DNA of 63,901 nucleotides, filler included, from Nitrospirae bacterium CG2_30_53_67 (GTDB lineage: Bacteria > CG2-30-53-67): the NCBI GenBank assembly GCA_001873285.1. It is 6 parts of 6 records of this genome, joined end to end, with 100 filler letters (N's around TTAATTAATTAA, not from the genome) between each part and the next. Parts side by side here need not be neighbours in the genome. Positions count along the whole stretch, not along the records: positions 54,522 to 63,901 come from MNYV01000171.1; 5 more parts are not named here. One strand, 5' to 3'. Below are positions 1 through 63,901 of this stretch, piece after piece. How positions within the stretch are numbered: the stretch's first letter is position 1; each line of letters opens with the position of its first letter. Below the pieces are notes generated by a model that was not told where the DNA came from, did no database searches, and worked only from the letters and a program-made list of their open reading frames with translations. The translations under genes were made by a program, and so were the position numbers.

Positions 1-145
1 GGAATGCTTCGGAGAGGTGAAATAGCAGAAATACAAAAATCTGAATCTGCTCTGAGGTTGGTTATCAGTCCTCGTTGGTTCAGTTTATTTACTCGACCGG
101 CCTCGCATGGCTTCGCGGGGCCGGCAGGACGGTATGTAGCAGGGC

Positions 146-1588
146 TTACTGGTTCATGGAGGCCAGGAAATCCTTGTTGCTTTTGGTCCCTTTGAGTTTG
201 TCGAGCAGGAACTCCATGCTTTCCACGGTCCCCATGGGGTGCAGGAGTTTCCGTAAGACCCAGATCCGGTTCAGGTCGTCCTTGTCGATCAAGAGCTCTT
301 CTTTCCGGGTCCCGGAGCGGGCGATGTCGATGGCCGGGAAGATGCGTCTTTCCAGAAGCTTCCTCTCGAGATGGATCTCCATGTTTCCTGTTCCCTTGAA
401 TTCTTCGTAGATGATGTCGTCCATCCGGCTTCCCGTGTCGATCAGGGCTGTGGCAATAATAGTCAGGCTCCCTCCGTCTTCAATGTTCCGGGCCGCGCCG
501 AAGAAGCGTTTGGGCTTATGAAGGGCGTTGGAGTCCACGCCTCCTGAAAGGATCTTCCCGCTGGAGGGGACGACCGTATTATAGGCGCGCGCCAAACGGG
601 TGATGCTGTCGAGGAGGATGATCACATCCCTTTTATGCTCGACCAGCCGCTTTGCTTTTTCGATGACCATCTCCGCCACCTGCACATGCCGCTGGGCGGG
701 TTCATCAAAGGTGGAACTCACCACTTCCCCGTGGACACTCCGTTCCATATCCGTGACTTCTTCCGGACGTTCGTCGATCAGGAGGACGATCAGGACGCAT
801 TCCGGGTGGTTCTTGGTGATGGAGTTGGCGATGTTCTGCAGGAGCATGGTTTTGCCGGCCTTGGGCGGGGAGACAATCAGCCCGCGCTGTCCTTTGCCGA
901 TGGGGGCCAGGAGGTCGACGACCCGGGTTGAATATTCTTCAGGTGTCCGCTCCATGACCATCCTCTCCTGGGGATAGAGAGGGGTCAGGTTGTCAAAGAG
1001 GATCTTATCCTTGGCCTTTTCCGGGTCTTCATAGTTGACCGCCTCCACCTTGAGGAGAGCGAAGTAGCGCTCTGTCTCTTTGGGAGGACGGATCTGGCCG
1101 GAAATGGTGTCACCGGTCTTCAGATTGAACCGCCTGATCTGGGAAGGGGAGACATAGATGTCATCCGGACCCGGTAGGTAGTTGTAATCCGGGGCTCTGA
1201 GAAAGCCGAAGCCGTCAGGGAGGGTCTCCAGGACCCCTTCTCCGAAGATAAACCCGCTTTTTTCCGTCTGGGCCTGAAGTATGGCGAAAATCAGTTCCTG
1301 TTTTCTCATGCCGCTGGCGCCTTCGACGCCCATATCCCTGGCCAGCTTGCTCAAATCGGAGATGCTTTTTTCCTTGAGTTCGGAAATGTTGAGGCTGTTT
1401 TCATTAAAGACGATATCTCTGGTCGTACCGTTAGCGTTTCTTGCGCCGTTTTCTGAGGGTTCAGGTGATGATCCGTTCATCTCCGGTCCAGGGACTGATG
1501 GGCTGGCTTCGGATTGATTCTCTTTCTCCTCATCCGTTTCAGGAACAGCCTTTGTCCTTTTGCGTACGCCCTTTTCTTTGGTTGTCAT
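146..1588 (-). CDS. rho: Transcription termination factor Rho with an acidic N-terminal extension
   Basis: GFGFLR and [15 protein letters not shown]-binding motifs, P-loop [29 protein letters not shown]. Confidence 0.99.
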
Positions 1589-1900
1589 ACCAGTTCCTCC
1601 CTTTCCTTTCTTTTTATGCGTCTTTCCGACCGGATTGACGAATTGTTATGATCGCTACGATCCATGACTTCTATCCGTTTTCTGCAATGGTATGCAAGAC
1701 GCTTTTCTAAAAATGTTTGTAATGATAAACGGCCCTTGTTTTTTGCCATCAGATGCCGGTAAAACGGCTGAAAGGCTCATGGTGCTGTTGCGGAACGATC
1801 ATGTGGGTGTTATGAAACCTCTTTGGGTTGAATGGTTAGTTTTTATCCTGAAGAAATTATAGAATCTGGTATCGTATCTTTTCCAGGTATGTTTAAATTT

Positions 1901-1929
1901 ACTATAAACTAACGGCGAGAGGTTGTCAA
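1901..1929 (-). promoter_or_regulatory. Sigma70-type promoter for rho
   Basis: Minus strand TTGACA-17 nt-TATAGT, about 310 nt upstream of the rho ATG. Confidence 0.7.
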
Positions 1930-2020
1930 TATTTTTTTTCAATGATGTGTTAGCAAAGGGAAAATGTCCCCTTGATCTGCTTTAGAATTTCTATATCGGG
2001 ATTCGGGATCAGTTTTAATC

Positions 2021-2049
2021 TTGACAGAGCCGTTTAGGATTGGTAAACT
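2021..2049 (+). promoter_or_regulatory. Sigma70-type promoter for the 2100 ORF
   Basis: TTGACA-17 nt-TAAACT. Confidence 0.65.
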
Positions 2050-2099
2050 GAAAAAAACAATCAGAAGAGAACTTTAAATCTGGAGAAAAGTTTAAAGAA

Positions 2100-2780
2100 A
2101 TGTTAGTTAAAGAAATAAAAGCCTTATTTATAGCAATTTGTCTTGTTTTTTGGGCTAATGCACAAGTTTTTTCAACCGATATTCCAAAATCCAATAAGAG
2201 TTCCCCGGCTGTCTCCTTTTATCATCCATCGGGGATGAATGGTTTCATCATTTATGATGTGAATCCGAGCATGCATAAAGACGGATTGGGATATCGAAAC
2301 AAAAGCCTCAGTTTTTCTTCCCCCTTGGGATTGCCGGTGACGGTCGAGGTGGAGGGATATAGTGTCTCAAACAGGTCTGATGATCCGCAGGAAATCTTTC
2401 AGGATACGGAGAGCAATTATCTGGAGATTTTTTCCATTCAGCATGCCCTGAACTATGGAACAAGAAGTTCGCTCTCTCCCAAGAATGCGGATTCCTCGGA
2501 CATTACCATGGTTGTGGCGAGCGCAAATTATCAGGCCACGGACCGGCTCGCCGCTAAATTATCGACCGGCGTCTCTCAGACCATCAATGAAAAGATCGGT
2601 TCGGCCTCTTCCCTCGGTTACGAGCTGGACATCACCGGTCTTTATGAGATTGCTCCAGGCCTCTCTTTTTCCGTCGGGGCCGGATACGCCACGAACCTGG
2701 ATTCCTTCAAGGATTCTTACCAGATCCAGGATGGAAAACGGACCTTTTCTCTCATCTCCAAACTCCGTCTGAAATTCTGA
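2100..2780 (+). CDS. Exported protein, probable outer-membrane beta-barrel/porin-like
   Basis: Signal peptide (…FWANA), alternating beta-strand pattern, GYELD motif, C-terminal Phe. Confidence 0.6.
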   Translation: MLVKEIKALFIAICLVFWANAQVFSTDIPKSNKSSPAVSFYHPSGMNGFIIYDVNPSMHKDGLGYRNKSLSFSSPLGLPVTVEVEGYSVSNRSDDPQEIFQDTESNYLEIFSIQHALNYGTRSSLSPKNADSSDITMVVASANYQATDRLAAKLSTGVSQTINEKIGSASSLGYELDITGLYEIAPGLSFSVGAGYATNLDSFKDSYQIQDGKRTFSLISKLRLKF

Positions 2781-2871
2781 ATCCAACAAAGGCGCCTTTG
2801 AATAACCGGCTCGACGAATGCATGGATTGTTTTCTAAAGCAGGATCGTTCGAGCATTGAAGGGAGGCGGAT

Positions 2872-3204
2872 ATGATCTGTGATCTGGCAAGCAAGGAGTG
2901 TGTCCCCTGCAAGGGAGGTGTGCCTCCTCTAAAGGGCCAGGAACTAAAATCCTTATGGGATACGCTGGGCAACCATTGGCAGGTGATCGATGAACGTTAT
3001 CTGGAGAAAGAATATAAGTTTAAAAACTTCCGGGAAGCCCTCGACTTCACAAACAAGGTCGGAGAACTGGCAGAAGCCCAGGGCCATCATCCGGACATCA
3101 CCCTTTCCTGGGGAAAGGTCAAGCTCATGGTCTGGACACACAAGATCAACGGCCTGACAGAGAGTGATTTCATCTTCGCGGCCAAGTCAGACCGTCTGCC
3201 GTAA
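2872..3204 (+). CDS. phhB: Pterin-4-alpha-carbinolamine dehydratase
   Basis: AEAQGHHPDI, WTHKINGLTESDF; N-terminal CVPCKGG. Confidence 0.93.
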   Translation: MICDLASKECVPCKGGVPPLKGQELKSLWDTLGNHWQVIDERYLEKEYKFKNFREALDFTNKVGELAEAQGHHPDITLSWGKVKLMVWTHKINGLTESDFIFAAKSDRLP

Positions 3205-3210
3205 TCCTGA

Positions 3211-3741
3211 TCAGTATTCGATCCCTTCACGAGCGGGCAACCCGCTGGTCTCGGCCGGATGCTTGATCTTTTTCATTTCAGTGACATAGTCGGCCTTCTC
3301 AAGCACACGCGAGTCGGCGCCCCTTCCGGTGAGGACCATCTCGATGTTTTGGGGTTTGCTTTCCATCAGGGTCAGCAGGGCATCCACAGGTAATAAACCC
3401 TGGGCCGTACAGTTGTTGATCTCATCGAGGATCACCAGGTCGAAATCCCCCTGAAGAATCAGACGCTCTGCTTTAGCAAAGTCCTTCCGGACGGTTTCGG
3501 CAAGGATCTTCGGATCCACGGCCGGATCAAAAAGCGGGTGGACCTCTTTAAACCGCATGACCTCCATACCGAGAAGCTGTCTTTTCCCGGCCGTGATCTC
3601 CCCGGATTCGGCGCCGCCTCCTTTGAGAAACTGGACAAAGAGCACACGCCTGCCGTGGCCCACGCACCGCGCGGCAAGACCGAAAGCCGCCGTGGTCTTC
3701 CCCTTGCCGTCGCCGGTATAGACATGGATCATCCCGCGCAT
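3211..3741 (-). CDS. cobO: Cob(I)yrinic acid a,c-diamide adenosyltransferase (CobO/BtuR)
   Basis: HVYTGDGKGKTTAA, QFLKG, ILDEI, LTGR; start set at ATG 3741 behind a GGAGG RBS. Confidence 0.93.
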   Translation of the reverse strand: MRGMIHVYTGDGKGKTTAAFGLAARCVGHGRRVLFVQFLKGGGAESGEITAGKRQLLGMEVMRFKEVHPLFDPAVDPKILAETVRKDFAKAERLILQGDFDLVILDEINNCTAQGLLPVDALLTLMESKPQNIEMVLTGRGADSRVLEKADYVTEMKKIKHPAETSGLPAREGIEY

Positions 3742-3763
3742 AAACCCTCCGTATCCTGAATAT

Positions 3764-4159
3764 TCATCCCTGCCTGATCTCATATTCAAGCACGGGCTCG
3801 TGGGCCAGGGTATGGTGTATGGTGCATCCCTTGCATACGGCAAGGATCTGATCGTGTTTTTCGTCCGGGAACCCGGGGGGGAGGTGAATGATGGTCTTGA
3901 TCTTGCTGACGCGGTAAGGGTTTTTTTCAAAACCCCAGTCGGCCTCTACACGAAGACCCTGGGCCGGGATATGGTTCCGTTCCATGTAGTGGGCGGCATA
4001 GTAGGCCACGCAGCCGGAAAGCGAGGCGATAAAGAGTTCCACCGGGCTCATACCGAGATTGGTCCCGCCCCCCTTGACCGGCTGGTCGATGATCACCTGA
4101 TGTTCTCCGGATTCGGCGACAAACCGGTACTGATCCTCCAAACGGACCACCATAGGCAT
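3764..4159 (-). CDS. OsmC/YhfA family protein
   Basis: DQPxxxGG, SPVELFIASLSGC, second Cys in CTIHHTL. Confidence 0.85.
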   Translation of the reverse strand: MPMVVRLEDQYRFVAESGEHQVIIDQPVKGGGTNLGMSPVELFIASLSGCVAYYAAHYMERNHIPAQGLRVEADWGFEKNPYRVSKIKTIIHLPPGFPDEKHDQILAVCKGCTIHHTLAHEPVLEYEIRQG

Positions 4160-4177
4160 ATGCAATACTCCTTTAAA

Positions 4178-6445
4178 TTAAAAATGAAATATCTTGTCCA
4201 GGGGCTTCAGGATCTCTTCCCCGCCGGGACCCAGCTTTTCTTTGATTTTCTCCTTGAGCTGCTCCTTCTTCTTTTCAATAACCTGCCGGGCCTGTCCTTT
4301 GATCAGGGCTTCCATGTCCACCATGACATTCGGCTTGGCCGTATTGCCGGTTACCTTAAAGGGGATGTACTTCCTTTTTTTCTCGTCGATCAGATAATAG
4401 CTGAACCTCTTTGTTTGGGATTCTCCGACCTGCCGGAGGATCATGCGCGCATTGAGATTCAGATCCTGCTTGATGAACCCGGTCTCTCCGTTGGCTGAAA
4501 ATCCGTGATTCTTGGAGGTGATTGCGGCATCCTGAATTTGAATCTTGCCGGATCCGATGCGGAACGTCCCGAAGCACTCATCGAAGGGAGTCTGATCCCC
4601 TTGTGCGATCTGCATCCCTGCCATCTGCGCGAGTTCGGTCACAGGAAGGCCGAACTTGCCGCCGATGGCCGAGAAAATCTTTTCTTCCAGGTTCACATTT
4701 TTTAAAACCCCGTTGACCACCTTGAAATCACCTTGGCCGGTCAGGTTTTTTTCGAGATCCGCCTTGTCGAAGCCGGCGCCGGAGAGGTTCAGATGGGTGT
4801 CGAGCTCACCTTCGATCTTCTCTTTGCGCGCGGCAAAGCTTTCCTGGAGCTTTGCGAGATCGATACGGGAAGTCTGGACCTGAGCCTGAAACGGAGGATT
4901 GAGAGCGCCGAGGTCCGCTCTGATATTTCCTGATGCGGAACCCTGTTCTCCGAATCCCTTGACGGAAAAATCGGTGAGGCTGACGCGGTTTCCGCTCTTT
5001 TCGTAATTTCCCTTCAGGTCTGAGAAGGCGACATTTTCGATCGTGCCTTTTGCAATCTCTATCTTTCCTTTGAAGTCAATCTTCTCGGGCAATGGAGACC
5101 CGGCTGCCTTTTTAGGTTCGGCGGATGCAGCCGCCTCTGCAGAGATGGACGGCCATTGAGGAATTTTCTTTGCTTCAGGTTTGGCCGGGTTCTTTTTCTC
5201 CGGGAGTTTGATTGCAAGGTTCGGAGAAGACAAGTCCAGGGTCATCAGCATTTTCTCCTTGGGCTTGCCGGAGATGCTCCCCTTTGCCTTCAGGGAGCCG
5301 TCCAGACCCATGCCCGATAGGGCGGGAAAGATCTTGTCCCAGCCCGGCAAGGGGATGTCGCTGCTACTGATCAGCATGGAAAGTGAAGGGTCGCTCTGGA
5401 ATTTCAATACTTCGCCTTTGATATCGAGCTTCGCGCGGTCCACGGTGAGGTCCGCTTTGCGGAATACGATCTTCTGGTCTTTCAGATGCAGGGAAAGGTC
5501 TTGTTCAAGGCTGATATTCAATCCTTGAACCAGAGGCTGGTTTTTTGCAGCATCATTCAAGGTCAGTGAATCCACCTTTGCGGCGCCGGAAATCTTCAGG
5601 CCTGAGGCGAGATTGCCCGAGAGGTCTGAAGTGACGGTCAACGTTCCATCCTGGATCATGACCGGAGGCTTGGGCCCCAGAAAATCCATGAGCCGTTTGA
5701 CTGCGAACTTCCGGATCGCCATCTGGAGGGCAAGAGGCATGTTCTTCGTGTTGAGGTCCGCTCCTACAGGTCCGATGGTCCCCTTGATTTCGATGTCTTT
5801 GGCATCGCTGTTCACTCCGAAGGAAAGGGAGAAGGGGATCGGTTTTTCCAGGGAGACATCCTCGAGCACGAGATCAAGGCGCTGGATCCGAAGTCCTTTC
5901 TTCATGGACTCGGATCCTGCGTCATAATATGAAAGGGCCGCGTCGGAAATCCTGACCTGAGAGACGATCAGGCTGGTCAGGTCGGAAAGAGGGGACTTGG
6001 CCTCTGCCTCTTTTTTCTGTTCTACGGCCGGCGGCGCGGCCGCCTTTTTGCCGCTGATATCGCTGAAGTTGAAGACCCCGTCTTTGTTCTTTTCGATCAG
6101 AATGCTGGGCTTCATGAGAATCACCCGGTCCACCTCCAGCTTTTTTTTAAGGAGCGGGAGGAACCTGACCTTGACATCCATGTCCGAGATGGAGAGCATG
6201 GACTCATCACGAAACCCTTTGGCGTTGGAGAGCGACACATCGGTCAGACGCAGGCCGAGCCCGGTAAAGAGCGTCAGCCGGATGTCTCCCATTTTGATAT
6301 CCCGGTTGATGACCTCTCCCGCCCTGGCCAGGATCTGATCCTTGTATTGATTCAGGAATACCGGTGATAGGGCGATGGCCGCTCCCATGATGACCACCAG
6401 GACTACGATGATGCCTGCGAGGATGATCAGGGTTTTTTTCATCAT
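4178..6445 (-). CDS. AsmA family protein
   Basis: N-terminal TM anchor, AsmA-like N-domain (…PLLKKKLEVDRVIL…DGVFNFSD), beta-rich body. Confidence 0.85.
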   Translation of the reverse strand: MMKKTLIILAGIIVVLVVIMGAAIALSPVFLNQYKDQILARAGEVINRDIKMGDIRLTLFTGLGLRLTDVSLSNAKGFRDESMLSISDMDVKVRFLPLLKKKLEVDRVILMKPSILIEKNKDGVFNFSDISGKKAAAPPAVEQKKEAEAKSPLSDLTSLIVSQVRISDAALSYYDAGSESMKKGLRIQRLDLVLEDVSLEKPIPFSLSFGVNSDAKDIEIKGTIGPVGADLNTKNMPLALQMAIRKFAVKRLMDFLGPKPPVMIQDGTLTVTSDLSGNLASGLKISGAAKVDSLTLNDAAKNQPLVQGLNISLEQDLSLHLKDQKIVFRKADLTVDRAKLDIKGEVLKFQSDPSLSMLISSSDIPLPGWDKIFPALSGMGLDGSLKAKGSISGKPKEKMLMTLDLSSPNLAIKLPEKKNPAKPEAKKIPQWPSISAEAAASAEPKKAAGSPLPEKIDFKGKIEIAKGTIENVAFSDLKGNYEKSGNRVSLTDFSVKGFGEQGSASGNIRADLGALNPPFQAQVQTSRIDLAKLQESFAARKEKIEGELDTHLNLSGAGFDKADLEKNLTGQGDFKVVNGVLKNVNLEEKIFSAIGGKFGLPVTELAQMAGMQIAQGDQTPFDECFGTFRIGSGKIQIQDAAITSKNHGFSANGETGFIKQDLNLNARMILRQVGESQTKRFSYYLIDEKKRKYIPFKVTGNTAKPNVMVDMEALIKGQARQVIEKKKEQLKEKIKEKLGPGGEEILKPLDKIFHF

Positions 6446-6502
6446 GGCTCCCCTCCTTTTGATGCCCCGCCGAGGTTACACCGGGCGGCAGGTCGTCCTT
6501 TT

Positions 6503-6931
6503 TTAATTGCCTTTGATCACTTCCACGTATTGCATTCTCAGGTCATAGAGGATGGATTCCATGAACTGAGCCTCCTCCGGGGTCAGGTTCCCCTTGGTCT
6601 TCTTCTCGATCATGGCGATGATATCAATGGTCTGCTTGGCAAGATCCAGGTTTTTTTCCCTGGTTTTTGTAACCGGGTTGGGGATAATCCCCATCTGCAT
6701 CATGGCAGAACTGCTCAGGGAGAGGATAAAGAAATTGAAGTCGATCTCCGGGAGAGGAGATTTTTTATCTTGTGTTCCGGCTGCGGGTTCAGTTGTTTTT
6801 TCAGCCTGCTTCTCTTTTTTGGGTTCAGCCCCTTTCCCGGTTTGTACCGTTTCATCCTCTTGATCGAGGGATTTCCGCTTGTCCACGAATGAAAATCCCT
6901 TCTCCTTTTTTTCTTCTTCAGACATGGTCAC
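6503..6931 (-). CDS. DUF1844 domain protein
   Basis: LAKQTIDII…KTKGNLTPEE…LYDLRMQYV. Confidence 0.85.
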   Translation of the reverse strand: MTMSEEEKKEKGFSFVDKRKSLDQEDETVQTGKGAEPKKEKQAEKTTEPAAGTQDKKSPLPEIDFNFFILSLSSSAMMQMGIIPNPVTKTREKNLDLAKQTIDIIAMIEKKTKGNLTPEEAQFMESILYDLRMQYVEVIKGN

Positions 6932-7146
6932 TCCTCCTCGTCTGACTCGAAATGAATGGTTCTGATCCTTTTTGTCTTTTACGGGATGTGCCCCTCCGGT
7001 AAAAAAGTTGCTTCCTGAAGAAGCAATCCGGCCGGCGGCTGTGTGAGTCTAAAAGTATATAACATAGAAAAAGGGGTTCTGCAAGCAAAGGTATGATTTG
7101 AAGACGTGATCATTTGAGGCCGGGAATGCGGGGAAAAAACGGAGTT

Positions 7147-7827
7147 CTATATTTCCCCCTCTTTTTTAAGGAGAATCAGCTGGTTGAATACAAAACGCAT
7201 GATGGCATCCCGGAGGCGGCCATGAATATTGTAAAACTCGATGCCGTATTCATACAGGAGGTCCTTCTTTGTTTTCTCGATGATCCCGCCCCGGACCACC
7301 CTTGAGGGGATATCATCAAGATCCATGTCCTGGTCGAGGCTGAAGAAGAGGAGGATCTCGCTTCCGATAGAAATTTCTTTTTCGGTTTCCACCAAGACCC
7401 CGCCGGCGCTGATGTTTTGGATCGTCCCGGGGAAGACGCCTTCAGGGTCATGGATGGACCCGCCGGGGATCCGGCAGGTGACTGGGATGTCCACAGCGAC
7501 CCGAAAATATTTTCTTCTCTGGAGTCGGAGAATCTCTTTGGGGCAGGTGAGGATCATCTGGGAGGCATAGTCTCCCTGGTATCCTTCCACCTTGGATTCG
7601 AACCCGTATCTCTGGTCTTTATAGACATAGTAGATCCAGCAATGGGTCTCAGCCGGTGCGCATTTGGCGACCGGGGTGGCGACGGTGATGTGATCCTCCC
7701 CGATTCCTTGGACCCGGCTTGCATATTCCTCCAGGAAATCAGGATGGTCGAAGTCGATTTCGATCTGCTGTTTGACCTTGAGGAAAGACCGGATATCTTT
7801 AATGATCGTTGTATCGTCTTTCATCAA
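7147..7827 (-). CDS. PilZ-domain (YcgR-like) c-di-GMP effector
   Basis: QRRKYFR (RxxxR) and NISAGG ((D/N)xSxxG) motifs. Confidence 0.9.
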   Translation of the reverse strand: MMKDDTTIIKDIRSFLKVKQQIEIDFDHPDFLEEYASRVQGIGEDHITVATPVAKCAPAETHCWIYYVYKDQRYGFESKVEGYQGDYASQMILTCPKEILRLQRRKYFRVAVDIPVTCRIPGGSIHDPEGVFPGTIQNISAGGVLVETEKEISIGSEILLFFSLDQDMDLDDIPSRVVRGGIIEKTKKDLLYEYGIEFYNIHGRLRDAIMRFVFNQLILLKKEGEI

Positions 7828-8042
7828 TGAGATTCCCGTCCCTTCATCGTATCATGGCAGATAAGTGCGCTATGGTCATTAGATGCTCTGATCCCGGATG
7901 TTCTTCGTGATACGACATAAATGACTATAACGAACCTGAAGGAGCAAGTCAAGGAAAGGCGTCCTGGCATCCAGGCGAGAGATCAGGGTATGGAGAAATA
8001 ACATTCCCTCATCGGAAGATGATCGAGAAGGACTGAAACGAT

Positions 8043-8498
8043 TCAGAATGCGTAAAGGAGGCCCACCTGGTAGAAGATGAGCAGGATATAGATGAACAGA
8101 ACCAGGTAAGTCAGACTGCGGACGAAGGTGAAGTTCTTGTGAAGGCATAGGATGATGACGCCTAATGAAGTAATGAAGAATTTATAGGGGAAAAAGGCGA
8201 GCGCCCCCTTTTCAATCAAGACCTGCATAATCGGGTTCAATTCCTTACCGCCGTGGGAGACATAGTTGTATGTGAATATCCCATCGAGCAGTGAGAGAAT
8301 AATAATAAGGACAAGAACGGCAAAGAGCCACGGGCTATAAAGGTCCACGTAGTAATTGGATCGCGGGTCAGTGGTGCGCCGGTGTCCTTTTCTCCTTCCA
8401 AGAAGCGTATGCTTCCGGAAGAGATGCGTCGGTCTTTTCCTGCGGTCATCAGGGTTTTGACGCTTGTTCAGTCCTGTTGAATCCGGTATGGGTCCCAT
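8043..8498 (-). CDS. DUF5658-like membrane protein with Arg-rich N-terminus
   Basis: LSLLDGIFT…GGKELNPIM motif and TM helices; ATG 8498 has a GAGGT RBS. Confidence 0.7.
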   Translation of the reverse strand: MGPIPDSTGLNKRQNPDDRRKRPTHLFRKHTLLGRRKGHRRTTDPRSNYYVDLYSPWLFAVLVLIIILSLLDGIFTYNYVSHGGKELNPIMQVLIEKGALAFFPYKFFITSLGVIILCLHKNFTFVRSLTYLVLFIYILLIFYQVGLLYAF

Positions 8499-8522
8499 TT
8501 TTACCTCGTATTCTGTAATATT

Positions 8523-8538
8523 TGCAAATAACATGCCA
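8523..8538 (-). promoter_or_regulatory. Sigma54 (-24/-12) promoter
   Basis: Minus strand TGGCATGTTATTTGCA = GG-N10-GC consensus, 25 nt upstream of ATG 8498. Confidence 0.8.
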
Positions 8539-8644
8539 TATTTAACTGTTTATCGGCGTATTATTTAAAAATTAGGATAATTAAGTACTTTGGATAGATT
8601 CAGATATATGATTTGAAGGATTATCCTGAATTCTGCCCCTTTTC

Positions 8645-8703
8645 GTGGGTAAAATTTTTCACTTTTTAGGAAAAAAATTTCCCAAAATGGGAAAAATATT
8701 TCC
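8645..8703. promoter_or_regulatory. Three tandem imperfect palindromes, putative enhancer (bEBP) sites
   Basis: GTGGGTAAAATTTTTCAC / AGGAAAAAAATTTCCC / GGGAAAAATATTTCC, about 110-165 nt upstream of the sigma54 site. Confidence 0.55.
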
Positions 8704-9088
8704 TTTCGGTCAGGCCCCGCTTCTCCGGAGTTTGGGGTTCAGGCGGGAGGCTTTCTCGTGGATCCATGAGCGTCATTTCCCACCATGCCTTGGGTGTGGT
8801 CATACTGCAGGAGGACCCGCATTTCATGGGATCGTAGATCTTGATCCAGGAAGGGGCTTCCGGGGTATGCACGTAAATCCAGCCCGCGCCGTGTTTGCGG
8901 GACTTGATTTCCTCCGACCGATCCGAGAGGAAAAGAGAGGCTTCGCTTCCTTTGGAAAGAAAAAGGGATTTCATCCCTTTCTCCGGGGAATGGATATACC
9001 AAGGGCCGATCATTTTGATCTTCTCGATCAGTTCATCTACACGCTCCCATGTGAGGAGTCCTGTCAGCGGCCTTGAGTTATTGGACAT
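8666..9088 (-). CDS. Hypothetical protein
   Basis: 140-aa ORF with protein-like composition; no family recognised. Confidence 0.5.
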   Translation of the reverse strand: MSNNSRPLTGLLTWERVDELIEKIKMIGPWYIHSPEKGMKSLFLSKGSEASLFLSDRSEEIKSRKHGAGWIYVHTPEAPSWIKIYDPMKCGSSCSMTTPKAWWEMTLMDPRESLPPEPQTPEKRGLTERKYFSHFGKFFS

Positions 9089-9267
9089 TATTTATTACAT
9101 ATCACAAATAAGGCAGAAATTCAAGAACGGGCTTTTTATTTGAGAATGGTTTTGAGGCGTTTCATGACCGCCATATCGCTCTCTGTAACATTGAGCCCTG
9201 ATTGCATGGTATACACAAACACCGAATCCTTGAGAACGATCTTCCCATCCTCTATTTTAGAACCTGT

Positions 9268-9438
9268 TCAGTCCAGTAGAAAAAAAGAGGGGCAGTCTTT
9301 GAGAGCCCGGTCGAACGTCGCTGTCACATCACATCCTTTGGCATGGTTCATCCTGCCGATAAGATAGTCGGCAAGATCAGCGCTTCCGTTTCTGTAATCG
9401 TGGATTGACTGGCGGACGATATCTTTAGATTCAATGTA
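9268..9438 (-). pseudogene. 5'-truncated PIN-domain (VapC-like) toxin
   Basis: Frame reads YIESKDIVRQSIHDYRNGSADLADYLIGRMNHAKGCDVTATFDRALKDCPSFFLLD*; no start codon or N-terminal PIN Asp. Confidence 0.75.
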
Positions 9439-9440
9439 TA

Positions 9441-9683
9441 TTATTTTCTCATGAACCGGCTCTTGATGGCTTTTGCCATCTCTTCTCCAGAGACGGCTTT
9501 CATGCCAGGCTTGTGCAATATACCCTCAAGCTCCTTGACATCCAGTGTCGCCGGTTCCAGAACGACTTTCCCGCTTTCTTCCACAATAAAATCAATCTTG
9601 TCGCCCGGCTGAAGCTTCAGATATTTTCTGATCTTTTTCGGTATGGTCGTCTGTCCCTTCACGGTCACGGTTGAAACAGCCAT
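9441..9683 (-). CDS. AbrB/MazE/SpoVT-family antitoxin
   Basis: STVTVKGQTTIPKKIRKYLKLQPGDKIDF; upstream palindrome TTTTCTTAC-N6-GTAAGGAAA (9707-9730). Confidence 0.9.
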   Translation of the reverse strand: MAVSTVTVKGQTTIPKKIRKYLKLQPGDKIDFIVEESGKVVLEPATLDVKELEGILHKPGMKAVSGEEMAKAIKSRFMRK

Positions 9684-9743
9684 ACATTTTCCTTTCAAAT
9701 TTATTATTTTCTTACCTAATAGTAAGGAAAAAGATTACTTTTG

Positions 9744-10226
9744 TTAAGATCTTCTTCTGAGGTTCAAAAGCTCTGCTATGATTTTAACCACCACCTTCTT
9801 GACCCGTTCAGGCGTATCCCCGATGATCAGGGAGGGCATATGGGCGTCATGGGGAAAGAAGGCGGCAAACACGCCGGCGCACAGCTCCACGCGGGCCGGT
9901 CCCGGATAAGGGCGGCTGAAAAATTCCGCGTCCTTGGATTCATCGTACGGCATATCGGTTTTAAGTCCATGGACCGGGAACCACTCAATCCCTTCCCGGC
10001 CGAGAAGCACGGTTTGAACATCCACATATTTCCGGTGCGCCTCAAGCACAGCCGATCCGAGGTTGCGGGTTTCATAACTCATAATCCGTGCGAAGATTTC
10101 GTCCCCCTGCAGAGGGTACTCCCCTTCTTCAATATCGGGTGTCAGGGATATCAGAAAATCAAAGGCTTTGTTCCAGGCCGAACCCAGATGATAATATCTC
10201 CAGTGCCGCAGCTCATCAACGATCAT
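9744..10226 (-). CDS. YhcH/YjgK/YiaL (DUF386) family protein
   Basis: EAHRKYVDVQ, YDESKDAEF, FFPHDAHMP, KKVVVKI. Confidence 0.92.
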   Translation of the reverse strand: MIVDELRHWRYYHLGSAWNKAFDFLISLTPDIEEGEYPLQGDEIFARIMSYETRNLGSAVLEAHRKYVDVQTVLLGREGIEWFPVHGLKTDMPYDESKDAEFFSRPYPGPARVELCAGVFAAFFPHDAHMPSLIIGDTPERVKKVVVKIIAELLNLRRRS

Positions 10227-10471
10227 ATATTCTTCTCTCCAAATCAGATATATTGCATGGTCCGTCGCCTTTCCTCTCTATACTTACATTTTGCCTATCA
10301 ACCATTTTGCAACGTAAGAAACAACGTCCCCAAGTCCCGCGCGTCCTCAAGTCCCGCCTTCGAGCTCAATTTTCCGTCTAATCGGGAGTTGCACTCTTTA
10401 ATCAAACTGCAGGACTCATTCTTTTACATGTTTGTGAATTGAATTTTCAATTGCTTGAAACCAGTCTAAGG

Positions 10472-10571
10472 NNNNNNNNNNNNNNNNNNNNNNNNNNNNN
10501 NNNNNNNNNNNNNNNTTAATTAATTAANNNNNNNNNNNNNNNNNNNNNNNNNNNNNNNNNNNNNNNNNNNN
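10472..10571. other. Artificial contig linker; also at 20562-20661, 31116-31215, 41369-41468 and 54422-54521
   Basis: 100-nt N-run/TTAATTAATTAA/N-run with stops in all six frames. Confidence 0.98.
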
Positions 10572-10613
10572 CATTACAAGTGCCCTAACAATAAATGGGC
10601 GCTGTCCCTATTT
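10572..10613 (+). mobile_element. Partial copy of the AAATAGGGACAGC MITE
   Basis: Matches 51317-51358 apart from one base. Confidence 0.8.
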
Positions 10614-10625
10614 TTCCTATTTTTC

Positions 10626-10754
10626 CTGGTTATCGGCCATCTGGATGACCTTGTCATCGTGCCAGGCCTGGTTATTCTTGCGTTAAAATTCATACCGGAT
10701 GATGTCGTTCGGAAATGCAGGAATAAGGTGAATGAAGAACATGAGGCTATCTAA
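10626..10754 (+). pseudogene. C-terminal fragment of a DUF1232 (YkvA) protein
   Basis: LVIGHLDDLVIVPGLVILALKFIPDDVVRKCR…*; N-terminus replaced by the MITE. Confidence 0.7.
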
Positions 10755-10766
10755 AAGGTGGATTGC

Positions 10767-11135
10767 ATGAAAATGAAATGGCCAATTAAAATTATCATAC
10801 CGGTTTTTGTCGTTTCTTTGTGTCTTGCCTGTGCCTCAACACGAACACTTGAGCAGAATTTTTTGTCCATGCAAACCGGGATGTCCAGACAGAACGTTAA
10901 AAGCATCATGGGGAAGCCGGAAAGGGCCGATGTAGGCGTGGTTCCTCAACCGCCATTCTTTGGACCGCAGGAAGCTTTGCTGGGTGTGCTGAAGCCAGGT
11001 GCCTCCTTTGAGGAATGGCAATATACAGATGCGGAAAACATATATCTGATCTGGTTTGGGAGCATCAATGACGAGCCTCAGGACAAGTGGGGAGTAGTAA
11101 CAAAATTCGGATACCCCAAAGGCGCCGTATTCTAA
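10767..11135 (+). CDS. Lipoprotein, SmpA/BamE-like fold (paralog 1)
   Basis: Lipobox LAC, GMSRQNVKSIMGKP…EEWQY. Confidence 0.75.
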   Translation: MKMKWPIKIIIPVFVVSLCLACASTRTLEQNFLSMQTGMSRQNVKSIMGKPERADVGVVPQPPFFGPQEALLGVLKPGASFEEWQYTDAENIYLIWFGSINDEPQDKWGVVTKFGYPKGAVF

Positions 11136-11183
11136 GTGGTCCTGTCCGTAAATATGGTAACGTACCGGGCGGAAAGGTTCTGT

Positions 11184-11471
11184 ATGGAGAGATTGATTAA
11201 GATTGTTTTCATGGTCGGCTTTTTGCTGTTTTTTTCCCTGATCTATTTCCAACCCTTGAGAGATGCACCTGTGCCGATCTATCACGGGCTTGTCTGGTTG
11301 TCCGTTTTGATTTTTATATTGACCGGAACGGCATCGTTATTTGCCTTGATCAGCTATATGAAGCAAAAGGACAGGAAAGGAGCTTTGGGAGTCCTCTCTA
11401 CCATCCTGGTTTTCACGATATTAATCGGGTTGCTTGCGATTTATATGTCGATCGCTGTTCATCGATCATGA
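11184..11471 (+). CDS. Small three-TM membrane protein
   Basis: Three hydrophobic segments; no family recognised. Confidence 0.55.
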   Translation: MERLIKIVFMVGFLLFFSLIYFQPLRDAPVPIYHGLVWLSVLIFILTGTASLFALISYMKQKDRKGALGVLSTILVFTILIGLLAIYMSIAVHRS

Positions 11472-11710
11472 AGAAACAGAAAAAACCATCGTGCTTTGAT
11501 CCTGTGGGAGAAGTCGGATTGTAGATAAACAAAGCAGAGCCCTCTTTCAGGAACTGTGGACTGAGCAACCCTGGAGACACCTGCGGTGAAAGAGAAATAT
11601 TCATCGAGGACAAAGCAGAAAGACGAGAAGAGAGGAGAACCGACCACGCCATGAAAGGGAGATGGGATAAAGATACAACCCGCGTGACCGTCATCAGAAG
11701 GGATCTCTTA

Positions 11711-12478
11711 ATGAGGTCATGCCTGACGTTTTTCATGGCGCTGTCGGTCGTGCTTTCTCTGATGAGCCCGCCTGATCTCCTGGCCGGGGGATTGCCGCCT
11801 GATCAGAACAAGGCCCATATCGGGAAGCTCCCTCTGGTTGAACTGCCGGCTGCCGATGCGGAGAACGACATTCTGGCGATCATCCTCTCCGGCGACGGTG
11901 GATGGGCCGATCTCGACCGGGACTTCGGATATGCATTCCAGAAAATGGGGGTATCGACCATCGGCTTCGACAGCCTGAAGTATTTCTGGAAGCCGCGCAA
12001 ACCATCCGAGGTTTCGCGCGACCTGGGTGAGGTTGTGAGGTATTACATGAAGGCATGGAATAAGCAGAGCGTGCTGCTGGTCGGTTACTCCTTCGGCGCC
12101 TCCTGGCTCCCCTTTCTTGTCAACCGTCTTCCACTGGATATCCAGGCCCATGTCAGGCTGGTTGCCCTGCTGGCGCCTGGAGACTATGCCAATGTCGAGA
12201 TCCACGTTGGGGACTGGATCAGGGACGAGCGGCGCCCCGGTGCGCTAAACGTTCCGCCGGAGGCGGCGCGCATCCAGCGCCCTGTGCTCTGCGTCTATGG
12301 CGAGGAGGAAGAAAGTGAATCCATCTGTCCGGGGCTCAAGGGAGATGATGTTCACATCCTGCGTATGAAGAGCGGCCACCACTTCGGCGGTGACTACGCC
12401 ACCATAGAGAACACCATCCTGAATTTCGTGAAACCCGTTACACCTCATCCTGTCCCCATTGGAAATTTCATGCGATGA
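11711..12478 (+). CDS. AcvB/VirJ-family alpha/beta hydrolase
   Basis: SGDGGWADLD, SLKYFW, GYSFGA nucleophile elbow, GHHFGGDY. Confidence 0.92.
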   Translation: MRSCLTFFMALSVVLSLMSPPDLLAGGLPPDQNKAHIGKLPLVELPAADAENDILAIILSGDGGWADLDRDFGYAFQKMGVSTIGFDSLKYFWKPRKPSEVSRDLGEVVRYYMKAWNKQSVLLVGYSFGASWLPFLVNRLPLDIQAHVRLVALLAPGDYANVEIHVGDWIRDERRPGALNVPPEAARIQRPVLCVYGEEEESESICPGLKGDDVHILRMKSGHHFGGDYATIENTILNFVKPVTPHPVPIGNFMR

Positions 12479-12493
12479 CTTATCAACAGGTTT

Positions 12494-13561
12494 TCAGTAC
12501 CATTTTTTCTTCTTGAAATAGAACAGCATGGCCGATGTGACCCCGATGATCACCATCCAGGTGAGAAGATATCCATAACGCCATTTCAGTTCCGGCATGT
12601 ATTCGAAATTCATTCCGTAAACACCAACGATGAACGTAGTGGGAATGAACAGGGTGGCGATGACGGTCAAGACCTTCATGACCTCGTTCATTTTGTTGCT
12701 GATGCTCGACAGGTAGAGGTCGAGCATACCCGAGGTCATGTCACGGAATATCTCGATGGTATCCATGGCCTGGATGGTATGGTCGTACACGTCCCGGAGG
12801 AAGATCCCGGTGGACTCCTTGATCAGGGGGGATTCGCCTCTCTCAAGGCTGTTCACAACCTCCCGGAGAGGCCAGACCGACTTCCGTAACAGGATCATCT
12901 CTTTCTTCAGGCCGTGGATCGCATGCATGGTTTCCGTCCTGGGGGCGCTTACCAGCACTTCTTCAATCTCCTCGATCCACTCTCCGATATGCTCCAGGAT
13001 CAAGAAGTAGCTGTCTACCACGGCATCGATCAGGGAGTAAGCCAGATAGTCGGCTCCCATCTTCCGGATTTTCATGTTTGATTTCCGGATCCTTTCCCGG
13101 ATGGGATTGAAGACGTCCCTTTCTTTCTCCTCCTGAAAGGAGATCACGAAGTTTGAACCGAGCACCAGGCTGACCTGTTCGGTCTCAATCCGGTGGGCTG
13201 CCTTGTCCCAGTAAAGCATCTTCATGACGATAAATATATATTCAGGGAAATCCTCCATCTTCGGCCGCTGTTCCGTATTCACGATGTCCTCGAGGGTCAG
13301 GGCATGCAGTTTAAAAAGCTGCCCGATCTTTTCTATGATCTTAAGATCATGAACGCCGTCTATGTTGATCCATGTGACCGTCGGCCTCTCCTTGAAGGGT
13401 AGGCATTCTTCAACCGTTTGAGCTTCTTTCTCTTCTAATTGTGTTTCATTATAATCCATGATTGTAATTTTAAGCTTCTCCGTTTTTTTCTCGCCTATGT
13501 GGACCAGGGTTCCCGGCGGGAGTCCGGCCTTTTGAGATCTTTTCTTGGTTATTTTAGACAT
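12494..13561 (-). CDS. corA: Magnesium/cobalt transporter CorA
   Basis: GLPPGTLVHIG, YGMNFEYMPEL (GMN/MPEL), two C-terminal TMs. Confidence 0.97.
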   Translation of the reverse strand: MSKITKKRSQKAGLPPGTLVHIGEKKTEKLKITIMDYNETQLEEKEAQTVEECLPFKERPTVTWINIDGVHDLKIIEKIGQLFKLHALTLEDIVNTEQRPKMEDFPEYIFIVMKMLYWDKAAHRIETEQVSLVLGSNFVISFQEEKERDVFNPIRERIRKSNMKIRKMGADYLAYSLIDAVVDSYFLILEHIGEWIEEIEEVLVSAPRTETMHAIHGLKKEMILLRKSVWPLREVVNSLERGESPLIKESTGIFLRDVYDHTIQAMDTIEIFRDMTSGMLDLYLSSISNKMNEVMKVLTVIATLFIPTTFIVGVYGMNFEYMPELKWRYGYLLTWMVIIGVTSAMLFYFKKKKWY

Positions 13562-13575
13562 GGCCCCCTCCTCTT

Positions 13576-14789
13576 TCAGCGCAGAATGCAGTCAACTTTT
13601 TTTTCAGTCTCTTTATTGACGAATACGATGAATATAACAAATAATATGGCCGAAAGGGAAGCGGTTATTGCTCCAAAATAGAAAGTAGCCGATGGTGAAA
13701 TATGATCCCAGAGCCAACCGCCGATAAGGCTGGCGGGGAGCATGGCAAGGCCGACGGCAGTGGTATAGACACCGAAGGCCGTTGCCTTGAAGTCCGTCGG
13801 GATGATCGTGGCGAGAAACGCCTTCTGAATCCCCTCGGTCAATCCCATAAAGAGACCATAGAACCCGAACAGTATCCAGATGGCTTTTGTGCTCGATGCG
13901 GCTGCAAAGCCATAATAGAGTATAGTAAAGAGCACGAACCCCAGGAGGATGATCCTCTTTCTGCCGAACCGGTCTGCTGCCATCCCTGCAGGAACGGCTG
14001 AGAGCGAATACACGAGATTGAAGATCAGATAGACCACGGGAATCGTGACTGCCGGGATCCCGACCTGCTCCGCCCGAAGGATCAGGAAAACATCGCTTGA
14101 GTTGCCGACGGCGAAGAGGGCGGCAATGATGACAAAAAACTTGAACTTCCAGTCGAAATGCTTGAGCGTCAGCTTCGGCCTCTCCGACTGCGCAGCAGCG
14201 GTTTTTTTCTTTTCCGTGATGAAAAAGATGATGATCAGCACGGCAACGGTTCCCGGTATCATTGAGAGCCAGAAGACCTTGCGATAATCATTCGAAAAGA
14301 TACCGAGAAAGAAAAAAGCCAGCGCAGGCCCGACAACAGCGCCCATGGTGTCCATGCAGCGGTGAAAGCCGAATGCCCGCCCGAGGCGCGACTTTTCCGT
14401 GGACTCGGCGATGATGGCGTCGCGCGGCGCGGTACGGATCCCCTTGCCGAACCGGTCCATGAATCTCGATCCCATCACCTGATGCCATCCCGTTGCCGGC
14501 GCAATGATCGGCCTGCTGAGTGTGGAGATGCCGTACCCGGCAGCCATGAGCCATTTGCGGTTCCCGATCCGGTCCGAGAACCAGCCGGAAAAAACCCTGA
14601 GCAGACTGGCGGTGGATTCTGCAACCCCTTCGATCAGACCGATCACCGATTTATTCACTCCCAGGACGTTTGACAGAAAAAGCGGAATAAGCGGATAGAT
14701 CATCTCGGAGCTTAAGTCCATGAAAAAACTCACCAGCCCGGCGAAGAAAACATTCTTTCCGAAGCCGAAAAACATTTTGTCTTTTTTCA

Positions 14790-14790
<1 letters not shown>
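13576..14790 (-). CDS. MFS transporter
   Basis: About 12 TMs, GWFSDRIGNRK and ADRFGRKR motifs. Confidence 0.93.
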
Positions 14791-15862
<1,072 letters not shown>

Positions 15863-16187
15863 TTATCTCCTTCTTAATCATTATTATTGAAATCTTCATC
15901 ATGCAATCTCCTCAATCCTGGAGTAGAGCGTCGTCAGGAACCCGTTGATCTTCGGCGTTATGTGTTCGAGATGGTCGCGTGTTTCGGCAACAAAGCAGTC
16001 GTGTCTGCCTCTTTAAGTTTGTACCCATGTTCCGGATGGGCACGGGCCATATTCTCATTCCGCTCGCCGCTTCTCAGTGCTTCTTTCAGCAGTCTTGAAA
16101 GAGGCGGCCTGTTTGCATAGCGCTGGGAATGTGGAATCTCTTTTGGGCGGGCCTGGGTTTGCCGCTGAACGGACTTAGAACTCTAAA

Positions 16188-17969
16188 CTATGACCCCAAA
16201 TGATGCGGATCCGGATGCCGGCCGGAACGATCCAGTATCCGGAGCGCCCGTTCTTTCAAGGCATACAGATGATCCAGATCCGTCCGGATCTCAGTCTCAC
16301 GTTTAGCCGCTTCTTCCTTGCCCTTTTCTTTGCGGGCGATCCCCCGCTGAACCGCATTCCGAATCTCTTGGATCGTCTCGTCAATCTTGGCGAACATCAC
16401 CCAGCGGACCTCCAGTTTGCTCTTCTGAAGTCTTTCCACAAAGTCCCAGCGGATCCGGCCCGATTGCTGCTCGATCATGGCGGCGAGATAACGCCTCATG
16501 CTTCTCGCGATGATGGGATGGCTCAGGAAGCGGGGCATCATGGTGGTCAGCGCATTTCCAAGGATTTCCACCATGATCGGTTCATCCTTGAAGATGAAAT
16601 AGAAAGAGGATTTCATGGTCCACAGGGATTCCGCATCAAAGGTCTCAAAACCCACGGAAAAAAGATCGGAGGCATAGTGCAGAAGAGCATCTATGATCTC
16701 ATTGATCCTGGTCACGAACCGTTCGCATCCCTTCTCAAACGCCATGGAGATCTTGGTGTCTTCGTTCTTCCGGAATACCGTGTCATACTCCTTGACCTGG
16801 TGGACAACAAATTCTTCAAGGGCCTTTCTCAGCTTTCCGGGTGAAAGGCTTCTGTTTCGGGCGTAGAAATCCTCGAAGGCGGGACCGAGGCCTTGGGCCA
16901 GATCTTTCTTGGCCGCATTCAGGTCCGGGTCCAGGATCTTTTCAATGATCCGCTTGGTCTCTCCTTCGAGGAGAATCTCAAAATCATTCTTGTCGGCCTC
17001 GATCTCCCTTTGTTTTTCTTCAAAGGTGTCCAGTTTTTTCTGGATCAATTCCAGGGGGGTATTCATGGACTTGTATTCCAGTTCCGCCCTGAGGATGGCC
17101 TCGGAGAGGACCTTAAGAAGATTTTTAGCGGCCGAACGGATCAGGATCCCTCCCTTCTCTTCCACAAGGAACCTGTGCAGCCTCTCTTCGAATACCGTGA
17201 GACGGCTCGCTTCGAGGGCCGCCGGGTCCCGGTTCAATTTCCCCTCCAGTCCGAGCCTGGCGGAGAGGGGATAGACCTCGATGGTTTCGTATCCCGCCTC
17301 ATCCTGGAGGACTCTTCCCGTAAAGGCAAGAGACTCCTTGAGATCTTCGGGTGTGAGGTAATCGGCCTTGTTCTGGATGAAGAATATCCGGTCCGAGTAC
17401 TGCTTGACATCCTTGAGAAAATCCAGTTCGGCCTTGCTCAGCGGCTGGTCCACCGAAATCAGGAAGACCGCCGCATCGGAGCGCGGGAGATATTCATAGG
17501 CTACGTCCGTATTGTGCTGGTACACGGAACCGACCCCCGGCGTGTCGATGAGCCGCACACCCTCCCGAAGATACGGCGACGGATACTGGATGCTCACCTC
17601 GGCCACATCCCGCTTATTCCTGGGGTTGCCGCTCTCGGTCACGTAGAGGGGAAGCTCCTCCAGCGGGATTTCCTTGTTCTCTCCATTGTTCAGGAAGACC
17701 TTGATCGTCACGGAGTCCCCGTATTCAATCACGGTCACAATGGAGGTCAGCGGGACCACGGCCGTGGGAAGCAGGTCGGCGCCGAGGAGGGCATTGATGA
17801 AGGTGGTCTTGCCGCGCTTGAACTGCCCGACCACAACGAGATTGAAACGGTTCTCCATGAGTTTTCGGCGCAGGTCGCTGCATGGACACTCGGGAACCGC
17901 TTCCACTGTGGAGACCTCGTCAATAGTCCGGATCATTTCGTCACGGAGTCCGGCAAAATCTTCGTTCAT
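16188..17969 (-). CDS. Dynamin-like GTPase
   Basis: G1 GQFKRGKT, G3 DTPG, G4 NKAD, SAR, long helical C-terminus. Confidence 0.9.
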   Translation of the reverse strand: MNEDFAGLRDEMIRTIDEVSTVEAVPECPCSDLRRKLMENRFNLVVVGQFKRGKTTFINALLGADLLPTAVVPLTSIVTVIEYGDSVTIKVFLNNGENKEIPLEELPLYVTESGNPRNKRDVAEVSIQYPSPYLREGVRLIDTPGVGSVYQHNTDVAYEYLPRSDAAVFLISVDQPLSKAELDFLKDVKQYSDRIFFIQNKADYLTPEDLKESLAFTGRVLQDEAGYETIEVYPLSARLGLEGKLNRDPAALEASRLTVFEERLHRFLVEEKGGILIRSAAKNLLKVLSEAILRAELEYKSMNTPLELIQKKLDTFEEKQREIEADKNDFEILLEGETKRIIEKILDPDLNAAKKDLAQGLGPAFEDFYARNRSLSPGKLRKALEEFVVHQVKEYDTVFRKNEDTKISMAFEKGCERFVTRINEIIDALLHYASDLFSVGFETFDAESLWTMKSSFYFIFKDEPIMVEILGNALTTMMPRFLSHPIIARSMRRYLAAMIEQQSGRIRWDFVERLQKSKLEVRWVMFAKIDETIQEIRNAVQRGIARKEKGKEEAAKRETEIRTDLDHLYALKERALRILDRSGRHPDPHHLGS

Positions 17970-17992
17970 GGTTGATCTCCTTCAGACCGCCT

Positions 17993-18418
17993 CTATTTCA
18001 CGATCATTACCGTGCAGGGAGAATAGGTCGAGACTCTTTTCGAGACTGAACCAAGAAGCCAGCTCTTTATCTTGGATTTACCCCGCTGTCCCACGATCAC
18101 CATATCACAATTCTTTTCTTTCGCATATCTCACGATTTGATCGGCAGGATGTCCTACAACAACTTCCGTCTTGATTTCAAGATTCCTCTCTTTTGCTTTT
18201 TCCCTGAGCTTTTCGAAAAGTCCCTCATAATGCTGCGTCGCGCTGTCAATGATCGCATCCACCTCGACGATGTCGGCAGGCTCCGGAGGCTGTGCGACTG
18301 AAAGCACGGTGATCTCAGGGGCGGCGACAGGGCAGAGTTTCGACATATTAAGGGCAAACTCAAACGCTTTATAGGATTGAGGTGAACCGTCAAATGCAAT
18401 GAGTATTTTCTTAAACAT
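17993..18418 (-). CDS. Universal stress protein
   Basis: ILIAFDGS, GHPADQI, GQRGKS…LLGSVS. Confidence 0.93.
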   Translation of the reverse strand: MFKKILIAFDGSPQSYKAFEFALNMSKLCPVAAPEITVLSVAQPPEPADIVEVDAIIDSATQHYEGLFEKLREKAKERNLEIKTEVVVGHPADQIVRYAKEKNCDMVIVGQRGKSKIKSWLLGSVSKRVSTYSPCTVMIVK

Positions 18419-18431
18419 GATGACCTCCTTT

Positions 18432-19640
18432 TTATTCAGGGCTGCCGCCCGGTGAAATTTCCAAAGATCCATCCGGCGCTTCCTCGGGTCTCCCTTCCGG
18501 CAGCAGATATTTTGGAATAAAGAATGCGTTTGCGATCAGTGTCGGCACTACGGCGCTCCCGATAACAACCACAACGAGAAGTGAATACTGGGATTGATCT
18601 ATGATCCCATGGTTCAGACCGAAAAGGGCGGAAATGGAGCCGAAGGTCAAGCCGGTGGACATGAGAAGCGTGGTGTAAATCCCTTCCTTTTGCGCATATC
18701 TATAAAATCTTGTTGCAGGGTAAACTCCTATGACCTTGGTGACCATCTTTGTCATGAAGAGAACGAGAAGCGCCATTGGAGCTGCAAAAACAGCCGGGAC
18801 AGATACATAGGAACCTGCCCTGATAAAGTAAAAAGGGGTAAGAAGACCAAAGGTCAGCGTTCGTAATCTCCGGATAAGAACATGATCTTTGCCGACCGTT
18901 CCTGCAAGCGCCATCCCTACGACATAGGCCGGCAGCACGGCTTCACTGTCCGACCATACGGCCAGCGAGCCGAGCCCGAACAGTATGAGAAGGAGATACT
19001 TGGCTTCAGGCTCAGACGGCCTCCCCCCGTATTTTTTGAAAAACCTCGGGGTGAGGTAGGGAAGGGCGACAAAGGCAGTGATGCTGACGGCAGCAAAGAT
19101 TAACGTCCTGCCTGTAAAGGGCGCAAATATCAGGCCGAGCGATATGACCGTGCCGAGATCGGTGATAAAGCATGCAGCCAGGACCGTTTTCCCGAACTCC
19201 GTCTTGTTCAGCCCCAGTTCGAGCATGACCGCATAAACCACTGCTACCGATGTCGTGGAGAGCGCAACCCCGGCAAGCCAGCTCGCCCTGACCGTCCAGT
19301 TCAGCAGATAATAGGCAACAGCGGCACATCCGAGGAAAGGGGCAAAGAATGAGACAAGGCCTATTGCGGTTGCCTCTTTCCATTTTGCTTTGAACACCGC
19401 CGGGTCCAGCTCAGCGCCTGCAAGAAAGGTCAATACGATAGCGCCTGTTCCCGATAAGAACTTGATCCACGGCAAATCGGCGCCAAGCGTCGTTCCAATA
19501 AGAGCCGCTATGACTAATTGTGCGACCGTGCCGACAAGGATTTCAGAAAGAGCGGTTGCAATTCGAAACCAGATGGAAAGTAAAGTGGCGATCAAGGCAA
19601 GTCCTATCCATAGCGCCGCCATTCCCCAGACTTCATGCAT
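18432..19640 (-). CDS. Cation:proton antiporter (CPA2 / Na_H_Exchanger)
   Basis: About 12 TMs, FLAGAELD, LSTTSVAVV, CFITD. Confidence 0.9.
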   Translation of the reverse strand: MHEVWGMAALWIGLALIATLLSIWFRIATALSEILVGTVAQLVIAALIGTTLGADLPWIKFLSGTGAIVLTFLAGAELDPAVFKAKWKEATAIGLVSFFAPFLGCAAVAYYLLNWTVRASWLAGVALSTTSVAVVYAVMLELGLNKTEFGKTVLAACFITDLGTVISLGLIFAPFTGRTLIFAAVSITAFVALPYLTPRFFKKYGGRPSEPEAKYLLLILFGLGSLAVWSDSEAVLPAYVVGMALAGTVGKDHVLIRRLRTLTFGLLTPFYFIRAGSYVSVPAVFAAPMALLVLFMTKMVTKVIGVYPATRFYRYAQKEGIYTTLLMSTGLTFGSISALFGLNHGIIDQSQYSLLVVVVIGSAVVPTLIANAFFIPKYLLPEGRPEEAPDGSLEISPGGSPE

Positions 19641-19662
19641 GGGATCTCTCCTTTCAGGGCAT

Positions 19663-19695
19663 AAAAAAATCCTACCCTTCGCTCTAAAGAGTAGG
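19663..19695 (-). terminator. Intrinsic terminator, expression platform of the fluoride riboswitch
   Basis: Minus strand CCTACTCTTTAGAGCGAAGGGTAGG followed by ATTTTTTT; overlaps the aptamer 3' CCTAC. Confidence 0.85.
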
Positions 19696-19743
19696 AGTCA
19701 TCAGCTTCGTTTGGGGAAGCAGTCAACGGCGAACTCCATCGCC
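19691..19743 (-). ncRNA. Fluoride riboswitch (crcB motif)
   Basis: GGCGATGGAGTTCGCC…GCTTC-CCCAAAC-GAAGCTGATGACTCCTAC: P1, P2 and GGAGTT/GACTCC pseudoknot all present; TTGACA promoter box at 19779-19784. Confidence 0.95.
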
Positions 19744-19838
19744 GACTTTTTTTAAACATATCAAAACAAAAGATGTCCTGTCAATAAAAATCAAATCCCT
19801 TCCCGGCTGGTCTAAAATGGGATATCGCAATAACCGTT

Positions 19839-20324
19839 TCACCCGCGTTTGTATCCGAATTTCCGAAGAAGGTCCAGGCGGGAGGCCTTGTCTTTCTCCT
19901 GCTCCACCCCTTTGGGCGGTGAGCCGTCAATGACCCCTATGATGCCTCTACCCTGGCCGGTCTCCGCGATCACCGCCTCCGCAGGATTGGCCGTGGCGCA
20001 GAAGATCGTGCAGACCTCGGGGCAGCTCTTCACGGCGTTTAAGACATTGATGGGGAAGGCATCCTTCATGACGATGATGAAGGTATGCCCCGCTGCGATC
20101 TTCTGCATGTTGCCGACGGCGGCCTTGATCAGTTCGGGATCATTTCCATCGCTCCGGATCAGGCATTCAGCCGATGCCTCGGAGAAGGCCAGACCGAAAC
20201 GGCAGGAGGGGACCTGGCCCACCATGACCTCGTAGAGGTCCTCCACGGTCTTGATGAAGTGCGTCTGCCCCAGAATGATATTGCAGTCCTTGGGAATGTC
20301 GAGTTTCACGGTTGAGAGATCCAT
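19839..20324 (-). CDS. Adenosine-specific kinase family (DUF355) protein
   Basis: ILGQTHFIKTVEDL, FGLAFSEAS, FCATANP, GRGIIGVIDG. Confidence 0.88.
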   Translation of the reverse strand: MDLSTVKLDIPKDCNIILGQTHFIKTVEDLYEVMVGQVPSCRFGLAFSEASAECLIRSDGNDPELIKAAVGNMQKIAAGHTFIIVMKDAFPINVLNAVKSCPEVCTIFCATANPAEAVIAETGQGRGIIGVIDGSPPKGVEQEKDKASRLDLLRKFGYKRG

Positions 20325-20502
20325 GCATACCTCCTTGCCCTGTAGTTTAACATGTTACCCATGTCCATAGGTTCATTTGTTACCTATGTCAGCATGTTGT
20401 ACCGGCTGAAAAAGCCCTGAACCGGTATCACTTTAACAGGGTCCTTTTGATTTTGCAAGGCGCTGTGGTCACCTAAATTCCGCGATAGAAATTCCAAAAT
20501 TA

Positions 20503-20542
20503 TTCCCTCTCCCTTGATGGGAGAGGGCAGGGTGAGGGTGAA
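20503..20542. repeat. REP-like palindrome (CCCTCTCCC…GGGAGAGGG); related copy at 54253-54318
   Basis: TTCCCTCTCCCTTGATGGGAGAGGGCAGGGTGAGGGTGAA. Confidence 0.65.
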
Positions 20543-20661
20543 TCGTTTTCACCTTTAAGGTNNNNNNNNNNNNNNNNNNNNNNNNNNNNNNNNNNNNNNN
20601 NNNNNTTAATTAATTAANNNNNNNNNNNNNNNNNNNNNNNNNNNNNNNNNNNNNNNNNNNN

Positions 20662-21218
20662 GCCGCGATGAGCCGGCCGAATTCATCAGGGATGGCATAC
20701 CCGACCGTGTCAGGGATATTGACCGTGGCGGCCCCGACCGCGATAACCGCCTCGATCACCCGGCAGAGATAGTCGAGGTCCGAACGGGCCGCGTCCTCGG
20801 CCGAAAACTCCACATCGCCGGTATATTTCCTTGCTCGCTCGACAGCCCAGACCGCCCGTTTCAGCGCCTCTTCCCGGCTCATCTTGAGCTTGAACTTGAG
20901 GTGCAGGTCCGATGTCGCAATGAAGGTGTGAATCCTCGGATGCTCGGCCTCTTTGACCGCTTCCCAGGCCGCATCGATGTCCTTTTCCAGCGCCCTGGCC
21001 AGGCCGCAGATGACCGGCCCTCGGACCTTGCGGGCAATCTCACGGACCGCCTCAAAATCCCCGGGAGAGGCCACAGGAAACCCGGCCTCGATCACGTCAA
21101 CCTTAAGGGCGGCCAGTTGATGGGCCACACGGATCTTTTCCTCGATGTTCATGCTGCATCCCGGGGACTGCTCCCCGTCCCTCAGGGTCGTATCGAAAAT
21201 GCGGACGATGTCGTTCAT
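20662..21218 (-). CDS. leuA: 2-isopropylmalate synthase, 5' part (cut by contig end)
   Basis: [32 protein letters not shown]. Confidence 0.95.
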
Positions 21219-21248
21219 CAGATTTACCCTCTCACTCCCCAAGTTCTT

Positions 21249-21276
21249 AAATCCGAAATCCTAATATCTAAATCCT
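21249..21276 (+). repeat. Heptamer tandem repeat x4
   Basis: AAATCCG AAATCCT AATATCT AAATCCT. Confidence 0.6.
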
Positions 21277-21292
21277 ATGCTCGATTGCAAAT

Positions 21293-21567
21293 AAAAAACC
21301 CCCGTCTCAAGCCTTTTTAAAAGCCAGGGACGAGGGCTGAAAATTTCCCACGTGGTACCACCCTGTTTCAGTGAGCCAGGGACCCGACCCCGGTCACCCT
21401 TATTTCCGGCAGGATGACGGCCGCCAGCCGGCGAAGACTACGGCTGTCCTGATCAACAGGTTCACCTTCGCGACTCCGAGGCGAGTTCAGGGCGCCCTGC
21501 GCCGGCTCGCAGCATCCGCCGGCTCTCTAAGGCAGGGGGGAACCCTTACTACTCCTCTTCACAGTTT
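21293..21567 (-). ncRNA. Leu-specific T-box leader with terminator
   Basis: AGAGA bulge, GCTG distal loop, specifier GAA-CTC (21488-21483), T-box AGGGTGGTACCACG (21364-21351), antiterminator CGTCCCT, terminator plus U-run. Confidence 0.93.
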
Positions 21568-21589
21568 TTACCCTATACTACTACAAAAC

Positions 21590-21721
21590 CTGATTCTGTT
21601 GCAAATGCTCCAGATGCAAGGCACGATATTTACTGGCGAATGAGGCGTACTTTTCTGGTACGCCGCAGTGAAGCCAGAATATATCGTAACGCCGCAGATG
21701 GGGTATTTGCGGCAGAATCAG
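21590..21721. mobile_element. 132-bp MITE-like inverted-repeat element
   Basis: Imperfect TIRs CTGATTCTGTTGCAAATGCTCCA / TGGGGTATTTGCGGCAGAATCAG; internal GGCGTAC-TTTCTG-GTACGCC hairpin. Confidence 0.7.
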
Positions 21722-22479
21722 TCTTCTTTTACTACATCTTCATCATCTATGTCAAGTACATCCACGCTTTTTTTGTGGCGGATCCCCTCGACCACTCCGG
21801 AAAGGGCATAGACCACGCTCATCAGAAAGAGGACGGATTCCGGATCGGCTGCGATCACCAGGGCGCCGAGAACAAGGAAAAGCAGGATCTTGAAATGGCG
21901 CCGTTTGATCAGATCGATGTCCTTAAAACTGTAGTAGCGGATATTGCTGACCATGAGGAAGGAGATGCCGAGAACCACGACCACAAACCAAAACGGCTTG
22001 TCCGATTCGGAATACCCGAAGAAATGATGGTAGGCAAGAACGGATGTGGCGATCACTCCGGCCCCAGCCGGAATGGGAAGACCCACGAAGTATTTCTTGT
22101 CCGCCACGTCGGTATTCACATTGAACCGCGCCAGGCGGAAGGCGCCCGCCACCATGAAGAGAAAGGAGGTCAGCCATCCGATCCGGCCGAAAGGCTTCAG
22201 CGCCCATAAAAAGCTCAGAATAGCCGGGGCGATCCCGAAGGAGACCAGGTCGGAGAGAGAGTCGTACTCAACCCCAAACTTTGATGATGTATGCGTCCAC
22301 CGTGCGATCTTGCCGTCCACGGAATCAAAGATCGCTCCGATCAAAATGGCTATGGCCCCCTTCTCGTATTCTCCATTGACCGAGGCGATAATCGAGTAGA
22401 ACCCGGCAAAGAGATTTCCGGTGGTAAAGATATTGGGAAGAAGATAAATCCCCTTGGGGCGTTCAACGGTATGGTTCAT
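21718..22479 (-). CDS. pssA: CDP-diacylglycerol--serine O-phosphatidyltransferase
   Basis: DSVDGKIAR…GVEYDSLSDLVSFGIAP, RLARFN, FVGLPIP. Confidence 0.95.
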   Translation of the reverse strand: MNHTVERPKGIYLLPNIFTTGNLFAGFYSIIASVNGEYEKGAIAILIGAIFDSVDGKIARWTHTSSKFGVEYDSLSDLVSFGIAPAILSFLWALKPFGRIGWLTSFLFMVAGAFRLARFNVNTDVADKKYFVGLPIPAGAGVIATSVLAYHHFFGYSESDKPFWFVVVVLGISFLMVSNIRYYSFKDIDLIKRRHFKILLFLVLGALVIAADPESVLFLMSVVYALSGVVEGIRHKKSVDVLDIDDEDVVKED

Positions 22480-22509
22480 GTCTGCACACCCTGTCTTTAG
22501 AACCGTCTG

Positions 22510-22609
22510 CCCCGTCATGCCGGAAAGTCACGGCCTTCAGGCTGGGGATCCATGGGATATCCGTCAGATCATCAGAAAAGACCGTACTTCAAGACGGGGT
22601 GTAACGGGA
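22510..22609. mobile_element. Degenerate 100-bp copy of the CCCCGTTA-ended element
   Basis: CCCCGTCATGCC…CTTCAGGCTGGGGAT…TCAGATCA…CAAGACGGGGTGTAACGGGA aligns with the reverse complement of 39200-39374 once its nested insert is removed. Confidence 0.75.
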
Positions 22610-22610
22610 T

Positions 22611-23621
<1,011 letters not shown>

Positions 23622-23685
23622 CTCATTTCCTCCTCCTGGGTTGGTTCCTCTGGAAATAATTTCAATATTTGAACCCGAATATTTT

Positions 23686-24165
23686 TCACCTTTCCCGAAC
23701 CATGGCTACGGGACCGGTCCGGACAATTCCCTTGATCCCCAGGGGCTTGAGCATCTCGATGATGGCATTGACCTTCTCCGAACTCCCGGTCACCTCTATG
23801 GTATAGTGCGTCTGGCTGGAATCCACCACCTTGGCCCGGAAGATATCGGTGATCCGGAGCGCCTCGGCACGGTGCTCGGCCTTCGCGCTCACTTTGATCA
23901 GGACCAGCTCCCGCTGGAGATACTCCTTCTCTTCCGAGTAATCCATCACCTTGATCACATTGATGAGCCTGTTCAACTGTTTGGTGATCTGTTCGAGGAT
24001 CTTATCGTCTCCGGACGTCACAATCGTCATCTGGGAAAGAGAGGGGTCCATGGTCGCCGCCACATTCAGGCTTTCGATATTAAAACCCCGCCCGCTGAAG
24101 AGCCCTGCAATCCGGGACAGGACGCCGAATTTGTTCTCCACGAGCACCGAGATGGTATGACGCAT
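23686..24165 (-). CDS. ilvN: Acetolactate synthase small subunit
   Basis: [28 protein letters not shown] domain. Confidence 0.97.
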
Positions 24166-24239
24166 AGGGACCTCTATCCATCTATTATTCTATTGATCCG
24201 GGTCCGTGTGCCCTTTGATACCCGGACAGATCGGCCGTT

Positions 24240-25985
24240 TCAGCCTGTGATCTTTTCCGCTTGTTCAGGGGTCAACTTTTTCTTGTCTTTTTTCTCTTCA
24301 AAGATCATCTCGTCGATGGCCGCGCCCGGCGGAACCATAGGAAGGACATTGGCTTCACGGTCGATCACAAAATCCAGGATGACGGTATTCTTGATGGAAA
24401 TGGCCTCCCGGATGGCATCGGCCACGTCCTCTTTCCGGGTCACCCGGATTCCGGCGGCCCCGTAGGCCTCAGCCAGTTTCACAAAGTCCGGTCCGCTGGA
24501 GAGACAGGTGTAGGAGTAACGGCACTCATAGAAAATCTGCTGCCACTGACGGACCATGCCCAGGAACCTGTTGTTCAGGATAGCGATATTCAAAGGGAGC
24601 CGATGCTGAACGGCCGTGGCCAGTTCCTGGATGTTCATCTGGATGCTCCCGTCTCCGGCAATGTCGAAGACGGTCCGCTCCGGACAGGCGATCTGGGCCC
24701 CTATGGCCGCGGGGAAACCATACCCCATGGTCCCCAGCCCTCCGGAGGTGAGGAACTGCCTGGGGGATTTGAATTTGTAGTATTGGGCCGTCCACATCTG
24801 GTTTTGCCCGACCTCGGTGGTCACGATGGCATCCCCGCGGGTCACCTCATAGATCTGCTCCACGACATATTGCGGGGCGATCTTGCCCTTGCGTTCCCTG
24901 TACCTCATGGGGTGTTCCTGCGCCCATTTGCCGATCTGAGCAATCCAGGATTCGTGTTTCTTTTTCCATTGCACACCGCTCTCCGCTGCGGCAAGTTTTC
25001 CCATCTCCTTGAGAACGTTCTGACAGTCTCCGACGATCGGGATATCGACCGGCACGTTTTTCTTGATCGAGGTCGGATCGATGTCGATATGAATGATGGC
25101 GGCCTTGGGGGCAAAGGTTGCGATCTTCCCGGTGACCCGGTCGTCAAACCGAGCGCCCACGGCGATGATCAAATCCGCATTCTGCACCGACATATTCGCG
25201 CAATAGGTCCCATGCATCCCGAGCATCCCCAAAAAGAGGGGGTCCTCACCGGGGTAGCTCCCCAGACCCATGAGGGAACTGGCGACCGGGATATGCGTCT
25301 TCTTCACCAGGGCCCTCAGCTCAGAGGAGGCATCCGACTGAATGACTCCGCCTCCGGTGAAGAAGACGGGCCGCTCCGCCTTTTTCATGTACTGCAAAGC
25401 CCGCTTGATCTGCTGAGGGTTCCCCTCGTAGGTCGGTTTATATCCCTTGAGGTCTACCTTGGAGGGATACTTGAAGTCCGTCTTGTTGACCGACACATCC
25501 TTGGGAAGATCGATCAGCACCGGCCCCTTGCGCCCGGTCGTGGCGATATGAAAGGCCTCTTTGATCACTGACGCCAGTTTGGAGACGTCGCTGACGAGAT
25601 AGTTGTGCTTGGTGCAGGGACGCGTAATCCCTACGATATCGGCCTCCTGAAAGGCATCGTTCCCGATCATGGACATGGGGACCTGACCCGTGAAGACGAC
25701 CAGCGGGATGGAATCCATATAGGCCGTGGCGATCCCGGTCACGGTGTTGGTGGCGCCGGGGCCGGAGGTCACCAGCACCACGCCGGGCTTTCCTGATGCC
25801 CTGGCGTATCCGTCCGCTGCGTGCACGGCGCCCTGCTCGTGTTTGGCCAGGATATGCGCGATCTCCCGCTGTTGGTGCAGAACATCGTAGATGTTCAAGA
25901 CCACACCTCCCGGATAACCGAAGATGACGTCCACCCCTTCTTTTTTCAGGCATTCAATAAAAATTTCAGCCCCGGAGAGCTTCAT
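24240..25985 (-). CDS. ilvB: Acetolactate synthase large subunit
   Basis: [32 protein letters not shown]…NN ThDP motif. Confidence 0.98.
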
Positions 25986-26253
25986 ATTTTTTCCCTTATC
26001 CTATTTTCTTAGCAGGTCTTCCTGACCATTTCCTTAGGGGAATATCACTATATAGCACTTACGAATTCATCAACCTTAGCACTGATTAGATTGAAAAACA
26101 ACAAGAATTCGCGGAGGCGTCTCACATAAGTTTCACAGTGAGAACCGGCTGCAGGATGTGGGTCTCAAATAGAAACGTGACTGAAGTATCCTGGGGCAAG
26201 CCGCTGCCTGCGGCGGCAGGAACAACAGCCTGCCGAACCCTTTCGAATCATCT

Positions 26254-27426
26254 CTATAAGAATTTTGAGATCATCCTGTAAAAGAAGTTGGCCCTGGGAA
26301 TCTCTTCCTGGGAAAGGGCTTGAATCTTCGCAATTTCCTTTTCCCCGTTCTTGACGATGATGGAACCGTAAGGCTTCCCTTTGATCACGGGCGCCTCGAT
26401 CACGGACGGGGCGTCAATGACCTTGCTCAACGAGGACTCGGCCCCCCGAAGGACAAAAACCGAGAAATCGTCCGCCGCCACAAGGATCGTGCTCTTGACC
26501 TTGGCCCCGGAAACAGGCACCTCCTTCCCGATCGTCTCCCCTTTTTTGACCACCTGAACCTTCTTGTACATATTGAAGCCGACGCTCAAGAGCCTTGCAG
26601 ATTCACGCATCCGGTCCTTGTTGGTTTTCGCGCCGAGGACCACGGAGATCATCCGGAGACCATCCCGTGAAGCCGAAGCCGTAAGGCCGAAACCCGCTGC
26701 CCGGTAATAGCCGGTCTTGATCCCATCGGCGCCGGGAAAATTTCCGATCAGCTTATTGGTGTTGACCAGGATAAATTTTCCGTCCCGAAAAGGCGCGGAC
26801 TTCGTGGAACCCCACTCCAGGATATTGGGATACTTGACCAGTTCCCTGCCCAGCATGGCCAGGTCATAGGCGCTGGACAGATCGGGTTCCTGGTTTTTCT
26901 CCGGCGGAAGCCCGTCCACACTGTGATAGATCGTGTCCTTCAACCCCAATTCCTGTGCCCTTCGGTTCATGAGGTCCACGCACCCTTCCACACTCCCCAG
27001 GATGTGTTCGGCCACCGCCACACTGGCATCATTGGCTGAATGGATGACGATCGCCTTCATCAACTCTTCCAGAGAGAAGACCTCGCCTTGTTTCAGGTAG
27101 GCCTGGGAACCTCCGGTCTTACTGGCCCTCGCGGAGACGGTAATCTGGTCCGTCAGGGCTATGGAATGATCCTTGAGTTTCTCCATGACCAGAAGCATCA
27201 GCATCATCTTGACCATGGAGGCCGGCGGGTGCTTCTCATGAATATTTTTTTCATAGAGCAGATCGCCGGTATCGGCATTGATCATGATTGAGGACGTGTA
27301 ATCACCGTCCTGGATTAATGGCTTGGTCCCGGGGTCTTCCGCAAAGGCGCCTGCAGGAAGATAAAAAGTAAATAAGACAGTCCAGACACAAAAAAAGAAG
27401 AGCGCTCCTATAACCTTTCTCTTCAT
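26254..27426 (-). CDS. D-alanyl-D-alanine carboxypeptidase (PBP5-like, S11)
   Basis: SMVK (SxxK), SAN (SxN), KTG; signal peptide. Confidence 0.95.
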   Translation of the reverse strand: MKRKVIGALFFFCVWTVLFTFYLPAGAFAEDPGTKPLIQDGDYTSSIMINADTGDLLYEKNIHEKHPPASMVKMMLMLLVMEKLKDHSIALTDQITVSARASKTGGSQAYLKQGEVFSLEELMKAIVIHSANDASVAVAEHILGSVEGCVDLMNRRAQELGLKDTIYHSVDGLPPEKNQEPDLSSAYDLAMLGRELVKYPNILEWGSTKSAPFRDGKFILVNTNKLIGNFPGADGIKTGYYRAAGFGLTASASRDGLRMISVVLGAKTNKDRMRESARLLSVGFNMYKKVQVVKKGETIGKEVPVSGAKVKSTILVAADDFSVFVLRGAESSLSKVIDAPSVIEAPVIKGKPYGSIIVKNGEKEIAKIQALSQEEIPRANFFYRMISKFL

Positions 27427-27572
27427 TGCCGCCTCCTTGATGATGGTAAGGTCCATAACTTTTCGACAAGCCGCATGGATTCCAATAAAATAAAAGATTT
27501 TTTTTAACGCCGGCTATTCTTGCACATTTTAATTCTACCGTCAATCCGAAAAATAGACCGGCGACCCTAAAG

Positions 27573-28640
27573 CTACTCGAGAACATAGGCCTTAACGATG
27601 TCACCGACCTCTCTGGTTCCATGCCCCATCTTGCCTGCGGAAAGGCTTTGCATATCCTTATGAATGGCCTTCATCACGGCCTTCTCGATCCGGCCGGCTG
27701 CAGCTTTTTCACCCAGAAAATCGAGCATCATCTGCCCGGCTGAGATCGCGGCCAGAGGATTGATCACATTCTTGCCCGTATATTTCGGAGCCGAACCGCC
27801 GATGGGCTCGAACATGGAGGTCCCTTCCGGATTGATATTCCCCCCGGCTGCGATCCCCATGCCTCCCTGGATCATGGCCCCGAGGTCGGTGATGATATCC
27901 CCGAACAGGTTGTCGGTGACGATCACATCGAACCATTCCGGATTCTTGACCATCCACATGCAGGTGGCATCCACATGGGCGTAATCGGTCCGGATCTCCG
28001 GATAATCCCCGGCCACCTCATAAAAGGCCCGCTCCCATAAATCAAACGCATAGGTCAGGACATTGGTTTTGCCGCACAGGGTGAGCTTCTTCGTCCGGTT
28101 CCTCTTCTTGCAGTAGTCGAAGGCGAACCGCAGGCACCGCTCCACGCCTTTCCGGGTGTTGATCGACTCCTGAATCGCCACCTCGTCCGGTGTCCCCTTC
28201 TTCAGGAAGCCTCCCGCCCCGCAATAGAGCCCTTCGGTATTCTCCCTGACCACCACAAAGTCAATCTGTTCCGGCCCTTTGTCCTTGAGCGGGGTCTCGA
28301 CCCCGGAATAAAGTTTGACCGGCCGAAGATTGATATACTGGTCCAAAGCAAAGCGGAGATGGAGCAGGATCCCCTTCTCCAGGATCCCGGGTTTCACATC
28401 GGGATGGCCTATGGCCCCCAGATAGATGGCATCCATCTGACGGAATTCTTCGATGGCCGAATCCGGAAGGATTTCCCCGGTCCGTTTGTAGCGTTCCCCT
28501 CCGAAATCATAGTGGGTCAGCTTCAACGAGAATCCTTCTCTCTCGGCCGCCGCCTTGATGACCTTGACCCCTTCTGCAATGACCTCCGGGCCCGTCCCAT
28601 CCCCCGGCATAAGCGCAATGTTGTATGTCTTCGCCATCAT
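27573..28640 (-). CDS. leuB: 3-isopropylmalate dehydrogenase
   Basis: PGDGTGPE, NLRP, RENTEG, NLFGDIITD, MFEPIGGSAP. Confidence 0.93.
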   Translation of the reverse strand: MMAKTYNIALMPGDGTGPEVIAEGVKVIKAAAEREGFSLKLTHYDFGGERYKRTGEILPDSAIEEFRQMDAIYLGAIGHPDVKPGILEKGILLHLRFALDQYINLRPVKLYSGVETPLKDKGPEQIDFVVVRENTEGLYCGAGGFLKKGTPDEVAIQESINTRKGVERCLRFAFDYCKKRNRTKKLTLCGKTNVLTYAFDLWERAFYEVAGDYPEIRTDYAHVDATCMWMVKNPEWFDVIVTDNLFGDIITDLGAMIQGGMGIAAGGNINPEGTSMFEPIGGSAPKYTGKNVINPLAAISAGQMMLDFLGEKAAAGRIEKAVMKAIHKDMQSLSAGKMGHGTREVGDIVKAYVLE

Positions 28641-28681
28641 CCTTCCTTTCGGTAGATAAAGAGTAAAAAATATTAGATAAC

Positions 28682-28752
28682 GGTTCTTCTTCGTTTATTT
28701 GTAAAACTTCCAACGGGGCTTGAACCCTGATGTTTTCACCCGCTCTTTTGGA
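28682..28752. repeat. Collapsed remnant of the octamer-associated element, with one CCCCGTT-type end
   Basis: TTGAACCCTGATGTTTTCACCCGCTCTTTTGGA matches ~31362-31394; AACTTCCAACGGGG at 28705-28718. Confidence 0.65.
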
Positions 28753-28844
28753 AATGCTTTTAGATAACATAACACAGAGGATAAATCAAGAACGAAGTCA
28801 ATACGAATTCATCAAAGCTCCGACTCGGAAAGGTCCTCAATCCC

Positions 28845-30059
28845 TTATGGTCTTCTCCTGATCTGCATCTTCTGCATGGACTGGATGGCATCCAGATATC
28901 TTCTAACCTGGGCTTCGATTTCCGGGTCCGGGTTGAGGTCCAGCACGGTCAGGAAATATTGATAGGCCGAGGTGATCAGACCCTTTCCCTGATAGAGGGC
29001 AATCCCGGCGCCGAGATAGGCCCGGTCCAGAAAGGGGCCGTTGGGATCATCCGCAATATACTGTCTGAACACGGTGAGGGCCTCGGAGTATCGGTTCTCC
29101 TTGAGAAGGAAAAATCCGATCTGCAGACGGTCTTCCGGATCGATGGTCTTTCGTGCTGAGGCGGAAGGGGATGAAAAATATCCGGCGGCAGCCTCCATGT
29201 CATCCCCGCGTTGCAGGGCCTCATGAATATTTTGCGGCAACTGAACGCCTTGATCGGGTTCTTCTGTGTAGGCGCTTTCAGGTCTGCGTCCCATGATGGC
29301 TCGCCGCCTGAATCGGCTGATGAATTCCGGGGGCCGGTCCACGCCGTAGGCAATGGCCAGGCCCGCGAGAAAACCTCCGATATGCGCCCCGTGAGCCACG
29401 CCCCCTGCGCTTGCCGGGGTGAAGAGAAAAGGTAAGAGGTTGTCGATAAGCAGGAAGAATCCCAGCACCAGGCGCGCAGGAAGCAGAACCGTATCCATGA
29501 AAAAGGGGAAGAGCATGACAAAGACCCGGACCTTGTTCTTGGGAAACCAGAGGAAATAAAGCCCGAGGACCCCGGAGATGGCGCCCGATGCCCCAATCAT
29601 GGGCATGGGAGAGTTGAATTGGAAGAGCGAATAGAAAAGGGTGGCGATCACCCCCGTTGTTAGGTAGACAGGGAGATAAACGAGATAGCCGAGCCGGTGC
29701 TCCACATTGTCGCCGTAGATCCAGAGAAAAAGCATGTTGCCGAACAGGTGGAGGAAACCGGCGTGAAGGAAAAGGGAGAAAAAGAGATCGTTCAAAGACG
29801 GGTGGGCCGGTTTAAACCCGTGTGTGAAGACAAAGAGGTCATAGGCGGAGATATGATGGATGATCTGGTAGAGCGGGAGATTCTGATATTGCGGAATGGC
29901 CCTGATATACTCCAGAATGGCCGGGTCGTTCAGGTCAGGCCGCGCCGTGCTCAGGGGGAGGGAGTAGAGGAGATAGACGGCCACATTGATCCCGATGAGC
30001 AGGTAGTTGACCACGGGGATCCCTTTGGGATTGGGCATATCGTTCAGAGGCAAAAACAC
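28845..30059 (-). CDS. Rhomboid intramembrane protease with C-terminal TPR
   Basis: HLFGNM, GASGA (catalytic Ser), AHIGG (catalytic His). Confidence 0.93.
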   Translation of the reverse strand: MFLPLNDMPNPKGIPVVNYLLIGINVAVYLLYSLPLSTARPDLNDPAILEYIRAIPQYQNLPLYQIIHHISAYDLFVFTHGFKPAHPSLNDLFFSLFLHAGFLHLFGNMLFLWIYGDNVEHRLGYLVYLPVYLTTGVIATLFYSLFQFNSPMPMIGASGAISGVLGLYFLWFPKNKVRVFVMLFPFFMDTVLLPARLVLGFFLLIDNLLPFLFTPASAGGVAHGAHIGGFLAGLAIAYGVDRPPEFISRFRRRAIMGRRPESAYTEEPDQGVQLPQNIHEALQRGDDMEAAAGYFSSPSASARKTIDPEDRLQIGFFLLKENRYSEALTVFRQYIADDPNGPFLDRAYLGAGIALYQGKGLITSAYQYFLTVLDLNPDPEIEAQVRRYLDAIQSMQKMQIRRRP

Positions 30060-30175
30060 GGTGGTTGTCCTTTTTTAGGTTTTGTGCTGTGATGAATCAG
30101 CATATTAGAATACGATGTTAAAAGCAACCTTTTAGGTTTTTTTCAGAGAATAAAAATTGCAAAATCCTTGATTAT

Positions 30176-30691
30176 ATGTATAATCAGGATGGGAGGTCGA
30201 AAGGGATGAAAGAGGAGGTCTGGTCATTTCTGCTTGGCCAGGAAGATAGATTTCAGGAGGTTTCTTCGGAGTCTTTGAACCGGCTGGTCAATGAAGAGGG
30301 CTCGCAGGTGTTCCCGCAATTGGGCGGGAAGGTCATCCTGGCGGCGCTGGTTCATATGCGTTGTGAGCACGAGAAACCCAAACAAGTTAAGAGGATTGAG
30401 TTCCGCCGGTGCAGATTGACTAAAGACGGTTTTCCGGACCCGGCTTTTAAAGAGAGAAGAAAACAAATTATTGCTGAAATAGCTTCCATCCAGCCGCAAA
30501 AACTCGGATATCCCAACGTGGTGGATGCATCACAAAGATTTAAGGAAAGACGATTCCAAAATGAGTTTTCCTGGACCCCTTCGGTTTCCATGGTTCAGCA
30601 GCTTTCTGCCATGATTCATGAAAAGACTAAGGGCGCCCTTGGATCCCGGGAGATTATGTATCAGATCCTGCAGCTGACGGCTACGGCCTGA
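30176..30691 (+). CDS. Hypothetical protein
   Basis: 171-aa ORF; no family recognised. Confidence 0.6.
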   Translation: MYNQDGRSKGMKEEVWSFLLGQEDRFQEVSSESLNRLVNEEGSQVFPQLGGKVILAALVHMRCEHEKPKQVKRIEFRRCRLTKDGFPDPAFKERRKQIIAEIASIQPQKLGYPNVVDASQRFKERRFQNEFSWTPSVSMVQQLSAMIHEKTKGALGSREIMYQILQLTATA

Positions 30692-30802
30692 CCGGCCATG
30701 TTTACACAGAATGTATAAAATCATCAAAAAAAATACAGCGGCTACAAGGAGTCTTTCTTGGACCTGTCGGAATATCGCGACGGCTACTACACTAAGGCAT
30801 CT

Positions 30803-30913
30803 TGGGGTCCAGTGTTTTTCTCTGGAGATTTTGCTTGCATTTCAGTATTTCACTTGAATCCTTGATCCCTTTGACCCTTGAACCCTTTTTACCCACTAAA
30901 TGGGAGAAGAACC
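30803..30913 (-). repeat. Octamer-repeat element copy
   Basis: TTGAATCC TTGATCCC T TTGACCC TTGAACCC array; core is a near-identical inverse of 31216-31300. Confidence 0.75.
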
Positions 30914-31026
30914 TAAAATTCCAGGTGTCGAGGCATCCTGTCAGAGCGGTTAAATCGGAATGCCCGAAGAAGAAGCAACATAAACCATGAGGCGTCAGGG
31001 ATGACGCGGTCAGGAGGAGATCACCC

Positions 31027-31115
31027 ATGCTGAGAGATCTGGTTATTAAAAACAGGAGTTACCGCCGGTTTTATGAAAAAGAGAAGATTAGTCTTCGGAC
31101 CTTGAAGGATCTTGT
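31027..31115 (+). CDS. Nitroreductase family protein, 5' fragment (contig end)
   Basis: MLRDLVIKNRSYRRFYE (RSxRxF motif), AGGAG RBS. Confidence 0.7.
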
Positions 31116-31215
31116 NNNNNNNNNNNNNNNNNNNNNNNNNNNNNNNNNNNNNNNNNNNNTTAATTAATTAANNNNNNNNNNNNNNNNNNNNNNNNNNNNN
31201 NNNNNNNNNNNNNNN

Positions 31216-31402
31216 TCCAGGGGTCGAGGGGTCAAGGGTTCAAGTGAGATACTGAAACGCAAGCAAAATCTTCAGAGAAAAACACTGGAACCCTTGGACC
31301 CTATAATCCTCGGCCCCTTATGATTTTAGCACTTCACTTGACCCCTGGAATCCTTGACCCCTTGAACCCTGATGTTTTCACCCGCTCTTTTGGAGATGAT
31401 CC
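31216..31402. repeat. Octamer-repeat elements (two adjacent pieces)
   Basis: GGGGTCGA GGGGTCAA GGGTTCAA GTGA… and TTGACCCC TGGAATCC TTGACCCC TTGAACCC TGATGTTTTCACCCG. Confidence 0.8.
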
Positions 31403-31610
31403 AATGATTTTAAATGATCATCCTAACCTCATGATCAATGTAAGATAACCCCATTAACCATCCATAATACATAGAAAATACCATTCAATGAAGTGTACGA
31501 TATTTGTTGCCGCGCCCTATATGTACCGTCCTATAAGATATATTATGTTAACTTAAACGCCCGCCTTGTTTATCTCCATTGGGTCTATGTTTAAGGGAAA
31601 ATAGGCCTGC

Positions 31611-31779
31611 GGGGCTGTTGAAAAAGTCTCTTATGGTAAATAATTTGTCATGCCCGATAAACTTGTCCCCGCATGCATTCAGCGGGGAGCGGGCATCCAG
31701 TAATACTATGAAAAACCTGGATTCCCGCCTACGCGGGAATGACGGCATGAGACCAGAAAAACACTTTTTCAACAGCCCC
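31611..31779. mobile_element. 169-bp MITE with IS1182/IS5-like ends carrying a REP doublet
   Basis: TIR GGGGCTGTTGAAAAAG / CTTTTTCAACAGCCCC, 4-bp TSD CTGC (31607-31610, 31780-31783). Confidence 0.85.
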
Positions 31780-31827
31780 CTGCCCCCTTTTATCTTTTTC
31801 TTGACTCTCATTTTATTGATGATACTA

Positions 31828-31869
31828 TTATGCATTGTGCGTTATGCATCATGCGTTATACATGGTGCA
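31828..31869 (+). repeat. Heptamer tandem repeat x6 between promoter and ATPase start
   Basis: TTATGCA TTGTGCG TTATGCA TCATGCG TTATACA TGGTGCA, downstream of a TTGACT box at 31801. Confidence 0.65.
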
Positions 31870-31890
31870 AAAATAAAAAGAAACTAAGCC

Positions 31891-33033
31891 ATGCCGGATA
31901 AAAAACTTTTCATCAACCCTTTTGTTCTCGGGCGTATCCGTCCAGGTGAGCCGTTCTGCAACAGGAAAAAAGAGCAGTCTGATCTCAGGACCCACTCTTT
32001 AAACTGTGTAGATGTTGTCCTCTATTCTTCCCGCAGATTAGGCAAGACTTCTCTTTTGCATCAGGTTTTAAATTCCATGGAACACAAGGGTTATTATGGA
32101 ATCTATGTAGATCTTGTTTCCATAACGAGCGAGAGCGATTTTATCCGGAAAGTCGTTGAGGGAATGGTTCTCGGAGTTGGAAAGGATGTGACGAGCCGAT
32201 CATTCCCAAAGAGGATCAAGGGGCTCTTCAGCCGTATCCAGCCCCAGGTGGAAATCCGGCCCGATGGTGTAACCTTCTCTATCAAATATAATAGCACCGT
32301 AAGTTTGAATTTACTGGTCGAAGATGTTTTCCATGGCTTATCCAAGTTTTTGGATGCAAGGGAGAAAAAAGCTCTGGTTGTGCTTGATGAATTTCAGCAG
32401 ATCGCCGACCTGAAAGAGAACAAAAAAATCGAGGGTCTGTTACGCGAATATATTCAAGGTGAACGGAACATCGCCTATTTTTTTGTTGGGTCGAGACGGC
32501 GGATATTAAAAGATATGTTTACAGACAAAAACAGGCCCTTTTATAAAAGTGCGTTTTCCTACCCTCTTGGAAATATTTCAAAAGACGAGCTTTCAAAATT
32601 TGTGAGGCTTCAATTTGCAGATACCGGGAAAAACTGCCCTCTGGAGATCGCCCAAGAGATTTATGATGATGTAGGAGGACACACCTATTATGTGCAAAAA
32701 CTATCGCACATTCTTTGGGATATTGCGGAAACAAAAGCGACCCCGGCGTTGTTGGCAAAGGCAAAAACCGAACTGCTCCAGTCCGAAGCTCGGGATACCT
32801 TCGAGAATATGTTTCAAGGGTTGAATCAGGGCGAAAAGAAACTCGCAAAAGCGCTGGCTTTGGAACCGACCCGTCAGCCCTACGCTGCGCCGTACCTGGC
32901 TCGTTATGAGCTTAATGCAGGGGGTGTAGGGAGAAACATAAAATCCCTATTAGATAAGGATCTGCTGGAGATCACAGAGGATAGCGTGCATCAACTCACC
33001 GATCCGCTTTTTGCAAAGTGGTGTTCGATGTAA
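31891..33033 (+). CDS. Archaeal-type/STAND-like P-loop ATPase with probable C-terminal winged helix
   Basis: NPF…FCNR, SSRRLGKTS Walker A, VVLDEFQ Walker B, FVGS, GGHTYYVQ, DPLFAKW. Confidence 0.85.
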   Translation: MPDKKLFINPFVLGRIRPGEPFCNRKKEQSDLRTHSLNCVDVVLYSSRRLGKTSLLHQVLNSMEHKGYYGIYVDLVSITSESDFIRKVVEGMVLGVGKDVTSRSFPKRIKGLFSRIQPQVEIRPDGVTFSIKYNSTVSLNLLVEDVFHGLSKFLDAREKKALVVLDEFQQIADLKENKKIEGLLREYIQGERNIAYFFVGSRRRILKDMFTDKNRPFYKSAFSYPLGNISKDELSKFVRLQFADTGKNCPLEIAQEIYDDVGGHTYYVQKLSHILWDIAETKATPALLAKAKTELLQSEARDTFENMFQGLNQGEKKLAKALALEPTRQPYAAPYLARYELNAGGVGRNIKSLLDKDLLEITEDSVHQLTDPLFAKWCSM

Positions 33034-33108
33034 GGGATCAGGGCTATACATGGGTCTTATGAACAGAACTGCGGACACGTTCAAATTGCAGAATTTTTGT
33101 GAGGACGG

Positions 33109-34365
33109 ATGAAAAGAGTTGATGATTTCCGGTTGAGGTTGGGCAAAAAAGAGCTGGTGCCGATCGTCATCGGAGCGATGGGTGTGGACATATCCATAGC
33201 AGAACTTGCGCTTACCGCCGCTCGGCTCGGCGGAATCGGCCACATCTCCGATGCCATGGTGCACATCATCACCGACCGGCGGATGAAGACGAGTTTTGTA
33301 AAGGAAAAACTCAAAAAGTACCAATACAACATCGGCAACCCGGACAAATCCGAGGTTCATTTTGATCTCGGACAATTGGCTGAGGCGACCAGACTGCATG
33401 TAGGACGGACCATGGAGGCCAAAAAGGGTGACGGCCTCATCTTCATCAATACGATGGAAAAACTTACCATGAACGCGCCGCACGAAACCCTGCGTGTGCG
33501 CCTCAGCTCGGCCATGGACGCCGGCATAGACGGCATTACCCTGAGCGCGGGTCTGCACCTGAGGTCTCTTGCCATGGTGCAGGATCATCCACGCTTTCGA
33601 GACGTAAAATTCGGCATTATTGTCTCCTCACTTCGCGCCCTGTATCTCTTCCTTCGGAAAAACTCCAGGCTGAACCGCCTCCCCGATTATATCGTGGTGG
33701 AAGGCCCGCTTGCCGGCGGGCATCTCGGTTTCGGCATGGATTGGGCGCAGTATGACCTCAAGACCATTACGGACGAGATTATCCTTGATCTCAAGCGGAA
33801 TGATCTGGACATACCGGTCATCCCTGCGGGGGGCATTTTCACAGGCACGGATGCCGTTGAATTTCTTGAGGCCGGAGCTTCGGCCGTTCAGGTGGCGACC
33901 CGTTTTGCGATCACAAAAGAAAGCGGACTGCCGGCCAAGGTTAAGCAGGAATATTTCAAGGCCGATGAGTCGGACATCGAGGTCAACATGATCTCACCCA
34001 CCGGCTATCCGATGCGCATGCTGAAGATGTGCCCGGCGATCGTTTCGGGAAACAGACCGAATTGCGAAGCCTATGGCTATCTGCTGGATGGTTCGGGCAA
34101 CTGCAGCTATAAAGATGCCTATTACCTCGAGCTGAAGAAAAACCCAGGTGAGAAAAGAATGTCAGTCGAGGGAAAAACCTGCCTCTGCACTCAAATGCGG
34201 AATTTCGGCTGCTGGACCTGCGGCCAAAACGCCTATCGGCTCAAAGAAACGACCCGGCGTCTCCCGGATGGAACCTATCGACTGCCGGCCGCGGAATTCG
34301 TTTTCAGGGATTATCAGTTCAGCGTCAATCATCAGACCAATCTTCCGGAAGAACCGGAAGGCTGA
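33109..34365 (+). CDS. Nitronate monooxygenase / FabK-like flavoprotein
   Basis: GAMGVDIS, EGPLAGGHLG, IPAGGI, VQVATRF, SPTGYP. Confidence 0.88.
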   Translation: MKRVDDFRLRLGKKELVPIVIGAMGVDISIAELALTAARLGGIGHISDAMVHIITDRRMKTSFVKEKLKKYQYNIGNPDKSEVHFDLGQLAEATRLHVGRTMEAKKGDGLIFINTMEKLTMNAPHETLRVRLSSAMDAGIDGITLSAGLHLRSLAMVQDHPRFRDVKFGIIVSSLRALYLFLRKNSRLNRLPDYIVVEGPLAGGHLGFGMDWAQYDLKTITDEIILDLKRNDLDIPVIPAGGIFTGTDAVEFLEAGASAVQVATRFAITKESGLPAKVKQEYFKADESDIEVNMISPTGYPMRMLKMCPAIVSGNRPNCEAYGYLLDGSGNCSYKDAYYLELKKNPGEKRMSVEGKTCLCTQMRNFGCWTCGQNAYRLKETTRRLPDGTYRLPAAEFVFRDYQFSVNHQTNLPEEPEG

Positions 34366-34371
34366 TCATTT

Positions 34372-35331
34372 TTATTCTTCGGAGCCGATTCGGTCCCCGA
34401 ACTTCTGTTTTTGGAACCCTTCATGACTGGTGTAATTGTTGACTTCATCCGGCGGACGGTAGCCGAGATGGCTCTGAGAATAAACCATGGTATCGAGCGG
34501 GGGTTTGCTATGACGGTTGTAGGAAAGGAGGAGTTTGACCCCGGTCATGTTCAGCTTCCCGCCTTCCGCTTCATCGCATAGATAATCCAGCGCCCCTCGT
34601 ATATTAAACGGCTCCAGCCGATAGGGACGTTGTGATATCAGCGCATCGAATATATCGTTGATGGTCACGAACTGGATGAGACTCTCGACGACTTTGACTC
34701 CCCTGGGATACCCGGAGCCGTCCATTTTCTCGTGATGGTTGAGAGCCACAAGGGCATGCATGGATTCATGTTCCCCGGTGTAATAGACCAGCAGCAGAAA
34801 ACCGATCCAGGGATGTTCATGGATATACAGGTACTGCTCGTAAGTCAGTTTTTTCGTACTCTGAAGTATCTCAAGAGGGATCCTGGACTTTCCAAAGTCA
34901 TGGGTCAGAGCGGTCGATGCCGCAGTCAGCGCCATTTTCGAATCCTGGTATAGATCCTGCGCCATGCGAGCGGTCATGATCGTCGTGATCAGTATGTGCC
35001 TGTAGGTGTAGTAATCTTTGATTTTGCAGAAATCGAGTTCCTCCAGAATATCATCGTTCAGAACCATCTCCCCGACAAGATCCAATACACGTTGTCTCAA
35101 GGTTTGCTGGTCAAAAATGATGCGGTAGTTCTCATCCTTCATGACGCGTAAGAAATCTTCCGGAAGGTGCGTCTCTTTGAGCCGGGTAGTCTTGTTGGAA
35201 GGCCGGGCGCGCTTATGCTTGATCTCGTCCAGTATGGGCCTGGTGATCGTCTCCCCCCGGCCCAAGATCAGAGTTCCCTCATGGGCATACAGGTCTTCCC
35301 GCATGACCAGAGAATTTTGGAAATCCATCAC
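34372..35331 (-). CDS. HD-GYP domain phosphohydrolase
   Basis: HDFGK, HP, HHEKMDGSGYP, DIFDALISQRPYR. Confidence 0.92.
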   Translation of the reverse strand: MMDFQNSLVMREDLYAHEGTLILGRGETITRPILDEIKHKRARPSNKTTRLKETHLPEDFLRVMKDENYRIIFDQQTLRQRVLDLVGEMVLNDDILEELDFCKIKDYYTYRHILITTIMTARMAQDLYQDSKMALTAASTALTHDFGKSRIPLEILQSTKKLTYEQYLYIHEHPWIGFLLLVYYTGEHESMHALVALNHHEKMDGSGYPRGVKVVESLIQFVTINDIFDALISQRPYRLEPFNIRGALDYLCDEAEGGKLNMTGVKLLLSYNRHSKPPLDTMVYSQSHLGYRPPDEVNNYTSHEGFQKQKFGDRIGSEE

Positions 35332-35403
35332 GATTGCCTCTTGTTAGTATTTCAGGATTATTAACCGATTAAGGGGTGGAAATCAAGATAAATCCTTCTT
35401 GCG

Positions 35404-36225
35404 TTAGTCATCCCGGCGAAAGCTGTAGCCGCCGATTTTTATCTCAAATGGAATCCAGAGCAGGCGCAAAAGGTTCAGTCTTTCAAAATCACGGTATTCT
35501 TTAAGGCCGATGGTCATCTCCCTATGCCCTTCCTGCGGCTGATCCCGGTAAGTCCCGAAGAGACGGTCCCACCAGGGAAAGAAAAATCCGAAATTGCTGT
35601 TGGTTTCCTTTACCTTCCAGGAGTGATGCACCCGGTGCATGTCCGGCGTGACCACAAATCTTCGGAGGATACGGTCAAGGGACAAGGGGATCGCCACATT
35701 CCCGTGATTGAACTGTGCAGAGGAATTCAGGATGACTTCAAAGAGCAAGACTCCGAAGGGATGAGCGCCCAATGCCGCCGCCAGCGCCGCCTTGTAAAGC
35801 ATGGAGATGAAGATCTCCAAGGGGTGAAAACGAAGGCCGGTGGTCACATCAAAGTCCAGATCGGTGTGATGGACGCGGTGGAGGCGCCAGAAGACGGGGA
35901 GCGCATGGGACATGACATGCTGCAGATAGATCGCCATGTCAAAGAAGAAGATGGTGATGAAAAAGGAGAAGACCTCAGGGAGATGAATTGCATGGAGGAT
36001 CCCCCAACCGTGATCCCTGGCATAGACCGCCGTGCTCACGGCCACGGCGCCGAGGGTGAACCGGACAAATAGCATGTCCACCGCGGTCAGCGCAAGATTG
36101 GCAAACCAGCGGCGGCCTTTGGGCTGAAGCAGGACCCTTCTCGGCCGCATGACCTCCCAGACGGCCATGACCACTAAACATCCCAGAAATATGGAAAAAC
36201 GGATCACGGACTCATGTGCAATCAT
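35404..36225 (-). CDS. Sterol desaturase / fatty-acid hydroxylase family
   Basis: His boxes HVMSH, HRVHH (twice), FNH. Confidence 0.93.
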   Translation of the reverse strand: MIAHESVIRFSIFLGCLVVMAVWEVMRPRRVLLQPKGRRWFANLALTAVDMLFVRFTLGAVAVSTAVYARDHGWGILHAIHLPEVFSFFITIFFFDMAIYLQHVMSHALPVFWRLHRVHHTDLDFDVTTGLRFHPLEIFISMLYKAALAAALGAHPFGVLLFEVILNSSAQFNHGNVAIPLSLDRILRRFVVTPDMHRVHHSWKVKETNSNFGFFFPWWDRLFGTYRDQPQEGHREMTIGLKEYRDFERLNLLRLLWIPFEIKIGGYSFRRDD

Positions 36226-36530
36226 CAGGTTCTCCCCTCCCCTGCCGCGATACAGTGATCAGCGCCGTCTTTTCCCGGAACCGGATACCCGATCAGAGGC
36301 CATACTGCCCGCGGTCCGCTCCCGGATTCATGATCATTCGAGGATCACTTTATCAGATTGACGATAAAAGAGCAAACCGGATAGAAACAACATTATCTAA
36401 ACTATTAAAATTTCTATCGCGGAATTTGGGGGCCGAGGATCTGTTTGACACGGCGCTCATTCTATTGTATTTTATTTACGACGTTTTGCCGCAAAGGCAT
36501 CTGTTCATCAGCCGGCATGGGAGAGTCACC

Positions 36531-36764
36531 ATGAATAAAGAGATCAAAGAGATGGAAAAGGTCCTTGAGATCTATACCATCGCCGCTCGTCGGGAGAAGG
36601 CAGCCTACGAGTTTTACAAGGACGTTGCCGAAAAGGTTTCAACCGAAGAAGAAAAAAAAATCCTCCTCGGACTGGCGCAGTTTGAGATGCAGCACCTCAA
36701 GCTGATGGAAAGCCATTATGAAAAGACCCTTAAAAAAATTAAAGAACTGCATAAGCAGAGCTGA
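36531..36764 (+). CDS. Small ferritin-like (half-rubrerythrin) protein
   Basis: AARREKAAYEFY…LAQFEMQH (ExxH). Confidence 0.75.
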   Translation: MNKEIKEMEKVLEIYTIAARREKAAYEFYKDVAEKVSTEEEKKILLGLAQFEMQHLKLMESHYEKTLKKIKELHKQS

Positions 36765-36797
36765 TTCTACACATGCATTTCTGGAGAGGAGCAAAAC

Positions 36798-37214
36798 ATG
36801 GCCGTTTTCAAAATCCATCCCCACCCCATCGCCGTCCACTTCTCCAACGGCCTGATTCCGGTCTCGGTTTTTTTTCTCATGGTTTTTGGGGTCACCCGGA
36901 TCCCTGACATGGAGATCGTTGCCTTTTACACCCTCTTGACCGGCACACTGGGTTCCATGCTGGCCGTGGGTACGGGACTCTTCGACTGGAAGAAGAACTA
37001 CCGCGGCGCCTGGGTCCCGGTGTTCAAGAAGAAATTGACCGCCGGCATTTTGGCTATCGTTATAGGCATGATCGCCTGCATCATCCGTTTTTTGAATCCG
37101 GAACTTCTTTATTCCATCACCCCCCTTTCCATCATATATTTGGCCCTGAATCTTTTTATCCTGGGCTGCGTGAGCATTGCCGGTTATCTGGGGGGGAGGC
37201 TCGTTTTCCAATAG
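36798..37214 (+). CDS. DUF2231-like four-TM membrane protein
   Basis: HPHPIAVHF, TGLFDW, GYLGGRLVF. Confidence 0.8.
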   Translation: MAVFKIHPHPIAVHFSNGLIPVSVFFLMVFGVTRIPDMEIVAFYTLLTGTLGSMLAVGTGLFDWKKNYRGAWVPVFKKKLTAGILAIVIGMIACIIRFLNPELLYSITPLSIIYLALNLFILGCVSIAGYLGGRLVFQ

Positions 37215-37226
37215 TGAGGAGAATAT

Positions 37227-38051
37227 ATGGCCTTCCTAAATTACTTTAAACCTGTTCCGTCATGGAGCTCTAATCAAGTCCTTGATTTTATAAAAGATAA
37301 GAATCCTGATGAATATCAACTTATAGACGTGCGTCAGCCTTCAGAGTATCAAGGAGAACACCTGCCTGGCGCCCGTTTGATCCCCATCGGGGAACTCTCC
37401 TCACGTCTGAACGAACTCGACCCGAAAAAACCGACCATCACCTATTGAAAAGCCGGCGTACGCAGCCGGTCGGCTGCAGGCATGCTCTCCGGCGCCGGTT
37501 TCAAGCAGGTCTTCACCATGACAGGCGGGATCGATGTCTGGAACGGCCTCAGGGCATCCGGCGCACCCGATGCGGGGATGGCCGTGTTTTCAGATGCCGA
37601 CACGGCCGAAGACCTGCTGGCCTTGGCGTGGGTCCTGGAGGAAGGTTCCCGCAAATTCTACGCCGGCGTATCAAGATCCCTGAAGGATGACGGGGCCGTA
37701 AAACTGTTTCAACAACTCACAGCCGCCGAGGAGAAACACAAGGAATCTCTTGTCCGGCTCTATGGAGAGATTTCCGGGTCGCCTCTGCCTGTTTTTTCTG
37801 AATTGGAAGGCTCCGAAGGCCTGATGGAAGGAGGGATACCGGTCGGCGCCGGACTCTCCTGGGCTAAGAACAAGGGCGCAAGAGAAATCCTTCAGTTCTC
37901 CATGGCCATGGAGACCAATGCCTACGACCTCTATCTGAAGATGATCCCCCGGATGACGGATGAAAAATCCGCGCGGGTTTTTAAAACCTTGGCTGAGGAA
38001 GAAAAAGGGCATCTGGACAAACTGGGTAAGCTGCTGGAGCAAAGGGTCTGA
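37227..38051 (+). CDS. Selenoprotein: rhodanese (Sec at TGA 37446-37448) fused to a ferritin-like/rubrerythrin domain, 274 aa
   Basis: IDVRQPSEY…HLPGA…TITY-U-KAGVRS; both ORF halves in frame; hairpin GCAGCC-GGTC-GGCTGC after the UGA; EEKH and EEKGH diiron-type motifs. Confidence 0.85.
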
Positions 38052-38076
38052 CCCCGGAATACACTAAAAAATATAA

Positions 38077-38118
38077 GGGGTCAAGGGGCCAAGGATTCCA
38101 GGGGTCAAGTGAAGTGCT
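38077..38118 (+). repeat. Octamer-repeat element end
   Basis: GGGGTCAA GGGGCCAA GGATTCCA GGGGTCAA GTGAAGTGCT. Confidence 0.75.
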
Positions 38119-38231
38119 GATCCACCAGAAAGCCGGCGCTCCCCGGCGTGTGTCCCGGGAGCAGATGGGCCATAACCTCCATGCGGCTCTTCCCGATCCG
38201 GAAGACCTCGCCTTTTCAAGAGGCATGAAAT

Positions 38232-39403
38232 TCATGGCGATTCCTTTTTCTCCCGTGGGGAGGCCGGGAACCTGGATTGAATCTCTTCGAGTGTCTTTTG
38301 AAAGAGATCCATCATGGGGCCGTTTAGGGCCACCGCACGGCGGGCTGCATCCAGGGCCTCCTCTCCCCTCCCCTGTTCCATGAGCACCTGGGCCAGATTA
38401 TTCCATGCCGGCCCGGAATCCGGATGCAGGCGGGCCGCCTGCCTGAAGGCTTCCTCCGCAGTCGTGAGTTCACCCGATGCATAAAAACTATTGCCCAAAC
38501 CCATGAGTGCGCCGAGGCTCCCGGGCCAGCGCGCGAGCGCCGTTTGATAGCCGGTCACCGCGGCAGTCCATTGCCGGGCCTGTTCCAGTCCCAGCACGGC
38601 CATGAGATAATCTTCCTCATCGGCGGTGGCAGGAAATTCTTCCGGCCGTAAAACCAGCAGTCCCCAATACCCGCTCCTTAACCAAGTGTTTTTAAAAACC
38701 CGGAAGGATAAGTGTTCCCGTGGTGTTTTTCCGGAATGAAGGATGATGGTATCTTCAGGCAGGTCATAGCCGACGACGACTGCATAATGCCACATGGGAT
38801 ACCAGGAGAGTCCAAGATTCTGAAGGACCATGACCGGATGACCGTCGGCCACCTCCGTGAGCATGGCCTCGATCCCTGAAATCGGATAGGCGATCCGGCC
38901 GTGACGCCGTGCCGCGCTGATCAGCGAAGTCTGAAGGCTCCCCTTACGGACGGGCGTATAGACCTCGGATTCGAGTTCTTCAGGGGTGACCGAGATCCCG
39001 CGGGAACGGAGCAGCATGGCGAGGGCCGCAGGACCGCATTGATGCTCACTCTGGGCGTAAAATGGAACCGCGCTGATCTCAGTCTTGGCAGGTCTCCCCT
39101 CACCATACGCCGGCAAGGAGCCTGATCGCAGCCCGGTACAGCCGGTAGGCAGGATACTCAACAAGAGGACGAGCAGGGCGCAGCAACATCGGCAATCAAC
39201 CCCGTTACTCACCGTCTTGTAAGACGGGGCTTTCTTGCTGATCTGATATTGCATATGCCATTCACCACATTGGAAGTTCACTGTTGCGTGACAGGAGTCT
39301 GAACTTCTGACAGAGGAAACTTCTAACGTGGTTCATCCCCAGCCTGAAGTCCGGGGCTTTCTGGTGTAACGGGGTCAACACGGTAGTCCGCTCTACGAGC
39401 CAT
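38232..39403 (-). pseudogene. PA2778-family C39 cysteine peptidase-TPR lipoprotein, interrupted in its signal peptide
   Basis: QCGPAALA, WHYAVVVGYD, TPRs; original ATG at 39403 (GGAG RBS) returns to frame when the 175-bp insert and one TSD are removed. Confidence 0.8.
39200..39374. mobile_element. 175-bp CCCCGTTAC…GTAACGGGG element with a nested 67-bp element
   Basis: TSD TCAA (39196-39199, 39375-39378); inner element 39265-39331 with 12/14 TIR and TSD TTCA. Confidence 0.9.
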
Positions 39404-39414
39404 CGGCCACTCCG

Positions 39415-39831
39415 TTACCGCCTGGGGGCTGGGTGGTTGACAAATGAGTAGACGCGTGTCAGTCCCAGAAGGTCCGTAATCAACAAAACAATAAAGACGA
39501 ACAAGGCCGCTCCGATCAGCGCCCCCACGGCATCACCACCGGCGGGGAGCCGGTCCATCATACCGGAAATTCGGTTCACCTCGGTATCGGTCAAACTGTT
39601 GATGCGCGCCCGAGCTTCCTCGGGCCGGACACCCTGCTGAACCATGACGGTCTGAACATCCTGCCGGTTCAGGAAATTCACAAGTCGTGTGCGGGCATTC
39701 CGTCCCTCTGTGGTGTTCAGCGCCGTTTCCGTCCCCACCATGGCTGCGCGGGCCGTGTGCACGGAAAAGTCGAGCATGGAATAAGAAATAATCAGGAAAA
39801 AACAGACCGGCTTGGCAATCGAACGCATCAT
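39415..39831 (-). CDS. PA2779-family protein
   Basis: AAMVGTE…GVRPEEARARINSLTDTE…LPAGGD…LLITDLLG; upstream of the PA2778-like gene. Confidence 0.88.
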   Translation of the reverse strand: MMRSIAKPVCFFLIISYSMLDFSVHTARAAMVGTETALNTTEGRNARTRLVNFLNRQDVQTVMVQQGVRPEEARARINSLTDTEVNRISGMMDRLPAGGDAVGALIGAALFVFIVLLITDLLGLTRVYSFVNHPAPRR

Positions 39832-39949
39832 ACCATTCTCCTTCTCTGATGATCAGTTTTTTAAGATATGGATTTTTCCGAACCGTTTTAAAAAGCTCTT
39901 ATGTTTGTTATGTATAACAATTCAATTTCATTGTCAATAGGTTTGTCAT

Positions 39950-40204
39950 TCAGAAAGAGACGGGGGAGACGCTGTGGAGGAACCATGTCATGGCCGTCTC
40001 ATGGTAATAGATATGATAGATCTTCCGGTCATCGCCCTTGAGCCGGAACCACCGCCTTGTCGTCTTCTCCTCCACATCCTGTTCGACCCGCCGGTCGAGA
40101 ACTTCGACCACGTTGATTTTTTCACCCCGGAAAACAAAGGCCATCGGGCTTTCCTCGCCCCGATACCCTGCATAGGCCGTAACTTTAATCTCTTGGTCGC
40201 CCAT
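39950..40204 (-). CDS. Small conserved hypothetical protein (DUF6504-like)
   Basis: YAGYRGEESP…F…VVEVLDR. Confidence 0.65.
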   Translation of the reverse strand: MGDQEIKVTAYAGYRGEESPMAFVFRGEKINVVEVLDRRVEQDVEEKTTRRWFRLKGDDRKIYHIYYHETAMTWFLHSVSPVSF

Positions 40205-40330
40205 TACCGGAATTTTCCCCGTCCGAAAACAAGGCCCTTCTCCATCTGTTTTCCGGCTGCGTCCTCGCTGACGGATGCCGGCAGGTAAACCGTTTCCAAC
40301 TCCTTGAGGAGTTCTGCCTCGGTCCTGTCC

Positions 40331-40978
40331 TTAAAGATGCCGCAAGGACCGCCACCCGAAGTGGAGAAACCAGATGCCGAAAAAGATCAAAAACAGGCCG
40401 CAGAATAGAATCATCCGCTGATAAAACGGCGTGCTGATCCATGACCTGCCTCTGCTGACGGCAAAGGAGATGGCGCTGTACCATAGGAGATCTGCAAGGA
40501 TATGACCGGAAAAAAACACAAGCACCCCTGCAAGTCCATACTTCCATGCCGCGGCCAGATACCCCATCCCGATGGTCGCCCACCAGAGACTCCAGTAGGG
40601 GTTGGCGAGGCTCACCACTATTCCGGTAAGCACCGGCCTCCCGGCATCCGGAGCGTTTGTTTTTTGATGTTCCGCAGAAGGGCTCATCTTTTGTGAATCC
40701 CTGATCATTGTGGAGCCGAACCCACAGAGGACAACCCCTCCGGCCATTCCAAAGATTCCGGCGATGACAGGTCTCACGATCCATGGCCCAAGTCCGGCCA
40801 ATATTAAAACAACCAGGGCCAGTTCCAGAATACCGTGCCCCAGTACAATCAGAGGCCCTGTCCGGAATCCTTTTTTTGAAGCATCGGCAATCGTCACGGT
40901 AAGCAAGGGGCCCGGCATCAATGCCCCTGAAAGGGCAATGATAAAAGAGGTAACAAATATCAGAATCCATCCCTGCAT
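40331..40978 (-). CDS. LysE-family translocator
   Basis: ALMPGPL, GHGILE, SLANPYWSLWW. Confidence 0.92.
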   Translation of the reverse strand: MQGWILIFVTSFIIALSGALMPGPLLTVTIADASKKGFRTGPLIVLGHGILELALVVLILAGLGPWIVRPVIAGIFGMAGGVVLCGFGSTMIRDSQKMSPSAEHQKTNAPDAGRPVLTGIVVSLANPYWSLWWATIGMGYLAAAWKYGLAGVLVFFSGHILADLLWYSAISFAVSRGRSWISTPFYQRMILFCGLFLIFFGIWFLHFGWRSLRHL

Positions 40979-41126
40979 AGGGAGACATATTATAGTGTTC
41001 CCGTGCTTTTTACAAGATTAACACGCTGAACGGTCAATAATCTCTGTGACAACTTCTGCGGACAATCCAAGACAGGATAACGAGCAGAAATTGCCGAAGG
41101 CTCTTATGAGTGGTATAGTTATTAAT

Positions 41127-41313
41127 ATTCTCGAAATAGAATAGACATAGTTCATAGAATCTCCCCTTGCCCCTCAGAGGGATAACTCCCCCTTGCCCCC
41201 TCTTAAATAAGAGGGGGGAAAGCCTTTTTTAGAAAAGGGAGGTTAGAGCCTGCCCTCAAATGGGTTTATCGGGGGAGGGATTTTCGATATGATGTCATTT
41301 CTATTATGAGAAC
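41127..41313. repeat. REP-type palindrome cluster inside an inverted-repeat element; right end recurs at ~45393-45428
   Basis: TCCCCCTTGCCCCCTCTTAAATAAGAGGGGG; TTCTCGAAATAGAA…TTCTATTATGAGAA. Confidence 0.55.
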
Positions 41314-41468
41314 CTTATTAATTCATGGAAAAGAGCATGGTTGAAAAACGGCAGCAGGACAAGTGCCANNNNNNNNNNNNNNNNNNNNNNNNNNNNNNNN
41401 NNNNNNNNNNNNTTAATTAATTAANNNNNNNNNNNNNNNNNNNNNNNNNNNNNNNNNNNNNNNNNNNN

Positions 41469-43392
41469 TTAACTCCCCCTTCCCCCTCTTAAGATAAGAG
41501 GGGGCGCCGAAGGCGGGGGCGTTATTCGTCCTGCAGCGCAATAAGGCATTCAGATCCGCAAGCTTCCCTCTCTTGCGCTCATAACCCATCCAGATCCGGT
41601 CCCGGGCATTCCATCGTCGAGGGCGGTGAAAAAGGAAGAACGTATCGCCTTTTGCATTCCTGTACTTTTCATTCAGTTCTTCAATTCTCTGCCGGGCCAG
41701 CAGCAACAGCGGTTCGTCCTCCGGCAGTGTTTCCTCTGCCGCGTCCTGAAAATCAGTCAGCAGGCCGAAGTGCAGGTTCTCGTCCCTATTTGCCAGAAAC
41801 CGGACTTCCAGCGCCTCTATCAGGTCCTCGATATTTTGAGCGCTTATGAGCATGGTCGGGATCACGGCCAGGGTGCGCGATTCCGGCGGGATCCCTTTGG
41901 AGTAGTCCATTCTCGGCAGCGGCTGCGGAATGACCAGCAATGTCGCAAGCCAGTTCACCACTGCAACCGCGAGCTGACTTGCACACAGCAATGAGAGGAT
42001 ACCGGTCATTACGAGCAGCCCATTGTGTAAGCCATCACTATGCGCCTTCGTCAGTAACCCCCCGGTGAAAATCGCCGTCATGAGCGTGATCGTGCCCAGA
42101 TAGAGGAGCAAAGGGAACCGGGAACCCGCTTTCCGAATGGCGCCGGAGAAAGAGAATCGCACATGTGCCAGCTCTTCAAGCTGCGGAGATCCCTTGTCGA
42201 TCAGGTAATAGCCCACATGAGCCTCGCGATCATCTCTGCCGCGAGCGCCGTCTTTATTGGCCGTGCTCTCATGAGCGAGCCGGACCGCTTCGGCTGCCAC
42301 TTCGCCTTCCGATAACCGGCTGCTCTTCGCTATCTTCTCCACGACGTGACGGTAGTGATCACGGGTGGCAAAATCCATCTTGCCATAGACTCCGGCGGGG
42401 TCCTCACGCAACACCTGTTCGACCGAGCTCATCCTCTCTACGAACTCGATCCAATTCATCGCCCCCAGAAAACGGAGGCTGCCGATGCTGTTGCTTATGG
42501 AAACCTGGTCAGCGGCCTGTTGCCGGTTCTCCGAATGCACCGACTGCTCTATCGTCAGGCCGAATTCGGAGAGCCTCTGCTCAATCCAGGTGAGCGGCAA
42601 TGCCAGAGCAGGGCTCTGTCCCTGCAGCCGGCGGGTAAATTCCGCAACAAACGAACTCACCATGGGCGGGTCCGACCGCACCATGTCCGCAATGACCAGG
42701 ATCAGGCTATTCGGGTCCTTCTCCGCGACCTCCGTCATCTGTTCCGCCCATTGGGCGGCGCGGTTTCGTTCGATCATGTTGGCAGCGATCCGGGCCCCGA
42801 CGCGCCGGAGATTCTCAATCAGCGCCAGGCGCAGCATGATGGGGATCGCCCACAATTCTCCCAGCTTCAGGACGCTCACCGTCTGGTAGGCTGCAACGAA
42901 ACTGCTCAGATTTTCCGGGTCCACCCTGCCATCTCCATGAGAGATCGTCTCCAGCGCAATGTCATAGACGCGTGGAATCCCCTCCGAGGGGCCGTTCAGC
43001 AAGCGCGGCAATTCCCGGCTGTAACCCTTCGGCAAGTGCCTCCTGGCCGTGCGGATCTGTTCTTCGATCAGATAGAAGTTGTCGAGCAGCCACTCGCCTG
43101 CCGGCGTAATCCGGAGGTCTGCCTTGACAGCATCGGCCAGCAGGTTGCGGGCAGAGACCAGGACGCCTTCATTCTCAGAAAGCCGCGATAGAAGCTGGTC
43201 GGGCGCATGCCCCGGAGTCAACTTGTGCGAGGCCGCCAGGATCTTGCCATGCTGTTCCATCTGGTCTCTGCTGAACAATTCCGATCGCAGTGGCGGCTTG
43301 TCGCCGGCGTACTTCTGTGCCAGGTCTGTTCCGCCGAAGATCGAACGCAAATGCGGCAGGCTTCCGAGTAGGGTCTTGTTGCTCACCTTCAA
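41469..43392 (-). CDS. ndvB: Cyclic beta-1,2-glucan synthase, 5' part (cut by contig end)
   Basis: PLRSELFS, EWLLDNFY, ELWAIPIMLRLAL, MDFATRDHYR, WMGYERKRGKL. Confidence 0.92.
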
Positions 43393-43688
43393 CTTCGTGG
43401 TCTCCTTCTTTCTGAAAACAAAAGGGTTCTCGCTTTTTCCATCATCGCGTGAAGATCGGCGCCTAACCTCTCTACGCCGTCGGCCATAAACATGCCGGGT
43501 AAGATATCAATATACCACCACGGAAGCATACCCGCTATCGTTTTGACAAAATGGGTCTTGTCCGGCGCCGGGAGGTCCGAAGAAAATGAAGGTCTTCGGA
43601 GGGATGATGCCATGTTTTATTGAAAGCTCACGCTCTGTCAGAAAGAGTTGTCAAGGTGGAAGATTCCGCCCTCAACGTTCTACGGTGT

Positions 43689-44213
43689 TTACTCAATGAT
43701 CCAGAGGGAGCAGCTTTTGGGCATGTGCAGGAGTTTGTTGGTCGTGCTTCCGAAGAGGAACTCCTCCTGCCTTGAGATCCTGTGTCTTGCAACCACCACG
43801 GTGCAGGAACCCAACCGGTGCTGTTCCTCAATAATGACTTCGGCGATGGAGAGGCACTCCCGCGCCACAATCCGGACTTCCACCTTTTCCTCAGGGAATC
43901 CGGCCTGGATCAGCATGCGTCGGTAGGTATCGAGTATGGCCTTTACATGATCCCGGCGCTGGGCTATCCATTTTTCCCGTTCTTCATCCGAGCGGAACTC
44001 ATCCATCTCCGGGATGGAGATGAGATGGAGGATGGTCGCCCGGAATCCGGGAGAGTCGCCGAGAAAGTCGGCCACATAAAGCCCCGCGCGTTTTGAACTT
44101 TCGGATTCGTCCACGGCGATGAGGATATGCCTGTCCTTGACCGGATTCAGGGGATCATTCTTCTCGGTTTCAGAAGAATAGAGGGTTCCTGTGTTTTGAT
44201 CAGTGTAGTTCAT
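43689..44213 (-). CDS. Universal stress protein
   Basis: ILIAVDESE, EEFLFGSTTNKLL. Confidence 0.88.
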   Translation of the reverse strand: MNYTDQNTGTLYSSETEKNDPLNPVKDRHILIAVDESESSKRAGLYVADFLGDSPGFRATILHLISIPEMDEFRSDEEREKWIAQRRDHVKAILDTYRRMLIQAGFPEEKVEVRIVARECLSIAEVIIEEQHRLGSCTVVVARHRISRQEEFLFGSTTNKLLHMPKSCSLWIIE

Positions 44214-45210
44214 TTTTCACCTCCATCAGATCCGATAACAGCTCAGAAGCGCTTTCGTAGAACACATGGGCGCCCTGGGAAAAATGGAGCAGGATCAGAT
44301 TCAGGGAGTCGGGTATATAGGGATAGACCTTCTGCAGATTGGAAACCCGATTGCGAAAGATGACATTCAGGTCGTTCTGCGTCAAATGCCTTAACGCCGG
44401 CGAGTCGTTTTCCACCAGATTCTGTAATGTCAGATACTTCTGCGCGGTAATGTAAGTCAGCAGATTGCCCAAGCCGAAAAGGTCATAGCCTGCGAAACTC
44501 TCCCTGTGAAAATAATTGAAATCGAAGTCGATCCATCGATAATTCCCTGTCTGATTATCCAGAATCAGATGATCGCCCCGGATGTCTCCGTGTTTTTCAC
44601 CCCGGTTATGAAGAAACCCGATGGCTTTCACCATCTCGATATAGACATTCAGCACGGACGGGAAATGATGGAAGAAATAATCCTCGTGGCTGGGACTCAT
44701 TCCGTGGATCTTGTCGGACAGCTTGGCTCCGTGGATATAGTCCAGTATCCGTATGATATTGCCGGCAGCATCCTTCACGGCAAACCCCTGCATGAAATGG
44801 GGATGACCTTCCACGATGCCGAGGATGCGGGCCTCCTTGAGGGGGCTCCGGATGCAGTCGAACGTGATCTTCCCCACGCGGATCTTGAACTTTTCATGGA
44901 ATACCATTTTAATAACCTTGATCTCTCCGCTGAGAAGGTCAACGGCATGCCGGACCCAGTACTTGGGTTCATCGTTCAGACCGAATCGGCCTTCCTTTTC
45001 ATTGTTCCGCATCAGATAAGGCCTGTCATTCAGAATCAGCGCATCATCATAATCCACATGAAAAAAATCCGAGGTATCCGTGATGATCCTGATCCTTGAA
45101 GGGACATGTTCTGCGCCCTGCCATCGGCAGATCATCTCCTTTAATTCGTTCTGGCCGTAGACCCGTTCATATACGGATTTTCTCATTGTTATTATTATAA
45201 CATAGAACAT
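44200..45210 (-). CDS. Ser/Thr protein kinase-like protein
   Basis: VIK, HGDIRGDH catalytic loop, IDFD, DLFGLG; start uncertain. Confidence 0.75.
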   Translation of the reverse strand: MFYVIIITMRKSVYERVYGQNELKEMICRWQGAEHVPSRIRIITDTSDFFHVDYDDALILNDRPYLMRNNEKEGRFGLNDEPKYWVRHAVDLLSGEIKVIKMVFHEKFKIRVGKITFDCIRSPLKEARILGIVEGHPHFMQGFAVKDAAGNIIRILDYIHGAKLSDKIHGMSPSHEDYFFHHFPSVLNVYIEMVKAIGFLHNRGEKHGDIRGDHLILDNQTGNYRWIDFDFNYFHRESFAGYDLFGLGNLLTYITAQKYLTLQNLVENDSPALRHLTQNDLNVIFRNRVSNLQKVYPYIPDSLNLILLHFSQGAHVFYESASELLSDLMEVKNELH

Positions 45211-45503
45211 GAAACCGCCTGTAGGATTTTTTGGACTTTGGGGACGGGAACGTTGTTGATTACGTTGACTTATTTCTACAGAAAACAACATTCCTTCATG
45301 GGGTCAAGAATGTCCCCAAGATTTTTTTTATACAATTCTTAGATACTATCTATAAATATTTGATGTTAAATCCCTGGTGACATTATTAATAGTTTCGAAA
45401 TACGATGTCGTTTCTATGATGAGAACCTCAATAATAGAGAGGTTGACTCTCTCCTCTGAATCGTTTAGAATGTGAAAAACAATGGGAAATAAAGGGGTTA
45501 TCC

Positions 45504-47288
45504 GTGTATTGCCCAGAATGTGCCAATAAGATTGAACCGGAGACGGTACTTTGCCCCGTCTGCGGGATGAAAGGGGATTTACCAGCTTCCACCGACCAGG
45601 TCTGCGACATCTTCCTCATGGGTTTTTCGGACCCCTTATCATACGATAAGGTCATTGATTTCCTGTTGCAGCATTCATTTCTTAAATCGCGGGAAGACCT
45701 TCTATCCCGCCTGTCAAGCCTTCCCGTTCCGCTGACCAAAGGGATGGTATCGGCCCGCGCCCATCAGTTAAGAGAGGATCTGGAGAGCCGAGGAGGGATC
45801 GTTGAACTTCGGAACAGGCAGATGAAGGACCGGGGTATCGCCCGGAAAATCATCAAGGAGGAAGAAGAGCCCGCAGCCCACGCCCCGGCAGGGACCTCCG
45901 CACGGGCAAGCAGGGTCTATCTGTTCCTGTTTCTCCTCTCTCTGACCGCAGCGGTTTACCTGGCCTATTTTCACGACTTCAGCCGTGAGCGGAAGACGGT
46001 CCAGAGGGCGGTGCAGAAGATCGCCTCTCGGCTGACCCCGCCTGTTCCGGGAAAGGAGGCTGTGACGCCCCAGGTCAGCGCCCCGGAGAAGATCTCTGCA
46101 TCCGAGAATCTGGACCAGGAAGGGGTCCGGTTGAACAATGAGGGGGTCTCCCTGATGGACCAGGGGGCCTACGAGGAGGCGGTCCAGTCCTTTGAATCGG
46201 CCAGGAAGCTGATTCCCGGCGATGCGACCATCCTTCAGAACCTCTACCGTGCCTGGCTCATGCAGGGTTACAGACACCTGCAGGGCAAGGCCTATGAACA
46301 GTCGATCCAGTCTTTCAAAGAGGCCCTGAAGGTTTCGGACCAGTCCCCTGAACTCTACAAGCTCATGGGGATGTCGGCATTGAGCCTGCAGGATGAGAGC
46401 AGAGCCGCCGGGTATTTCAAGACCTACATCAAACGGGCGCCGGATGATCTCGAAGTGGACCGTATCCTGGGGGAGATCCTCTACAAACAGAACAAGCTGG
46501 AAGAAGGGCTCAAGTTTTTGAAGATCTATCTTGCCGGAAACCCGGACGATTCCCGCATACGGGATATGGTGAACAAGGCGGGCCGGGAGGCGACCGTGGA
46601 GCAGGGGTTCGACACACGGGAAGGGGAGCATTTTGATGTCCGTTTCGACGGCTCGCAAAACATGGAGGCCGGATACCTGGTGGTGGAGCTTTTGGAGGGC
46701 GCCTATCGTAAAATCGGAGCGGAGCTGAATTACTACCCTTCGGAACACGTGGTGACCATCCTCTACTCGGATGAGGAATTCCGGAACGTCACGCAGACGC
46801 CGGGTTGGGCAAAGGGCCTGTACGACGGGAAAATCCGCATCCCCATCGGCGGGCTCACAGAGAAGAGCCGGACCCTGGAACGGGTCGTGACGCACGAGTA
46901 CACCCATGCGGTCATCCACCAGATGACGGGCGCCCGCTGTCCGACCTGGCTGAACGAAGGGCTGGCCCAATACTTCGAAGGGGAACCGGAGGATGGAATC
47001 GCAGGCAATGCCGGTCTGATTCTTAAGACCAGGGATTTCATTCCTTTAAAAAAACTTGAAGGGTCATTTCTGAATTTGGATGCAAAAGCGGCGGCCATGG
47101 CCTATACTGAGAGCTACACGGTGGTCGATCACATCATCAAGGCGCACGGAATCTATGCCGTCCAGAAGCTTCTTTCGGATCTGTCGGGCGGGGCAGACGT
47201 CGAGTCCGCCCTGCGGTCTGCCGTAGGGTCGGATTATAACGGCCTTGAGGAAGACTGGTTGAAATACCTGGCCCAGAACTACTCCTGA
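45504..47288 (+). CDS. Membrane-anchored zinc-ribbon/TPR/peptidase MA (gluzincin) protein
   Basis: CPEC…CPVC, single TM, TPRs, HEYTH…WLNEGLA. Confidence 0.88.
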   Translation: MYCPECANKIEPETVLCPVCGMKGDLPASTDQVCDIFLMGFSDPLSYDKVIDFLLQHSFLKSREDLLSRLSSLPVPLTKGMVSARAHQLREDLESRGGIVELRNRQMKDRGIARKIIKEEEEPAAHAPAGTSARASRVYLFLFLLSLTAAVYLAYFHDFSRERKTVQRAVQKIASRLTPPVPGKEAVTPQVSAPEKISASENLDQEGVRLNNEGVSLMDQGAYEEAVQSFESARKLIPGDATILQNLYRAWLMQGYRHLQGKAYEQSIQSFKEALKVSDQSPELYKLMGMSALSLQDESRAAGYFKTYIKRAPDDLEVDRILGEILYKQNKLEEGLKFLKIYLAGNPDDSRIRDMVNKAGREATVEQGFDTREGEHFDVRFDGSQNMEAGYLVVELLEGAYRKIGAELNYYPSEHVVTILYSDEEFRNVTQTPGWAKGLYDGKIRIPIGGLTEKSRTLERVVTHEYTHAVIHQMTGARCPTWLNEGLAQYFEGEPEDGIAGNAGLILKTRDFIPLKKLEGSFLNLDAKAAAMAYTESYTVVDHIIKAHGIYAVQKLLSDLSGGADVESALRSAVGSDYNGLEEDWLKYLAQNYS

Positions 47289-47364
47289 GCCTTTCCCGTG
47301 CACGGGTCGGTTACATCATCGGATTTTATTTCCATCCGCCTGCACTGGAGAAAGAATATTACGG

Positions 47365-49041
47365 ATGATACGGCGTAACCTGACCATCTTTTTTGCGGCC
47401 TTTCCTTTTATCGTCTCGTTCCTATTGGACTTCCGGCGGTTTCTCTTTTTCGGGCCTCGAAGAAAGGCCGGTCTTGAATTCCACCATGAACGCGCTCGGA
47501 AGCTGACCGCGAAGATCGCCTCCCTCGGGCCTTCCTTCATCAAGCTGACGCAGGTCCTCTCCACACGGTCGGACATCCTCCCGCCCATCTACCTCCGGGA
47601 ACTCTCCAAGCTCCACGACGAGGTCCCGCCGATCTCCCTGGCCAAGGTCAAGAAGGTCATCGAGACCGAGTATCAACAGCCCTTCGACAAGGTCTTTGAG
47701 GAATTTGATCCCGAGCCCCTGGCCGCGGCCTCACTCGGCCAGGTGCATGTAGCGAAGTACCGGGGAAAGGAGGTCGCGGTCAAGGTGCAGAGGCCCGGCA
47801 TCCATGAGATGGTGACCATGGACCTCAAGATCATCCAGTGGATCCTCGGCGTCCTGAACCAACTGATTCAGTCCAACCAGCTCCGTGCGCTCCAGGTCAC
47901 GGTGGACGAATTTTCCAGGACCATCTATGAAGAAATGGACTTTGAGCAGGAGTCCATGAACATCAGGCGGTTCCAGGAACTGATGAAGGACCGTCCGGAC
48001 ATCATCATTCCCGAGTTCTTTCCGGAACTCACCACCCACCGCATCCTGGTCATGCATTTTTACCATGGGATCAAGATCACCGAGTTTGAAAAACTAAAGA
48101 AGGCGGGGATCCACGTGGACCGGGTCCTCTCCAAACTGATCCGGATCTACACGCAGCAGATCCTGATCGACGGGGTCATCCATGCCGACCCCCATCCCGG
48201 AAATATCCTGGTGACGAATGACGAAAGGATCGTGCTGCTCGATTACGGCCTGGTGGTGGAACTGGATGCCAAGACCCGGAAGGAGCTGATCGACACCACC
48301 ATGGCCGGCGCCCGGAGGGATTTCGACCGGCTGATTCAGGGGTATTACAACCTCGGAATCGCCAACCGGGAGCTCAGTCCCGCCATCCTCAGGGAGGCCG
48401 CTGAGACCATGTTTGACATCCTGACCCAGGAGGGGATCAGCCAGAAGCGGGTCCAGGAGATCGCCTTTGAGGTGATCGAGAGTTTTTACGCCTTCCCCTT
48501 TGAACTGCCGGGCAATCTGGTCTACATCTTTAAGACCGCGGCCCTTGTGGAGGGGATCGGGACCCAGTACCGGTATGATTTCAATGCCGTGAAAGACATC
48601 GTCCCCGTGGTCAAGCAGATGCTCAAGGAGGAGAAGGACCTCTCCGTCTGCGAGCAGGCCAAGAAGGAGTTCAACACCCTGAAGGAGATCTACAGGGACG
48701 CGCCCGAACTGATGCGCACCATGCGCCGTGAGGAGCTTCGTGTCCGGATCCATCCGGTGAGCATTACCCAGACCGAAGAGTATGTGGCCAGGGTCTTCCG
48801 AAGGGCCATGATCGGCATCTTTGCCGTGGGCATCGCCCTGACCACGTCCATCCTCTACGTTGCCCATCACAGATTCACCCTCCTGATCGGCGGCCTGGCC
48901 CTTTCCGTGCTGGTCATGATTGGGGTGATCTTCATCCCCATACACACCACCTACGGGTTCCATTTGTGGATGGACATCGGGAGAAAGAAAAAAAAGCGCA
49001 CCGTTCCGGCAGGCCGGGACAAGAGGGAACATGAGAGATAG
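47365..49041 (+). CDS. ABC1/UbiB/AarF-family atypical kinase
   Basis: [34 protein letters not shown]. Confidence 0.95.
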
Positions 49042-49074
49042 GCTGCCCGAGAACACTGTGAGAAAGGGAGAATC

Positions 49075-50022
49075 ATGCGGCGGTATCTGAAATTCATGGT
49101 GAAATTCATCGGCCTCCTCATCGTCTTCTATATTGCTGCGAGGATCACCATCTGGCTGGCCACCTCCGGGCATACCGTCACGGCGCCCGATCTTCAGGGC
49201 AAGAACGTGGTGGACGCCCTCAAGGAAGTGGGGAAGATCGGCCTCGACCTCCGAGTGGTCCGGGAGGAGTACGACTCCGCTGTCCCTCGGAACGGGATCC
49301 TGGGTCAGGACCCCAAGCCCGGCGTCGAGCTGAAGGTGGACCGAAACATCGAGGTGGTCGTGAGCCTCGGCGCCCGTGACATTGCCATCCCTGACGTGAG
49401 GGGGACTACACTCCGCAAGGCAGAGCTCATCCTGAAACAGAACGGCCTCTCCGCCGGCCTGACCACACGCGTCCATGCGCATGAAGAAGAAGGCACCATC
49501 CTTTCGCAGAACCCCATGCCCTTGACCGTGGATGTCAGAGAGAACGCTGTGGACCTGCTGGCGAGCGCCGGGCCCCGTCTCTCCGTTTATAGTATGCCCG
49601 ACCTCATCGGCATGGATTTCAACCAGGCCGTGGCCCTTCTCGAGTCCGCAAGGCTCCCGATAGGGAACGTCCGGTACGAGGTATATACTGAAGGCGTGGT
49701 GGAGAACCGGGTCCTCAACCAGTCTCCCGCCTTCGGCTATCCCGTGAGCCAAGAGACCCCCGTCAGCCTTGTGGTCCATCGGGAATCGTCCGCCCAGACC
49801 GGCGTCACCGTCACCCGGATCCCCTTTTCCTACCGTATTCCTTTCGGGCTCATGCCCGTGGATGCCGATCTGTTTGTGGAAGACCGGCAGGGGAGGCGGC
49901 GTGTCTTTTCGGAACGCAAGCTTCCCGGGAGCCTTATCGAGCTCCCCCTTGAGATTTCAGGAAAGGCCGTGGTCGAGGTCTATCTCAACGGAAAGATGGT
50001 CCAGTCCCTGGATTACCGGTAG
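49075..50022 (+). CDS. PASTA-domain protein (three repeats)
   Basis: APDLQG, IPDVRG, MPDLIG repeats with Q-x-P; N-terminal TM. Confidence 0.92.
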   Translation: MRRYLKFMVKFIGLLIVFYIAARITIWLATSGHTVTAPDLQGKNVVDALKEVGKIGLDLRVVREEYDSAVPRNGILGQDPKPGVELKVDRNIEVVVSLGARDIAIPDVRGTTLRKAELILKQNGLSAGLTTRVHAHEEEGTILSQNPMPLTVDVRENAVDLLASAGPRLSVYSMPDLIGMDFNQAVALLESARLPIGNVRYEVYTEGVVENRVLNQSPAFGYPVSQETPVSLVVHRESSAQTGVTVTRIPFSYRIPFGLMPVDADLFVEDRQGRRRVFSERKLPGSLIELPLEISGKAVVEVYLNGKMVQSLDYR

Positions 50023-50070
50023 GTCCGGCCTTGCGCCGTGAAATCACTGCTTGCAAACCGGCGCAGCAGG

Positions 50071-50091
50071 GTATATATTTAAAATATATAC
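50071..50091. promoter_or_regulatory. Probable vapBC operator
   Basis: GTATATAT-TTAAA-ATATATAC palindrome just upstream of the RBS. Confidence 0.65.
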
Positions 50092-50106
50092 TTTGGGAGG
50101 GATGTT

Positions 50107-50334
50107 ATGAAAACCGCAAAACTCTTTCAAAACGGCCGGAGTCAGGCCGTCCGTCTGCCCAAGGAGTTCAGATTTGAAGACGACCACGTGTTCGTCAAAA
50201 AGTCCGGAAACGCCGTTGTGTTGATCCCGGCAAAGAACTCATGGGATTCTCTATTCAAAAGCCTCGGCAAGTTTTCCGATGAATTCATGGCTGAACGCAA
50301 ACAGCCGGGCACACAGGTTCGGGAGGAGTTCTGA
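50107..50334 (+). CDS. vapB: VapB antitoxin (AbrB fold)
   Basis: AKLFQNGRSQAVRLPKEFRF. Confidence 0.95.
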   Translation: MKTAKLFQNGRSQAVRLPKEFRFEDDHVFVKKSGNAVVLIPAKNSWDSLFKSLGKFSDEFMAERKQPGTQVREEF

Positions 50335-50735
50335 TGAAGTTCATGCTCGATACAAATACGTGCATTTACCTCATCAAACAGAAACCCCCAAAAGTCCTGA
50401 AGCATTTTAAATCGCATTCCATAGGAGACATCGGTATCTCCGTCATAACACTCGCTGAACTCCAGTATGGTGCGGCAAAAAGTCAGCACGTCGAGAAAAA
50501 CCGGGCAGCTCTGGAAGAATTTCTTCTTCCTCTTGAAGTTGCGGATTTTGATGAGAAAGCAGCGCAAGCATACGGCACGGTCAGAGCAGCGCTCGAAAAA
50601 GCCGGAACTCCGATTGGATCACTGGATACGCAGATCGGAGCGCACGCCCTGAGCCTCGGCATAACGCTCGTCACGAACAACACCAGGGAGTTCAGACGGA
50701 TTAAAAGTTTGAAGGTCGTGGATTGGACCGTGTGA
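50334..50735 (+). CDS. vapC: VapC PIN toxin
   Basis: MLDTNTC, AEL, D..I.AHA, VTNNTREF; TGATG coupling. Confidence 0.95.
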   Translation: MKFMLDTNTCIYLIKQKPPKVLKHFKSHSIGDIGISVITLAELQYGAAKSQHVEKNRAALEEFLLPLEVADFDEKAAQAYGTVRAALEKAGTPIGSLDTQIGAHALSLGITLVTNNTREFRRIKSLKVVDWTV

Positions 50736-50838
50736 GATTCTCATGCGGAGTCCGTGCGATTGAACGGATCCCATATTTCTCTCGACTACCGAAAACTTCC
50801 CCTCCTCATAGGTTATTCCGCTGTGATCCGCCCGCCAC

Positions 50839-50995
50839 GGGTGTGTGACAAATTTATGGGTAAATATTTCTCTGAGAGCGTCATTCCCCGACTCGATCGG
50901 GGAATCCAGACATTAGAAACTGGATTGTCCGGTCAAGCCGGACAATGACAACCATATATAATCCTGATGTGTACCCACATTTTTGTCGCACACCC
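50839..50995. mobile_element. 157-bp MITE with 24-bp TIR and 9-bp imperfect TSD, carrying a REP doublet
   Basis: GGGTGTGTGACAAATTTATGGGTA / TACCCACATTTTTGTCGCACACCC; flanks GCCCGCCAC / GCCGGCCAC. Confidence 0.8.
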
Positions 50996-51086
50996 GCCGG
51001 CCACAATTCCCTTTACAAATTCCGTAGAACTTGATAAATGAATACTTAACGATTATTTTCAGGTCCACGACTCGTAGAGCGGTTCA

Positions 51087-51147
51087 GTCCAACACGTTTT
51101 ATCCGAAATGCCTCTCGGCGCTACGGATAAAACGCCATACGTTATGT
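51087..51147 (+). mobile_element. attC-like site 1
   Basis: GTCCAAC…CGTTTTATCCG / CGGATAAAACG…GTTATGT. Confidence 0.6.
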
Positions 51148-51242
51148 GCACGCGGAGGACGGAGGCGGCAGTCCTATGTCCCATGTCATAACGATCCTGT
51201 ACACGGCCGGGTGGCAATAAATAGGGGCAAGGCAATGGCAAT

Positions 51243-51358
51243 AAATAGGGACAGCGCCCATTTATTTTTCTATCTTTAGGTTTCATATTGGAAGAATTTA
51301 TGCAGAATGAATGTCTCATTACAAGTGCCCTAACAATAAATGGGTGCTGTCCCTATTT
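51243..51358. mobile_element. 116-bp MITE (complete copy)
   Basis: 24-bp TIR AAATAGGGACAGCGCCCATTTATT / AATAAATGGGTGCTGTCCCTATTT; three copies in the window. Confidence 0.85.
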
Positions 51359-51365
51359 TTAGTGA

Positions 51366-51614
51366 AAGGATCACCGCCATGATGGCCCTGGCCTCAAGCG
51401 CGGTGACCTTTTCGAGATCGTCCTGATTCAGACGAAAGGAGGTTCTGCCCCGCGACCCACGCTGGATGACCTTGCCCGCTTAAAAGGGGTCGCCAAACAT
51501 CACAAGGCAAAGCATGTCATTCTGGCGGAGTGGCGGCGTGCAGAGAAACTCGAACTGTTCAAGCTCAGCGGAACGCGCTGGCAATCGGTTTCACCGGATG
51601 AAGTCTTTGGTTGA
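51366..51614 (+). pseudogene. 5'-truncated cassette gene, PD-(D/E)XK-nuclease-like
   Basis: Open frame KDHRHDGPGLKRGDLFEIVLIQTKGGSA…EVFG* with no start, ending 11 nt before an attC. Confidence 0.55.
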
Positions 51615-51625
51615 TGCCGGAAGGC

Positions 51626-51704
51626 AGCTAACAAACCGTTGCACCCGATCCTCGGGAGCGGCGCTTCGCGCCGTCCCTCGGCCGGGTGAACGGTGACGTT
51701 AGCT
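51626..51704 (+). mobile_element. attC site 2
   Basis: R'' AGCTAAC, R' GTTAGCT, imperfect hairpin CCGTTGCACCCG…CGGGTGAACGG with an extrahelical base. Confidence 0.88.
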
Positions 51705-51728
51705 GCTCAAAAAAAAGGAGGTAATAGA

Positions 51729-52814
51729 ATGAACAGTCATCGTTGTTGCACAAGGCAATTGCTGGTGTTGCTATTGATTATCAGCTCCATAGTTACGACG
51801 TTTGCATTGGCGGCTGATGATAGCGAAAAAGCAGGGGTATTGCAGTTTACGGCTCATCCAGACGGCACTTTTAGCGTTATATCCCAGTCAGCCCCATTAG
51901 AGATGCTGCTATCAAGAATTCGTGAGACGACAAATGTTGATATTTATATTGATGGCGCATCAAAGAAGCGACCCGTCTCGATTAATGTGAAGAATATTTC
52001 GTTAATTCAGTTGTTGAGGCGTATTGCTGGAGCAAATTACGCAATGGTTTACGATGGGCTTACCGTATCTGCGTTGCATGTATTACCAAAAGGCAAAACG
52101 CAGTCTGCCAATGGCGACATTGCCATTTCCGAGTTCTCTGGACAAGTAAAAATTACCAATCAGCGCGCCAGGATGTTTTTCACGCCGGCTAACAAATCCA
52201 AGAGCGCAATTGATAGCTACATCAATAAACGACACGAAGCACTATCAAAACTATCAGAAGAAAACCCTAACAAAGAGCTTCATGCGCAAATATCGTTCAA
52301 AGGATATTTGTCTGCTGATCAGGTTATTGCGCTTGTGAACGAAAACCAATTGGATCCAGTTACTCTTAACATTGGATGGAAAGAGAACGGTGGCGGGTAT
52401 GATTTAAAACAGGGGGAAGCGATTGAATTGGCTATCAAGTCAGCAGCGGCACATCACGAGCGATTCATCGCAGAGCTACAGGAAGACGCAAATATGCAAG
52501 TTACCAATTTGCGCCAACAAGGCATAAGTGATGTACAAATGCAGTCAGAGCTGGCATTCCAACAAAATGCAAATGACATGAACTCGGTTTTCCATAGCAA
52601 AGGAGTCCCGTTTTATGGCGTGCGTGTAGCCGCAACTGCAAAGCAATTACAAGCACTTACAAGCAATGATAGGAAAATTAGGCTTGTTGACCCGTTATGG
52701 GGTGGCTCAGTGGAAGATGAAATTGCCAACGTATACCCAACGACAAAGATTGCAATTCCGCTTGTCCCAGATAATGAAACTTTCATTCCTGAAATCACGG
52801 AGGATAGAAAATGA
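51729..52814 (+). CDS. Cassette-borne exported protein (N-terminal STN/secretin-N-like segment)
   Basis: Signal peptide ALA, APLEMLL…VSINVKNISLIQLLRRI; AT-richer than flanking genes. Confidence 0.7.
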   Translation: MNSHRCCTRQLLVLLLIISSIVTTFALAADDSEKAGVLQFTAHPDGTFSVISQSAPLEMLLSRIRETTNVDIYIDGASKKRPVSINVKNISLIQLLRRIAGANYAMVYDGLTVSALHVLPKGKTQSANGDIAISEFSGQVKITNQRARMFFTPANKSKSAIDSYINKRHEALSKLSEENPNKELHAQISFKGYLSADQVIALVNENQLDPVTLNIGWKENGGGYDLKQGEAIELAIKSAAAHHERFIAELQEDANMQVTNLRQQGISDVQMQSELAFQQNANDMNSVFHSKGVPFYGVRVAATAKQLQALTSNDRKIRLVDPLWGGSVEDEIANVYPTTKIAIPLVPDNETFIPEITEDRK

Positions 52815-53440
52815 AAAAGCTATTTTTTCTGTTTGTCGTGTTTTGTATGGCAGTTCCTGCATTTGCAGGCGAACCGTGGGCGCCTGTATCTGGATATAGC
52901 AGCGTCAATCAATCAAAAACCTACAATCGGTTTATATTCTCATCGCTCAGTGGACAGTATGGTGATGACGAGACTTATGAACATGAGACCCAAGTCTACA
53001 ATAATGCTTTTGCTGATTATGATGGTTATTGGTCAAGCAATCTACCAGCCAAGTATTATGATACGCCGTTTTCGGATGACATAGACACTTTTACTATTGG
53101 CTCCGCAAGAGCAGCCGATCTGCAAGATGGTGTGCAGTACTATACCTATATGGCGTTGACCAAAGGGAACAATTCTGACTGCCAAGGCTGTTGCTCATCA
53201 CATGGTGGCGTGGTTTGCAGTAATGGGATTACGCAATGTGCCGACGGCACACCGCTTTCCTCAACGTGTGTAGCCAAGGGATGCAACCAATGTTTAAACG
53301 AAGCAACTGTGCGTATCAAGGGGCAGCGAGGGCACAGCGTTATTCCCGGATGCACTTCAACGTGGTGCATATTCGCTGATGCGACAACCGGAACAATGTG
53401 CCTTTTGAATGCCCCGCAGTATAAAAGCTGGACATATTGA
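52811..53440 (+). CDS. Cassette-borne secreted Cys-rich protein
   Basis: Signal peptide AFA; CQGCCSSHGGVVC…CADG…C module; ATGA overlap with upstream gene. Confidence 0.75.
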   Translation: MKKLFFLFVVFCMAVPAFAGEPWAPVSGYSSVNQSKTYNRFIFSSLSGQYGDDETYEHETQVYNNAFADYDGYWSSNLPAKYYDTPFSDDIDTFTIGSARAADLQDGVQYYTYMALTKGNNSDCQGCCSSHGGVVCSNGITQCADGTPLSSTCVAKGCNQCLNEATVRIKGQRGHSVIPGCTSTWCIFADATTGTMCLLNAPQYKSWTY

Positions 53441-53457
53441 TGGTACTGCATATTTGC

Positions 53458-53538
53458 AGCTAACAACGCCATCAACTCGGGCGTGCAAAAGCGCCGCTTC
53501 TCTCTGCTTTTGCACGCCGGTTATGGCGAGCGTTGGAG
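53458..53538 (+). mobile_element. attC site 3
   Basis: R'' AGCTAAC, CGCCATCAAC…GTTATGGCG, GGCGTGCAAAAGC/GCTTTTGCACGCC stem, R' GTTGGAG. Confidence 0.88.
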
Positions 53539-53725
53539 CAGTGATCATGACTGAGCGATTCGTCAGTTTCGACAGGCAGCCTCGCGGCGGACGCAAGGCC
53601 GCGAGATGGTGGCTGTTCAGCATTTGTGAGATGGAGGAAGGCCCAAAAACAGGCTGAATGATGTAGTTCGGGAATGCAGGAATAAGGTGAATGAAGAAAA
53701 TGAAGCTATCTAAAAGTTGGATTGC

Positions 53726-54094
53726 ATGAAAATGAAATGTCCGATGCAAATTATCATGCCGGTTTTTGTCGTCTCTTTGTCTCTTGCCTGTGCCTCAACA
53801 CGAACACTTGAGCAGAACTTTTCGTCCATACAAACCGGTATGTCCAGACAGAACATTAAAAGCATCATGGGGAAGCCGGAAAGGGCCGATGCAGGCGTGG
53901 TTCCTCAATCGCCATTCTTCGGACCGCAGGAAGCTTTGCTAAGTGTGCTGAAGCCAGGCGCCTCCTTTGAGGAATGGCAATATATAGATGAGGGAAACAT
54001 ATATCTTATCTGGTTTGGCAGCATCAGCGGCGAGCCTCAGGAGAACTGGAGAGTTGTAACAAAATTCGGATACCCCAAAGGCGCCGTATTTTAA
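53726..54094 (+). CDS. Lipoprotein, SmpA/BamE-like fold (paralog 2)
   Basis: 19 differences in 125 aa versus the 10758-11135 ORF. Confidence 0.75.
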   Translation: MKMKCPMQIIMPVFVVSLSLACASTRTLEQNFSSIQTGMSRQNIKSIMGKPERADAGVVPQSPFFGPQEALLSVLKPGASFEEWQYIDEGNIYLIWFGSISGEPQENWRVVTKFGYPKGAVF

Positions 54095-54182
54095 GTGCAG
54101 CCGGTTCCTCGCGAGGTTATTCATGACATATGGCCTCATTCGAGCAGGCACTAAACAGCACCGATGATTAAATAAGGGCAAA

Positions 54183-54201
54183 CCCCCGGCTCTGCCGGGG
54201 G
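54183..54201. repeat. GC hairpin resembling an IS200/IS605 end or REP
   Basis: CCCCCGGC-TCT-GCCGGGGG. Confidence 0.5.
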
Positions 54202-54324
54202 ACTCTTAGAGTTTGACAATTACTGGAGTATGCAGTTAACCGGAATGCTTTACCCCTCACCCTTACCCTCTCCCACAAGGGGCGAGGGAACTGCCAGTGG
54301 GCCTCCCCTCCCTTGATGTAGATT

Positions 54325-54421
54325 AAATAGGGACAGCGCCCATTTATTGTTAGGGCACTTGTAATGAGACATTCATTCTGCATAAATTCTTCCAATATGA
54401 AACCTAAAGATAGAAAAATAA
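54325..54421 (-). mobile_element. AAATAGGGACAGC MITE, inverted copy at contig end
   Basis: Reverse complement of ~51262-51358. Confidence 0.85.
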
Positions 54422-54521
54422 NNNNNNNNNNNNNNNNNNNNNNNNNNNNNNNNNNNNNNNNNNNNTTAATTAATTAANNNNNNNNNNNNNNNNNNNNNNN
54501 NNNNNNNNNNNNNNNNNNNNN

Positions 54522-54652
54522 TCGTTTTCACTCTTGCAGGCGACGGAACAACTGTGACACCCGACGCAGTGTCTGAGATCAATCACCATCGCATAACGGG
54601 TCCTCCGCTTCTCATCACCGGATGAGGCATTCTGAGAGGGTTTATCGGGCAT
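54522..54652 (-). CDS. 4Fe-4S dicluster protein (NrfC/DmsB/PsrB-like), 5' fragment
   Basis: [25 protein letters not shown]. Confidence 0.9.
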
Positions 54653-54969
54653 AAATTCCTCCTTCGAGATGAAACGACATCCATAATCCTTGGAGTGGCT
54701 GCAACCTTAATTATTTATTTGGGAAGGGCTTGAGAAGACGGATGCGCCGCCATGGCATCAAAGCAATGGCGAACCTTCTTTAAACAATATGATTTTCCAC
54801 CCCCCAGGAAATCACGCATCTAAAAATATTCGCATCATAGCATGTTTTTCCATCATGTCAATATTTTTTTAAAGGGCGGCCCATTTAAAAAATGTTTTGA
54901 CACGGGAAAGGTTATTTGCTATAAAAAGTTTAAAAAAAGAGGAACTGAATTACGGTGGGGGGTGAATTC

Positions 54970-55197
54970 ATGTATGAGTTATTATCCGTTTTTAAAATAG
55001 TTTTCTATGCCTTGTTGATGGTTTCGATTCTGTTGATCATGAGCATTTTCTTACTCAGTATCTTAAACGACGACATGGCATTCAGTCCGGAAACCATCGA
55101 GGTCAAGAAAGGGAGACTATTAAATATCTTTTTAAAACTCTGCTTGTGCGGTGTGACCATGGCGGGTTACGTTGTCATGATGGTAGAAATCCGTTAA
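54970..55197 (+). CDS. Small two-TM membrane protein
   Basis: Two hydrophobic helices; upstream TTGACA…TATAAA. Confidence 0.55.
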   Translation: MYELLSVFKIVFYALLMVSILLIMSIFLLSILNDDMAFSPETIEVKKGRLLNIFLKLCLCGVTMAGYVVMMVEIR

Positions 55198-55198
55198 A

Positions 55199-55438
55199 CC
55201 CCGTTACAACCGTTGGAAATTTCATCATAGGCAAAGTCAAAATCGATCAGTTCGTCAACCTTCCTCAGCGGATGGTTCTTACGGACTCGCTTATCAATGT
55301 TGATGTCAACATAGAACAAACTGCTCTGCGGTGGTTGCTGCACTCCCATCATGGCTCTCGACTCCTCTCGTCATGATTAATTGTGCAGTATAATAGCATG
55401 ATTCAACGCTTCGAGCTATATGATTTGGGCAACAGCCC
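55199..55438 (-). mobile_element. Truncated IS1182-family element (left end plus ~45 codons), cut off by a CCCCGTTAC end
   Basis: End GGGCTGTTGCCCAAATC at 55438; ATG 55352 gives MMGVQQPPQSSLFYVDINIDKRVRKNHPLRKVDELIDFDFAYDE. Confidence 0.8.
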
Positions 55439-56035
55439 GTGTAGGCGCGACCCTGGCAGCGCACGTTCCATATCGCACTCCTCCTCTGAAAACGACTGTT
55501 TTCTGCAAAGCAAGGATACGAGTGATGAAGGCGATCGATTTTCGAGTTCGTCAGGTTGCCTGTTCTGTGTTATATCGATTGTACGAATAGGCTTCTGCGG
55601 TGTGAGAACTAGTTGCGAAGGATCTTGAACCGGCAGCCGGTCATCACCGCGTGTTCTAATGGTGAAGAAAAATGTTTGTCCTTCTTTCTCCACATCCATG
55701 ACCTCATGGCCCAAGCGGTTACAGATGTGTTCAATCTCCCAAGGCATCTCGATATCGCTGCTCCGTAGAATAAGAAGCCGGCCTGGCGGCATACGGTCTA
55801 TCAGCGCTCGTATAAGAAATGCTTTGGGCGCCATCAAGGGAGCTACAAGGTCAATCTCCGGAATCAACAGATGCTGCTTCTTCACAATTCTGACATTGCA
55901 GCAAAGCTTTCTTAAACCTTCTTTTAAGAAGGCGGACCGCACAATACCCCCTTCCAACCGTCTGCGCTCCATAGGGAGCTGGACAGAATGGCTCAGCATC
56001 AGAGGATTACTGAGACTCAAGCGATTTTGCGCCAA
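55403..56035 (-). CDS. ORF containing a degenerate TusA/SirA-like domain (boundaries uncertain)
   Basis: IDL…P…ALIDRMPPGRLL…WEIEHICNRLGHEV…FFFTIR; lacks the CP motif. Confidence 0.45.
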   Translation of the reverse strand: MAQNRLSLSNPLMLSHSVQLPMERRRLEGGIVRSAFLKEGLRKLCCNVRIVKKQHLLIPEIDLVAPLMAPKAFLIRALIDRMPPGRLLILRSSDIEMPWEIEHICNRLGHEVMDVEKEGQTFFFTIRTRGDDRLPVQDPSQLVLTPQKPIRTIDITQNRQPDELENRSPSSLVSLLCRKQSFSEEECDMERALPGSRLHGLLPKSYSSKR

Positions 56036-56138
56036 GACTACTCGGCATCGGCCTAGTTGTAAACAAACGCGCTAAACCCCTCGATTCCCAATTCGCCCGC
56101 CCCCGTAATTTGTTCAGTCAGATCAATCTTGAAGACCA

Positions 56139-56642
56139 TCAAACAAAAAGATTGATCTTGGCGTCGCTTGCGATATCAAGATAGCTCGCCGCGCCCACAA
56201 ACTCACACCCATCGATGAAATCACTTTGATGAAAACCGAAGAGTTCCATGGTCATCTGGCAGGCCAGCAACTTGACCCCGGCTTCCATACACAGGCTTCT
56301 GAGCTGTTCGATGGTGGCAACGCCGTTGTTGGCGATGGTCTTTTTCATCAGGACGGTAGCCAAGCTCTCATATCCAGGAATATTGGCCTGAACAATATTC
56401 GGGATGTTCCAGCTGATATTCCGGAACCACTTTGGTCCCATAGGCATCTTCATGGGCATGGCCGGGTTGCCCAAGGGGCTGACAGTGGCTGTGATCTTTT
56501 TCTTGAGCAGGGTCAGACCATAAAAGGTAAAGAAGATGCTGACCTCGTAGTCGAGAGCGGCGGCCGTAGACGCGAGGATAAAGGGGGGGTAGGCCCAGTC
56601 CAACGTTCCTTTTGTTGATATGATTGTCATTTTTGTTCCCAT
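56139..56642 (-). CDS. DsrE/DsrF/DrsH-like (DsrE2-type) sulfur carrier
   Basis: KGTLDWAYPPFILASTAAA, FFTFYGL, ACQMTMELFG. Confidence 0.92.
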   Translation of the reverse strand: MGTKMTIISTKGTLDWAYPPFILASTAAALDYEVSIFFTFYGLTLLKKKITATVSPLGNPAMPMKMPMGPKWFRNISWNIPNIVQANIPGYESLATVLMKKTIANNGVATIEQLRSLCMEAGVKLLACQMTMELFGFHQSDFIDGCEFVGAASYLDIASDAKINLFV

Positions 56643-56688
56643 AACTCTACTCCTTTCCTGTGGGCTGAAACGGTTTTCATCAGCCCTG

Positions 56689-57465
56689 TTAGTAAATCCA
56701 TCCCTCTCTTTGATAGGTTTTGTTTTGGTACATCCAATAAAACACAAGTAAGAACAGCATGAGGCCCGACAAGCTGTAACAGATGATAGTCAGGTTTAAA
56801 GGTATCAATATCAAAGATGTCACAACTTCTATGAGTATAAGCACCAATAGCATCTTCACGATCGCTTCTCTCGATAAAATAGAGCATATAAGCGCTCCAA
56901 GGGGGGCTCCCACCACCACGACCGGAACAGAAGCTATCCAATAGCCTCGGACATTGTCTGTAACTCCTTGAAGGATAAATTGGTATATGAAAACTCCCAC
57001 GATGGCATTTGTAGCCATTAGGACAACATTTGTAATATTAGGAACCAAGAGAGGGGAAAATGCAAAGGCGCCGCAGGTAATCCCGATCACTCCGCCTGAG
57101 CTTGCCCATAGCAGAACCCGCCTTTCGACCGGTATCCCGCCTATGAAAATAAGAAGCGATGCTGCCGACATGCCGATGCTCTGGATGAGAAGGGCGAAAA
57201 CCTTTGCGTCATAAGGCGGTATGTGTAGGAGCTTTGTGAACACAGGAAACGAAACGGCGGCGCCCCCTTCAGCGGTTCCGCCGGCTATAATGGACCCAAA
57301 GACCATTGTTATGGTTACTTCCCAATTGTCGAACAAACATGAAAGTAATTTATCCCGGCCCACTGCCACCAGCAAAAGCACCCAAGTGTATAACACAACA
57401 AGAACAGGGAGTTTAGAATGTAATTTATGCGGCGAGTTCATTTCCGGGCCTTTCAAATGATCCAC
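56689..57465 (-). CDS. TauE/SafE sulfite-exporter family protein, possibly internally deleted
   Basis: GSIIAGGTAEGGAAVSFPVFT, IQSIGMSAA, VPVVVVGAPLG. Confidence 0.75.
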   Translation of the reverse strand: MDHLKGPEMNSPHKLHSKLPVLVVLYTWVLLLVAVGRDKLLSCLFDNWEVTITMVFGSIIAGGTAEGGAAVSFPVFTKLLHIPPYDAKVFALLIQSIGMSAASLLIFIGGIPVERRVLLWASSGGVIGITCGAFAFSPLLVPNITNVVLMATNAIVGVFIYQFILQGVTDNVRGYWIASVPVVVVGAPLGALICSILSREAIVKMLLVLILIEVVTSLILIPLNLTIICYSLSGLMLFLLVFYWMYQNKTYQREGWIY

Positions 57466-57503
57466 TTGGGAAAGCTAACGGACACACCCCTACGTTACGC
57501 ATT

Positions 57504-57951
57504 TTAAAATACGAGCGGCAATAGCCGATACGTGTTCTTCCGATAGATAACATATTGTTCCCCGAAAGCCTCAAGCAGCGCCCGTTCTTCGATTGTTATG
57601 CGATAAAGGTACAAAGGAAGAGCAAGAAAGATGAAAGCGAGGATTCCAAAAGTACTTTGTAAGAAAATAAGGAGTCCAAGAAACCCGAGGATCAAACCCG
57701 TGTAGCTGGGATGTCGTATGACGCTGTATATCCCATGGGTGACTAATTGATGCTTTTCCGTAATTTGCACCTTTGTTAAATGCAAGTAGCTGTGGATTCC
57801 ATACAAAGCTTTGAGGAACGCGGGTTACCATAATGAAAGCCGATTCGAACAAGAAAACAGATAGAATGACCCGATATATGGGTTGAGATAATGCCGTTTG
57901 ATAACGAGGAAAAGAGAGTTGACGATAGAATCCTATTTTGCTTGACTGCAT
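57504..57951 (-). pseudogene. Isoprenylcysteine carboxylmethyltransferase-family gene, frameshifted or deleted
   Basis: C-terminal HQLVTHGIYSVIRHPSY…RITIEERAL…Y; the RBS-linked start is in another frame. Confidence 0.6.
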
Positions 57952-58069
57952 TGTGAGCCCCCCCCTACTCACTCACATCAATGGGAATAAGAGCAAGCTG
58001 TTAAGTTAATCTGGCCTTCTTAAGAACAATCTCAGTCCTGTCCACCAGCACATGAATTCTACGGATGCA

Positions 58070-58297
58070 TCAGAGCCCTACAAGACGGCCTGTGAAACCG
58101 ATTGCATGCAAGCGGACTAATAGTTGATAAGAGGATGTTTTCTCTGGATCGTATGCGACAAGCAGGAGCCTGTCTTGACTTGGATTGAATCTCGGAGCGA
58201 TCACTCCGGCCTCCTGCCGGAGTTGCTGTTCAAGTTTAGCCCGGTATTCAGGATGAACAGCATGGTCAAGGTAAATCATTATGTCGGCTAAATTCAC
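58070..58297 (-). CDS. Small HMA-like (ferredoxin-fold) protein without CxxC
   Basis: ADIMIYLD…GVIAPRF…LLLVAYDP; GTG start with AGGAG RBS. Confidence 0.6.
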   Translation of the reverse strand: MNLADIMIYLDHAVHPEYRAKLEQQLRQEAGVIAPRFNPSQDRLLLVAYDPEKTSSYQLLVRLHAIGFTGRLVGL

Positions 58298-58344
58298 TTT
58301 GAGCGCTCCTTTCAAGTTAATATCGGGTTCAACAATTCTGAATA

Positions 58345-58827
58345 TTAAAGTATAGCCCCGAATGGCAAAGGAATTCGGCTCCTTCTGGTCACAATATCGC
58401 AAGCTATACAATTTTCTCTTGTGGGCCGGAGAGAACATCCCTTGCATTCAGAGACAAGAAGAATGGCTTGATCGAGCTCGTCTCTCAGTTGCATATATTC
58501 CTTTATCTTTTGGTCCATGAGATCCCTTTCTTTCATGAGCTGTTCTAAGACCAAACCGTAGGCATCGTTCCCGGTTTGATGCTCTTTGCGAATCCGGTAG
58601 AGTGTTTTTATCTCTTTGAGAGGCATCCCTAAGCTTGTTAGTTTTTGAATAAACGAGACCTTGTCGACCACATCAGGGCTGAAGAGATAAAAACCACCAA
58701 GACTTCTTTCGCATGCTTGAATAAAACCCTCCTCAAGATAATATCTCACGGTTCTAATAGTTGTCCCCGCTCTACGTGCAACGTTTCCTATTTGAAGGCG
58801 TTTCTTAGTGTCCATAAGTGCTACCAT
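58345..58827 (-). CDS. MerR-family regulator with C-terminal Cys cluster
   Basis: IGNVARRAGTTIRTVRYY, LGMPLKEIK, CKGC…CIAC. Confidence 0.92.
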   Translation of the reverse strand: MVALMDTKKRLQIGNVARRAGTTIRTVRYYLEEGFIQACERSLGGFYLFSPDVVDKVSFIQKLTSLGMPLKEIKTLYRIRKEHQTGNDAYGLVLEQLMKERDLMDQKIKEYMQLRDELDQAILLVSECKGCSLRPTRENCIACDIVTRRSRIPLPFGAIL

Positions 58828-58832
58828 AGATG

Positions 58833-58863
58833 CATATATACATTAACGTTATTGTACTGTCAA
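58833..58863 (-). promoter_or_regulatory. MerR-type promoter with 19-bp spacer and dyad
   Basis: TTGACA-19 nt-TATATG; spacer dyad ACATTAACGTTATTGT (58840-58855). Confidence 0.7.
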
Positions 58864-58973
58864 GTCTTTTTTTATGTTTTTTGTATCTAAACCATACTTA
58901 ATTTTATGAGGTGACTTAAAAAGAGTATTGATCCTCAGAGATTTCTATAAGAAACATTCAACTGATCGTAATA

Positions 58974-59016
58974 AAAAAAAAGAGACCCGAAATTGAACCT
59001 CCGGGTCTCTTTTTTT
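58974..59016. terminator. Bidirectional intrinsic terminator after the cytochrome gene
   Basis: A-run, GAGACCCG-loop-CGGGTCTC, T-run. Confidence 0.88.
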
Positions 59017-59038
59017 GTTAATTTGTTTGTGAATGATC

Positions 59039-60031
59039 CTAATGGAGGAATGTCTCCGGTTCTCTGTATTCATGGCACGTTTTGCACGTGGTTTTTGCAG
59101 CATCCTTCCCGACCTTCCACTCATGCGGCTTATGACAGATGATGCATTCCATACCGACCATATTGATATGGAGGTCGTGTTTGCCGACTTTCTGGATCTC
59201 CCGGTGGCACTTGAAGCAGTCGGACTGCTCGGGCTTGACCTGGGTATGAGGTTTATGACAGGTATAGCATTCAAAAGACATCGGGGCCCCTTGAGGGAAT
59301 TTGATCCCTAACGTCGAGGCCTTCTGCACCATATTCGGATCAGGGATGAAGTGTTTGGTATCCACGGTCTTGGGGGCCAGGGCGATCCTTGATCGGGTTT
59401 CTGCGTCCCCATGGCAGGTCAGACATTTTTCCCTGTTCGGCCGGATATCCTTGGTTTTGTCCGTATGGCAGGCCAGGCAGGCCAGTCCTTCCATACCGAG
59501 GCCATGGACCTCCTTGCCTTCATGACATTTCAAACAGAACCTGTCGCTGGGAAGGAACTCATGAAGGCCCGCCTTGTTCTCTTTGAGGTATCCATGACAT
59601 TTGGAGCATTCAATCTGTTCAATGAATACATGTTTTGCATGTCCAGGGGATTTTGAAATATTCGGCGCGCTTTCAAATCCTTTTTCTGTCTCCCAGTGAC
59701 ACTTGAAACAGAATTTCCAAGGGACAATGATCTTCCCGTGCCTTGCCTCAACGGCCGTGGGTTTCTTCAAGAGGGTCATCAGGAGCATCCTGTTCTGTTC
59801 CCGGGGTGTTGCGTAATGGCATTCATGGCAGGTGACGCGGCTGTGGACGCTCTTCTCCCATGCATTGTAGGCGGTCTGCATCAGGTGGCAGCTGACACAG
59901 AATTTGGGATTATTTTCTGTAAAATCGTGAACATGATAGGCTATGGTCCCGCCCCCGGCAAAGATGACCAGGAGCAGAAGAATAATAATCAGGCGCCCCT
60001 TCAAAGATATCTTTTCCTTAAAAATATTCAT
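59039..60031 (-). CDS. Membrane-anchored multiheme cytochrome c (11 CxxCH), NapC/NrfH-like N-terminus
   Basis: TM anchor, FCVSCHLM…W..S.H…CHECH; 11 CxxCH motifs counted. Confidence 0.93.
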   Translation of the reverse strand: MNIFKEKISLKGRLIIILLLLVIFAGGGTIAYHVHDFTENNPKFCVSCHLMQTAYNAWEKSVHSRVTCHECHYATPREQNRMLLMTLLKKPTAVEARHGKIIVPWKFCFKCHWETEKGFESAPNISKSPGHAKHVFIEQIECSKCHGYLKENKAGLHEFLPSDRFCLKCHEGKEVHGLGMEGLACLACHTDKTKDIRPNREKCLTCHGDAETRSRIALAPKTVDTKHFIPDPNMVQKASTLGIKFPQGAPMSFECYTCHKPHTQVKPEQSDCFKCHREIQKVGKHDLHINMVGMECIICHKPHEWKVGKDAAKTTCKTCHEYREPETFLH

Positions 60032-60292
60032 TGATCCCCCCTCAGAGATGATGAACAAAAACAATGAAGATGATACCGAAATTATTCGAAATATTATATT
60101 ATACTAATATTCAAATCAAGCGAAAAATAAAGAGGTCCGGCATTTTTTCTTAAATTTAAAAATCCAAAGATTTTTCATCAGTTATAGAAAAGACTTGAAG
60201 TTTTATTTAACGGTTATATAATCTCATCCATCAAGAAAAAATGGTTTTCTTCCTGACAAAACCCCGAACTGGAAAAAGGTGACCGGAGAAAA

Positions 60293-61000
60293 ATGATGGA
60301 TGACCGTAGAACAAACCTTCCCATCAAGCAGTGGCCTGAAGAGGAACGCCCAAGGGAAAGACTGCATCAATATGGAGCGGAATCCTTGTCTGATGCCCAG
60401 CTCATGGCCATTCTCCTGGGAACCGGGGATGCCGGCAGAAGCGCTGTGGGTGTGGCCGTGGATCTTCTCAGCCGGTACCGGGATCTCAGGGAAATGAGCA
60501 CGGCAGGGGTTTCGGAGATTTGCAGGGTTCCGGGGATCGGCAAGGCCAAGGCCGCCCGCCTTCTTGCGGCCATGGAACTGGGGAAAAGGATCCAGGCATT
60601 TCCCTTGAAAGAGGGAGATCTGATTCGGGGAAGCCGTGACGTTTTTGAGTCCTGTCATCCCTATCTCAGAGACCTGAAAAAAGAGGTTTTTCGGGTGGTG
60701 CTGTTGAATGGGAAGAACAGGGTCATACGCACCCTGACCATATCGGAGGGGAGCCTGACCGCCTGTCTCGTGCATCCCAGAGAGGTTTTTGCGCCGGCCA
60801 TTCGCGAATCCTCGGCTTCGGTCCTCCTGATCCACAATCATCCGAGCGGGGACCCGACTCCGAGCCCCGAGGATATCGAAATGAACAAGAGACTCGTTCA
60901 GGCCGGTGAACTCATCGGGATCAAGGTCCTGGACCACCTGGTGATCGGAGACGGAAGGTATCTCAGTTTCGTGGACCAAGGGCTGATGACCGCAGGGTGA
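60293..61000 (+). CDS. radC: RadC / JAB-domain protein
   Basis: ERPRERL, GIGKAKA HhH, HPREVF, HNHPSGDPTPSPED, LDH. Confidence 0.96.
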   Translation: MMDDRRTNLPIKQWPEEERPRERLHQYGAESLSDAQLMAILLGTGDAGRSAVGVAVDLLSRYRDLREMSTAGVSEICRVPGIGKAKAARLLAAMELGKRIQAFPLKEGDLIRGSRDVFESCHPYLRDLKKEVFRVVLLNGKNRVIRTLTISEGSLTACLVHPREVFAPAIRESSASVLLIHNHPSGDPTPSPEDIEMNKRLVQAGELIGIKVLDHLVIGDGRYLSFVDQGLMTAG

Positions 61001-61008
61001 AAACATCA

Positions 61009-61272
61009 GGGGTCAAGGGTTCAAGGATTCCAGGGGTCAAGTGAACCCCGTTAGAGGTTGTCCTCTAACGGGGTGAAGTGCTCAAACACTACAAGGAGTT
61101 AAAGGAAGGGCCCCAGTCTTATCAATTATGATTGGAGATTTACAAAATAACAAAAAGATTTCCTGGAGAAGAAAGATAGTGATATCGAGGAGGTTGAGCG
61201 GATGCTCAAGGCACTGATCAAATCACTGGAAAACAAACACTTGACCCCTTGAACTCTGGAATCCTCGAACCC
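61009..61272 (+). pseudogene. Decayed four-helix-bundle (23S rRNA IVP / bAvd-like) gene between inverted octamer arrays
   Basis: MLKHYKELK…SYQL*LEIYKITKRFPGEER* then DIEEVERMLKALIKSLENKHLTP*; four octamers on each side in opposite orientation. Confidence 0.8.
61046..61073. mobile_element. 28-bp palindromic micro-insertion
   Basis: TGAA-CCCCGTTAGAGG-TTGT-CCTCTAACGGGG-TGAA; empty site GTCAAGTGAAGTGCT at 38104-38118. Confidence 0.9.
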
Positions 61273-61390
61273 TTCTTAATAAACATGAAAGAAAAAAATA
61301 TAGGTGACGGTCATAGAAAAGGCGGGTTTACAACACTATCAGGATGCCTACAGTTTTGAGCTGCAGGAGAAACTTCGTGAGCAAGGGGTC

Positions 61391-63901
61391 ATGGATTCTG
61401 CGAAAAGGGACAGAAGCGCCTATGTGGCCGGTCTGAAGTCCATCTTTCAAGAGGGAAGGGAAGGCATCAAGCGGATCCACCTCTCCGGCGCGGCCGGGAC
61501 CGAAGTGGTCTACCGGATGACGGCATGGACCGATGTATTGTTAAGAGAGCTTTTTGATTCGGCAAAAAAACTTTCCGGAATAAAAGATGCCCGCTGTTCG
61601 CTCCTGGCCATAGGGGGCTACGGCAGGGGCGAGTTAAATCCCTTCTCCGATCTGGATGTGATGTTTCTGACCGTCAAAGAGCCTGATCCGTTCGGCCGGA
61701 CCTTGTCTGAAAACTGTTTATATCTCATGTGGGATTTGAAACTCGACATCGGACACAGCATGCGGAGCATCCAGGACTGTGTGACCTCGGCGGCATCGGA
61801 TATCCGGGCGAAGACCTCCCTGATCGAGTCCAGGTTCATCGCGGGGAATCCGGATATCTATGGTCTTTTTTTGAAGGAGTCCCGAGGAAAAATTCTGAAC
61901 AGGGATTCCGAGGCCTACCTGAGGACCAAGCTGTCGGACGTGAATGAACGCTGCAAGAAGTACGGAGGCTCACTCTATATGAAAGAGCCTCACATCAAGG
62001 AGGGGGTGGGAGGACTCCGTGATATCCATACGGCTTTCTGGATTGCCAGGGTCAAATACGGCGTCGGCTCCTTTAGTGAATTGAAAGAAAAGCGGGTGAT
62101 CTCTGAAAGGGAAGAAAGGATTCTTCATCATTCGCTGGAATTCCTCTGGAAAGTTAGAAATCATCTCCATTTTATAAGCGGGAGGCGGAACGACCTTTTG
62201 ACCATGGATATGCAGGAGGAGATGGCTCCCTTTTTTAGGTACAAGGATTTTAAACACTATCTGGCCGTGGAACGTTTCATGAGGGCATACTATCTTCAGA
62301 CGAGAAATATCCGGTATTTCACAAGCCTCCTGATGAACCGATGTGCATCCTCCAGGAAGCGGAAGATGTTTCCAGGGATCTCTTTCCGAAAGAAAGAGAT
62401 CGCGGAAGGGGTGACCCTGGTCGGGAACACCCTCTGCGTTCCGGACGGCCGGCAGGACGATTTCCGCCGGGAACCGGAACGGCTGATGCGGATCTTTTCC
62501 CTTTCTCAACGCTTCGGCGTTCTGCTGGCGGATGCCACCCAGCAGATGATCCTCTCTTCACTCAGCCTGGTGAATCATGACTTCCGCAGTTCCGCGCCTG
62601 TCCGGGATTTATTTCTCAAGATTCTGAGAGGGGAACAGAGGGTCGTGAGCACACTACGACAGATGCATGAACTGCGTTTTCTGGGAAGGTACATCCCGGA
62701 GTTCGGAGCCCTGACCGCGCTGGTCCAGCATGATCTCTACCACACCTATACGGTGGATGAACATACGCTTTTTGCCATGGAGAAACTCGAAGGTCTTCGG
62801 GGGAGCCCGTATCCCGGCAATCGTTTCTATTCCCGGCTCTTCATGGAGGTTCGGAAACCGGAGATCCTGTACCTTTCACTCCTCCTGCACGATATCGGCA
62901 AGGCCGTGGGTCCTGGTCACGTCCGGAAAGGGAGCCAGGCGATTCCTGCCGTAGCCCGCCGGATGGGCCTTTCCGAAGAAGACGCCGGCGCCATTGAATT
63001 CATGGTCAGGAATCATCTCCTCTTGGGACACCTCTCGCAGCGGCGGGATATCCATGATCCGAAACTGATCGGCCGTCTCTCCCGGCTGGTCGGCGACCAG
63101 GAACATCTCAGGATGCTGACGCTGGTTACCTATTGCGACACCAGTGCCGTCGGTCCCGGGGTCTGGAACGACTGGAAGGATACGCTCCTGCAGGAGCTTT
63201 TTCAAAGGACACGGGAACAGCTTCTTTCAGGCGCTGAACGGGCCATGGAGGTCGGGGCGGTATCTTCCCTTGAGAAAATCAAGAGCCGCATCCGTGAGGA
63301 AGGGAAAGCGATCTTCGGAGAAGAAATCGAGCATATCCTCGCGACGCTTCCGGACCGTTATTTTCTCTCTACCCCTCATTTCAGAGTGATGAAGCATCTA
63401 TCCATGCTGAGGAGAATGGAGGATGATGGGTTTATTGCGGAGTGGACCCATTATGCCTCTCGGGGATATACGGAACTGAATGTCTGCACCTATGACACGG
63501 ATACCCCCGGGCTTTTCTCAAGGATTGCAGGTGTGCTCGCCTCACGAGGACTCAATATTCTGGGGGCAAGTATTTTTACAAGCCGGGAGGGTAGGGTGAT
63601 CGATTCCATTCAGGTGGAGCTCCCCGAAGAACATAAACGGATGGATCATGATTTTTGGGAAGAGATCGCACGGACCATGCGTTCTGTCGCACAGAGGACC
63701 AGCCAGGTCCATGAGATCCTGGCGGCGCATCAACCCCCATGGTATTTGAGGAAAAAGAAGAAGCACAAGATCACCCCTCGTGTTCTGTTTGACAATACGG
63801 TTTCCGACAAATACACCGTAATCGATGTCTATGCCGAGGATCGTATCGGCCTTCTTTATCAAATCACCTCTTGTCTGGCCGATCAGGGGGTTTATATCCA
63901 C
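61391..63901 (+). CDS. glnD: PII uridylyltransferase/uridylyl-removing enzyme, runs off the window (alternative GTG start at 61304)
   Basis: AIGGYGRGELNPFSDLD, EPHIKEGVGGLRDIH, YHTYTVDEHT, LLHDIGK, ACT domains; absent from the ORF track because it has no stop in the window. Confidence 0.96.
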   Translation, partial: MDSAKRDRSAYVAGLKSIFQEGREGIKRIHLSGAAGTEVVYRMTAWTDVLLRELFDSAKKLSGIKDARCSLLAIGGYGRGELNPFSDLDVMFLTVKEPDPFGRTLSENCLYLMWDLKLDIGHSMRSIQDCVTSAASDIRAKTSLIESRFIAGNPDIYGLFLKESRGKILNRDSEAYLRTKLSDVNERCKKYGGSLYMKEPHIKEGVGGLRDIHTAFWIARVKYGVGSFSELKEKRVISEREERILHHSLEFLWKVRNHLHFISGRRNDLLTMDMQEEMAPFFRYKDFKHYLAVERFMRAYYLQTRNIRYFTSLLMNRCASSRKRKMFPGISFRKKEIAEGVTLVGNTLCVPDGRQDDFRREPERLMRIFSLSQRFGVLLADATQQMILSSLSLVNHDFRSSAPVRDLFLKILRGEQRVVSTLRQMHELRFLGRYIPEFGALTALVQHDLYHTYTVDEHTLFAMEKLEGLRGSPYPGNRFYSRLFMEVRKPEILYLSLLLHDIGKAVGPGHVRKGSQAIPAVARRMGLSEEDAGAIEFMVRNHLLLGHLSQRRDIHDPKLIGRLSRLVGDQEHLRMLTLVTYCDTSAVGPGVWNDWKDTLLQELFQRTREQLLSGAERAMEVGAVSSLEKIKSRIREEGKAIFGEEIEHILATLPDRYFLSTPHFRVMKHLSMLRRMEDDGFIAEWTHYASRGYTELNVCTYDTDTPGLFSRIAGVLASRGLNILGASIFTSREGRVIDSIQVELPEEHKRMDHDFWEEIARTMRSVAQRTSQVHEILAAHQPPWYLRKKKKHKITPRVLFDNTVSDKYTVIDVYAEDRIGLLYQITSCLADQGVYIH

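Follow-up and report, generated by a model that had tools for sequence, protein, structure and literature searches.

We consider it likely that very small non-autonomous transposable elements, inserted one after another, have rebuilt the 5' end of a gene for a lipoprotein peptidase of the PA2778 family. In the history we propose, whose first two steps can be read directly from the locus, a 104-bp outer element entered an Asp codon, duplicated TCAA and added 36 codons. A 67-bp inner element with related ends then entered the first one, duplicated TTCA, shifted the frame and added a TAG stop codon. Both elements would have been mobilised in trans by a DDE-type transposase making 4-bp staggered cuts, and the old ATG of the gene may have been brought in by a separate 16-nt repeat. 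Translation would now begin at an ATG at 39254, giving a prolipoprotein whose n-region is longer and positively charged.

The window, that is, the whole stretch of DNA that was analysed (63,901 nucleotides), consists of contigs of one metagenome-assembled genome (MAG) chained by N spacers. This genome, G000, comprises 183 contigs and 2.37 Mb and is 95% complete. Both nested elements are located on contig C148, which corresponds to window positions 31216-41368 (record MNYV01000087.1). The features referred to below are the following, in window coordinates.

38232-39254, minus strand: the present-day open reading frame (ORF) of 340 codons, with its start ATG (39254-39252) within the outer element, as given by the ORF list, Pfam and the start of database protein P0001.
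39138-39140, minus strand: the TGT codon for the lipobox Cys (L-P-T-G-C), the lipobox being at the same position in orthologs.
39196-39199: the gene-proximal copy of the target-site duplication TCAA, with the second copy at 39375-39378.
39200-39374, minus strand: the outer element, 175 bp as found and 104 bp without the nested one, with ends CCCCGTTAC and GTAACGGGG.
39261-39264: the target-site duplication TTCA of the inner element, with the second copy at 39332-39335.
39265-39331, minus strand: the inner element, 67 bp, with ends CCACATTGGAAGTT and AACTTCTAACGTGG, which represent the family end CCCCGTTAGAAGT in decayed form.
39323-39325, minus strand: the TAG stop codon within the inner element, which terminates a 26-codon remnant read from the old ATG.
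39375-39403, minus strand: the old 5' end of the gene, with the ATG at 39403 and nine codons up to V-D, including the distal TCAA copy (39375-39378).
39391-39406: a 16-nt repeat with the plus-strand sequence CTCTACGAGCCATCGG, in which the old ATG and the A-R-R codons lie.
22510-22609, plus strand: a second, diverged copy of the outer-element family, located between two co-directional minus-strand genes and with no recognisable duplication.

The doubly interrupted allele was found in all eight assemblies compared. These are four of four public sequencing runs, with one contig each and dated 2015-2017, and four of four near-identical metagenome contigs; since both elements are present in every one, an assembly artefact is ruled out. 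Relative to the window they carry 0-4 SNPs across approximately 1.2 kb, and both elements are otherwise unchanged. The runs containing the locus are labelled as groundwater or aquifer metagenomes, and the 24 listed include no RNA data set. A metagenome scan for more loci returned only four identical to the window, the next relatives being at 52% or less. The original prediction suggested looking for excision-junction reads; neither joints nor loose ends were seen in the four public runs, which were available as assembled contigs, a form of data that drops rare variants.

The host gene is encoded on the minus strand. An ORF at 38232-39281 matches Peptidase_C39_2 (PF13529, E 3.5e-13) and TPR families in Pfam, and the source names of its homologs read 'PA2778 family cysteine peptidase'. 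The upstream neighbour on the same strand, 39415-39831, encodes a DUF6627 (PA2779-like) protein according to Pfam. The combination of Peptidase_C39_2 and TPR domains, a DUF6627 neighbour and an N-terminal lipoprotein signal, recognised as a lipobox that aligns with those of the orthologs, places the product in the PA2778 family. Orthologs in related genomes have a short charged N-terminus, followed by a hydrophobic core and then the lipobox with its final Cys. No sigma-70-like promoter was found in 38900-39900.

The terminal inverted repeat of the outer element is complementary at 10 of 10 positions (arms 39199-39208 and 39366-39375). The element splits codons 9-10, with its insertion point after the second base of an Asp codon belonging to the n-region of the signal peptide. 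Counting its duplication, it contributes 36 stop-free codons (108 nt) without shifting the frame. Just one of its three sense frames is free of stops, and this is the frame in use; the first insertion therefore extended the n-region in frame. Removal of the inner element and one TTCA leaves a 366-codon ORF that runs from the old ATG without a stop. As had been predicted, excising 39200-39374 together with one TCAA gives a 993-nt ORF of 330 codons with no internal stop.

The inner element, also foreseen as a 67-bp insertion with a TTCA duplication nested within the outer one, is present at 39265-39331. Its arms of 15 nt are complementary at 13 of 15 positions (87%), and the end on the better side reads CCACGTTAGAAGTT. 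Element and duplication together add 71 nt, which breaks the frame and brings in the TAG, so that the old start now yields only 26 residues. The original prediction held that the nested elements break the signal peptide. The signal peptide is indeed interrupted, but the outer element alone leaves it in frame, and it is the inner element alone that cuts off the old start. Taken as a whole, the inner element has no second copy in the genome; its ends resemble those of G000:C182:5117-5181 and C41:2897-2976, and of copies in genomes G001 and G004.

Once the inner element is removed, the outer one has the predicted length of 104 bp and can be aligned end to end with the relative at 22510-22609, with 80 of 105 columns identical (76%). 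These are the only two copies of the outer family in this genome. Eight other genomes of the bacterial family gave weak matches only, in unrelated and apparently coding sequence, and the pattern CCCCGTTAC..GTAACGGGG had one match among 41 genomes (G023). The outer element contains two internal hairpins, at 39212-39227 and 39337-39356. In the mRNA sense, the composite element is predicted to fold with -61.2 kcal/mol (z -4.08) into a structure that is closed by the terminal repeat, has its middle flanked by the two hairpins and contains the inner element as a long stem. Read on the opposite strand, one of the hairpins precedes a T-rich run, and the combination scores as terminator-like.

A homology search gave 3853 homologs at E 1e-20 or better. 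The closest from outside this population, P0002, has 85% identity and a length of 319 residues, and its N-terminus reads MADYRVD followed directly by WRFCCALLV... (WRFCCALLVLLLSIL..GC), which corresponds to our two flanks joined without a gap. The insert is therefore an insertion relative to a close ortholog, with its borders where the repeats place them. This comparison with an uninterrupted ortholog, by which the original prediction could have failed, came out in its favour: the reconstruction is right because an 85%-identical protein has the uninterrupted N-terminus. A second ortholog, P0003 (79% identity, intact, 350 residues), begins MQYQI.KKAPS...NGVD, that is, with element-encoded residues. 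In P0003 and in our protein the first eleven element-encoded residues show one difference and are followed by a 10-residue indel, and both then have the same N-G-V-D junction and the hydrophobic core. It should be noted that the junctions of P0002 and P0003 are known at the protein level only. When the element-encoded N-terminal region was used as query, P0003 was the only further protein retrieved, and a genome scan with the P0003 protein gave a best match at 63% or less.

On balance, we suggest that the gene would still work, using a start donated by the outer element. The downstream frame is open from a GTG at 39281, another in-frame GTG lies at 39212, and the ATG at 39254, where the database gene call P0001 also starts, opens the 340-codon ORF. 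In the predicted mRNA fold this ATG lies outside the strong stems. As read from the sequence, the element-borne N-terminus has an n-region with four Lys/Arg and one Asp, placed before the old hydrophobic core and lipobox. It is quite conceivable, if not the reading we favour, that the gene is instead a pseudogene inactivated by the inner element, with an open frame that is merely undecayed and an element start that is an artefact of the gene caller. This fits with the 26 residues now made from the old start, with the weak Shine-Dalgarno match before ATG 39254 (GGTGA, 7 nt upstream) and with the 69-nt gap that separates the TAG from this ATG. Neither the duplications nor the outer repeat have acquired a mismatch, as would fit a recent event. 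The lipobox TGT is kept in eight of the eight assemblies compared; in the database cluster representative P0001 a Gly replaces the lipobox Cys, which hints at relaxed constraint and would also suit an inactive gene. Furthermore, the whole locus is absent from the congeneric genome G001, which is 97% complete, and the gene is therefore dispensable. Against inactivation stand 340 codons free of stops and frameshifts, and an allele that is the sole one in eight assemblies differing by SNPs elsewhere. In addition, P0003, whose locus may or may not carry the inner element, is 21% diverged and intact with the same element-encoded start, which is hard to explain if that start is useless. The earlier view of the gene as broken thus stands for the old start, which is cut off, but the gene itself is possibly alive, as judged from the 340-codon ORF opened by the element ATG and the same N-terminus in a 79% ortholog.

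How much P0003 says about this depends on the history of its insert. In the mature region our protein is 84% identical to P0002 and 79% identical to P0003, and the latter two are 83% identical to each other. The best tree has P0002 and P0003 as sisters (support 87/82, branch length 0.017). This topology calls for two events, either an old insertion followed by a precise loss in the P0002 line, or two hits at the same site. A single ancestral insertion common to our line and that of P0003 is not proven. We regard it as rather unlikely that the two inserts are independent hits at one hot spot, in which case P0003 would be silent on selection after the insertion. The best tree agrees with such hits in pairing the empty site of P0002 with the filled site of P0003. 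An unrelated family member, G001:C146, has likewise duplicated TCAA, so this type of site is favoured, and the 10-residue indel lies within the element-encoded stretch. However, only one of the first eleven element-encoded residues differs, whereas the copies within our own genome are 76% alike; the N-G-V-D junction is identical; and the alternative tree, which groups our protein with P0003, was not rejected (p-AU 0.09).

At their ends, the outer element (CCCCGTTAC) and the inner element match a dispersed family, CCCCGTTAGA(A/G), whose members end in CCCCGTTA. Its members are 28-200 bp long and have approximately 13 terminal bases in common, with unrelated cores. The smallest ones, of 28-32 bp, are bare hairpins made of two ends and a loop. 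Our genome contains 23 inverted end pairs, 25-122 bp apart, whose ends match at 11 of 12 or at 12-14 of 14 positions. The paired pattern CCCCGTTAGAR..YTCTAACGGGG was found in 3 of 41 genomes: 13 times in our own, 5 times in one of the same genus and 8 times in one of the same family, with none for the reversed control. The end motif was enriched over the reversed control in four of the five family genomes tested; for the 11-mer end, the counts for motif and control were 41 and 1 in G001, 86 and 4 in G004, 13 and 3 in G006, 12 and 8 in G002, and 0 and 5 in G003. On these genomes the family is lineage-restricted, occurring only in this bacterial family. A literature search by sequence gave the family ends only as unrelated primers among the 15 best of 236 papers, and none in a relevant context.

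Perfect 4-bp direct repeats surround 8 of 17 elements in one set and 4 of 13 in another, the chance expectation being 1 in 256 for each element. The other elements of these sets have none, or repeats matching at three of four positions, as expected for older copies. In our genome 15 of the 23 pairs have perfect 4-bp repeats, and so do both elements in the window; 13 of these 15 are copies of two hairpins riding in a larger repeat and therefore represent approximately two events. The duplicated tetranucleotides are TCAA, TTGA, TTCA, TGAA, TAAA, TTTA, CTCA, CTTG, CTTA, CAAG and TAGA. Because 4-bp duplications recur, we assign the elements to the transposase-type miniature elements (MITEs), with a 4-bp stagger and either cut-and-paste or copy-paste movement, and not to IS200/IS605. 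They are shorter than approximately 500 bp, lack a transposase gene, and have terminal inverted repeats, a duplication of fixed length and dispersed copies, as is usual for MITEs. Among 11 other family elements of our genome that were checked, none was shown to interrupt a gene; three are outside any stop-free frame of at least 80 codons, and eight are inside one. The element inspected closely among these, the 65-bp relative of the inner element on contig C182, is located in the 5' leader of a nuoF-like gene.

We searched for genes that could mobilise the family. Our genome has three PF01609 and three PF01797 matches, with no CCCCGTTA ends nearby, and the same holds for 12 PF01609 (DDE) loci in the family genomes. 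A profile search of our genome with PF13358 (DDE_3) gave nothing. All these results come from fragmented MAGs, where repeats frequently drop out of the assembly. A 1.3-kb stretch between inverted ends in G004:C93 was considered as an autonomous element and rejected, as it holds a gene for a secreted protein and no transposase.

It is very improbable that a tyrosine (HUH/Y1) transposase moves these elements as hairpin repeats, either derived from IS200/IS605 or of the REP/REPIN type with a RAYT. The two stem-loops of the outer element, the many family members that are bare 28-32 bp hairpins and the three Y1_Tnp (PF01797) matches in our genome would suit such an origin. Against it stand the recurrent terminal inverted repeats, the recurrent 4-bp duplications, which vary in sequence, and the Y1 genes of our genome, which go with other repeats: the complete one (G000:C69) has on its flanks a different inverted repeat of 34 nt, GGGGTCAGACATTGATA.., present in 10 copies, and the two partial ones are preceded by yet another repeat. 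IS200/IS605 elements are not known to make terminal inverted repeats or target duplications. Palindromic elements derived from them resemble ours in having subterminal hairpins, but ours have inverted ends and 4-bp duplications, with a flanking tetranucleotide that varies. Of the IS200/IS605-like hairpins originally predicted, the two hairpins are real, whereas the likeness to IS200/IS605 is not supported, given the inverted repeats, the duplications and the company of the Y1 genes. REP and REPIN repeats with a RAYT transposase were reportedly described by Bertels and Rainey in 2011. They are alike in being short hairpin repeats scattered in the genome, sometimes as doublets; the elements here differ in having target duplications, no conserved GTAG head was recognised in them, and the RAYT-like gene is found with a different repeat.

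It is barely credible that, instead of being mobile DNA, the stretch belongs to the gene itself as a structured leader (an attenuator, for example, or a set of regulatory hairpins): the strong predicted fold and the terminator-like hairpin on the opposite strand would fit, but the stretch is exactly missing in the 85% ortholog, has a 76% copy at an unrelated locus, matches a dispersed family in its ends and duplications, and is without Rfam family matches (searched in 38000-41000).

The review PMC10969869 describes prokaryotic MITEs as elements of less than 500 bp that have direct repeats on their flanks and 4-30 bp inverted repeats, and that are moved in trans by the transposase of an insertion sequence (IS). 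It also gives in-frame intragenic MITEs as known, foremost the Rickettsia palindromic elements (RPE), and further ERIC, QMITE1, BOX and Anabaena MITEb/e. Compared with MITEs as outlined there, our elements are alike in size, inverted ends, 4-bp repeats, the lack of coding capacity, stable hairpin transcripts (predicted in our case) and dispersed copies. They differ in that a parent IS was not found in the MAGs searched, and in having common ends of approximately 13 bases, unrelated cores and sizes down to 28-32 bp. The outer element, though not the inner one, resembles the RPE of that account as a small palindromic non-coding repeat that lies inside a protein gene and is read through in frame. 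In contrast to the RPE as described, the host is an uncultured groundwater bacterium, the sequence is unrelated and the insert is located in a cleavable signal peptide. A nested second element breaks the frame, and the start would have moved to an ATG inside the element. Also, the encoded peptide is common to our gene and one ortholog only, and none of the 11 other family elements checked in our genome was shown to interrupt a gene. We therefore rejected membership in the RPE family; the outer insertion works alike, but the element is not a member.

The event is of a known kind, a MITE inside a signal peptide, with unusual details. These are the ortholog with an empty site, the nested hit that breaks the frame, the element start common to a diverged ortholog and the very small sizes in the family. 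With its empty-site ortholog, the locus is a clear case to set beside the growing evidence that small mobile repeats can land safely in the n-region of signal peptides. It also suggests that a nested second insertion need not kill a gene if the first element supplies a usable start. For annotation, it should be noted that the database start sits in a transposable element, and that annotation pipelines might report either an intact gene or a pseudogene here. The elements define an undescribed, lineage-restricted family of extremely small size (down to 28 bp) with 4-bp duplications.

The start M-A-R-R is not ancestral, as its ATG is in the 16-nt repeat that is missing from the 85% ortholog. This repeat is probably a third, separate micro-insertion. 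If the repeat is taken out of our sequence, translation from an in-frame GTG reads M-ADYRVD, identical to the N-terminus of P0002; its presence provides an ATG that is well spaced, six bases after GGAG. At one mismatch or fewer there are 24 copies in our genome and 10 in the congener, with 0-1 for the reversed control. A variant is present four times in one distant genome, G015. Of 18 exact copies, 13 occupy one fixed place in a repeat of approximately 330 bp, other copies of which are without the 16-mer. The remaining five are in different contexts. Overall, the 16-mer has at least six unrelated contexts in our genome. The ORFs that follow it are mostly 3-28 codons long, which speaks against a conserved gene start. 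Inverted repeats are absent from the 16-mer, and looking for 16-mers split by a larger insert gave no convincing pairs. Rfam gave nothing in five repeat-bearing loci, including carriers of the 16-mer, and a sequence-word search did not find the 16-mer in the literature.

We tentatively propose that mobile DNA has reshaped this gene start on three occasions, and that the 16-mer may be a new kind of mobile sequence. If it had a dedicated insertion mechanism, no bacterial transposable element described so far would come close to a unit as small as 16 nt. Such micro-elements, taken with the start in the outer element, would act as exchangeable translation-start cassettes. The repeat also flags an insertion polymorphism of 16 nt between congeners, with exact presence or absence at two orthologous sites. 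One site is filled in G000:C132 and empty in G001:C103, with flanks that are 95% identical, and another, in the opposite direction, is filled in G001:C142 and empty in G000:C12. All filled sites fit an insert of 15 nt plus one duplicated C.

The old ATG of the peptidase gene lies in a 16-nt repeat, CTCTACGAGCCATCGG (window 39391-39406), that occurs in about 24 copies in the genome of strain CG2_30_53_67 and contains no inverted repeats. At two orthologous sites in the congeneric genomes (G000, the strain's own; G001, its congener) the sequence is precisely present in one genome and absent from the other:

G000:C132:10755-10770, CTCTACGAGCCATCGG site 1, compared with G001:C103
G001:C142:17580-17595, CTCTACGAGCCATCGG site 2, compared with G000:C12

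A distant genome, G015, holds four copies of a variant of CTCTACGAGCCATCGG (CCTATGG..), located inside another repeat.

The database cluster representative of the window's own peptidase protein, P0001, differs from the translation of the window in one residue, having Gly in place of the lipobox Cys. The lipobox Cys codon is kept in all eight of the eight assemblies compared.

Across the 5.3-kb peptidase operon region, matches in the congener G001 are confined to the flanking repeat fragments. Fragments of two further repeat families are found on the flanks of the operon (window 38076-38120 and 41150-41290): the peptidase gene is immediately followed by arrays of GGGTCAAGG, and the contig end beside the operon has a '..CTCGAATGGGTTTATCGGGGGAGGGATTTTCG' element.

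Units resembling GGGTCAAGG also make up the long inverted ends of a repeat of about 330 bp:

window 61046-61073 (G000:C160:6525-6552), ~330-bp repeat, also on some 12 further contigs, including G000:C60:16200-16560 and C127:6050-6450

This repeat contains two CCCCGTTAGAG hairpins of 28-31 bp, each flanked by TGAA or TTCA. At one of its ends are two short motifs, GGTTCTTCTCC, with 78 occurrences genome-wide, and TAGTGGGTAA, with 67.

The second copy of the outer element's family (window 22510-22609) is flanked by two genes with the same orientation, of which one is pssA-like. On the strand of these neighboring genes, it provides a hairpin with a T-rich run after it, and it might serve as an internal attenuator.

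The densest load of CCCCGTTAGA ends was found in G004, a genome of the same bacterial family, with 86 ends vs 4 for the control. Many of these ends occur in clusters spanning a few hundred bases, e.g. at C89:6500-7100 and C90:300-2700. Despite this load, G004 gave no DDE_Tnp_1 matches.

Genes resembling Y1 transposases were found in the strain's own genome:

G000:C69:15246-16290 (locus L147), Y1-transposase-like gene, 326 residues, with a long C-terminal extension
G000:C109:43350-43673 and C125:13480-13770, the same truncated Y1-transposase gene at two contig ends

The gene on C69 has 34-nt inverted repeats, GGGGTCAGACATTGATA.., on both sides, and the genome contains 10 copies of this repeat; gene and repeat together resemble a system of the REP/RAYT type, with no relation to the nested elements in the peptidase gene. 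The truncated gene at the ends of C109 and C125 probably represents a collapsed multi-copy element, and is preceded on both contigs by tandem GGAACAAATAGGGACAGCGCCCATTTTTACTTG copies.

Follow-up and report, generated by a model that had tools for sequence, protein, structure and literature searches.

Cross-phylum miniature inverted-repeat elements with 4-bp target duplications and coding members that carry a single GIY-YIG nuclease gene

The Ssn nucleases, GIY-YIG proteins with a single domain and a length of 94 aa, bind single-stranded hairpin repeats and cut just upstream of them (PMC11893778). Their genes are flanked by their own hairpin repeats, SRM/NTS (Chenal et al. 2025, Nat Commun, PMC11893778), and the main text of that work likens the repeat-gene-repeat arrangement to an insertion sequence and suggests domestication. 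How the repeats were dispersed was left open in the 2025 study, and the terms 'target site', 'duplication' and 'Patescibacteria' do not occur in its main text (PMC11893778).

Here, we analysed a window of 63,901 nucleotides comprising contigs C145-C149 and C160 of Nitrospirae bacterium CG2_30_53_67 (G000; 183 contigs, 2.37 Mb). On C160, positions 61042-61077 of the window read TGAA CCCCGTTAGAGG TTGT CCTCTAACGGGG TGAA, which on direct reading is a perfect 12+4+12 palindrome between TGAA duplicates. The minimal element of 28 bp, delimited by reading and folding, occupies 61046-61073 with inverted 12-bp termini CCCCGTTAGAGG around TTGT, and is bordered by a left (61042-61045) and a right (61074-61077) target copy, all three features being without an assigned strand. 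A search of the whole window for exact matches to the 12-mer arm returned two occurrences, which are the two arms of the palindrome itself. Folded as single-stranded DNA, the 28-mer gives on either strand a 13-bp stem at about -15.8 kcal/mol (z about -7.5; 0 of 200 shuffles as stable); the stem includes a pair between the final A of the left TGAA and the initial T of the right one.

The surrounding host repeat also exists in the window without the palindrome. One empty site lies on the plus strand at 38103-38118 (...GGGGTCAAGTGAAGTGCT...), with its TGAA at 38110-38113, and another lies in the inverse orientation on the minus strand at about 31329-31343, with TTCA at 31334-31337. Since these empty copies hold one TGAA and no insert, the inserted unit amounts to 32 bp, namely the 28-bp palindrome and one extra TGAA. 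They are found on C148 and C147, that is, on contigs other than that of the palindrome, because the window consists of six contigs joined by N runs. Compared with these other host-repeat copies, the 28-mer is therefore an insertion, and the insertion with TGAA duplication that the earlier note on this DNA had proposed is borne out. A joint that skips 32 bases at 61040-61073 was present in the contigs of all four runs searched, where the multicopy nature of the host repeat makes the joint unassignable to a locus. The public runs that contain part of the window are labelled as groundwater or aquifer metagenomes. In an Rfam scan of the window, the hairpin and the host repeat were covered by no family, and the two matches obtained were unrelated.

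The arm of the host repeat that carries the palindrome spans 60988-61082 on the plus strand (GGGTGAAAACATCAGGGGTCAAGG...TCAAGTGAA continuing into GTGCT) and lies downstream of an ORF at 60293-61000, which we take from its sequence to be RadC-like. A 33-aa ORF remnant at 61151-61249 may derive from the tail of a four-helix-bundle protein of the 23S rRNA intervening sequence type, and a Pfam search with it gave no meaningful match.

The 28-mer almost certainly belongs to a family of miniature inverted-repeat elements that share termini and target duplications. In G000, exact matches to the 10-mer CCCCGTTAGA number 40, while a reversed-letter control has 3, and the corresponding counts are 50 and 4 in the sister species G001, 103 and 8 in G004, and 26 and 4 in G015. 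Inverted pairs of this terminus in G000 delimit elements of 28, 29, 31, 32, 65, 80, 94 and 108 bp. Identical 4-mers flank the element in 15 of the 26 paired rows listed for this genome, including two independent duplications beyond the host-repeat types, CAAG around an 80-bp element on C41 and TAGA around a 94-bp element on C135. Pairs without duplication are located on C53, C94, C158, C84/C98, C109 and C182.

Within the window, the relatives of 67, 100 and 175 bp previously listed as separate members are real and make up a single nest. An outer 104-bp element with termini CCCCGTTAC.../...GTAACGGGG is split by an inner 67-bp element (CCACATTGGAAGTT...AACTTCTAACGTGG, 39265-39331), giving a joint span of 175 bp at 39200-39374; neither has an assigned strand. 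The outer element is flanked by TCAA (39196-39199 and 39375-39378) and the inner one by TTCA (39261-39264 and 39332-39335), and the nesting of elements that had been noted is thus confirmed. A search of five relatives with the DNA of the locus gave no match. As for the two lone ends that had been reported, the right terminus AACTTCCAACGGGG at 28705-28718 (plus strand) is genuine and abuts a host repeat at CTTG; it shares both element type and host position with the complete 80-bp element at G000:C41:2897-2976, which has the CAAG duplication. The other, at 55199, is an 8-mer indistinguishable from chance, with 6 matches in the window against 1.87 expected, 5 of them inside the two element loci. 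ORFs that adjoin lone ends elsewhere in G000 (C43, C91, C100, C109, C182) look like housekeeping genes.

Comparison with related genomes provides empty sites outside the host repeat. The 94-bp element (G000:C135:16080-16173) lies in single-copy DNA with TAGA duplicated, and the orthologous site in G001 is empty: the flanks there are contiguous, with ...GGAGTAG joined directly to TGGAAAG..., while in G000 the 94 bp stand between ...AGAGTAGA and TAGAGGAAAAA.... The 108-bp element of C109 is also present in G001 and is absent from the shorter orthologous spacers of G003 and G004. At the C182 locus, G001 is rearranged and the orthologous comparison is uninformative. The pattern CCCCGTTAGA-N(4-30)-TCTAACGGGG was found in 4 of 41 related genomes (G000, G001, G004 and G015), with no control matches. 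The interiors of the G004 hairpins, such as GAGGC-GTA-GCCTC, GATGG-GTA-CCATC and GACG-TGCAG-CGTC, differ and yet remain self-complementary, which indicates that the stem is kept rather than the interior sequence. Flanks in the relatives are often not duplicated because the hairpins sit within other local repeats; clean cases in G001 are a 43-bp element with TTTA and a 33-bp element with TCAA.

A scan of one genome per species for CCCCGTTAGAAGTT extended the family well beyond these relatives. It returned at least 121 loci, many of whose single matches must be due to chance, and the matches listed contain 56 distinct inverted-pair elements of 28-282 bp. Perfect 4-bp duplications flank 31 of these 56, with 9 more at 3 of 4 positions, against an expectation of about 0.2 and counts of 0-3 in shifted controls. 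The preference for TNAA targets is likewise upheld: written in one orientation, T[GCA]AA accounts for 24 of the 31 perfect duplications among the matches listed, the remainder being CATA (3), CAAG (2), TAGA and CCAG. In four small genomes (0.6-0.9 Mb), perfect duplications flank 30 of 33 pairs. One of these four, G044, favours TATG/CATA over TNAA and has a slightly different terminus (..GAAGC). As labelled, the hosts among the matches listed are mostly candidate-phyla bacteria (Patescibacteria), together with Omnitrophota, Planctomycetota, Elusimicrobiota and others. The family is thus one of cross-phylum miniature inverted-repeat elements with termini 5'-(C/T)CCCGTTAGA(A/G).. and a 4-bp duplication that is usually TNAA. 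The terminal inverted repeats common to the family measure 13 bp, and the 28-mer has perfect arms of 12 bp. Together with the coding members described below, the series with CC[CA]CGTTA termini runs across genomes from 28 to about 310 bp, in line with the size series that the window had suggested.

The longest members encode a protein. G042 holds two 282-bp elements with the same termini, both flanked by TGAA duplications and each with one GIY-YIG ORF, and G044 holds a decayed 280-bp and a 281-bp element, duplicated at CATA and TATG, again with one GIY-YIG ORF each. These ORFs of 86-93 codons consist of the GIY-YIG domain alone (PF01541, E = 1.7e-15 and 2.1e-17). The best solved relative of the element protein is the UPF0213 protein 1zg2 (E = 7.9e-5), and a comparison with NCBIfam gave just a sub-threshold match to a group I intron endonuclease. 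Homologues at E <= 1e-10 are present in 131 of the 301 genomes sampled from the phylum of these hosts, often in several copies and sometimes with stop codons. Inverted repeats surround the gene in 17 of the best 30 homologue loci, and 9 of these 17 have the core CGTTAGA. One of the 41 relatives, G023, also has a terminus-flanked copy of the nuclease gene. Paralogous GIY-YIG genes have other inverted termini, for example CCCCGTAGAGAA..., CCCGCCTAAGTTTTTGG... and CCCCCACACCA..., and the 130-bp elements of the family show only slight homology to the gene-bearing element beyond the 13-bp termini.

To these genomes we added 80 metagenome loci encoding relatives, found with an alignment of 13 element proteins and selected by intact protein matches. 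An inverted repeat encloses the gene in 73 of the 79 loci having both flanks, and 68 distinct loci of the 80 contain the NCCCGTTA...TAACGGGN pair 274-312 bp apart (median 280). Of these 68 coding loci, 39 are flanked by a perfect 4-bp duplication and 9 more match at 3 of 4 positions. Coding members of 274-312 bp are therefore made up of two termini and a single ORF for an 86-93 aa GIY-YIG nuclease, and the protein-coding relatives for which the earlier note had proposed to look do exist. In 27 of the 68 loci, the ORF ends at a TAA that forms part of the right terminus, and in 36 the reading frame is still open at the last base of the element, which would place the stop in the flank. ATGAA precedes 20 of the 68 loci, and in 10 of these 20 the ATG of the flank opens the frame. 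When the loci are written in the direction of the gene, 21 duplications read TGAA and none reads TTCA; because the loci were chosen by intact protein matches, this orientation bias may reflect selection for usable start or stop codons and not mechanism. Residues of catalytic type are invariant across the 13 aligned element proteins.

We infer, with a confidence only slightly better than even, that the family is mobilised by the GIY-YIG nuclease that its own elements encode. Of the 10 genomes with a homologue, 4 contain the hairpins, and of the 31 without one none does (41 relatives; Fisher 0.002, with kin that are not independent). Among element-rich small genomes, the GIY-YIG profile is found in 3 of 4, a Y1 transposase in 1 of 5, and DDE_Tnp_1 in 0 of 5. 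The window itself holds no cognate enzyme, as had been stated before, and no intact terminus-flanked nuclease gene was found in it or in G000 as a whole, which suggests that the copies there are relics or were moved in trans. Several points count against the nuclease. In G000, the element protein has as its best relative a truncated copy that lies next to a tRNA gene (42.6% over 47 residues). Among the 22 small GIY-YIG matches in G000, G001, G004, G015 and G042, the two G042 copies are the ones flanked by termini. The transposase searches were limited to PF13701, PF01797 and PF01609, in genomes that are incomplete assemblies.

The foremost alternative is that an unrecognised insertion sequence of DDE type, one that makes 4-bp duplications, gave rise to the elements as its ordinary MITEs, and that the GIY-YIG gene is a passenger or a settled selfish gene. 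Inverted termini with a duplication of fixed length are an established hallmark of DDE transposition, and an autonomous partner would not be expected in fragmented assemblies. Elements of the IS1380 and piggyBac groups have termini starting CC(C) and 4-bp duplications (TTAA for piggyBac), and the CC-starting termini of the present family are reminiscent of them. Against this explanation, DDE_Tnp_1_4 (PF13701) was absent from all four genomes searched (G000, G001, G004 and G015), and PF01609 from all five small genomes, each of which contains 5-26 termini. Among the matches listed (at least 121 loci, 80 of them with 3.5-kb flanks), paired termini were never separated by more than 900 bp, nor was there any long element in the stretches examined in G004 and G015. 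Candidate pairs 1-4.5 kb apart in the latter two genomes enclose ordinary genes and no transposase. Two further observations concern the gene itself. Even for proteins with no more than about 50% identity, the ORF takes up the interval from one terminus to the other exactly, to the base. Classes of terminus also cluster on the protein tree, poorly resolved as it is (10 changes, where shuffling gave a mean of 15.8 and in 0 of 200 cases so low a number), and such tracking of terminus type with protein clade is unexpected of a passenger. We consider the DDE explanation unlikely.

A second alternative concerns the shortest forms and arises from the distribution of the 28-mer in G000. The host repeat consists of GGGTCAAGG-like units terminating in TCAAGTGAA, is very abundant, and has two types of arm, continuing as GTGCT or ATACT. 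Across the genome, 96 GTGCT arms are empty and 7 are filled, each time with the 28-mer; 67 ATACT arms are empty and 6 are filled, each time with a 31-bp variant, CCCCGTTAGAGAG ACGAG CTCTCTAACGGGG. Six host-repeat sites thus hold the 28-mer besides the one in the window, one copy having a single base change. It is therefore conceivable that the 28-mer never moved as such, and that a longer relative inserted once, lost its interior, and was spread as a filled arm by multiplication of the host repeat or by gene conversion among its more than 100 copies. The strict pairing of variant and arm (28-mer 7/0, 31-mer 0/6 for GTGCT against ATACT) favours this view, as do the identical immediate flanks of all 28-mer copies and the occurrence of both variants at the same host positions in G001. 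Elsewhere among the matches listed, the interiors of short forms are unrelated to each other, and a longer element (L050) contains one such form, which points the same way.

However, a tree of 95 GTGCT host arms has the 7 filled ones scattered over at least five positions, which calls for more than simple vertical copying, and the filled arm of the window belongs to a host subfamily with divergent downstream sequence; vertical spread would need added recombination. Furthermore, 6 of the 11 elements of 45 bp or less among the matches listed, from unrelated public genomes, have perfect duplications of their own, which indicates that forms this short arise, or insert, repeatedly. Purely passive spread from a single longer insertion thus appears quite improbable as an account of the 28-mer. 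Still, its 7 copies need not equal 7 insertions, and spread with or by recombination between host repeats fits as well as site-specific insertion. The strict pairing is unlike what free insertion at any of the 28,894 TGAA sites of the G000 genome would predict, and it could result either from site-specific insertion with a longer recognition sequence or from homology-dependent spread among the repeat copies. Recombination between repeats may have contributed no less than new insertion to the spread among the host-repeat copies.

A third alternative takes the hairpins for REP-like sequences moved by the Y1 proteins that these genomes encode, which are IS200-like and RAYT-like, measure about 310-330 aa and seem to have a DnaA-C-like tail. 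It is close to refuted and has very little probability left: although REP/RAYT is the classic pairing of dispersed hairpins and an enzyme of their own (PMC3116915) and both Y1 genes of G004 have a CCC(C/A)(G/T)TTAGAC hairpin within 260 bp of the start codon, one of these two hairpins is a 34-bp insertion that interrupts its Y1 gene after codon 3 relative to the other copy, the Y1 genes carry different inverted flanks of their own (GGGGTCAGAC...), no such terminus is present in the 3.3-kb locus around the G000 Y1 gene, just one of the five element-rich small genomes has a Y1 gene, and REPs are established to make no target duplication, whereas these elements do. The same G004 insertion bears on the gene disruption that had been claimed for the window, where none is evident: a relative of the family does interrupt a gene, in another genome.

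If the element-encoded nuclease is the mobility enzyme, its action could be pictured as follows. In single-stranded DNA, the two termini would pair into a stem of 13-16 bp whatever lies between them, be it 4 or 260 bases; the termini of the 282-bp element do pair when it is folded as a single strand. The A and T of the flanking TNAA copies would extend this stem, and the flanking tetranucleotides would meet at its foot. The nuclease might then recognise the stem and cut at its foot, as its Ssn relatives do on hairpin repeats. An enzyme that reads the stem would treat 28-bp and 282-bp members alike, which would explain how the interior can change or be lost altogether. The 4-bp duplication would be left when a TNAA target is cut with a 4-bp stagger and the host then repairs, fills in or ligates the break. 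Short members consisting of the termini alone may be moved in trans or may be deletion products of longer members. We know of no experiment in which a GIY-YIG nuclease moves DNA and of no GIY-YIG enzyme that joins it. The GIY-YIG fold is that of a hydrolase without known strand-transfer chemistry, so the joining step has to be assigned to host functions. The TATG/CATA targets of G044, coupled with its slightly different terminus, suggest that the nuclease may also set the choice of target.

The transposase classes accepted for DNA elements are, to our knowledge, the DDE/RNase H-like, HUH (Y1/Y2), tyrosine or serine recombinase, and Cas1 enzymes. An element with inverted termini, target duplications and a GIY-YIG nuclease alone fits none of them, and the chance that a new class is involved is substantial. 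Should the nuclease be the enzyme, the lower limit of size for autonomous elements would be reset to about 280 bp, a mechanistic origin would be at hand for the hairpin repeats found with small GIY-YIG (Ssn) nucleases, and very small sequence-specific DNA tools would come within reach. A broader formulation is more tentative, and we would lean somewhat against it as a whole: the GIY-YIG nucleases of this clade would form a further transposase class; their 274-312 bp elements, with two 13-bp termini and an 86-aa gene, would be the smallest autonomous elements known; many copies would borrow a start codon (the ATG of A-TGAA) or a stop codon from the duplicated target; derivatives would reach down to 28 bp and would have spread between distant phyla in groundwater communities; and Ssn hairpins of the NTS/dRS3 type would be minimal derivatives in an end state. 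For annotation, the family accounts for many of the mini-genes labelled 'GIY-YIG nuclease family protein' and for many palindromes in groundwater and candidate-phyla genomes.

In the open literature, we found no terminal-inverted-repeat element that encodes only a GIY-YIG nuclease, although the supplements of MITE surveys and of the Ssn paper could hold the motif. Text searches for the termini gave chance matches to primers. Searches for TNAA duplications with a transposase found nothing, those for MITEs in the candidate phyla radiation only unrelated ones, and the publications seen on GIY-YIG proteins in that radiation, which were consulted in part, contained no such elements. By title, papers combining GIY-YIG, inverted repeats and duplications deal with eukaryotic elements, viruses, casposons and TnpB. 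SsnA with GIY-YIG led to the 2025 Ssn paper alone, and autonomous or MITE-like prokaryotic GIY-YIG elements to nothing relevant. The suggestion of an undescribed mobile system holds in part: motif, duplication and clade do not appear in the portion of PMC11893778 consulted, but hairpin repeats paired with GIY-YIG nucleases were published there in 2025.

The element described here is a variant of two known kinds: on the one hand miniature inverted-repeat elements, on the other the hairpin repeats associated with small GIY-YIG nucleases. It resembles the MITEs of bacterial insertion sequences in being short and non-coding, with inverted termini, a duplication of fixed length, nesting, many copies, and termini in common with a longer coding element. 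In contrast to these, the longer element measures only about 280 bp and encodes a GIY-YIG nuclease in place of a DDE, HUH, serine or tyrosine enzyme, and the shortest members, of 28-35 bp, have little beyond two termini. With REP/REPIN and RAYT systems and with IS200/IS605, the family shares dispersed hairpins that are likely read single-stranded, a small enzyme, and insertion beside a short specific sequence. By established knowledge, those systems have neither target duplications nor terminal inverted repeats, whereas the present elements have both; the 5' GTAG tetranucleotide of REPs is absent here, and the two element ends are complementary to each other, unlike the separate subterminal hairpins of IS200/IS605. 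Mobile-looking hairpin repeats of 21-27 nt that insert into other repeats were reportedly described in Nostoc (Elhai et al. 2008, Genome Research). For these small dispersed repeats we know of no description of an enzyme, a terminus family or such a target duplication.

The closest likeness is to the Ssn/SRM system as presented in the main text of PMC11893778: a single-domain GIY-YIG protein of about 90 aa and dispersed hairpin repeats of 20-50 nt, linked to each other and occurring with many specificities. In the present family, this linkage of gene and terminus is seen in genomes other than G000, in the form of terminus-bounded genes for 86-93 aa proteins that match PF01541 only. G000 holds a canonical Ssn system as well, whose Ssn-like gene is located on C25 and whose 33 NTS-like hairpins include one at 50880-50905 of the window. 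The two sets of hairpins are distinct in sequence: 0 of 15 CCCCGTTAGA hairpins match the published SRM search sequence HGTCWY..., against 32 of the 33 NTS-like hairpins taken as a positive control. The element protein aligns weakly with the Ssn-like protein of G000 (38.6% over 70 residues, E = 1e-4). The systems also differ in architecture, since the nuclease gene is bounded here by two half-sites, the inverted termini, and in Ssn, as far as the published description consulted goes, by whole hairpins. Finally, the present elements differ from the Ssn/SRM system in having 4-bp target duplications and empty sites.

The palindromic 28-mer at 61046-61073 lies within a host repeat that is very abundant in the source genome (G000), where it occurs in more than 160 places, and copies in the window are found at 60988-61082, 38060-38118 and 31300-31370. 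The repeat is made up of GGGTCAAGG-like octamers and has two homologous, inverted arms ending in TCAAGTGAA followed by either GTGCT or ATACT, with 96 + 7 arms of the first type and 67 + 6 of the second in G000. The repeat is often found at the ends of contigs, and the fragmentation of the assembly is probably due to it. After some copies come short ORF remnants ending in ...MLKALIKSLENKHLTP, which may be the tail ends of proteins of the four-helix-bundle (23S rRNA intervening sequence) type; a 33-aa remnant beside the repeat had no meaningful Pfam match.

In three of four public runs, position 61000 was joined to 61238 within one contig through 98 different letters. The spacer 3' of the RadC-like gene, which holds both the host repeat and the 28-mer, thus varies among samples or strains.

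Further hairpins of the family were found at other sites. In the related genome G004, three stand in tandem (L024:610-710, contig C193) with a period of 33-34 bp, as a repeated cttg-hairpin-tg unit adjoined by a GGGGTCTGACCC motif. Two hairpins with family termini in G000 (C53:20247-20275 and C94:14597-14625) differ in their interiors, each of which is self-complementary, and follow similar upstream sequences (...CCNAATACAANNNNGCACGC). Flank duplication is absent at both, and they may represent the same site in paralogous loci.

Translation signals of the gene-bearing elements were examined in 68 metagenome loci (within L282-L361). An A precedes the element in 37 of these, which together with a TGAA target gives ATGAA, and the ATG of the flank opens the frame in half of the ATGAA cases (10/20). 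At the other end, 36 of the 68 loci show no in-frame stop codon up to and including the last base of the element. The target appears to supply translation signals to the gene-bearing elements.

The loci L030 (G000:C69:15253-16233) and, in G004, L032 and L035 encode IS200-like Y1 proteins some 310-330 aa long, and by eye the C-terminal part of these proteins looks like the helix-turn-helix domain at the C-terminus of DnaA. The genes are bracketed by inverted repeats of their own, GGGGTCAGAC...GTCTGACCCC, and the L032 gene, with L035 as reference, is split after its third codon by a 34-bp CCCATTAGAC hairpin element.

The window also holds an ordinary T-box leader (21323-21571, minus strand, 100 bits) and an equally ordinary fluoride riboswitch (19685-19752, minus strand, 53 bits). 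Its paired N runs (10472-10571, 20562-20661, 31116-31215, 41369-41468 and 54422-54521) are contig joins, so features lying across them are not genome neighbours.

Numerous small GIY-YIG genes belonging to the same clade have an intact or decayed tRNA gene on one side and, on the other, a repeat of that tRNA's 3' portion (L160, L162, L164, L169, L171, L173, L180 and L182; G000:C161:20053, the sister species G001, the related genomes G004 and G015, and the small genome G042). This arrangement suggests insertion into tRNA genes, which would be a second lifestyle of such mini-genes. By its sequence features, a canonical system of the published Ssn/SRM type, comprising GIY-YIG single-strand nucleases and hairpin repeats, is also present in G000: a 105-aa GIY-YIG gene (C25, ORF L161:1432-1806, likely start near 1489) is directly followed by a hairpin of the form (C/T)GTCATTCCCCGACTCGATCGGGGAATCC, and among the 33 such hairpins of the genome, one of them in the window at 50880-50905, 32 match the published SRM search sequence.
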